From Candidatus Woesearchaeota archaeon (GTDB taxonomy: Archaea; Nanobdellota; Nanobdellia; Pacearchaeales; GW2011-AR1), in the NCBI GenBank assembly GCA_964497435.1, contig CAZCCD010000004.1:14501-23588 (forward strand): 9,088 bases of DNA, given 5' to 3'. The translations under genes were made by a program, and so were the position numbers. Positions 1 to 9,088 of the stretch are shown piece by piece. The notes beneath the pieces are model-generated. The model was not told where the DNA came from, ran no database searches, and saw only the letters and a program-made list of their open reading frames with translations. How positions within the stretch are numbered: position 1 is the stretch's first letter; each line of letters opens with the position of its first letter.

Positions 1-80
1 ATTATTAATCTATTACCTTCAAAAATATCAAACCAATAATCTATTTTTTCAACTGCTTTCTCTAAATCTCCGAAGTACAT
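1..80 (-). CDS. 5' fragment of a hypothetical protein (N-terminal 26 codons; the gene runs off the left edge)
   Basis: The ATG at 78-80 (complement) opens a frame with no stop down to position 1 (MYFGDLEKAVEKIDYWFDIFEGNRLI...). A TTTAAATATA TATA-like box lies about 20-30 nt upstream on the minus strand. No family was recognised. Confidence 0.3.
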   Translation of the reverse strand, partial: MYFGDLEKAVEKIDYWFDIFEGNRLI

Positions 81-133
81 AAGTTCCGTATTTCTTATAT
101 TATATTTAAAGATTGTTATACTAGAATTAATTC

Positions 134-3100
134 CTATTTTTTCTTCTCTTCCACTTTTAGTTGGAGCTTAAACCCAACCATCTTCTTGATTTCTTCAACA
201 CACTTTGGGTTTAAAAGAGTCATTAAACCAGCTGGCTCTTCGTTGCTTAATATGCTTTTAAGAATTCTCCTCATTATTTTCCCTGAACGAGTTTTAGGGA
301 GATCATTAACAAAATAAACTTTTTGAGGCCTTGATGTAGGGCCTAGAGTCTTGTCAACATGGTGTTTTATTTCTTGTTCTAACTTTTCTGAAGGTTTTCC
401 GCTTTTTAACACAACAAAGGCAATAGGAGTCTGGCCCTTTATTGGATCTGGAATAGGGACAACTGCAGATTCATTTACAAATTTACTACTATCTATTGAA
501 TTTTCAAGTTCTGCTGTTGATAATCTATGGCCTGCGACTTTCATTACATCATCTGTTCTTCCAGTTATTCTAAAATAACTTTCTTTCATTACTGCTCCAT
601 CACTAGTATCATATTTTCCTTTAAATGTTTTCCAGTATGTTTCTACATATTTTTCATGGTTGTTATAAACTCCATGCAGCATTCCTGGAGCGAAGGGCGA
701 GAGTTGAACTAAAAATCCTTGGGAAGATTTTTTTCCATTTTTATCTAGGATTGTATGTCTTGTTCCTGGGAAGGATTTTCCAGCAACTGTTGGAATAAAA
801 GGACCAATGCCAGGAAGAGTGTTTATAATAGTGCCTCCTGTTTCTGTCTGCCACCACGTGTCTAGTATAGGACATTTACTCTTTCCAATATTTTTGAAAT
901 ACCACATCCACGCTTTTTCATCTATTGGCTCTCCAACTGTCCCGAGAATTCTTAATGAATTTAATTTGTGTTTCTTTAGATATTTTTCACCCCATTTCAT
1001 GAACATTCTTATTGCTGTAGGTGCTGTATAAAAAACAGAAACTTTGTATTTATCTATGATTTGCCACCATCTTGAAGGATTTGGAAAATCAGGAGTTCCT
1101 TCGTAAATTAGAGTTGTTGCTCCATTTAACAATGGGCCGTAAAAAGCGTATGTATGCCCTGTAATCCAGCCAATGTCAGCTGTGCACCACATAATATCAG
1201 AGTCTTTAATATCGAAAACCCATTTTGCTGTTAGATAAGCTTGGACAGCATATCCTCCTGTATCATGGACAATTCCTTTTGGTTTGCCAGTTGTATTGTG
1301 TGTAATAATTCCATTGACAATATAATTATGATTTTTTTCGGCTGTTAAATCATAAACAAAATCATATTCGTTATCTATTTTTTCTATTTCTAAAATTTTT
1401 TCTAGAATAGCATTTTTAAACTCTAATAATTTTTGAATTTTTTTTCTAATTATCTTTAATTTTTCTAATTTTTCTTTATTAGTTTCTGTTTCAATTTTGT
1501 TATCTAAAAATTCTTTAATTATTTTTAACCCTTTTTTATCAGTTTGATTGCTATGAACAAATTTGGTGATTTTGCTAAAATCCCCTTTCCAATCTACTTT
1601 AATAGTTTTTGTAATTTCTTTTAGAAGAGAAAATAAAGGAAATCTATCTTTTGAAAATATTTTTTTTGAAGATAATTTCTCCACTAAACTATTAAGCTTC
1701 ATTTTTTTAGCTTGATCCGAAAATCCAATTTCTTTATGAAATCTATTTAAGGATTCTCTCTCGGAAATTATGACATCTAAATAAGGAGTTTCTTTTATAA
1801 CTCTATTTCTGATTTTTCTTTCTTTGTTTATTCCATGATATACTTTAGCGATTATACCAAATCTTCTCATTAATAATTGAGAAATTCTAATCAATTCTTC
1901 ACTTGTACTTGATAATTTAATAAAAGAGTGTCCAATTGTTCCTTCTGCATCGTATAATCCTCTTAAAAACCCAGCAATACATTCTTTCTCACTTTTTTGA
2001 ATAATTTTTGGAATGTCTCTCTTATTGCTTATAGTTGCAATTTCAGGAAAATTTTCTATTATATAATTTCTAAATAAAGAACTATTAACTAGTAATCTTA
2101 ATCTTTCACTCTTTTTTCTTATATTACTTTTTACATTTAATTCTTTCAAAATTAAATTTTTGTAAGATTCTAAATTAGATATGTCCTTATCTGTAAAGAT
2201 AATGCTTCTTTTATCTAAGTGTCCATCTCCAACAAAATATCCTAAGATTTGAGCAAATTCAGAAGTTAGAAAATTCGGAATTTCTGGAATATTTTCTGGT
2301 TTATAAGTTGTTTTATTTCCATATTCTTTTTTTTCTTTTAGTTTTGGAAGTGTTTGTTTTTCTCCTTTTATATTTATGCTAGATATAACAAATATTTTAT
2401 TATTATTTAATAAATTTTTAACTTCTTTTTCAATTAGATTTCCATATTCATCTAGACTAAATAATCTGTGATTTGGAGTAAAAATAGCCTCGAATGAGGG
2501 TGTTCTTATCTTATATAAAACAGAGTTATTGGGATATTTATGAAGGTTTGTGATGTTATCTTCCATTTGTACTAAAGGATTAGAATGCATATTGACTATT
2601 TTCGGCTTAATATTTTTCTCAACTATTTCTTTTATTTTTACAATTTCTCCGTTTACTAATTGTATTAAAGAATTTGGATGACAACAGCCACTAGTATAAA
2701 GAATAAACATTGGATCTTCAGAGTTTATTATTTCTGGCTTGCAATATGTAGAGCCTTTTTCTAAAAAAGAATTAAAGTTAGTAAATTTACCAGAATAATT
2801 TCTTTTTTTATTCAATCTTGAGACAACAATAACATGTTTTATAGTTGTGCCTTTTATTGCTTTTTTTGCCTTGCTTAATAAATTTTCTTTTTCCCCTCTT
2901 CTATAATATCCATCACAAGTTATAAGGACATTTGCCTTGCAATCTTCAATTCTAGCTTTTAACGCGTCTGTTGCGAATGCAGAGAAAACAACAGAATGAA
3001 TAGCTCCAAGTCTTGTGCATGCTAGCATTGCAACTAAAGCTTCTGGAACTAAAGGAAGATAAATAGAGACAGCTTCGCCTTTTTTTACTCCAAGATCTTT

Positions 3101-3478
3101 AAGAGAGTTTGCGAATTTATTTACTTTCTCATATAATTCTCCGTAAGTTAGAATTACTGGTTTTTCATTTATAGGTTCAGGAATCCAGATTAAAGCTGGT
3201 TTGTTTGGATTTTTTAAGTGCCTATCTAAAGCATTGACGCAGAAATTTAATTTTCCTCCTTTAAACCACTCGAAGTAGGGGAGTTTTTCAACGTAAGTGT
3301 TTTTTTCTTCCCACAATTTTTCCCAGACAATGCACTCTTTTGCCTGTTCATTCCAAAACTTTACAGGAGCTTTTTCAGCTTGAGAATAAACACTAGGATT
3401 GTTTATCCAAGCTATTTTTTTCATTTCATTGCTTGGCCAGAATTTATTGCCCTTTTTTACGACGTAAGACATTTTCAC
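134..3478 (-). CDS. acs: Acetyl-CoA synthetase (AMP-forming, ANL superfamily) interrupted by an in-frame intein; predicted spliced product about 650 aa
   Basis: The 1114-aa ORF has Acs-typical N-terminal (WFKGGKLNFCVNALDRHL), core (DTWWQTETGG) and C-terminal (LPKTRSGKIMRRILK, carrying the catalytic/acetylatable Lys) motifs. The A3 motif YTSG...TTGKPKG is split by 464 aa. The track start at 3478 is GTG and lies inside a GAGGTGA Shine-Dalgarno-like sequence. The ATG two codons downstream (start at 3472, MSYVV...) is therefore the more likely initiation codon. Confidence 0.9.
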   Translation of the reverse strand: MKMSYVVKKGNKFWPSNEMKKIAWINNPSVYSQAEKAPVKFWNEQAKECIVWEKLWEEKNTYVEKLPYFEWFKGGKLNFCVNALDRHLKNPNKPALIWIPEPINEKPVILTYGELYEKVNKFANSLKDLGVKKGEAVSIYLPLVPEALVAMLACTRLGAIHSVVFSAFATDALKARIEDCKANVLITCDGYYRRGEKENLLSKAKKAIKGTTIKHVIVVSRLNKKRNYSGKFTNFNSFLEKGSTYCKPEIINSEDPMFILYTSGCCHPNSLIQLVNGEIVKIKEIVEKNIKPKIVNMHSNPLVQMEDNITNLHKYPNNSVLYKIRTPSFEAIFTPNHRLFSLDEYGNLIEKEVKNLLNNNKIFVISSINIKGEKQTLPKLKEKKEYGNKTTYKPENIPEIPNFLTSEFAQILGYFVGDGHLDKRSIIFTDKDISNLESYKNLILKELNVKSNIRKKSERLRLLVNSSLFRNYIIENFPEIATISNKRDIPKIIQKSEKECIAGFLRGLYDAEGTIGHSFIKLSSTSEELIRISQLLMRRFGIIAKVYHGINKERKIRNRVIKETPYLDVIISERESLNRFHKEIGFSDQAKKMKLNSLVEKLSSKKIFSKDRFPLFSLLKEITKTIKVDWKGDFSKITKFVHSNQTDKKGLKIIKEFLDNKIETETNKEKLEKLKIIRKKIQKLLEFKNAILEKILEIEKIDNEYDFVYDLTAEKNHNYIVNGIITHNTTGKPKGIVHDTGGYAVQAYLTAKWVFDIKDSDIMWCTADIGWITGHTYAFYGPLLNGATTLIYEGTPDFPNPSRWWQIIDKYKVSVFYTAPTAIRMFMKWGEKYLKKHKLNSLRILGTVGEPIDEKAWMWYFKNIGKSKCPILDTWWQTETGGTIINTLPGIGPFIPTVAGKSFPGTRHTILDKNGKKSSQGFLVQLSPFAPGMLHGVYNNHEKYVETYWKTFKGKYDTSDGAVMKESYFRITGRTDDVMKVAGHRLSTAELENSIDSSKFVNESAVVPIPDPIKGQTPIAFVVLKSGKPSEKLEQEIKHHVDKTLGPTSRPQKVYFVNDLPKTRSGKIMRRILKSILSNEEPAGLMTLLNPKCVEEIKKMVGFKLQLKVEEKKK
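1295..2686 (-). mobile_element. Intein (464 aa) with a LAGLIDADG homing-endonuclease domain, inserted in the Acs phosphate-binding loop
   Basis: The junctions read YTSG|CCHPNS... and ...NGIITHN|TTGKPKG, giving Cys1, a penultimate His, a terminal Asn and Thr+1. Block B TxxH is present (TPNH). The two LAGLIDADG motifs are LGYFVGDGHL and IAGFLRGLYDAEGTI. Block F/G is DFVYDLTAEKNHNYIVNGIITHN. Removing it restores the canonical YTSGTTGKPKG. Hand counts of sample 60-nt lines give about 15% GC inside the intein (lines 1441, 2101) versus about 42% in the exteins (lines 1141, 3001). Confidence 0.88.
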
Positions 3479-3484
3479 CTCTAT

Positions 3485-3507
3485 ATTGAAATCTTATAGA
3501 TTTCAAT
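3485..3507. promoter_or_regulatory. Perfect 10-bp inverted repeat (ATTGAAATCT-3 nt-AGATTTCAAT) between the acs TATA box and start codon
   Basis: The palindrome arms are at 3485-3494 and 3498-3507. A TATA-like ATTTAAATA (minus strand, 3533-3541) sits about 25 nt upstream of the repeat. The repeat therefore lies at or just after the predicted TSS and just before the GAGGTGA SD. It could be an operator or a 5'-UTR hairpin. Confidence 0.35.
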
Positions 3508-3553
3508 CTTTTAATGCTTTAAGAATTTTTTGTATTTAAATCTGTCGAAAGGA

Positions 3554-3832
3554 TTATTTGGATTTTTTCTTTTTTATAAGATAAATAATTGACGAGAATA
3601 TTATATAATAAATGATGAAATTTATAATGAAGGATAAAGTTACTACGAAATAAGCTGGCGAATTATAGGAAGAGGTAATAAAAAAGAATGGTGCGGATAG
3701 AAGAAAAAAAACAAAAACAATCATTGAATTGCCATTAAAAAGATTTATAGAGATTATAATTAATAATACAAAATACACTATCGTAAAAATCTTCTTTGGT
3801 TTATCAAATCTTATAAACTCTTTAAATGTCAT
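3554..3832 (-). CDS. Small hydrophobic membrane protein (92 aa, about 3 predicted TM segments, lysine-rich C-terminus)
   Basis: The ORF has long hydrophobic runs (IFTIVYFVLLIIISINLF, MIVFVFFLLSAPFFFI, YFVVTLSFIINFIIYYIIFSSIIYLI). Its ATG overlaps the upstream CYTH stop in an ATGA (3829-3832), which implies translational coupling. No family was recognised. Confidence 0.5.
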   Translation of the reverse strand: MTFKEFIRFDKPKKIFTIVYFVLLIIISINLFNGNSMIVFVFFLLSAPFFFITSSYNSPAYFVVTLSFIINFIIYYIIFSSIIYLIKKKKSK

Positions 3833-4425
3833 CTTACTTTTAAGAATTTCTTTTTCTCTTTAGTTCCTTTATACCAAAGCATTTTTGTATAGCCTGTATT
3901 GTCAATTTGAGAAGGTCTTATCTTAAGCTCTTTTATGACTGCCCTTATTTTGTTTCTTGCTGTTTTAATGTCACTTGGCTGGCATAAGTATTCTATTTCT
4001 AAGAAGTATCCGAGATGCTTTACGTTATTTATTTCTATTGAAACTTTCTTGTCTTTCTTCCATTGATATGTTTCATTGTGTTTTATTTTCTTTACCCATT
4101 CTTTAAAACCTAAATCCATGAATAAAGCCAAAATATCTTCGACTTCGTCTTTTTCATGAAGTGTGAATTCAAATTCCTGTTTGACGACAATGTCTTTTGT
4201 CCACAAATTCACGAGCCATTTTTTGAAATTAACCTCAAATTTGTCTTTCATAGCCCTTATTCTGAATGCTTTTTTAGGATAATCTTGATTGTTTTGTATT
4301 GCAAAATAATCGTCAGCCTTTGTTCCTTCTTTTTCAAACACAGCTATCTCTTTTATCCTTTTTTTAAATTCAGGAACTTCAGAATCATTTAGTTTTATTT
4401 TTGTTTCAACTTCAAGCCATACCAT
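3829..4425 (-). CDS. CYTH-domain protein (CyaB-type class IV adenylyl cyclase / triphosphate tunnel metalloenzyme family), about 198 aa
   Basis: Starting at the internal ATG (4423-4425) the protein begins MVWLEVETKIKL, which carries the diagnostic ExExK motif. An RxR strand follows (AFRIRAM), and GYFLEIEY lies near the C-terminus. GGAGGTG sits 7 nt upstream of this ATG. The 42 codons upstream in the track ORF (to 4551) read through a GC-rich structured region and are probably not coding. Confidence 0.75.
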   Translation of the reverse strand: MVWLEVETKIKLNDSEVPEFKKRIKEIAVFEKEGTKADDYFAIQNNQDYPKKAFRIRAMKDKFEVNFKKWLVNLWTKDIVVKQEFEFTLHEKDEVEDILALFMDLGFKEWVKKIKHNETYQWKKDKKVSIEINNVKHLGYFLEIEYLCQPSDIKTARNKIRAVIKELKIRPSQIDNTGYTKMLWYKGTKEKKKFLKVR

Positions 4426-4440
4426 TAAAAGACACCTCCG

Positions 4441-4626
4441 GTTTCTTTTATAAACTTCCCTTACGGGACAGTGGGTTTTCACAATCCAGCAACCTGAAGA
4501 CAACCTGCGGTTTTCTCTAACTCGCAACCTCTCTCGTTGTGAGTTCAGCAATTTGTCTCGCGAAATTGCTCACACACACTTTCCCTCCAATAGTTGCCTC
4601 CGATGGATTCGGATTTAAAAACCTCT
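4441..4626 (-). ncRNA. Candidate structured ncRNA or structured leader of unknown class (GC-rich island)
   Basis: This stretch is visibly GC-enriched against an AT-rich background. A TTTATAAAA TATA-like box lies upstream on the minus strand at about 4657-4665. Local helices read on the minus strand are listed here. First, CCGA-AUCCA-UCGG (4600-4612). Second, an 8-bp stem AGCAAUUU/AAAUUGCU (4547-4570) extended by UGUG/CACA. Third, UGCG/CGCA (4506-4526). Fourth, a GNRA hairpin UCCC-GUAA-GGGA (4457-4468). The ends could also pair, GGUUU (about 4620) with AAACC (about 4441). The strand was chosen from G-U pairing potential and the promoter position. Confidence 0.35.
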
Positions 4627-4720
4627 TTTTGTTGTAAGAAATAGGAAAATCGGTTTTATAAATCTTATTTTTATTTTTTGGATAAACTTTTAAATAAAAC
4701 ATTCTTAGTTTTTAAATAAA

Positions 4721-5875
4721 ATGGGGTTTGATTTTATTGTTCTTGGAGCTACGGGCATACAAGGGAGAATTGTTACTCGAGATCTATTGGAAAATGGTTA
4801 TAGTGTTTTAATGTGTGGGAGAGATAAATCAAGAATTCTACATTTATTAAAAAAATTTAAAAAAACTTATTTTAAGTATATTGAAGCAAGAAAAATATCT
4901 ACAATTGTTAATGCTATTAAAAATTCTAAATCAAATATAGTTATTAATTGTATAGAAGGAAATTGGAATCTTAATGTATTAAACGCATGTCTAAAAACGG
5001 GAGTTCACTCTGTTGATTTAGGATCTGATATTCCAATGACAAAAAAACAATTGGCTAAAGATAAAGTGCTTAAAAAGAAAAACTTAATTCATATAACAGG
5101 AATTGGTTCTGTTCCAGGAATAGGTAATATAATGTTAAGACACATTGTAGATAAGTTTGATAAAATAGATGGAATAGATGTGGGGTTTGCATGGGACTCA
5201 AACATAAAAGAATTTGTCGTTCCTTTTTCAATACAAAGTATAATAGAAGAATTTACTGCTCCTGCCCCATTTATTCATCATAAAAAAATAGTTAAAATAA
5301 AACCACTTAACTCAATTGTTAAGTGTTATCATAGGGCTATTGGAAAAGAGAAACAGTTCAATGTTGGTCATCATCCAGAAACCTATACTTTTTATAGCTA
5401 TTGTAAAAATAAAGGAATAGAAAATGTTAGATTTTTTGCAGGCTTTCCAGACCACTCTTTTGAAAAAATAAATAGCATGATACAATTAGGTTTTGGAAGT
5501 AAAAAAGAAATTAATTTTAAAGGAAAAAAAACAAAACCCATAGAATTTCTTACAGAAGTAATGAAAAGAATAAAGATGCCAAAAGGATATACTGAAACAG
5601 AAAACCTTTGGGTTGAAATATCGGGAAGAAAGAACAATAAAAAAAAGAAAATTCTTATGGAGTGCATTGCGCCAACATTAAAAGGTTGGGAAGATGCTGG
5701 ATGCAACATTGATACAGGAATGCCAGCAAGTATTCTAGCCCAAATGATAAAAAAAGGAGTTATTAATCAATCAGGAAGTTATTCACCAGAATACATAGTG
5801 TCGCCAGAACCATTTTTTAAGGAACTAAGAAAAAGAGAAATGGTTGTTCTGGAGAATGGAAAGAGGATAAATTGA
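4721..5875 (+). CDS. Saccharopine dehydrogenase-family NAD(P)-dependent oxidoreductase (paralog 1, 384 aa)
   Basis: There is an N-terminal Rossmann motif (VLGATGIQGRIV) and a central ITGIGSVPGIGNIM motif resembling the G-x-x-PG-x-x-N signature of the SDH / carboxynorspermidine dehydrogenase family. A TATA-like TTTTAAATA lies about 24 nt upstream, suggesting a leaderless mRNA. The specific substrate cannot be assigned. Confidence 0.7.
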   Translation: MGFDFIVLGATGIQGRIVTRDLLENGYSVLMCGRDKSRILHLLKKFKKTYFKYIEARKISTIVNAIKNSKSNIVINCIEGNWNLNVLNACLKTGVHSVDLGSDIPMTKKQLAKDKVLKKKNLIHITGIGSVPGIGNIMLRHIVDKFDKIDGIDVGFAWDSNIKEFVVPFSIQSIIEEFTAPAPFIHHKKIVKIKPLNSIVKCYHRAIGKEKQFNVGHHPETYTFYSYCKNKGIENVRFFAGFPDHSFEKINSMIQLGFGSKKEINFKGKKTKPIEFLTEVMKRIKMPKGYTETENLWVEISGRKNNKKKKILMECIAPTLKGWEDAGCNIDTGMPASILAQMIKKGVINQSGSYSPEYIVSPEPFFKELRKREMVVLENGKRIN

Positions 5876-5876
5876 A

Positions 5877-7049
5877 ATGAAAGTATTGATAATGGGGTAT
5901 GGTTCTGTAGGAAAGGTTTTATCAAAATTATTGTTAAAAGAAAAAAGCATTAAGAGAATAATTTGCTGTGATTTGAACATTAAAGAAAAAAAACATGGAA
6001 AGATTATATTCAAAAAAGTTGATGCTTCTCAAAAAAAGAATTTATTAGATATATTAAAAATAGAAAAACCAGATATTTTAGTTAACGTCCTTATACCGCA
6101 TTTTAATACCATCCTTTTAGAATGCTGTCTTACATCAAAAGTAAATTATATTGATACTGCTTCCTATTGGAACTTTGATACAAATCAAAATTCACAAAGC
6201 CCTTATCTTGTAGAGCAATTAAATTATAACGAAGGCTTCAAAAAAAATAAGATAATTGGTTTAATAAATTCAGGTGCATCTCCTGGGCTAACAAATCTTC
6301 TAGCAAGAGAAGTTTCAGAAAAGCTGAATGAAATTGACTCAATAAAAATTAGGCTTGTTGAAGATACAAGAAGCGACAAACTATATTTTCCCTGGAGCGT
6401 TGAATGGCTTCTTGATGAAATGAATTGGGAGCCTCTCGTATACAGAAAAGGAAAATTTAAGTTGGCTAAGAGATTTTCAGAAGAGGAAGATTTTAATTTT
6501 TTTGAACCATTTGGAGTAAAAAGAACAGTTTTAGTTGGACAAGAAGAAATAGGTACAATACCTCTTTATATAAAATTAAAAAATGCAGATATAAAACTAT
6601 ATGATAGTCAAAGTGAAATTGCCAAATTCTTGTTTAAATTGGGATTAATTTCTGATGATGAAATAAAAATAGACAATGTTGAAATAAACCCCAAAGTATT
6701 TTTATCTAAATTGCTTGAAAAGGACAATAAACACATTCCAGATAAGTGGGAAATAAAGAATGCTCAATTTGGTCTTGCTGTAATTGGTGAAGGTAAAAAA
6801 AATAATAAAAAAAACAGGCTTGTCTATTCTGTTGCTTTTCCAAAAGAAAAAGATATTGACAAATTAAATTTAGGTGCAAACTTTATTTCTTATCCAACTG
6901 CATTAATGTTAAAACTATTTATTCTTGGAATTTCAAAAATAAAAAAATTTGGGGTATTTCCCCCAGAAGGACTTGATAGAAAAATTCGTGAAGAAATTTT
7001 AGAAAGCTTAAAAAAAGAGATGATAAAAATAAAATTTCAGACAATCTAA
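5877..7049 (+). CDS. Saccharopine dehydrogenase-family NAD(P)-dependent oxidoreductase (paralog 2, 390 aa)
   Basis: The motifs are VLIMGYGSVGKV (Rossmann) and NSGASPGLTNLLARE (family signature). The length is typical for the family. The ATG comes 1 nt after the upstream stop, and a GAGGAT SD-like sequence lies inside the upstream gene, so the two genes form an operon. Confidence 0.75.
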   Translation: MKVLIMGYGSVGKVLSKLLLKEKSIKRIICCDLNIKEKKHGKIIFKKVDASQKKNLLDILKIEKPDILVNVLIPHFNTILLECCLTSKVNYIDTASYWNFDTNQNSQSPYLVEQLNYNEGFKKNKIIGLINSGASPGLTNLLAREVSEKLNEIDSIKIRLVEDTRSDKLYFPWSVEWLLDEMNWEPLVYRKGKFKLAKRFSEEEDFNFFEPFGVKRTVLVGQEEIGTIPLYIKLKNADIKLYDSQSEIAKFLFKLGLISDDEIKIDNVEINPKVFLSKLLEKDNKHIPDKWEIKNAQFGLAVIGEGKKNNKKNRLVYSVAFPKEKDIDKLNLGANFISYPTALMLKLFILGISKIKKFGVFPPEGLDRKIREEILESLKKEMIKIKFQTI

Positions 7050-7138
7050 AAAAAGTAAAACTGTTATTTATGAGTTAGTCTAAATACATATCCTTACAAA
7101 GTATTTAAATATTTGTTTTTAAAGAAAATGTAATGGTA

Positions 7139-7263
7139 TTACGCCCCGTCCTACTTGCGACCTTGCTCGTTATTGATTCAGATTGTCTTCGCAAAATCGC
7201 TCGGATTCGAAATTAAACTTTCTGGAGTTACGCGAACCTCTATGCCATTTCCAATGGCATTCA
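7139..7263 (-). other. Conserved structured 3' module A, directly downstream of tRNA-Glu and ending in a repeat of the tRNA 3' acceptor strand
   Basis: Read on the minus strand, the module starts with an 8-bp hairpin ATGCCATT-GGA-AATGGCAT. Next comes the invariant 13-mer GGTTCGCGTAACT (7226-7238), then TTTCGAATCCGA. A stem UUGCGA (7189-7194) / UCGCAA (7155-7160) follows. The module ends in GGACGGGGCGTAA (7139-7151), which matches the tRNA 3' end GGACAGGGCGTGA (7261-7273) at 11 of 13 positions. A GTAATACCATTAC hairpin and a T-run follow. The module is homologous to 8120-8240. Confidence 0.45.
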
Positions 7264-7519
7264 CGCCCTGTCCGAGATTCGAACTCGGGTCACGGCCGTT
7301 CTCTAAGCGCGGTGAAAACCGCGATTTGAAGTTCTTTTGGAACTTCTTTACCTCTCAAAAATTCTCTGAGGCTTAAATAAAAAGCCTGTCCTAAGAGGAC
7401 GCGAGTCATTGTCTCGACGACTATACTCATGCAATTTAATTAAGTTGAGAGGGCCGCATTCCTAGCCTCCCATATAGATTTTACTCCAAAATAGGATTTG
7501 GCCTCTGAACTAACAGGGC
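7264..7519 (-). tRNA. tRNA-Glu (anticodon CUC) with two introns: 36 nt in the D-loop (21/22) and 147 nt at the canonical 37/38 site
   Basis: The exons are 7519-7498, 7461-7446 and 7298-7264. They assemble to a 73-nt cloverleaf: GCCCTGT TA GTTC AGAGGCCAA GAAT G CGGCC CTCTCAC GGCCG TGAC CCGAG TTCGAAT CTCGG ACAGGGC G. Acceptor, anticodon and T stems all pair perfectly. Both introns sit in BHB motifs. Intron 1 has central helix GGCC/GGCU with bulges AA|A and AG|G. Intron 2 has central helix CUCU/AGAG with bulges CA|A and AA|C. No CCA is encoded. Confidence 0.78.
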
Positions 7520-7544
7520 GTCTAGGAAGAATAAAAGAAATTCA

Positions 7545-7552
7545 TTTATAAA
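7545..7552 (-). promoter_or_regulatory. TATA box for tRNA-Glu
   Basis: TTTATAAA spans -33 to -26 relative to tRNA position 1 (7519), and a purine-rich BRE-like AAAG lies immediately upstream on the minus strand. Confidence 0.45.
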
Positions 7553-7561
7553 CTTTATATT

Positions 7562-7813
7562 TTACTTGACTAAAAACACAGAATCATTAGGCCTGACTTT
7601 TTCAGGGACTTTTATTCCAATATGGTCTCCTTTTTTAGCAGATTTTACGGGTTTTCTTTCAATCTGTATTTCATCAATATCTGTTTCAAAGTCAGTTGTA
7701 TGGCCTTTTATATGGACTTTATCCCCTACTTTTAAGGTTCCTGTTAGCTTTATGGCTGCAACACCAACATGACTGAAAAAGCTAGACACTTTACCTATTT
7801 CCTTTTCTGCCAT
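7562..7813 (-). CDS. Small beta-barrel protein resembling translation-factor domain II (EF-Tu domain-2-like), 83 aa
   Basis: MAEKEIGKVSSFFSHVGVAAIKLTGTLKVGDKVHIKGHTTDFETDIDEIQIERKPVKSAKKGDHIGIKV resembles the G-x-V-x-G-x-L-K-V-GD...I-x-x-x-x-x-x-V-x-x-A-x-x-GD-x-(I/V)-G pattern of EF-Tu/IF2 domain II. The track start at 7831 is TTG. The ATG at 7811-7813 lies about 21 nt downstream of a TTTATATA box and is the preferred start. Confidence 0.6.
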   Translation of the reverse strand: MAEKEIGKVSSFFSHVGVAAIKLTGTLKVGDKVHIKGHTTDFETDIDEIQIERKPVKSAKKGDHIGIKVPEKVRPNDSVFLVK

Positions 7814-7902
7814 AACATAAATAAAAAGCAATAGTATATAAACTTTTCATATATCTTTTTTAATTACACAATCCTTAAATATAGTAGTTATTTGCATTAA
7901 AA

Positions 7903-8064
7903 ATGGCAACCGGCGATAAATCGTGTTTAAAATGTAAAGGAGAAGGTAGAATTGTGGAAAAAGACGGCACTATTCACATTTGTTATGATTGTCTTAGCAA
8001 AGGATTTATGGATCAGCATAATAAAGAGATAAAAGATGCTAGTGAGTTAGGGTTTAAGATTTGA
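7903..8064 (+). CDS. Zinc-ribbon mini-protein, 53 aa (too short for the ORF track)
   Basis: The manual translation is MATGDKSCLKCKGEGRIVEKDGTIHICYDCLSKGFMDQHNKEIKDASELGFKI*. It has two Cys pairs (CxxC...CxxC), the first in a DnaJ-like CxxCxGxG context. A TTAAATATA box lies about 20-28 nt upstream of the ATG. The gene is divergent from the beta-barrel gene. Confidence 0.5.
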   Translation: MATGDKSCLKCKGEGRIVEKDGTIHICYDCLSKGFMDQHNKEIKDASELGFKI

Positions 8065-8119
8065 TTCTTTGACAGAATTTCTTTTAACTTATATACTTTC
8101 TAATTCTTCTTAAAAGATG

Positions 8120-8240
8120 ATAGCCCTGCCAACTCATGACCTCACTTGTAATTCATAAAGTTAGTCTCATGAAATCATTCGGAATTCGAAAATGAAATAT
8201 TCCTAAGTTACGCGAACCCATTATGGTTTTCAACCATAAA
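8120..8240 (-). other. Conserved structured 3' module B, directly downstream of tRNA-Gln and ending in a repeat of the tRNA 3' acceptor strand
   Basis: Read on the minus strand, the module starts with the hairpin ATGGTT-GAAA-AACCAT. Next comes the invariant GGTTCGCGTAACT (8206-8218), then TTTCGAATTCCGA. A stem UCAUGA (8167-8172) / UCAUGA (8134-8139) follows. The module ends in TGGCAGGGCTAT (8120-8131), which is identical at 12 of 12 positions to the tRNA 3' end at 8240-8251. A T4 run follows. Confidence 0.45.
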
Positions 8241-8366
8241 TAGCCCTGCCAGGATTCGAACCTGGGTTACAGGATTTCTCTGCAGTTTTTCTCCAGAGTC
8301 CTGTATCTATGGTCCTTTTCTTAATTTTTACATCACAAAAAAGTTTGACCGCTAGACGACAGGGCT
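8241..8366 (-). tRNA. tRNA-Gln (anticodon CUG) with two introns: 36 nt in the D-loop (21/22) and 17 nt at 37/38
   Basis: The exons are 8366-8345, 8308-8293 and 8275-8241. They assemble to 73 nt: AGCCCTG TC GTCT AGCGGTCAA AGAT A CAGGA CTCTGGA TCCTG TAAC CCAGG TTCGAAT CCTGG CAGGGCT A. The A1:U72 pair and A73 are typical of archaeal tRNA-Gln. Intron 1 has central helix GGUC/GACC, inner helix CUUUU/AAAAG, and bulges AA|A and AU|A. Intron 2 has central helix CUCU/AGAG with bulges GG|A and AA|A. Confidence 0.82.
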
Positions 8367-8388
8367 ATAGAACTTTCTATGAAGTTTA

Positions 8389-8396
8389 ATTTAAAA
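8389..8396 (-). promoter_or_regulatory. TATA box for tRNA-Gln
   Basis: TTTTAAAT spans about -30 to -23 relative to tRNA position 1 (8366). Confidence 0.4.
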
Positions 8397-8449
8397 GCTT
8401 GTTGTTTGGTTATGGAAATATTTTTATACATCTATTATCTTAGTTTTTC

Positions 8450-8776
8450 ATGGCATCTGGATTTGCTATAGCAGTTATTATAGGAATTATAATACTCATA
8501 TGGCTTTTGTTTGAAGTAAAGAGGGCGAGGCATAAAATGTTTGCTATTTTTTTAATAGCCTTGATATTATTTTCTTATTTCAGTTTTACATATGTTATAA
8601 GAGATAAAGATGTGAATTTAAAGAGTTTTTCAGGAATGGCCGAGGCAGGAAAACTTTATTTTTCATGGCTTGGCTCTCTTTTCGGAAATTTTAAGGAAAT
8701 AACAGCCAATGCAATAAAAATGGATTGGAAAGGAAAAGATGTCGATAAAAAAAATTCAACGCGTTATGTAAGTTAA
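8450..8776 (+). CDS. Small membrane protein (108 aa, 2 predicted TM) with a C-terminal KEITxNxIxxDWK motif
   Basis: The hydrophobic segments are FAIAVIIGIIILIWLLF and MFAIFLIALILFSYFSFTYV. The C-terminal region SLFGNFKEITANAIKMDWKGK is shared with the next ORF. A TATA-like TTTTTATAC lies about 20 nt upstream. Confidence 0.6.
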   Translation: MASGFAIAVIIGIIILIWLLFEVKRARHKMFAIFLIALILFSYFSFTYVIRDKDVNLKSFSGMAEAGKLYFSWLGSLFGNFKEITANAIKMDWKGKDVDKKNSTRYVS

Positions 8777-8777
8777 T

Positions 8778-8975
8778 ATGAAATTTTTAATAATTTTAAC
8801 AATGGTTTTGTTTTTAAGCGCTCTTTTTATTATAAGCAACAATAATATATCTTTTAAAGATTCTAAAGAAGTTAGTGTTTTCTTTGAGCTTTGGATTAAC
8901 TGGAATTCCAAAATATTTAGCAATATAAAAGAAATAACTGGAAATGTCATTAGATTGGATTGGAAGCCTGAATGA
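8778..8975 (+). CDS. Small membrane or secreted protein (65 aa, 1 N-terminal TM or signal segment), paralog of the upstream gene
   Basis: The N-terminus MKFLIILTMVLFLSALFII is hydrophobic. The C-terminus KIFSNIKEITGNVIRLDWKPE aligns with the upstream protein at 11 of 21 positions. The ATG comes 1 nt after the upstream stop. This paralogy supports the plus-strand ORFs over the overlapping minus-strand ORFs. Confidence 0.5.
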   Translation: MKFLIILTMVLFLSALFIISNNNISFKDSKEVSVFFELWINWNSKIFSNIKEITGNVIRLDWKPE

Positions 8976-9088
8976 GATTTTTTTGTGATTAATTCCCACC
9001 CCATAAATTACCTCGCTCTAAGGTCGCTCGATATTAATAGTAGTTAACTAGATTTTCTTTGGTAAATCTGCTTTAAATTATAATAATT

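Follow-up and report, generated by a model that had tools for sequence, protein, structure and literature searches.

A predicted self-splicing intein with a LAGLIDADG homing endonuclease in the phosphate-binding loop of an archaeal acetyl-CoA synthetase

The structurally characterised inteins which most closely resemble the element described here are the TliVMA and PhoVMA inteins (7QSS, 7QST), PI-PfuI (1DQ3), PI-TkoII (2CW7) and PI-SceI (1VDE). In all of them, as in the present one, the Hint splicing domain is interrupted by a LAGLIDADG endonuclease with two motifs, while their hosts are V-ATPase, RNR and DNA polymerase instead of acetyl-CoA synthetase (Acs). Non-replicative enzymes likewise serve as intein hosts, as exemplified by GlmS/GF-6P, PEP synthase and UDP-glucose dehydrogenase, and Acs joins them in this respect. 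Inteins are reported to be biased towards ATP-binding sites (PMC4760082), and a spread of inteins between the P-loops of unrelated proteins has been proposed (PMC10710043); the placement within Acs fits both reports. Like P-loop inteins, the Acs intein resides in a loop which binds the phosphates of a nucleotide; in this case, however, the loop is A3 of the ANL adenylate-forming superfamily and no P-loop of the Walker A type.

Sequence analysis of the window, by which we mean the whole stretch of 9,088 nucleotides, confirms that the acs gene of a small-genome (DPANN-type) archaeon is split within its ATP-phosphate-binding loop by a self-splicing-type intein and homing endonuclease (Table 1). 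We favour, with a probability of roughly 0.85, the reading that a class-1 intein harbouring a monomeric two-motif LAGLIDADG homing endonuclease occupies the acs A3 loop, that it splices and homes, and that it goes back to a single origin followed by spread and decay. The gene encodes a 127.6-kDa precursor whose phosphate-binding loop is split by 464 residues. As the intact catalytic residues suggest, the intein would excise itself via an N-S acyl shift at Cys1, transesterification to Thr+1, cyclisation of Asn464 and a final O-N shift, releasing a colinear Acs of 73.5 kDa and a free intein of 54 kDa. The latter, whose two LAGLIDADG motifs retain their acidic residues, would cut intein-less acs at the DNA of the A3 loop, and repair of the cut gene would copy the intein into it (homing). 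The comparative data indicate that the Acs-site intein arose once, then spread among divergent acs genes within the DPANN archaea, and decayed in some lineages.

Architecture of the acs precursor and its intein

The acs reading frame (3345 nt including the stop codon) is uninterrupted in a genome of 30% GC and has the length given in the preliminary description. The NCBI call (P0001) starts two codons downstream at the ATG at position 3472, resulting in 1112 amino acids and 127.6 kDa. Within the precursor, YTSG occupies residues 261-264 and TTGKPKG starts at residue 729; the 464 residues between them are located exactly where the extra sequence had been placed before, and all coordinates agree. 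Within the ANL A3 loop, YTSG/[ST]TGxPKG (the slash here and below marks the insertion point), the insertion separates the Gly from the Ser/Thr, a position which corresponds to Gly266/Ser267 in Salmonella enterica Acs.

Table 1. Features of the acs precursor gene and of its intein (positions refer to the window; residue numbers of intein features refer to the intein).
Feature	Positions	Strand	Description	Basis
acs precursor ORF	134..3478	-	1114 aa from GTG at 3478	
Stop codon of precursor ORF	134-136	-		
N-extein of Acs	2687..3478	-	ACAS_N and first part of AMP-binding domain; ends ...DPMFILYTSG	
Intein	1295..2686	-	464 aa, 54.1 kDa, CCHPNS...IITHN	profile matches and predicted fold
C-extein of Acs	134..1294	-	Thr+1 first (TTGKPKGIVH...); remaining AMP-binding domain and AMP-binding_C	
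N-terminal half of Hint splicing domain	2357..2686	-	aa 1-110	intein_Nterm and model
Cys1	2684-2686	-	intein start CCHPNS	
Block B	2468..2479	-	TPNH, Thr70 and His73, aa 70-73	
Lys-rich linker	2276..2356	-	aa 111-137; low-confidence model (pLDDT 55 at aa 121-130)	
LAGLIDADG endonuclease core	1721..2275	-	aa 138-322	Pfam, model and Foldseek
LAGLIDADG motif 1	2222..2245	-	LGYFVGDG, aa 148-155; acidic Asp154	
LAGLIDADG motif 2	1940..1966	-	LRGLYDAEG, aa 241-249; acidic Glu248	
Lys-rich helical accessory domain	1415..1720	-	aa 323-424	alignment and model
C-terminal half of Hint domain	1295..1414	-	aa 425-464; blocks F and G (Asp446, His453, His463, Asn464)	intein_Cterm and alignment

The insert is a class-1 intein of canonical type which carries a two-motif LAGLIDADG endonuclease, and its profile matches lie far above chance level. 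Pfam Intein_splicing (PF14890) matches residues 10-464 with 84.5 bits (E=9e-24, cut-off 35.8) and LAGLIDADG_3 (PF14528) matches two stretches with 87.2 bits (E=8.9e-25), exceeding its curated cut-off. In addition, NCBIfam intein_Nterm (residues 1-76) and intein_Cterm (residues 443-464) are recognised, TIGR01445 and TIGR01443 both scoring beyond their cut-offs. Cys1, TxxH, the two LAGLIDADG motifs with their acidic residues, the terminal HN and Thr+1, all of them noted previously, are intact without exception. Blocks F and G read DFVYDLTAEKNHNYIVNGIITHN and are followed by Thr+1, which is the native residue of the A3 loop and is a Ser in some relatives. Across ten aligned Acs inteins Cys1, Thr70, Pro71, His73, Asp154, Asp446, His463 and Asn464 are invariant, and Glu248 is nearly so.

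The AlphaFold2 model of the intein (pLDDT 88.5, pTM 0.89) finds its best PDB match by Foldseek in the TliVMA intein 7QSS (E=1.3e-25, TM 0.69/0.74), accompanied by PI-PfuI 1DQ3, PI-TkoII 2CW7 and PI-SceI. Altogether, the solved inteins are matched with E values of 1e-25 to 1e-11 and TM scores of up to 0.74 and share Cys1, TxxH and HN, yet their sequence identity amounts to just 12-18%. For the endonuclease fold, many I-DmoI entries are matched as well (E about 1e-6, target TM 0.61-0.73). A further difference from the solved inteins consists in a Lys-rich helical domain of the Acs family's own, which follows the endonuclease core and precedes the C-terminal Hint strands. In the window this domain is predicted to contain four helices as well as most of a fifth one which starts at residue 325 after the core, and it is composed of 25.5% Lys and 7.8% Glu (residues 323-424). 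The Lys/Glu-rich, coiled-coil-like insert reported ahead of block F is real as a Lys-rich helical stretch; it represents, however, a domain common to the whole Acs intein family, the version in the window being about 40-75 residues shorter than the long forms. In the long forms Pfam HTH profiles score below threshold (15-18 bits) at one shared position, while there is no such Pfam match in the short domain of the window, and Foldseek with the modelled helical domain of long-type relatives gives nothing significant. If the segment of about 40-75 residues is involved in DNA binding, its lack could impair the endonuclease activity of the window's intein.

The predicted splicing product

The predicted spliced protein of 650 residues (GTG start) is an AMP-forming acetyl-CoA synthetase of the ANL superfamily. 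It is matched by TIGR02188 in one stretch with 794.9 bits (cut-off 724.95), while the unspliced precursor is matched in two stretches, and NF001208 assigns it 810.6 bits (cut-off 657). Among PDB entries S. enterica Acs is matched best (E=2.5e-171), and the spliced protein aligns to it (2P2Q/1PG4) colinearly and free of gaps over the junction ...FILYTSG-[ST]TGKPKG... The intein-free relatives P0007 and P0011 have exactly the sequence predicted for the ligated A3 loop, LYTSGTTGKPKG, in which the pattern [YF]TSG[ST]TGxPKG is complete. Profiles, colinear spliced product and predicted fold thus agree on a LAGLIDADG intein in the A3 motif of Acs, as had been proposed.

Splicing as such is deduced from residues, and one might suppose that the insert does not splice, in which case the encoded Acs would be disrupted and inactive and acs would in effect be a pseudogene. 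This is highly improbable given that a frame of 3345 nt stays open at 30% GC, that every splicing residue is intact, that the exteins score as strongly against TIGR02188 as stated above once the intein is taken out, and that about 20 other alleles have kept the same arrangement.

According to another reading, the intein has been recruited as a switch, so that splicing, and hence Acs activity, would depend on temperature, metal or redox state, for instance via the adjacent Cys1-Cys2-His3. Because the A3 loop is split, unspliced Acs must presumably be inactive, as the alignment of the spliced product implies, and nine of the ten Acs inteins possess Cys2, so that the splice nucleophile belongs to a vicinal Cys-Cys pair. 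Other archaeal inteins are known to splice conditionally. However, no data point to regulation, and the C-x-H-P motif also occurs in related inteins of unrelated hosts, where position 2 is mostly Leu or Val. Moreover, the patchy distribution with intein-free closest relatives conforms to the pattern of a selfish element and not to that of a retained regulatory module, so that we regard this reading as improbable. If it were true, splicing would gate acetate activation and amount to a post-translational control of a central carbon-entry enzyme in DPANN archaea.

Same-site inteins and probable horizontal spread

A related intein is present at the same site of at least 20 other Acs genes, which belong to DPANN archaea where named. 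These comprise 12 other intein-bearing Acs proteins plus P0133, four genomes among the GTDB species representatives and ten acs loci in JGI metagenomes; since the three lists overlap (L003, L004 and some JGI loci are counted twice), they correspond to about 20 distinct alleles. The junction YTSG/C...HN/[ST]TG is found in every allele in which both junctions are readable (nine of the ten JGI loci). An intein-only word-index search yielded four weak matches and missed obvious Acs relatives, and an exhaustive search was used instead. Lys-rich words probably saturated the candidate list of the former.

The window stems from a metagenome-type assembly, where an Acs gene might in principle have been joined to an unrelated intein gene by chimera formation. 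Both junctions, however, are in frame and coincide exactly with the intein boundaries, and the same junction has been assembled independently across samples and projects (NCBI, JGI, ENA, Logan), a recurrence which for all practical purposes rules out an assembly artefact.

Insertion at the same site is shared by MBI1935191.1 and MBW2965573.1 (Woesearchaeota) and by OYT42678.1 (Aenigmarchaeota ex4484_224). In total, the Acs-site inteins of other archaeal MAGs, mostly DPANN where named, are 35-70% identical to that of the window and fall into three size classes: about 462-465 residues, to which the window's intein belongs, 500-538 residues with an extra segment, and a degenerate form of 377 residues. 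In this degenerate form, P0133, GKG and DARA replace GDG and DAEG, while P0015 has DAKG. The two would represent the decay series expected under a homing cycle. Of 100 bootstraps, 84 recover the Acs inteins as a monophyletic group.

Beyond Acs, the top-scoring matches to the Acs intein profile (260-351 bits) are the inteins P0127, P0126, P0129 and P0138, which sit in the MIDAS site (DxSG/S) of VWA or CobT-type proteins unrelated to Acs; the GlmS inteins P0136 and P0162 are also among the relatives found. VWA-site and Acs inteins have the local junction SG/[ST] in common, and P0127 likewise begins with CCHP. A sister relationship of the two groups is unsupported (Acs plus P0127 in 12 of 100 bootstraps), for which reason we put forward as a hypothesis only that the family may have reached the A3 loop (TSG/T) non-allelically, jumping there from the MIDAS site of VWA proteins by means of SG/S or SG/T microhomology. 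Still, such a jump is a better-founded possibility than the redox or metal gate considered above.

As to the history of the window's allele, its C-extein shares 80-81% identity with the intein-free alleles P0007 and P0011, and 91 of 100 bootstraps place it within a group of alleles that have no intein. The intein-free locus L001 has the same neighbouring genes as the window and exhibits the intein-less site GATCCAATGTTCATACTTTACACTTCAGGA/ACAACGGGAAAACCAAAAGGAATTGTCCAC; the target DNA is identical at 48-52 of 60 nt in four intein-free alleles. The inteins of P0004, P0006 and P0013 share 64-70% identity with that of the window, while the exteins, which constitute a clade apart from the window's (100 of 100), share just 52-54%. 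Considering the short-clade inteins of both Acs clades together, identity between the clades is 59-70% (up to 81% within one) as opposed to 50-54% for the exteins, which requires a fairly recent transfer by the short form. The long-type inteins show the reverse pattern, with 35-41% intein identity at 57-62% extein identity. As branching within the short clade is not settled in the neighbour-joining tree of the inteins (41 vs 42 of 100), the argument for transfer rests on relative divergence and not on a hard topological conflict. These comparisons indicate that the window's intein was acquired by horizontal spread.

It is conceivable that the intein splices while its endonuclease is inactive or decaying, the element being kept by vertical inheritance only; imprecise loss would destroy the A3 loop, which would explain such persistence. 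Compatible with this are the shortened helical domain and the clearly degenerate LAGLIDADG motifs of P0133 and P0015, and endonuclease activity is a property which sequence cannot reveal. In contrast, both motifs with their acidic residues Asp154 and Glu248 have been preserved across the short clade, and the intein identities between the Acs clades require a fairly recent transfer by this very form. We thus consider this reading unlikely and adhere to that of an intein which both splices and homes.

The horizontal acquisition suggested in the preliminary description is hence borne out by intein and extein identities and not by its GC figures of about 15% for the intein and about 42% for the extein, which were overstated. 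While the intein is indeed more AT-rich, the actual values are 23.6% and 35.0%, and GC3 amounts to 13.6%, the lowest among the ORFs of the window, compared with 25.0% in the extein (Fisher p=2.6e-6). We dropped this contrast as proof of recent import and retain it as supporting evidence only because two of the five alleles compared (L003 and L006) lack the GC3 contrast; relaxed codon selection would be just as ready a cause of it as a recent import. Similarly, a co-conversion signature in the Ser codon preceding the junction (AGT in the window, TCA in the closest intein-free locus) was rejected, since AGT is also present in three further intein-free alleles and intein-bearing alleles are mixed (five AGY vs seven TCN). 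A search of IMG/VR for a close viral relative of the intein yielded at best 30% identity over partial stretches and 40% for one fragment of 52 residues, and thus points to no vector.

Acetyl-CoA synthetase as an intein host

A search of an open-access library of full texts turned up no account of a natural Acs intein; Acs is absent from the 2010 intein review and from the main text of the 2015 intein survey. As far as open-access texts go, this agrees with the earlier statement that Acs is not among the described intein hosts. As a host protein Acs is rare, whereas the mobile element itself is of an ordinary type. The insertion is consequently unusual with respect to its host, as had been claimed, but it is recurrent given the many other Acs genes which carry it.

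While the understanding of how inteins work is unchanged, the list of intein hosts gains an adenylate-forming enzyme of the ANL superfamily and, with it, a phosphate loop of non-Walker type. The active-looking short, the long and the degenerate forms along with intein-free orthologues in the same neighbourhood provide a compact natural series for the study of homing in uncultivated archaea. An intein with Thr+1 which is native to a T-S-G/T-T-G context is, furthermore, a candidate splicing tool for ANL enzymes. With regard to annotation, the 1112-residue “acetate--CoA ligase” corresponds to an enzyme of 648 residues plus an intein of 464 residues, and metabolic reconstructions of DPANN archaea should neither discard nor mis-size such intein-bearing Acs. 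NCBI labels the proteins concerned only as “acetate--CoA ligase” or “hypothetical protein”, while one of them is named “acyl-CoA synthetase/.../intein/homing endonuclease” at JGI.

Interruption of the A3 loop of acetyl-CoA synthetase

The phosphate-binding A3 loop encoded by the acetyl-CoA synthetase (Acs) gene acs is interrupted within a continuous reading frame, where residue 264 of the precursor ends YTSG and residue 729 begins TTGKPKG. Remapping of the insert exactly reproduced the coordinates and the length of 464 aa put forward in the preliminary description, which had recognised a LAGLIDADG intein at this position. This assignment is borne out by Pfam searches with the insert alone, yielding Intein_splicing (84.5 bits, E=9e-24, residues 10-464) and LAGLIDADG_3 (87.2 bits, E=8.9e-25, in two stretches), and by the NCBIfam models intein_Nterm and intein_Cterm; partial matches are obtained with NCBIfam models of intein-bearing RNA polymerase A'', RNR, RFC, DnaB, VMA, GyrA and RtcB. 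As far as can be judged from its sequence, the insert has all the hallmarks of both a class-1 intein and a LAGLIDADG enzyme with two motifs.

Before splicing, the precursor is covered by acetate--CoA ligase models in two separate pieces. Exact excision of the intein in silico leads to a 650-aa product which aligns in a single stretch with TIGR02188 (794.9 bits; cut-off 724.95) and NF001208 (810.6 bits) and runs gapless over the junction when compared with the solved structures of Salmonella enterica Acs (2P2Q/1PG4, E about 1e-170). Counted along this alignment, the insertion point lies between Gly266 and Ser267 of the S. enterica enzyme (loop TSGSTGKPKG).

Since the A3 loop is split, the precursor would be inactive. 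Self-splicing via Cys1, Asn464 and Thr+1 would release a 73.5-kDa Acs and a 54.1-kDa intein, and the latter may cut empty acs sites, whereby it would be copied in through repair. To this proposal as a whole we assign a probability of roughly 0.85; that the insert is an intein capable of splicing appears even safer, whereas a still active endonuclease is less certain, though more likely than not.

Features of the window (strand and position as far as applicable)
Feature	Position	Strand	Remarks
acs precursor ORF	134..3478	minus	1114 aa, single long ORF
Intein	1295..2686	minus	464 aa, between YTSG and TTGKPKG
Intein termini			N-terminus CCHPNS; C-terminus IITHN; next residue Thr
TPNH	intein residues 70-73
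LGYFVGDG	intein residues 148-155
LRGLYDAEG	intein residues 241-249
DFVYDLTAEKNHNYIVNGIITHN	intein residues 442-464
CYTH ORF	3829-4551	minus	240 aa, TTG start
Saccharopine-dehydrogenase-like tandem pair	4721-5875 and 5877-7049	plus	Sacchrp_dh_NADP + Sacchrp_dh_C; between CYTH gene and EF-Tu-D2-like gene
GC-rich island	7140-7530		40-58% GC; flanks 18-20% GC
Predicted tRNA-Ser(GGA)	7263-7520	minus	within island; 182-nt intron after position 38
Conserved intergenic stretches	7263-7306 and 7360-7437		second within predicted tRNA-Ser intron

Predicted fold and helical domain

An AlphaFold2 model of the intein, computed from an alignment of ten Acs inteins (pLDDT 88.5, pTM 0.89), comprises beta-rich ends (residues 1-101 and 426-463), an alpha/beta core (142-319) and helices (325-421). 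Its best PDB match is TliVMA (7QSS; E=1.3e-25, TM 0.69/0.74), further top matches being PI-PfuI, PhoVMA, PI-TkoII and PI-SceI, all five of them intein homing endonucleases, whereas the free-standing enzyme I-DmoI ranks below them.

Residues 323-424 contain 25.5% Lys and are predicted, mostly with high confidence, to form a set of helices. A Lys/Glu-rich, coiled-coil-like insert had been noticed here, yet the stretch is not peculiar to this copy: since it can be aligned with the equivalent region of all Acs inteins and of related inteins from other hosts, it is an accessory domain common to the whole family, of which the window carries a shortened version. Long-form Acs inteins carry about 40-75 additional residues (alignment columns 404-476), and the extra segment of three of them gives several sub-threshold Pfam HTH matches at one common position. 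No significant structural neighbours of the helical domain as modelled for the long forms (pLDDT 80.7) were found; a role in DNA binding is a guess.

Relatives at the Acs site and in other hosts

In the open-access full-text literature searched, naturally occurring Acs inteins are not described, and the main text of a 2015 survey (PMC4760082) lists no acetyl- or acyl-CoA enzyme among the hosts; the Acs case fits the bias of inteins towards ATP-binding proteins stated there. Acs is a rare intein host and site with ordinary machinery. The allele is unusual, as had been proposed, but not a one-off, for same-site relatives are present in NCBI, GTDB and JGI. Pfam intein domains are already attached to such proteins in public databases, and the JGI name of one includes 'intein/homing endonuclease'.

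Recurrence and patchy distribution are directly observed. Both intein Pfam domains are present in 13 of the 120 best Acs matches (the window's own protein included), invariably with the junction YTSG/C...HN/[ST]TG (slashes mark intein boundaries). GTDB species genomes contribute four further Acs-intein loci (L003-L006) and the best 80 JGI metagenome matches another ten, nine of which show both junctions at the Acs site while L135 ends at a contig edge; some GTDB/JGI loci encode Acs proteins already counted. An exhaustive search with the intein (1.84 billion representatives, E<=0.001) retrieved 3346 relatives, among the best 150 of which only P0005 and P0133 are Acs. When only the intein was used as query, a word-indexed search of proteins gave just 4 weak matches and missed relatives at 60-70% identity which were recovered exhaustively or with the query at full length; its list of candidates is apparently filled up by queries that are rich in Lys and low in complexity.

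The Acs inteins fall into classes of 462-465 aa (including the window's) and 500-538 aa, besides a single 377-aa form. In the latter, from P0133 (1019 aa), the endonuclease motifs are degenerate, reading GKG and DARA; degeneration is likewise seen in the Acs-site intein of P0015 (1196 aa; DAKG), and both appear to have advanced further in the cycle of homing and decay. When 30 inteins of other hosts are included in an NJ tree, Acs inteins are monophyletic (84/100) and the short class forms a clade (100/100). One locus, L005 (CAZJKY010000030.1), is a contig of 7 kb that was assigned to the bin 'uncultured Gammaproteobacteria bacterium' and encodes Acs with a 529-aa long-type intein (Ser+1), which resembles those of archaeal MAGs and occupies the same site. 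It is probably a mis-binned archaeal contig; otherwise, the Acs-site intein would occur across domains.

Outside Acs, the inteins that match the Acs-intein profile best (P0127, P0126, P0129, P0138) reside in VWA-type proteins at the MIDAS motif DxSG/S; others are found in GlmS and P-loop ATPases. Related inteins also occur in aCPSF1, a beta-CASP nuclease (P0132, P0137; HLDH/C), eRF1 (P0174, P0237; GGQ/C) and PHP/EndoQ-like, PHP-domain proteins (P0130, P0134; SDAH/C), and these sites, like that of the VWA proteins, lie exactly within catalytic or metal-binding motifs. VWA- and Acs-site inteins share the junction SG/[ST], a situation reminiscent of the non-allelic homing via microhomology that has been proposed in Anaeramoeba (PMC10710043); a sister relationship of the two receives no tree support (12/100).

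Mobility and gene neighbourhood

The window's extein is placed among intein-free alleles (91/100), while those of the intein-bearing P0004, P0006 and P0013 group apart in a deep clade of their own (100/100). Compared with these three, the exteins are only 52-54% identical but the inteins 64-70%; long-type inteins show the reverse (intein 35-41%, extein 57-62%). As an intein usually outpaces its host in divergence and is here better kept than the host across two clades, the sequences argue that the window-type intein has moved horizontally between Acs host clades, in agreement with the acquisition suggested earlier. The intein is also poorer in GC than the exteins (23.6% vs 35.0%; GC3 13.6% vs 25.0%, Fisher p=2.6e-6; GC3 18-29% in the window's remaining ORFs), a bias whose direction had been recognised but whose size had been overestimated (about 15% vs 42% GC). 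Putative target DNA in intein-free alleles is conserved at 48-52 of 60 nt. Among the viral contigs of IMG/VR no carrier of the intein was found.

The closest Acs proteins go under the names Nanoarchaeota, Pacearchaeota or Woesearchaeota archaeon, which assigns the window to a DPANN archaeon of this group. P0007, an intein-free orthologue with a C-extein 80% identical to the window's, shares the window's neighbours: a small EF-Tu-domain-2-like protein, a CYTH protein and a small ORF lacking annotation, whose copy in the window is membrane-like, then acs. Gene neighbours are shared by the intein-free loci L001 and L002, whose CYTH homologues measure 195-197 aa; in the window's ORF this domain spans no more than residues 47-213, so that translation probably begins at an internal Met. 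At the corresponding position in L001 the saccharopine-dehydrogenase-like pair is absent, its place being taken by an unrelated 247-aa ORF.

The GC-rich island contains no ORF, no Rfam match even at E<=1 and no hit in a default tRNA scan. Its minus strand carries a perfect 7-bp acceptor stem and the T-arm CCGAG-TTCGAAT-CTCGG. With introns allowed, ARAGORN predicts a tRNA-Ser(GGA) here. The two conserved stretches are 86-87% identical to intergenic DNA of L001 and L002.

Follow-up and report, generated by a model that had tools for sequence, protein, structure and literature searches.

Two related structured modules behind tRNA genes of a DPANN archaeon: candidate miniature insertion elements bracketed by repeats of the tRNA 3' end

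Why is a tRNA gene followed, about 120 nt downstream, by a second copy of its own 3' end, and what is the sequence held between the two copies? This question arises twice in the 9,088-nt stretch of archaeal DNA analysed here (the window), once behind a tRNA-Glu gene and once behind a tRNA-Gln gene. An earlier note on this DNA had left three answers standing: a small mobile or integrative element with a 12-13-bp duplication, an intron-like insertion in the acceptor strand, or a trailer RNA that is transcribed together with the tRNA. Comparison with the same tRNA ends in related genomes leads us to put forward the first of these in a particular form, to which we give about an even chance: the two modules, A and B, would be paralogues, two copies of a structured, non-autonomous miniature insertion element of ~109 bp that carries no gene and targets tRNA 3' ends.

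Two tRNA genes and the modules behind them

The window has a G+C content of ~30%, and the source names of the homologues of its 83-aa EF-Tu-domain-2 protein and its saccharopine dehydrogenase place the host among DPANN archaea of the Nanoarchaeota/Woesearchaeota type. The closest other 83-aa protein is 89% identical and the closest other saccharopine dehydrogenase 70% (P0122), the source species being otherwise unrepresented; in a further relative, P0123 (saccharopine dehydrogenase 66% identical), the locus is not syntenic with the window. Both tRNA genes lie on the minus strand, and each has a TATA-like box ~25-30 nt on its 5' side. The tRNA-Glu(CUC) gene (7264-7519) was parsed manually against the intron-less tRNA-Glu of locus L023; the same parse places a 36-nt intron in its D-loop (7497-7462) and a 147-nt intron in its anticodon loop (7444-7298), and the spliced form is called tRNA-Glu(ctc) by ARAGORN. 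The tRNA-Gln(CUG) gene (8241-8366) scores 42.3 bits with the Rfam tRNA model, with insertions of 39 nt and 20 nt that correspond to introns in the D-loop and the anticodon loop, and a bulge-helix-bulge (BHB) splicing motif is present at its canonical intron. Because each gene carries two introns, both are overlooked by standard searches: on the raw window ARAGORN calls no tRNA, and Rfam gives no match at the gathering score.

The first copy of the repeat at tRNA-Glu, GGACAGGGCGTGA (7261-7273, minus strand), starts in the T-stem, with its final 2 nt, and continues through the acceptor 3' strand ACAGGGC and the discriminator G to TGA. As the earlier note had reported, this 13-nt end recurs 122 nt downstream; its coordinates are correct, and the second copy, GGACGGGGCGTAA (7139-7151, minus strand), is identical at 11 of 13 positions and is followed by a small hairpin (GTAAT/ATTAC) and then by a T4 run at 7128. 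The change within the acceptor strand, from A to G, keeps a U-G pair, again in line with what had been proposed, and the spliced tRNA is recognised by ARAGORN whichever of the two 3' strands it is given. When the alignment of this second copy is extended into the 3' part of the tRNA, 18 of 23 positions are identical. At tRNA-Gln the 12-nt end TGGCAGGGCTAT (8240-8251, minus strand) is repeated perfectly 120 nt downstream, again as TGGCAGGGCTAT (8120-8131, minus strand), followed by a T4 run at 8115. Read from the sequences, the Glu and Gln 12-mers have only 5 of 12 positions in common, and the 12-mers flanking each module are specific to their host tRNA.

Between these repeats lie module A, with 109 nt (7152-7260, minus strand), and module B, with 108 nt (8132-8239, minus strand), which score 147 and 141.5 bits with R1, a covariance model built from A and B. 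Both begin directly behind the tRNA end with an 8-bp hairpin, P1, which has a GGA loop in A (7260-7242) and a GAA loop in B (8239-8221). There follow the common 13-mer GGTTCGCGTAACT, located by a pattern search of the window (7238-7226 in A, 8218-8206 in B), and a further block, TTTCGAATCCGA in A (7212-7201) and TTTCGAATTCCGA in B (8191-8179). Shortly before the second repeat copy comes a 10-bp stem, P3; it pairs 7200-7191 with 7166-7157 in A and 8178-8169 with 8145-8136 in B. All of these elements are read on the minus strand, and the two helices are those given by RNAalifold.

That the segments behind tRNA-Glu and tRNA-Gln are homologous, as first noticed by inspection, is borne out by their alignment, in which 72 of 112 aligned positions (64%) agree, with z = 8.6 for the global and z = 17.7 for the local score, and in which all parts are collinear. 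The 13-mer occurs within the window in the two modules and nowhere else; 0.04 matches would be expected by chance, and two copies appeared in none of 200 shuffles. The 16 nt directly 5' of the second repeat copy resemble a T-arm; counted by eye, A and B agree there at 11 of 16 positions, more than either does with the T-arm of its own host tRNA. Another, internal T-loop-like block was considered as the decayed remainder of an older tRNA copy and dropped, its resemblance not being significant (p about 0.12-0.14).

The claim that two helices keep their structure through compensatory changes also stands. RNAalifold gives 17 pairs, of which 8 are changed on both sides, a covariation that is read from two sequences, A and B. 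The cells of the helices are paired to 100%, against 27-47% when the partners are slid, and the observed values were reached in 2 of 500 shuffles. The distal helix was found to be longer than had been proposed. The 6-bp register of the earlier note pairs UUGCGA with UCGCAA in A and UCAUGA with UCAUGA in B; the 10-bp register of RNAalifold, GCGAUUUUGC/GCAAGGUCGC in one module and AUGAUUUCAU/GUGAGGUCAU in the other, is a slipped alternative to it, and both registers covary because each strand contains an internal 4-5-nt repeat. Three perfect 8-bp hairpins exist in the 9-kb window, and two of them are the P1 hairpins of A and B.

In both modules the tRNA-sense strand folds better than the antisense strand, at -27.1 against -21.7 kcal/mol for module A and at -13.5 against -7.4 kcal/mol for P3 alone. 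Two G-U pairs in P3 are kept in both modules, and it is these conserved pairs that render the sense strand the more stable one. The stability of the whole folds is unremarkable (z = -1.6 for A and -1.2 for B). On the strength of the covariation, the conserved G-U pairs and the strand preference in folding, we favour the view that P1 and P3 are maintained as structures of a single-stranded sense strand. It is plausible that transcription starting at the tRNA promoter reads through into the module. An argument for it had been drawn from the placement of the T-run, and a T4 run does follow the second repeat copy in both cases, but an equally long one lies inside each module (7196 in A, 8192 in B), which weakens the argument.

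The same tRNA ends in related genomes

The modules match no known RNA family: Rfam gives no match at the gathering score, nor at E values up to 10. Further copies were sought along several routes. The pattern GGTTCGCGTAACT N{8,25} TTCGAAT had 15 matches in the genome and metagenome contig collections, all of them chance matches in GC-rich or bacterial coding sequence. The viral contig collection contained nothing for the module pattern or for the 3' ends of tRNA-Gln and tRNA-Glu, and module A had no blastn match among phage and plasmid records. The spurious open reading frames of the modules offered no way to copies in the protein database, their frames not being conserved. Over ~190 kb of related loci, R1 found modules A and B and their duplicates in Logan contigs and no other copy; its best other score fell on the insert of L017, at E = 2. 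The duplicates come from assemblies SRR12113420 and SRR12113430, in contigs of up to 2.5 kb. The Logan contigs break off at the T-arm of tRNA-Glu.

Syntenic loci of Nanoarchaeota-type relatives, fetched through the 83-aa gene, which is conserved and separates the two tRNAs, show that the tRNA-Glu and tRNA-Gln 3' ends are recurrent insertion sites. Empty sites, which the earlier note had suggested looking for at orthologous tRNA loci, do exist: at tRNA-Glu in L019, where a T-run and the next promoter come directly after the tRNA, and at tRNA-Gln in L020, L030 and L038. The occupied sites hold different sequences, each closed by a repeat of that genome's own tRNA end. Among the non-coding inserts, that of L017 has 84 nt, that of L020-L022 90 nt and that of L044/L045 117 nt; the last contains four perfect hairpins (fold z = -4.6). 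A further one, of 160 nt, lies behind tRNA-Gln in L039-L043. Extending the search past 500 nt brought out larger inserts that carry genes: a 1193-nt cassette encoding a Fic protein in L038, and in L030 two tandem cassettes with similar left ends, one of 543 nt with a 132-aa ORF and one of 1648 nt with an HTH protein and a 162-aa ORF. The sequences of L039-L043, and of L020 and L022, are population variants too alike for a test of selection.

In eight inserts the minimal bracket is 12 nt long, and it always takes in three bases of the T-stem, all seven of the acceptor strand, the discriminator and a T; longer repeats of 13, 18-25, 22 and 33 nt occur as well. L038 and L019 form one clean pair of a filled and an empty site. 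The native flank of L019 restarts in L038 4 nt past the second repeat copy (z = 17.4), while the sequence that follows the first copy in L038 does not match that flank (z = 0.3). L017 and L038 likewise have a common downstream flank behind different inserts (z = 9.6). For the window itself, the flank after the second copy compared with the L019 empty-site flank gave z = 1.3, which is not significant.

No similarity was detectable between inserts of different genomes; only A and B, from one genome, are related to each other. The earlier description of the module as conserved applies within this genome and not beyond it, the module being absent from the relatives examined. Empty sites, together with unrelated inserts in the same bracket, indicate a recurrent insertion hotspot with lineage-specific content rather than a vertically conserved RNA. 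A Pfam search of the cassettes and the window found no recombinase or transposase; the cargo of the cassettes includes Fic and HTH domains. Integrase genes do lie near the orthologous locus in L019, and within the range fetched no tRNA repeats bracket the integrase region.

A candidate miniature element of tRNA ends

Among the three answers of the earlier note, the small mobile or integrative element is the one that fits the comparative data best, namely the empty sites, the different inserts in the same bracket, the tandem arrays and the L019/L038 pair; neither a recombinase nor terminal inverted repeats were found. We propose that the element enters in one orientation, directly behind a tRNA gene, and that in doing so it either duplicates the final ~12 bp of that gene or recombines inside them; these bases cover the T-stem end, the acceptor 3' strand, the discriminator and a T. 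The first repeat copy would leave the tRNA intact, and the second would be a by-product lying before the original downstream flank. Modules A and B would then belong to a wider set of inserts that Nanoarchaeota-type DPANN archaea have at this site, from non-coding sequences of 84 nt up to cassettes of 0.5-1.6 kb with one or two genes. As none of these inserts encodes a recombinase, the enzyme would have to act in trans, probably by recognising two conserved parts of the tRNA gene, its T-arm and its acceptor end. Its candidate routes are site-specific recombination in a short core, a 12-bp staggered cut and an RNA-primed route. The helices P1 and P3 may be the structures by which the ends of the element are recognised or processed. 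The module would probably be transcribed by read-through from the tRNA promoter, and a tRNase Z cut at the discriminator would free a normal tRNA, making the insertion tolerable to the host.

The relation between A and B bears on the origin of the bracket. A collinear unit of ~109 nt whose host-matching part is limited to the 12-mer suggests that the unit changed its place between two tRNA ends and took its bracket from the tRNA at which it arrived. With these sequences, an attP core that travels in the element would be less easy to reconcile than a bracket copied from the target tRNA.

Known systems share parts of this picture. It is established that partial tRNA copies can flank an inserted element and that elements accrete in tandem at tRNA sites, the latter in bacterial and archaeal islands (PMC9897764; bioRxiv 10.1101/2020.12.28.424599). 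Like the tRNA-targeting integrative elements, which include tyrosine-recombinase islands, proviruses and tandem accretion of the tycheposon type, the modules sit at the 3' part of a tRNA, keep the tRNA intact and have a partial tRNA copy at their far end, and in relatives the site is found empty or filled with tandem arrays separated by partial tRNA copies. Unlike these elements, a module measures 109 bp and has no gene, and without an integrase it cannot count as an autonomous integrative element. Identity extends over 12-13 bp, against ~40 bp in a typical attachment site, and a single module family is combined with two unrelated 12-mers, that of Glu and that of Gln, which looks like target duplication and not like a carried attP core.

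Elements without an enzyme of their own offer parallels as well. CIMEs (cis-mobilizable, integrase-less att-flanked elements) and satellites lie between att-type repeats and have no recombination genes, and their mobilisation is presumed to occur in trans. The modules are similar in the att-type repeats and in having no recombination genes; CIMEs, however, are kilobase-sized derivatives of ICEs, whereas the modules span ~109 bp and contain conserved helices of a single-strand type. In being short, non-coding and present in more than one copy, the modules also recall MITEs and the IS200/IS605-derived PATEs, which are about 100-200 bp long. A MITE, which derives from a DDE transposon, ends in inverted repeats and makes a duplication whose length is fixed; a reading of the module ends reveals no inverted repeats, as the earlier note had stated, and the tRNA-end repeat at the site measures 12-33 nt. 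PATEs have subterminal hairpins, no terminal inverted repeats and no target duplication, whereas the modules, although they have hairpins, come with a duplication of 12-13 nt.

Casposons and Cas1-type integration share with the modules a target at the 3' end of a tRNA gene and the duplication of a longish end segment, and the arrays of tRNA end, insert and tRNA end formally resemble repeat-spacer arrays. Casposons, however, end in inverted repeats, carry genes for Cas1 and a polymerase and duplicate 14-15 bp, whereas the modules have no inverted repeats and a 12-13-nt repeat, and the window contains no Cas1.

Several findings speak against the miniature-element reading. Only two copies of the family were found in the window, the collections searched and ~190 kb of related loci, and the empty sites were seen in relatives and none in the same species. 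The repeats vary in length (12, 13, 18-25, 22 and 33 nt), so a transposase with a fixed stagger does not fit. The gene-carrying cassettes have no end hairpins comparable to those of the modules, and the modules may therefore not be simple cargo-less versions of them. Moreover, the conserved structure of an RNA type could equally suit an RNA that is useful to the host.

A more specific version of the element reading is improbable in our estimation, even if it would join many of these observations. The modules might represent an undescribed class of recombinase-less DPANN mini-elements that home to tRNA 3' ends, in which the 3' tail of a structured transcript, being a copy of the acceptor strand, guides or primes the next insertion, by an RNA-guided or a target-primed route. 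Four features would be accounted for together: 12-mers that are specific to the host tRNA, a single orientation, a structure on the sense strand and the missing inverted repeats. If it were true, the arrays of tRNA end, insert and tRNA end, for example that of L030, would be a natural accretion system resembling repeat-spacer arrays.

To our knowledge, mobile elements of DPANN archaea are poorly characterised. If the modules are discrete mobile units, they would be the smallest tRNA-targeting insertion elements that we know of, and they would point to a trans-acting enzyme that recognises tRNA gene ends in these archaea. That the 12-nt bracket recurs, enclosing non-coding inserts as well as single-gene cassettes (Fic, HTH), suggests a hotspot of cassette accretion, and such a hotspot could account for part of the genome plasticity in these reduced genomes. 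There is a practical side as well: partial tRNA copies and tRNAs with several introns defeat standard tRNA finders and fragment assemblies.

Remnants, trailer RNAs and introns

It would be tempting to regard the modules as decayed remnants of larger elements, such as a virus, a plasmid or an island, that were inserted by an integrase and are no longer mobile; the second repeat copy would be a leftover attR, and the module the arms that remained after an internal deletion. Partial tRNA repeats around integrations are the standard signature of such events (PMC9897764), and relatives have larger gene-carrying inserts and tandem arrays at the same tRNA and, in L019, integrase genes close to the orthologous locus. 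The second copy of module A, in addition, extends as a degenerate 23-nt fragment of the tRNA 3' part (18/23). However, A and B are collinear units of 109 and 108 nt behind different tRNAs, and independent deletions would not share end points. Helices kept by eight double changes are unlike neutral decay, and the part specific to the host tRNA comprises just 12 nt, while the neighbouring T-arm-like part is common to A and B. We consider a remnant unlikely, though it deserves to be taken seriously.

A slightly poorer candidate is a trailer RNA, co-transcribed with the tRNA and useful to the host, whose mimic of the acceptor strand pairs with the tRNA 5' strand, the leader or another target and so modulates maturation, stability or expression, the repeat itself being under selection. 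The conserved sense-strand structure with its G-U pairs would suit such an RNA, no strong terminator separates tRNA and module, and the 3' end of each module matches its own host tRNA. Both acceptor-strand differences seen in second copies, one in the window and one in L020, are A-to-G changes that keep the pairing. What weighs against the trailer RNA is that the module is missing in every relative examined, where the orthologous tRNAs function without it; it is thus not a conserved device of tRNA maturation, and a general role in this process is, judging from these comparisons, unlikely. Unrelated sequences and protein-coding cassettes occupy the same position with the same repeat, and this makes insertion the explanation of the repeat. 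Further, the T4 run in each module could halt transcription, and the z-scores of the folds are unremarkable.

The last of the three original answers, an archaeal intron in the acceptor 3' strand that is removed by the splicing endonuclease to regenerate the same tRNA, was rejected and seems to us highly improbable, even though in this organism a tRNA gene may carry several introns, non-canonical and very long ones included, and excision of the 122 or 120 nt between the repeats restores a valid tRNA. Transposed non-canonical BHB introns of tRNA genes are known from Thermoproteales, and the modules resemble them in being homologous insertions at two tRNA genes, in an archaeon that has many non-canonical introns; they differ in having no credible BHB, in lying behind the mature 3' end and not inside the tRNA, and in sharing their site with gene-carrying inserts, which reach 1.6 kb and have genes on the opposite strand. 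Splicing would also be unnecessary, since the first copy already completes the tRNA. A BHB scan over all splice offsets that regenerate the tRNA gave only G-U-rich self-matches and no credible motif (4/1/2 with two G-U pairs in the central helix for A, 4/2/1 with three G-U pairs for B). As a control, the same test recovered the canonical tRNA-Gln intron at the expected site, 37/38, with 4/3/2 (4 of 4 pairs in the central helix, 3 and 2 in the flanks).

Introns of the tRNA-Glu and tRNA-Gln genes

Each of the two tRNA genes in the window carries two introns. In the tRNA-Glu gene (7264-7519, minus strand) these are a D-loop intron of 36 nt and an anticodon-loop intron of 147 nt, and in the tRNA-Gln gene (8241-8366, minus strand) a D-loop intron of ~39 nt and an anticodon-loop intron of 17-20 nt; neither gene was detected by ARAGORN or, at the gathering score, by Rfam. 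The 147-nt intron of tRNA-Glu (7298-7444, minus strand) contains a hairpin, CGCGG-UUUUCA-CCGCG (7322-7307), whose loop resembles the anticodon loop of Glu(UUC) but is one base too short. Because the tRNA-Glu introns of relatives have a hairpin at the equivalent position with unrelated loop sequences, this resemblance is probably a coincidence.

In several relatives, the long intron of tRNA-Glu contains a shared block, GGUGAUC..UCUUGAUGAAAG..GGUCUAUG.AUCUCAAUGC, which is found in the fetched loci L017 (1095-1150), L019 (10425-10475), L020 (10342-10395), L038 (1665-1715), and L044 (3535-3590). This conserved block may represent an intron-borne small RNA. In the window and in L039, another related locus, the tRNA-Glu introns are of a different type and lack the block.

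Insertions and possible turnover at tRNA genes

At L030, a locus from another related genome, the tRNA-Glu gene has its 5' end in two copies (3336-3400): GCCCCGATAGTTCA is present twice with a start-to-start distance of 52 nt, and the native promoter is located upstream of the first copy. Here the insertion, again flanked by repeats, lies 5' of the gene. In L023, a further related locus, a CAT-anticodon tRNA has a 151-nt insert downstream of it (region 5630-5850). Identical copies of a 33-nt repeat, comprising the tRNA end and 25 nt of trailer, flank this insert.

L031 is a population variant of L030 from the same groundwater site, and its insert directly after the tRNA-Glu end (3541-3660), partly unassembled owing to an N-gap, differs from that of L030. 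The difference between the two inserts suggests that turnover at the tRNA-Glu insertion site is ongoing. The only other assemblies of the window's own species, the Logan contigs L005, L028, and L029 (SRR12113420 and SRR12113430), end exactly at the T-arms of tRNA-Glu and tRNA-Gln; these breaks may stem from shared tRNA k-mers, or from allelic branching of the assembly graph, with and without the module.

In L019, a ~9-kb region (1-9700) lies upstream of the conserved 83-aa gene, at the place held by tRNA-Gln in other relatives. It encodes two phage-type integrases together with terminase-like HTH, TBP-like, and MazE-like proteins, and is probably an integrated element; neither tRNA-Gln nor a bracketing repeat was found in the fetched range.

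Other features of the window

The acetyl-CoA synthetase gene (134-3478, minus strand; 1114 aa) is interrupted by an intein that includes a homing-endonuclease domain of the LAGLIDADG type. No intein is present in the orthologous proteins of L017 (657 aa) and L019 (638 aa). Between the acetyl-CoA synthetase gene and the next ORF lies a perfect 10-bp hairpin, ATTGAAATCT/AGATTTCAAT (3485-3507), which, apart from the P1 hairpins of the modules 3' of the two tRNAs, is the sole perfect hairpin of at least 8 bp in the window.

Follow-up and report, generated by a model that had tools for sequence, protein, structure and literature searches.

The window (the whole 9,088-nucleotide stretch of DNA analysed here) belongs to a low-GC DPANN archaeon related to the Woese-, Pace- and Nanoarchaeota, and it carries on its minus strand, running from 7519 to 7264, a tRNA-Glu(CUC) gene composed of three exons and two introns. 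The features at this locus are as follows.

7545..7552, minus strand: putative archaeal promoter, a TATA-box-like TTTATAAA whose 3' edge precedes the mature 5' end by 25 nt
7498..7519, minus strand: exon 1 (GCCCUGUUAGUUCAGAGGCCAA), comprising the acceptor 5' strand, U8 A9, the D-stem 5' strand and the D-loop
7462..7497, minus strand: intron 1, 36 nt, at the D-loop/D-stem junction (about 21/22), from the bulge-helix-bulge (BHB) scan
7446..7461, minus strand: exon 2, comprising the D-stem 3' strand, G26, the anticodon-stem 5' strand and positions 32-37
7299..7445, minus strand: intron 2, 147 nt, at the canonical 37/38 site, from the BHB scan, ARAGORN, folds and orthologous introns
7375..7440, minus strand: conserved intron module of the window type, from covariance model R3 and covariation in its seed
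7369..7387, minus strand: hairpin AGGCUU-UUUAUUU-AAGCCU, from minimum-free-energy and centroid folds
7351..7371, minus strand: CCUC...GAGG hairpin (the CUCA/UGAG of the initial annotation), overlapping the hairpin at 7369..7387
7328..7346, minus strand: hairpin GAAGUUC-CAAAA-GAACUUC, from minimum-free-energy and centroid folds
7308..7323, minus strand: hairpin CGCGGU-UUUC-ACCGCG, lineage-specific, from folds
7264..7298, minus strand: exon 3, comprising C38, the anticodon-stem 3' strand, a 4-nt variable loop, the T-arm CCGAG UUCGAAU CUCGG, the acceptor 3' strand and the discriminator G, with CCA not encoded

When both introns are removed, the exons form a 73-nt cloverleaf in which every stem is intact and which ARAGORN identifies as tRNA-Glu(CUC), just as the initial annotation had foreseen for the excision of two BHB-bounded segments; when intron 1 alone is removed, the same program reports tRNA-Glu(CUC) with a 147-nt intron. 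The loop portion of exon 2 (positions 32-37) reads CUCUCA and supplies the anticodon CUC. The acceptor stem consists of 7 bp between GCCCTGT (7519→7513) on the 5' side and ACAGGGC (7271→7265) on the 3' side, followed by the discriminator G at 7264, so that of the 8-nt acceptor complement originally described seven pairs stand as the stem and the eighth, C7520·G7264, is fortuitous. Upstream, the orthologues described below likewise have A/T-rich TATA-like boxes at a similar distance, and the box in the window presumably acts as a promoter. The locus is thus confirmed as a real glutamate tRNA gene of a DPANN archaeon with two introns, and the identity, coordinates and boundaries first proposed for it agree with the BHB scan, ARAGORN and the orthologues, provided that the sequence strings originally quoted are taken as minus-strand reads.

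The splice sites were located with a geometric scan for BHB motifs, defined as a 4-bp helix between two 3-nt bulges on opposite strands with symmetric cuts, which returned two solutions at the locus, one for each intron, both satisfying this geometry. Intron 1 is bounded by cuts after 7498 (5') and after 7462 (3'), and its motif combines a central helix GGCC/GGCU, bulges AA-A and AG-G (hyphens marking the cuts) and a 6-bp inner helix, with no outer helix. Intron 2 is bounded by cuts after 7446 (5') and after 7299 (3'), and its motif combines a central helix CUCU/AGAG with bulges CA-A and AA-C, with the anticodon stem as the outer helix and no inner helix. Both motifs are therefore of the relaxed type, and processing would rely on an endonuclease of broad specificity; no endonuclease gene was seen within the 9,088-nt window. 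In DPANN archaea, broad specificity of the endonuclease has been linked to an insert in the enzyme, and disrupted tRNA genes are expected to lie hidden in their genomes (PMC5829648). The minimum-free-energy fold of the 256-mer recovers the cloverleaf together with both BHBs (z = -5.2). The predicted exon junctions are GGCCAA joined to GAAUGC for intron 1 and CUCUCA joined to CGGCCG for intron 2, and the predicted junctions of the circular introns are ...UUAGAGAA joined to ACUUAAUU... and ...GGCUAG joined to AUCCUA.... A candidate third intron, which would link the tRNA 3' end to a downstream copy of that end, has no credible BHB.

Comparison with related genomes places both introns in an evolutionary context. 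About 45 orthologous genes were found on contigs of Woese-, Pace- and Nanoarchaeota, nearly all of them with an intron at 37/38, ranging from 19–203 nt with a median of about 98 nt, and the 37/38 boundaries are common to all orthologues. In dozens of contigs, tRNA-Glu(CUC) is preceded by the same small gene (83 aa, EF-Tu domain-2-like); an alternative synteny anchor, a saccharopine-dehydrogenase gene, was rejected because two loci (L003 and L008) have a class II tRNA rather than tRNA-Glu in the corresponding slot. Intron 1 recurs at the same site in two orthologues (L155 and L139), where the inner helix shows compensatory changes, and the corresponding junction, GUUCAGAGGCCAA followed directly by GAAUGC, is uninterrupted in six others (L146, L135, L156, L166, L150 and L130). 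The initial annotation called intron 2 very long for an archaeal tRNA, which holds against published lengths of 11-129 nt (PMC4090602) but not within this lineage, where the 147-nt intron is typical; with 147 nt here and 203 nt in orthologues, the size range of archaeal tRNA introns is widened.

The gene escapes standard prediction. ARAGORN in default mode finds nothing on the raw window sequence, and neither the gathering threshold nor a cutoff of E≤10 brings up an Rfam 15 match there. The one alternative exon structure obtained, a poor 'tRNA-Ser(gga)' with a 182-nt intron returned by ARAGORN in intron mode, is ruled out by its mismatched stems, and the two-intron model was kept. Applied to the orthologues, intron mode retrieves tRNA-Glu(CUC) with introns of 84-203 nt in 12 of the 14 tested, the two failures being exactly those that also have a D-loop intron. 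The Rfam tRNA model finds one orthologue with its intron (L130, 46.8 bits), and across 12 related loci Rfam returned only tRNA matches and one unrelated RT-16 match. Since both standard predictors and Rfam miss the gene in the window, estimates of codon usage and completeness in genomes of this kind are affected, and the locus offers a concrete case of the 'missing' tRNA genes of DPANN archaea.

Within intron 2, and in about 35 of the roughly 45 orthologous introns, lies a conserved module built from an outer stem (P1) and two hairpins, one ending in a G-N-N-G-A pentaloop and the other in a UCUYA(A) loop; it is wholly missing from about ten orthologues. In the window, helix P2a pairs 7429-7425 with 7406-7402 and is followed inward by P2b, formed by GUC (7421-7419), the pentaloop GUCGA (7418-7414) and GAC (7413-7411), while P3 consists of GUCC (7400-7397), the loop UCUUA (7396-7392) and GGAC (7391-7388). 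Of the outer stem P1 only about 2 bp are left here; P1 is the stem that would best support a role in bringing the intron ends together, and its near-loss in the window weakens the case for that role. Across the 35 module sequences, 77% of cells are paired as against at most 55% when the pairing is slid, and the covariation score is 0.356 as against at most 0.234. In the seed of the window-type subtype, compiled without the window, 89.7% of cells are paired as against at most 47% when slid, and double changes occur at 12 of 17 pairs.

Two covariance models were used, and together they define how the window relates to the rest of the family. Model R3 represents the window-type subtype (8 sequences, the window left out), and it matches the window at 7375-7440 with 56.6 bits and an E of 3.8e-15, the sole significant match there, so that the covariance model called for at the outset, built from homologous introns, does find the intron from which it was kept blind. 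Model R2 represents the commoner 'main' subtype (GGUGAUC...UCGAUGAGAG...GCAUCUCAAUGC), and on its own it does not match the window intron, not even when run unfiltered at E≤10. The window is assigned to the family through the window-type subgroup and through intermediates; its link to the main subtype is indirect, the two subtypes cross-detecting one another via L175, L167 and L165 and via cross-matches of R3. The window subtype has a 6-bp stem where the main subtype has a 4-bp GAUC/GGUC helix; a BHB-like reading of the latter was discarded, its inner helix being interrupted by a 4-6-nt spacer. In 1.14 Mb of fetched loci, all matches with E below 1e-3 fall inside tRNA-Glu(CUC) introns, and the genes of the UUC isoacceptor, whose introns are short or absent, lack the module, which is confined to the CUC isoacceptor. 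No Rfam family matches it. Judged by sequence and covariation, the long introns with this shared folded module appear to constitute a family not described before. The structure, supported by covariation at a single tRNA site and absent from Rfam, provides a handle on whether archaeal tRNA introns are only tolerated or have a function, and the covariance model is ready for use in annotating these tRNA genes.

The remainder of intron 2 is more variable. Folded alone, the 147-nt intron is more stable than expected (z = -3.3) and forms local hairpins, in keeping with the chain of hairpins first described. However, the six hairpins of that description require two amendments. The first, given as CGAG/CUCG, is replaced by UGAGU/ACUCG enclosing GUC-GUCGA-GAC, the pairing that covariation in relatives supports, and the third and fourth overlap by 2 nt, such that full formation of both is impossible. 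The third of these (7369..7387) also competes with P1 and with the next hairpin, and in L139 a compensatory change gives AGGCAU/AUGCCU at the same place; together with the covariation of the module, this supplies the compensatory changes among relatives whose absence would have spoken against the intron hairpins. The hairpin at 7351..7371, whose pairing in the window is ambiguous in the folds, holds CAGAGAA, which nearly repeats the strand at the 3' splice site, and has equivalents in L139 (GCCUC/GAGGC) and L186 (CACCUCU/AGAGGUG). A RAAGUUY/RAACUUY hairpin followed by a second hairpin just 5' of the 3' splice site, the arrangement seen at 7328..7346 and 7308..7323, is also present in L140 and L141/L144, and in L172 the RAAGUUY/RAACUUY hairpin lies elsewhere in the intron. 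No sequence homologue of the hairpin at 7308..7323 was found, and other introns have a different GC-rich hairpin there.

Two further features of intron 2 noted at the outset concern its sequence content. The statement that it contains no ORF is inexact, as a 46-codon ATG frame runs on the tRNA strand from 7430→7290, but the frame is not conserved and has no Pfam match; it was dismissed as coding sequence, the closest homologous intron (L150) having a stop at codon 19. The T5 run followed by a TATA-like string is indeed present in the loop of the hairpin at 7369..7387 (positions 7383→7372), and such strings are common: the 9 kb contain 49 TATA-like octamers, and T5 runs start at 247 positions. 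T5 runs can terminate archaeal transcription, and those in the intron are a point against the reading favoured below.

From the observed gene structure, the BHB geometry and the conservation of both introns and the module, we infer that the precursor is spliced, by what type of enzyme, and in what way the module contributes. We consider it very likely that this is a functional tRNA-Glu(CUC) gene whose precursor is spliced at its two BHBs and whose intron module would act chiefly in cis. Transcription would probably start from the TATA box at 7552-7545 and yield a precursor of at least 256 nt, which is expected to fold into the cloverleaf and into BHBs at the D-loop/D-stem junction and at 37/38. 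Splicing most likely follows the ordinary endonuclease/ligase route, in which the archaeal splicing endonuclease would cut within the four 3-nt bulges and an RNA ligase would join the three exons into the 73-nt tRNA, the two introns probably being circularised. Intron 2 may then be viewed as the local version of a lineage-wide family of modular long introns in one tRNA, its 5' portion of about 66 nt corresponding to the conserved module and its 3' portion of about 80 nt to add-on hairpins that appear to have been gained and lost between lineages. The module may serve as a folding scaffold in cis: it would fold the long A/U-rich insert on itself, keep that insert from competing with the exons and hold the two splice sites together. 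Possibly it also gives rise to a stable intron-derived RNA.

An alternative for the module, which we regard as possible though doubtful, is that the long intron grew by repeated insertion or duplication of small hairpin modules, through transfer between introns or through local duplication of the strands of the splice-site helix, its conservation reflecting common descent and tolerance rather than function. Lengths vary ten-fold among the orthologues and modules come and go as blocks, the RAAGUUY/RAACUUY and terminal GC hairpin add-ons occur in both module subtypes, and the sequences UCUC and GAGA, which form the splice-site helix, each recur within the module. Additionally, subtype is uncoupled from similarity of the neighbouring protein (L130 has an 86% identical protein and the other subtype), and transposition of introns is documented in Thermoproteales (PMC4090602). 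However, compensatory changes in all four helices point to selection on structure beyond inheritance, and the module is not found elsewhere in the 1.14 Mb of related loci. A viral or mobile origin was also considered and rejected: IMG/VR matches to two 15-mers score at most 21 bits against the model and are chance matches, and the two that were inspected (L210 and L216) have ordinary sequence around them and no tRNA close by. The absence of the module elsewhere, taken with these chance matches, leaves no sign of a dispersed mobile element.

We also think it unlikely, but worth considering, that the module represents a new functional RNA class of Woese-, Pace- and Nanoarchaeota tRNA-Glu(CUC) introns, in which the excised, probably circularised intron would be a stable RNA or RNP acting beyond splicing, either in trans or by guiding or assisting modification of tRNA-Glu. 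Sequence in the module is conserved beyond the needs of pairing, as about 35 introns retain the G-N-N-G-A pentaloop and the UCUYA(A) loop even as their stems covary, and the restriction to the CUC isoacceptor, with UUC introns short or absent, points in the same direction. The P3 loop UCUCAA is also identical to tRNA positions 33-37 followed by the first base of the intron, and three introns (L159, L175 and L179) have UGARGA...CUGA box pairs resembling K-turn/C-D motifs. Set against these features, the module is missing from about ten orthologues, and the window has neither C/D boxes nor an Rfam match. The more specific proposal of the initial annotation, an embedded C/D sRNA, fails on the same grounds, since the 147-nt intron contains no RUGAUGA/TGATGA, CTGA or TGANGA and its conserved element is a different structure; the lack of a D box leaves no register for defining a 10-12-nt guide complementary to the tRNA, whose target would pair 5 nt upstream of D or D'. 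An antisense match of UGAGAG to the anticodon loop, seen in relatives, was rejected as a candidate guide: the stretch forms the 3' side of a covarying stem and becomes GAAAG or GAGGU while the loop remains CUCUCA. If such a function were true, the intron would be a second, structurally unrelated 'useful tRNA intron' besides the C/D introns of tRNA-Trp, until now the sole known case.

The other suggestion made at the outset, by which the intron would be either a remnant or an intermediate of a tRNA-Glu gene split as in Nanoarchaeum equitans, its 3' half still driven from within by TTTTTATTTAAG, is very improbable. Its appeal lies in the split tRNA-Glu of N. equitans, where one 3' half is shared by two 5' halves (PMC4033280), in the T5 run and TATA-like string inside the intron and in partial duplicates of tRNA ends near the locus. 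Yet the window and all of the roughly 45 orthologues, nearly all with an intron, have the gene in one contiguous piece; the intron ends form no long leader-type duplex, pairing being confined to local hairpins with no inner helix next to the BHB; and the TATA-like string, far from a distinctive promoter, is 1 of 49 in 9 kb and sits in a hairpin kept in L139. A second sequenced nanoarchaeote is without split tRNAs, and splitting is for this reason regarded as specific to N. equitans (PMC4033280). Least probable of all is that the locus is a degenerate pseudogene or that tRNA-like pieces came together by chance, for although default tRNA predictors and Rfam are silent and T5 runs lie in the transcribed region, the stems of the spliced cloverleaf are all intact, both BHBs are conserved with compensatory changes, the TATA box stands at the expected distance and the syntenic position is conserved.

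Among known systems, a close parallel to the gene as a spliced unit is the pre-tRNA-Glu(UUC) of Methanopyrus kandleri, which likewise combines a relaxed D-loop BHB intron (20b/21) with a canonical 37/38 intron and whose processing, like that expected for the window gene, hinges on the substrate range of the endonuclease (PMC5829648). It differs in being the UUC isoacceptor, in coming from another phylum and in having short introns, and the D-arm intron of the window lies at 21/22; neither a conserved structured module nor an intron of >100 nt is described for the M. kandleri tRNA-Glu (PMC5829648). Thermoproteales also place several BHB introns in one tRNA, at non-canonical positions, with related introns shared between genes (Sugahara 2008, Fujishima 2010, reviewed in PMC4090602). 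However, their introns are short and similar ones are spread over many tRNAs and positions (PMC4090602), whereas those related to the window intron occupy one orthologous site in one tRNA and reach up to 203 nt.

Other parallels bear on the intron itself. Euryarchaeal pre-tRNA-Trp resembles the window gene in that a long 37/38 intron of one tRNA harbours a conserved structured RNA, here a nested box C/D sRNA, introns of that tRNA having a median length of 65 nt (PMC4090602). That element comprises C, D, C' and D' boxes and guides for Cm34 and Um39 (PMC4090602), all lacking from the window intron, which instead presents a stem junction, a GNNGA pentaloop and a UCUYA loop. The split tRNA-Glu of N. 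equitans shares with the window gene its amino-acid identity, the break at 37/38, the superphylum, a relaxed BHB and the enzyme class, but its halves are separate genes with their own promoters and long complementary leaders (PMC4033280), while the window gene is contiguous and its intron folds into local hairpins. Finally, the tricRNAs of animals, tRNA introns that survive excision as stable, structured RNA circles (PMC4536317), illustrate a possible fate for the module-bearing DPANN intron, whose own stability is conjectural; they belong to another domain of life and bear no sequence relation to it.

Read directly from the minus strand, the tRNA-Glu(CUC) gene begins with GCCCUGU UA GUUC and ends with CCGAG UUCGAAU CUCGG ACAGGGC G, comprising the T-arm, the 3' strand of the acceptor and the discriminator. 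A bulge-helix-bulge (BHB) scan of every cut-site pair, specifying a 4-bp helix, 3-nt bulges in both strands and cleavage after the second bulge base, yielded two solutions that together restore the tRNA, and for the long intron these are exactly the limits proposed in the initial annotation.

Features of the tRNA-Glu(CUC) locus (arrows mark cut sites)
7552-7545, minus strand: TTTATAAA box, its 3' edge 25 nt upstream of the mature 5' end
7519 to 7264, minus strand: tRNA-Glu(CUC) gene, read directly
7497-7462, minus strand: intron 1, 36 nt, at the D-loop/D-stem junction; central helix GGCC/GGCU, bulges AA↓A and AG↓G, a 6-bp inner helix and no outer helix
7445-7299, minus strand: intron 2, 147 nt, at 37/38; central helix CUCU/AGAG, bulges CA↓A and AA↓C, the anticodon stem as outer helix and no inner helix

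ARAGORN identifies the spliced 73-mer as tRNA-Glu(CUC) and, when intron 1 alone is removed, reports tRNA-Glu(CUC) with a 147-nt intron. The unedited sequence gives no tRNA in default mode and no Rfam match; the initial annotation had asked whether a predictor might prefer another exon structure, and the one single-intron structure that ARAGORN offers is a 'tRNA-Ser' of poor quality. Folded to minimum free energy, the 256-mer recovers the cloverleaf and both BHBs (z = -5.2), and intron 2 folded alone has a z of -3.3.

Orthologues were sought in two ways. A degenerate 3'-exon pattern scanned against one genome per species retrieved many archaeal tRNAs, including several tRNA-Glu(CUC) genes, 147-213 nt long, from Woese-, Pace- or Nanoarchaeota. 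Directly upstream of the window's tRNA gene, in the same orientation, lies an 83-aa gene (7813-7565, minus strand) with a weak EF-Tu domain-2 match and a possible tRNA-related role, which likewise precedes tRNA-Glu in the Woese-/Pace-/Nanoarchaeota contigs from that scan; alignment of its protein retrieved 80 metagenome loci (57-86% identity), in many of which the tRNA is just downstream. Across the roughly 45 orthologous genes parsed overall, nearly all carry a 37/38 intron, of 19-203 nt (median ~98). ARAGORN in intron mode reports tRNA-Glu(CUC) with introns of 84-203 nt in 12 of 14 orthologues tested, missing only L139 and L155 (L-numbers denote related loci fetched for comparison). These two share the window's D-loop intron, at the same site and with the same central helix, and differ from it by compensatory changes in the inner helix, while the predicted window junction GUUCAGAGGCCAA↓GAAUGC is uninterrupted sequence in orthologues that have no D-loop intron. 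Because orthologue introns, ARAGORN calls, the shared D-loop intron and the intron-less junction agree, the gene structure is secure; the two-intron assignment put forward initially is borne out by the spliced 73-mer, the 256-mer fold and the orthologue junctions alike.

The introns, anchored on a shared motif and then aligned, have a common architecture in the 5' part of intron 2, here termed the module: P1 as the outer stem, the stem P2a, a 3-bp stem P2b at the apex and, beside it, a hairpin P3. P2b is closed by a G-N-N-G-A pentaloop (variants include GAUGA, GUUGA, GGUGA, GAAGA and GUCGA), and the P3 loop is UCUCAA, UCUUA or a close variant.

Pairing in alignments of the module (slid, 3' partner displaced)
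All members, model-based, n = 35: paired cells 77% (slid, at most 55%); covariation 0.356 (slid, at most 0.234)
Window-like subtype without the window, n = 8: paired cells 89.7% (slid, at most 47%); covariation 0.489 (slid, at most 0.162)

P2b is 99% paired in the 35-sequence alignment, with two-sided changes at all three of its pairs, and such changes affect 12 of 17 pairs in the window-like subtype. Covariation supports the predicted module structure; a covariance model from homologous introns had been called for in the initial annotation. Built without the window, the window-like model matches it at 7375-7440 (56.6 bits, E 3.8e-15) and at no other site; a model restricted to the commoner subtype gives no match to the window at all. 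Since the commoner model matches the intermediates L175, L167 and L165, and the window-type model matches L167, L175, L179 and L158, the two subtypes look related; the window is a divergent member. All module matches with E < 1e-3 in 1.14 Mb of fetched loci lie inside tRNA-Glu(CUC) introns, these loci having been picked via that tRNA or its neighbouring gene, so that copies elsewhere in the genomes are possible. The module has no Rfam family.

Add-on hairpins make up the 3' half of intron 2 in the window. The AGGCUU/AAGCCU and CCUC/GAGG hairpins have counterparts in L139 and L186, and GAAGUUC/GAACUUC recurs together with a terminal GC hairpin in L140 and L141. Every intron has NRGRGNN at its 3' end, which is the pairing partner of positions 32-35. 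Of the six hairpins initially drawn, the second, third, fifth and sixth appear in computed folds, the first is redrawn as P2a plus P2b, and the third and fourth overlap. The intron had also been described as free of reading frames; a 46-codon ATG frame does run along the tRNA strand (7290-7430, minus) through the intron into exon 3, but it is not conserved. No Pfam family matches it, a stop falls at codon 19 in the homologous L150 intron, and the window-L150 substitutions within it are RNA-type compensatory pairs. The T5/TATA-like string, downstream of which the initial annotation proposed to test for an internal start, sits in a hairpin loop, and strings of this kind are frequent in the A/T-rich DNA of the window (GC ~30%). 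Runs of at least five T within the transcribed intron (window 7379-7383, L150, L073, L147, L172) should lower transcript yield if oligo-T acts as a terminator there as in other archaea, yet they are common among orthologous introns. Two further elements are absent from the window: a recurrent C/D- or K-turn-like UGARGA-[hairpin]-CUGA unit (L159, L175, L179, also L169), and a 5'-terminal AAUGRCRGC...GCYGGCGUUUG hairpin in shorter introns (L135, L146, L149, L156, L158, L162, L165, L169, L179). The L169 intron has a perfect AUGAUGA.

Duplicated tRNA ends flank several of these genes. Directly downstream of the window's tRNA (7135-7263, minus strand) is a GC-rich element comprising, in order, a hairpin AUGCCAUU/AAUGGCAU, a T-loop-like UUCGAAUCCGAG, a 10-bp stem GCGAUUUUGC/GCAAGGUCGC and a terminal GGACGGGGCG, a near copy of the tRNA-Glu 3' end. 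Homologues of this element lie after tRNA-Glu in L164 and L159 and, in L108, after a different tRNA with whose 3' end the element terminates; the stem carries compensatory changes, no BHB joins the element to the tRNA, and a second 3'-end copy lies 60-190 nt downstream in 10 of 53 loci. The arrangement resembles an att-type duplication, or else a small element with tRNA 3' ends as its target. Upstream, tRNA positions 1-15 (acceptor and D-arm start) are duplicated 53-72 nt before the tRNA-Glu 5' end in L055/L131, L108, L146, L164 and L175, followed by ~50 nt of which L146, L164 and L175 share a part (GCACUCACA-GAAA-UGUGAAGCUCGACCUA); L164 has both duplicates.

Elsewhere in the window, an acetyl-CoA-synthetase-like gene with AMP-binding domains (134-3478, minus) contains an intein with a LAGLIDADG homing-endonuclease domain, and tandem paralogous saccharopine-dehydrogenase-like genes (4721-5875 and 5877-7049, plus) lie one base apart. 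Homologues of the neighbouring saccharopine-dehydrogenase-like protein are labelled Woesearchaeota and Nanoarchaeota, among other names. The gene pair recurs in L003; the slot beside these genes in L003 (4507-4609, minus) and L008 (11205-11365, minus) holds a class II-like tRNA with a long variable arm and inserts, that of L008 being 161 nt with AGAUGAAGA and CUGAU strings in its insert. In L174, 2181-2329 (plus) matches the Rfam RT-16 RNA above the gathering score (65.8 bits) and is unrelated to the tRNA.

The geometry and conservation of both BHBs and of the module are directly observed. By established archaeal tRNA splicing, the splicing endonuclease would cut in the four bulges, and a ligase would join the exons and circularise the introns. 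As the two BHBs are of the relaxed type, a broad-specificity endonuclease would be needed; an insert in DPANN endonucleases is associated with disrupted tRNA genes (PMC5829648). We tentatively favour a role in cis, in which the module would keep a long A/U-rich insert compact so that exons and splice sites pair correctly. The main rival, to which the conserved loops and the restriction to the CUC isoacceptor lend some weight but which we think rather unlikely, is that the excised intron acts in trans or binds protein. Largely neutral gain and loss of modules would account for the variation in intron length, but leaves the compensatory changes unexplained.

The initial annotation, right on structure, was wrong on function. 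Functionally, the nearest parallel to the window's intron 2 is the tRNA-Trp intron that carries a C/D sRNA (PMC4090602), but intron 2 has no C or D box and no Rfam match. The conserved UGAGAG, considered as a possible antisense guide for the anticodon loop, is actually the P2b 3' strand; the guide reading fails because this strand covaries with its partner, becoming GAAAG or GAGGU, and the anticodon loop remains CUCUCA. A split-gene relic is contradicted by a gene that is contiguous in all loci examined, with no leader-type duplex, and by the frequency of T5/TATA-like strings and the hairpin-loop position of the one in the intron; the N. equitans halves come from separate genes whose complementary leaders bring them together, and split tRNAs are absent from a second nanoarchaeote (PMC4033280). 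Methanopyrus kandleri pre-tRNA-Glu(UUC), with a relaxed D-loop intron (20b/21) and a canonical intron, has the same architecture as the window's gene, but with short introns and no mention of a module (PMC5829648). Outside subscription journals, the literature yielded no account of the window-type introns or their module. Lengths published for archaeal tRNA introns run from 11 to 129 nt (medians 12-25 nt; PMC4090602), a range that the tRNA-Glu(CUC) family exceeds; calling 147 nt very long was apt against that range, though the window's intron, 38th of 44 among its orthologues, is not exceptional in its lineage. As a BHB-interrupted archaeal tRNA, the gene is of an ordinary kind, and what is unusual is a lineage-wide variant with very long, modular introns built around a conserved structured core.

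Follow-up and report, generated by a model that had tools for sequence, protein, structure and literature searches.

The stretch of DNA analysed here (9,088 nt, referred to below as the window) has a G+C content of about 30% and an archaeal character, and the closest relatives of its proteins are found in Nanoarchaeota and Woesearchaeota MAGs. Two heavily interrupted tRNA genes, for tRNA-Gln and tRNA-Glu, lie on its minus strand. The former is the single tRNA match of Rfam in the window (minus strand 8366-8241, 42.3 bits, E 1.9e-6; anticodon CUG), while tRNA-Glu was missed, giving a yield of one of the two genes for Rfam and 0 tRNAs for ARAGORN. The tRNA-Glu gene was parsed by hand and checked against its orthologues at related loci (L136, L138, L139, L146 and L158). 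Partial tRNA copies and heavily interrupted tRNAs escape standard tRNA finders. The genes and their introns are as follows.

8241..8366, minus strand: tRNA-Gln(CUG) gene, 126 nt, composed of a 73-nt tRNA and two introns (Rfam 42.3 bits)
8309-8344, minus strand: D-loop intron of tRNA-Gln, 36 nt (limits from the intron-less orthologues in L148 and L151)
8276-8292, minus strand: anticodon-loop intron of tRNA-Gln at 37/38, 17 nt (limits from the intron-less L148 and L151)
7264..7519, minus strand: tRNA-Glu(CUC) gene, 256 nt including the 73-nt tRNA (manual parse), about 1 kb from tRNA-Gln
7462-7497, minus strand: D-loop intron of tRNA-Glu, 36 nt
7299-7445, minus strand: intron of tRNA-Glu at 37/38, 147 nt

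The D-loop introns of both genes occupy the same position (after GGYCAA) and share a relaxed bulge-helix-bulge with a GGUC/GACC helix and an AAA bulge. The 147-nt intron of tRNA-Glu lacks a block that is common to the orthologous introns of relatives, GGTGATCT..GTCT.GATGA.AGA..AGGTCTATG.ATCTCAATGC.

Behind each tRNA gene lies a short module that ends in a second copy of the tRNA 3' end. The perfect 12-nt direct repeat reported at tRNA-Gln in the first-pass annotation is present as described: ATAGCCCTGCCA on the plus strand (TGGCAGGGCTAT in the sense of the tRNA) occurs at 8120-8131 and 8240-8251, 120 nt apart, and comprises T-stem positions 63-65, acceptor positions 66-72, the discriminator A73 and one further nucleotide. 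The 12-mer has a G+C content of 58% in the 30% G+C window and is anchored at the tRNA end; AT-rich exact 12-mers within 300 nt are commonplace by chance (3 found, where simulation gave 1.6 on average). At tRNA-Glu the corresponding copies are 122 nt apart, and a tRNA end followed by its copy was seen again in seven further loci of relatives. Each repeat does match its own local tRNA, as had been claimed, and at each locus one complete tRNA and one partial tRNA copy stand in direct orientation. The two tRNAs were also rightly said to carry the same module (nhmmer E 1e-42 to 6e-45; 66% identity in the interior), with identical blocks in the Gln and Glu modules, for example GGTTCGCGTAAC. The parts of both modules are listed below, together with a further copy of one domain elsewhere in the window.

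8240..8251, minus strand: proximal Gln repeat TGGCAGGGCTAT, the working tRNA 3' end; orthologous tRNA-Gln genes stop here and have no second copy
8120..8131, minus strand: distal Gln repeat TGGCAGGGCTAT, followed by a run of four T
8132..8239, minus strand: Gln module, 108 nt, no ORF, homologous to the Glu module at 7152-7262 (111 nt)
8221-8239, minus strand: Gln hairpin 1, 8 bp
8202-8219, minus strand: Gln conserved motif GGGTTCGCGTAACTTAGG
8181-8190, minus strand: Gln T-loop copy TTCGAATTCC
8169-8178 and 8136-8145, minus strand: 5' and 3' strands of Gln helix H2, with a 23-nt loop between them and GAGT after the 3' strand
7263-7273 and 7141-7151, minus strand: proximal (GGACAGGGCGT) and distal (GGACGGGGCGT) Glu repeats, matching at 10/11 positions
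7141..7273, minus strand: Glu module with both repeats, identical in L118 and L119
7242-7260, minus strand: Glu hairpin 1
7222-7239, minus strand: Glu conserved motif
7203-7211, minus strand: Glu T-loop copy TTCGAATCC
7191-7200 with 7157-7166, minus strand: Glu helix H2
4524..4569, minus strand: third copy of the H2 hairpin domain (GCAATTTCGC ... GAGAGGTTGC), found by nhmmer (E 0.002) and a descriptor scan, with no adjoining tRNA

Read in the sense of the tRNA, the module begins with a perfect 8-bp hairpin right after the tRNA, followed by the motif GGGUUCGCGUAAC-UUAGG (in its family form GGGUUYGC...GUAAC...UUAGG), a T-loop copy (UUCGAAUUCC or UUCGAAUCC) and GA, the 10-bp helix H2 around 23-24 nt, RAGU(A/U), and finally the repeat. 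The distal tRNA copy is thus longer than 12 nt, running from the T-loop to position +1, and is split by H2 at about T-stem position 62/63. At tRNA-Gln, TTCGAATTCC and TGGCAGGGCTAT stand on the two sides of H2 and correspond to the tRNA's own TTCGAATCCTGGCAGGGCTAT, and at tRNA-Glu the two parts are TTCGAATCC and GGACGGGGCGT; the T-loop variant (A or G) in each module tracks the local tRNA. Because the distal copy consists of T-loop and 3' end both in the window and in the related locus L142 described below, the duplicated unit spans the T-loop to just past the discriminator, as it does in the other fillers found at these tRNAs.

Helix H2 is conserved as a fold. Across four copies, 95% of cells are paired, both sides have changed in 5 of the 10 pairs, two neighbouring U-G pairs have been retained, and the pairing collapses in every slid control. 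Since the U-G pairs would be A-C on the other strand, the fold exists on the tRNA-sense strand only, as RNA or single-stranded DNA. For single modules, minimum-energy folding gave no significant improvement over shuffles (z -0.9 to -1.7), and the comparatively predicted H2 is the only convincing fold of the module. With Rfam 15 covariance models there was no match besides tRNA in the whole window at E<=1, and nothing meaningful at E<=10 in 7100-7540 or 4380-4700. The third H2 copy lies in an intergenic segment (4425-4625, minus strand) upstream of a CYTH-domain gene, with a fold z-score of -3.25 against shuffles. This segment may encode a small RNA of unknown kind, act as a 5' UTR element or represent one more remnant of an element. 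It also contains two copies of AAACCG(C/G)AGGT(T)GTCTT, a motif that occurs as well within the tRNA-Glu filler of the related loci L146 and L147.

The same locus was retrieved from related Nanoarchaeota by means of a small, highly conserved and syntenic EF-Tu-domain-2 gene (7562-7813, minus strand) that lies between the two tRNAs, the usual order among relatives being tRNA-Gln, EF-Tu-domain-2 gene, tRNA-Glu. Uninterrupted orthologous sites with no second copy are found at tRNA-Gln in L139, L148, L151 and L158, and at tRNA-Glu in L138 and L148. The module is absent from the syntenic saccharopine dehydrogenase loci L129-L135. Other relatives contain unrelated fillers (74-555 nt) between a tRNA end and a 13-40-nt copy of that end, with repeats that start between T-loop and T-stem and end 1-23 nt beyond the tRNA. 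The tRNA-Glu fillers are as follows.

L136: 23-nt repeat, copies 106 nt apart
L139 and L141: repeat of about 24 nt, copies 108 nt apart
L158 and L159: 13-nt repeat, copies 130 nt apart, with four perfect hairpins inside
L146 and L147: diverged copy, 137 nt apart
L151 and L153: 40-nt repeat, copies 555 nt apart, with a 132-aa ORF between them that has no match in Pfam

In L146, an intact tRNA-Gln of another allele is followed by two further tRNA-Gln 3' ends, giving three in tandem. Two earlier proposals do not survive these comparisons. Duplication of an already decorated tRNA gene is rejected because empty orthologues exist, namely the module-less tRNA-Gln genes of L139, L148, L151 and L158 and tRNA-Glu genes of L138 and L148. 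The supposed link between the module and the D-loop introns also dissolves: tRNA-Gln in L139 and tRNA-Glu in L138 have the intron and no downstream repeat, tRNA-Glu in L146 has the intron together with an unrelated filler instead of the window's module, and tRNA-Glu in L136, L139 and L158 has a filler and no D-loop intron. Among the relatives the 36-nt D-loop intron is patchy and independent of the 3' module.

Integrase genes occur at the same junctions in relatives. In L138, a tyrosine integrase gene (7672-8535; Pfam Phage_integrase, 8e-21) lies directly after two tandem tRNA-Gln cores (CATCCTGGCRGGGCTAT) that are 91 nt apart, and ahead of the first core stands GTTCCACGTAACTGGGACATTTCC, similar to the motif GGTTCGCGTAACTTAGGAATATTTC of the window. 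In L142 and L143, the window's module family recurs behind a third tRNA species, a tRNA-Met(CAU) with an A1-U72 pair and a GGG/CCC anticodon stem, where a perfect 34-nt repeat has its copies 184 nt apart. In L142, the segments TCAAATCCC and ACCCCTGCTAT on the two sides of H2, when joined, are exactly the tRNA's T-loop-to-3' end TTCAAATCCCACCCCTGCTAT. In L145, from the same species as L142, an integrase-like ORF lies directly after tRNA-Met in the module's place, its Pfam match being weak (E 8e-4, below the curated cut-off). The 9-kb window contains no integrase gene and the 108-nt module no ORF, and no full-length element with the module's exact arms was found.

Of the possibilities raised at first pass, that the insertion carries or duplicates its own target, and that a common targeting mechanism serves both tRNAs, fit these comparative data, in particular the empty sites, the unrelated fillers, the integrases at the same junctions and the third tRNA species with the module. 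These data show the module to be inserted DNA rather than part of the tRNA, and our preferred reading, held with moderate confidence, is that an attachment site was duplicated around a miniature integrative element without cargo, or around the remnant of one. The two 12-mers would be attL-like and attR-like copies of a recombination target around a short insert at the tRNA-Gln 3' end. The incoming DNA would have brought its own version of the tRNA 3' portion, reaching from the T-loop to slightly beyond the discriminator, and recombination in the common stretch would have left an intact tRNA gene, 108 nt of element and a second, partial tRNA copy. Elements with tyrosine integrases integrate into tRNA genes by such recombination in a common stretch. 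As the putative element has neither cargo nor integrase, the enzyme would have to act in trans or to have been lost. The module lacks a promoter, and no T-run is reached until after the distal copy; it is therefore probably transcribed as a 3' trailer of the tRNA and removed by RNase Z. The repeat, the homology of the modules, their presence or absence among relatives, the integrases at the same junctions in relatives and the covariation in H2 are direct observations, and the recombination mechanism, mobilisation in trans and co-transcription with the tRNA are inferred. The family has a fixed layout of hairpin, motif, local T-loop copy, H2 splitting the distal copy, RAGU and tRNA end, with members at tRNA-Gln and tRNA-Glu of this genome and at tRNA-Met of another lineage. 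Since the same reduced layout is present at three tRNAs, once with the perfect 34-nt repeat, and the three modules can be aligned from end to end, the small unit itself probably spread, as opposed to three larger elements decaying independently. In archaeal integrase systems the repeat corresponds to the tRNA 3' end with various 5' limits (PMC8371274), with which the filler repeats agree, partial tRNA copies left by integration are well documented in archaea (PMC9897764), and related integrases change between tRNA targets (PMC8371274). The complete and partial tRNA copies, the variable 5' limit within the T-arm, the reach of the repeats from a few to 23 nt beyond the gene, the empty sites, the stacked copies and the integrases all fit this known tRNA-integration footprint.

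Several points are nonetheless awkward for a miniature element. A double-stranded circle of 120 bp is too small for a comfortable recombination substrate. A Glu-type element crossing into tRNA-Gln should give one hybrid copy, yet both copies are fully Gln-type, which would mean that the element's tRNA copy was exchanged or homogenised. The conserved U-G pairs and compensatory changes in H2 are not predicted by a plain integrase model and point to selection on a single-stranded fold, of RNA or single-stranded DNA. Lastly, collection scans for further copies returned only chance matches. The pattern GGTTCGCGTAAC...TTCGAA gave at least 117 matches in genome contigs, all by chance in unrelated bacteria, and a tightened core pattern gave 0 matches in viral contigs and 9 chance G+C-rich matches in metagenomes. 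Scans of viral contigs for the motif with the core, the H2 end with the core, or tandem tRNA-Gln cores gave nothing, or chance matches in coding DNA, and found neither relatives of the L138 integrase nor a free form of the element. One such chance match was a G+C-rich bacterial prophage with repeated TGGCGGGGCTA motifs. This prophage end (L161 91-221, IMG/VR), which is unrelated to the window, contains several TGGCGGGGCTA(T) repeats beside an integrase gene, that is, repeated short motifs at the integrase-proximal end of an element.

A stronger version of the miniature-element reading, advanced only tentatively and in our view rather unlikely as a whole, is that cargo-free elements of about 110-185 bp are actively spreading among tRNA-Glu, tRNA-Gln and tRNA-Met of Nanoarchaeota through integrases acting in trans, each element carrying an interrupted mimic of its target's T-loop and acceptor end, and the H2 fold serving as the recombination substrate or as a targeting or acceptor-competing RNA.

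The integrases in relatives also suggest another history, in which larger integrase-bearing elements at each tRNA lost their interior, the two arms remain, and the small unit was never mobile. Full-size elements with integrases are present at these sites in L138 and L145, the motif of the window is similar to the right end of the L138 element, and the three stacked tRNA-Gln ends in L146 are typical of serial integrations. However, the three loci at three different tRNAs share one layout and align across the supposed deletion junction, so that the same deletion would be needed three times, or else a deletion before the spread; the perfect 34-nt repeat in L142 moreover suggests a recent event. 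Such a scar is unlikely, though worth serious consideration. The conservation of H2 can alternatively be taken to mean that the module is a functional RNA, transcribed with the tRNA, whose 3' end pairs with the tRNA 5' strand either as an alternative acceptor stem or as a processing or regulatory decoy, with selection keeping the copy host-matched. A functional RNA would account for the 95% paired H2 cells with 5/10 pairs changed on both sides and conserved U-G pairs, and for the placement of the four T after the distal copy, with no T-run between tRNA and module. Leader positions -1 and -2 also pair with 73 and 74. Of four single differences seen among the distal copies, three (in window Glu, L139 and L138 core B) replace A by G and so preserve the pairing as U-G. 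In the fold of lowest predicted energy the 5' strand is paired with the distal copy (-62.3 kcal/mol, versus -57.7), making the alternative acceptor pairing energetically possible in the model. Against a functional RNA stand the patchy distribution, with intact orthologous tRNAs that have no module, and the unrelated sequences at the same place in other lineages, one of them with an ORF. In L142, runs of T6 and T7 in the H2 loop should stop the archaeal RNA polymerase before the distal copy. With 4-7 nt between it and the acceptor copy, H2 is a poor T-arm mimic, Rfam gives no match, and the other hairpins are perfect Watson-Crick palindromes, uninformative on strand. We consider a functional RNA rather improbable as the explanation, although the trailer may have some role as an RNA.

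Insertion by other means fares worse. A short, non-coding unit flanked by a direct repeat of its target might be a cut-and-paste transposon, a casposon-like element or a retroposed RNA with a target-site duplication in the tRNA end, and an RNA intermediate would agree with how structured and RNA-like it is. But terminal inverted repeats are absent, with at most 8-9 of 25 positions matching between the module ends at the three loci, and the unit has no poly-A or other tail. The repeat length varies (11, 12 and 34 nt in the family, 13-40 nt in the other fillers), where transposase or Cas1 duplications are fixed, and the T-loop segment beyond H2 in the distal copy would not arise from a simple staggered cut, all of which makes this origin very unlikely. 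The lineage is rich in tRNA introns, including the 36-nt D-loop introns, and splicing anywhere in the repeat would restore a normal tRNA; the module with one repeat might thus be an unusual intron, or part of a split or permuted tRNA, removed by way of a bulge-helix-bulge, with the distal copy as the real 3' end. This can be given hardly any credence: the proximal copy already completes the tRNA, the orthologues end there, and no bulge-helix-bulge (two 3-nt bulges, 4-bp helix) removes one repeat period at the Gln or Glu locus. Nor does any bulge-helix-bulge excise H2, as judged by a scan and a manual check, the scan being of a stringency that also missed true relaxed introns. The first-pass annotation had itself named an assembly artefact, such as a duplicated or collapsed read pile-up, as what would undo the finding. 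Against this, the Glu module with both its repeats recurs base for base in the independent Logan assemblies L118 and L119, and comparable arrangements were seen in seven or more further contigs that stem from different projects; the independent match covers the Glu copy, so that a trace of doubt attaches to the Gln copy, and an artefact is extremely unlikely.

Further candidates were considered and rejected. A simple tandem duplication fails because the sequence beyond the distal copy does not repeat the module, except for 23 nt in L142. Neither a consistent motif across copies nor an Rfam match was found for C/D-box sRNA, K-turn, 5S rRNA, RNase P RNA or ribozymes, nor for IS200/IS605 ends, TnpB guide RNA or IS110 bridge RNA, and none of these RNA classes and elements explains a tRNA-end copy of 11-40 nt.

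Integrating viruses and plasmids classically land in tRNA genes, where they usually leave partial tRNA copies as a footprint. Such site-specific integration is well known; the present locus stands out by its small size (108 nt without a gene) and by a folded layout that is conserved, the footprint enclosing no more than about 0.1 kb of folded and conserved sequence without genes, which recurs at three tRNA species. Among known systems, the cis-mobilisable elements (CIMEs) of streptococci are derivatives of integrative elements that are flanked by attachment sites and lack recombination genes. CIMEs and the module share attachment-site bounds, the absence of an integrase, a position beside or in tandem with full elements (cf. 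L138) and an enzyme presumed to come from elsewhere. In the module, the attachment-site flanks are present and recombination genes absent, and one motif common with the end of the L138 element hints at a possible derivation from a full element. CIMEs differ in being kilobases long, bacterial and experimentally mobilised, whereas the module is about 0.1 kb and its mobility is deduced. MITEs resemble it as short, non-coding, structured sequences with several diverged copies and an enzyme in trans, but the module has no terminal inverted repeats and no fixed-length duplication, and its target is a tRNA end that is copied into the element. Integron attC sites are likewise associated with recombination, about 60-140 nt long, and maintained as a fold by compensatory changes rather than as a sequence. 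The module, by contrast, has no integron integrase (none is in view beside it) or attI context, its target is a tRNA gene, and its core consensus is unconvincing: GCGTAAC and GTTGGCA resemble both attC cores (RYYYAAC/GTTRRRY) in the Gln copy only, the Glu copy having GTAGGAC.

The module is also close to the integrative elements of archaea and bacteria that enter the 3' part of tRNA genes by tyrosine recombinases (SSV-, pNOB8-, pT26-2- and SNJ2-type; Williams 2002; PMC8371274; PMC9897764), which also leave one complete and one partial tRNA in direct orientation. The variable 5' limit, the intact tRNA and the use of different tRNAs are common to both, and integrases lie at the same junctions in the module's relatives. 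These elements, however, are about 5-25 kb long and encode an integrase, unlike the module with its 108 nt, no gene and a hairpin-interrupted distal copy. As outlined by Sugahara et al. 2012 (PMC3293823; see also PMC8371274), the attP of a mobile element may act as a vector of tRNA introns. The module resembles such a vector in that an element-borne tRNA fragment holds an extra insert, and a crossover on the insert's other side would deliver the insert into the tRNA; relative to that outline, H2 differs in having no bulge-helix-bulge and in staying outside the working tRNA.

The comparisons document tRNA-Glu, tRNA-Gln and tRNA-Met of Nanoarchaeota as integration hot spots, which bears on the old proposal that disruption of a tRNA gene protects against integration. 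Should the small unit prove mobile in its own right, no smaller integrative element would be known, and it would offer a way to study how attachment-site specificity changes from one tRNA to another. If the stronger version described above is true, the unit would be the archaeal, tRNA-directed equivalent of sites that are defined by their structure, as integron attC is.

Some further observations concern the same tRNAs. The split tRNA genes of Nanoarchaeum equitans are those for iMet, His, Lys, Gln and Glu (x2) (PMC4390854), and the tRNAs with 3'-end duplications described here (Glu, Gln and Met-CAU, the last at L142 5536-5657) are among these split identities; this is one-locus sampling, and the overlap may be coincidence. 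In L151 (2835-2920), the 5' end of tRNA-Glu (GCCCCGATAGTTCA...) is repeated about 56 nt upstream of the gene, a 5'-side counterpart to the 3' duplications. A LAGLIDADG endonuclease ORF lies immediately upstream of tRNA-Gln in L139 (8900-9840), L146 (4790-5710) and L147 (129-587), and in L146 an inverted tRNA-Gln 3' fragment (about 4745-4770) is found beyond the far side of this ORF. LAGLIDADG-type motifs are also present in the window itself, where the acetyl-CoA synthetase ORF (134-3478, minus strand) encodes 1114 aa, compared with 638-657 aa in L136, L138 and L148, and contains an insert of about 460 aa with these motifs, which looks like an intein with a homing endonuclease.
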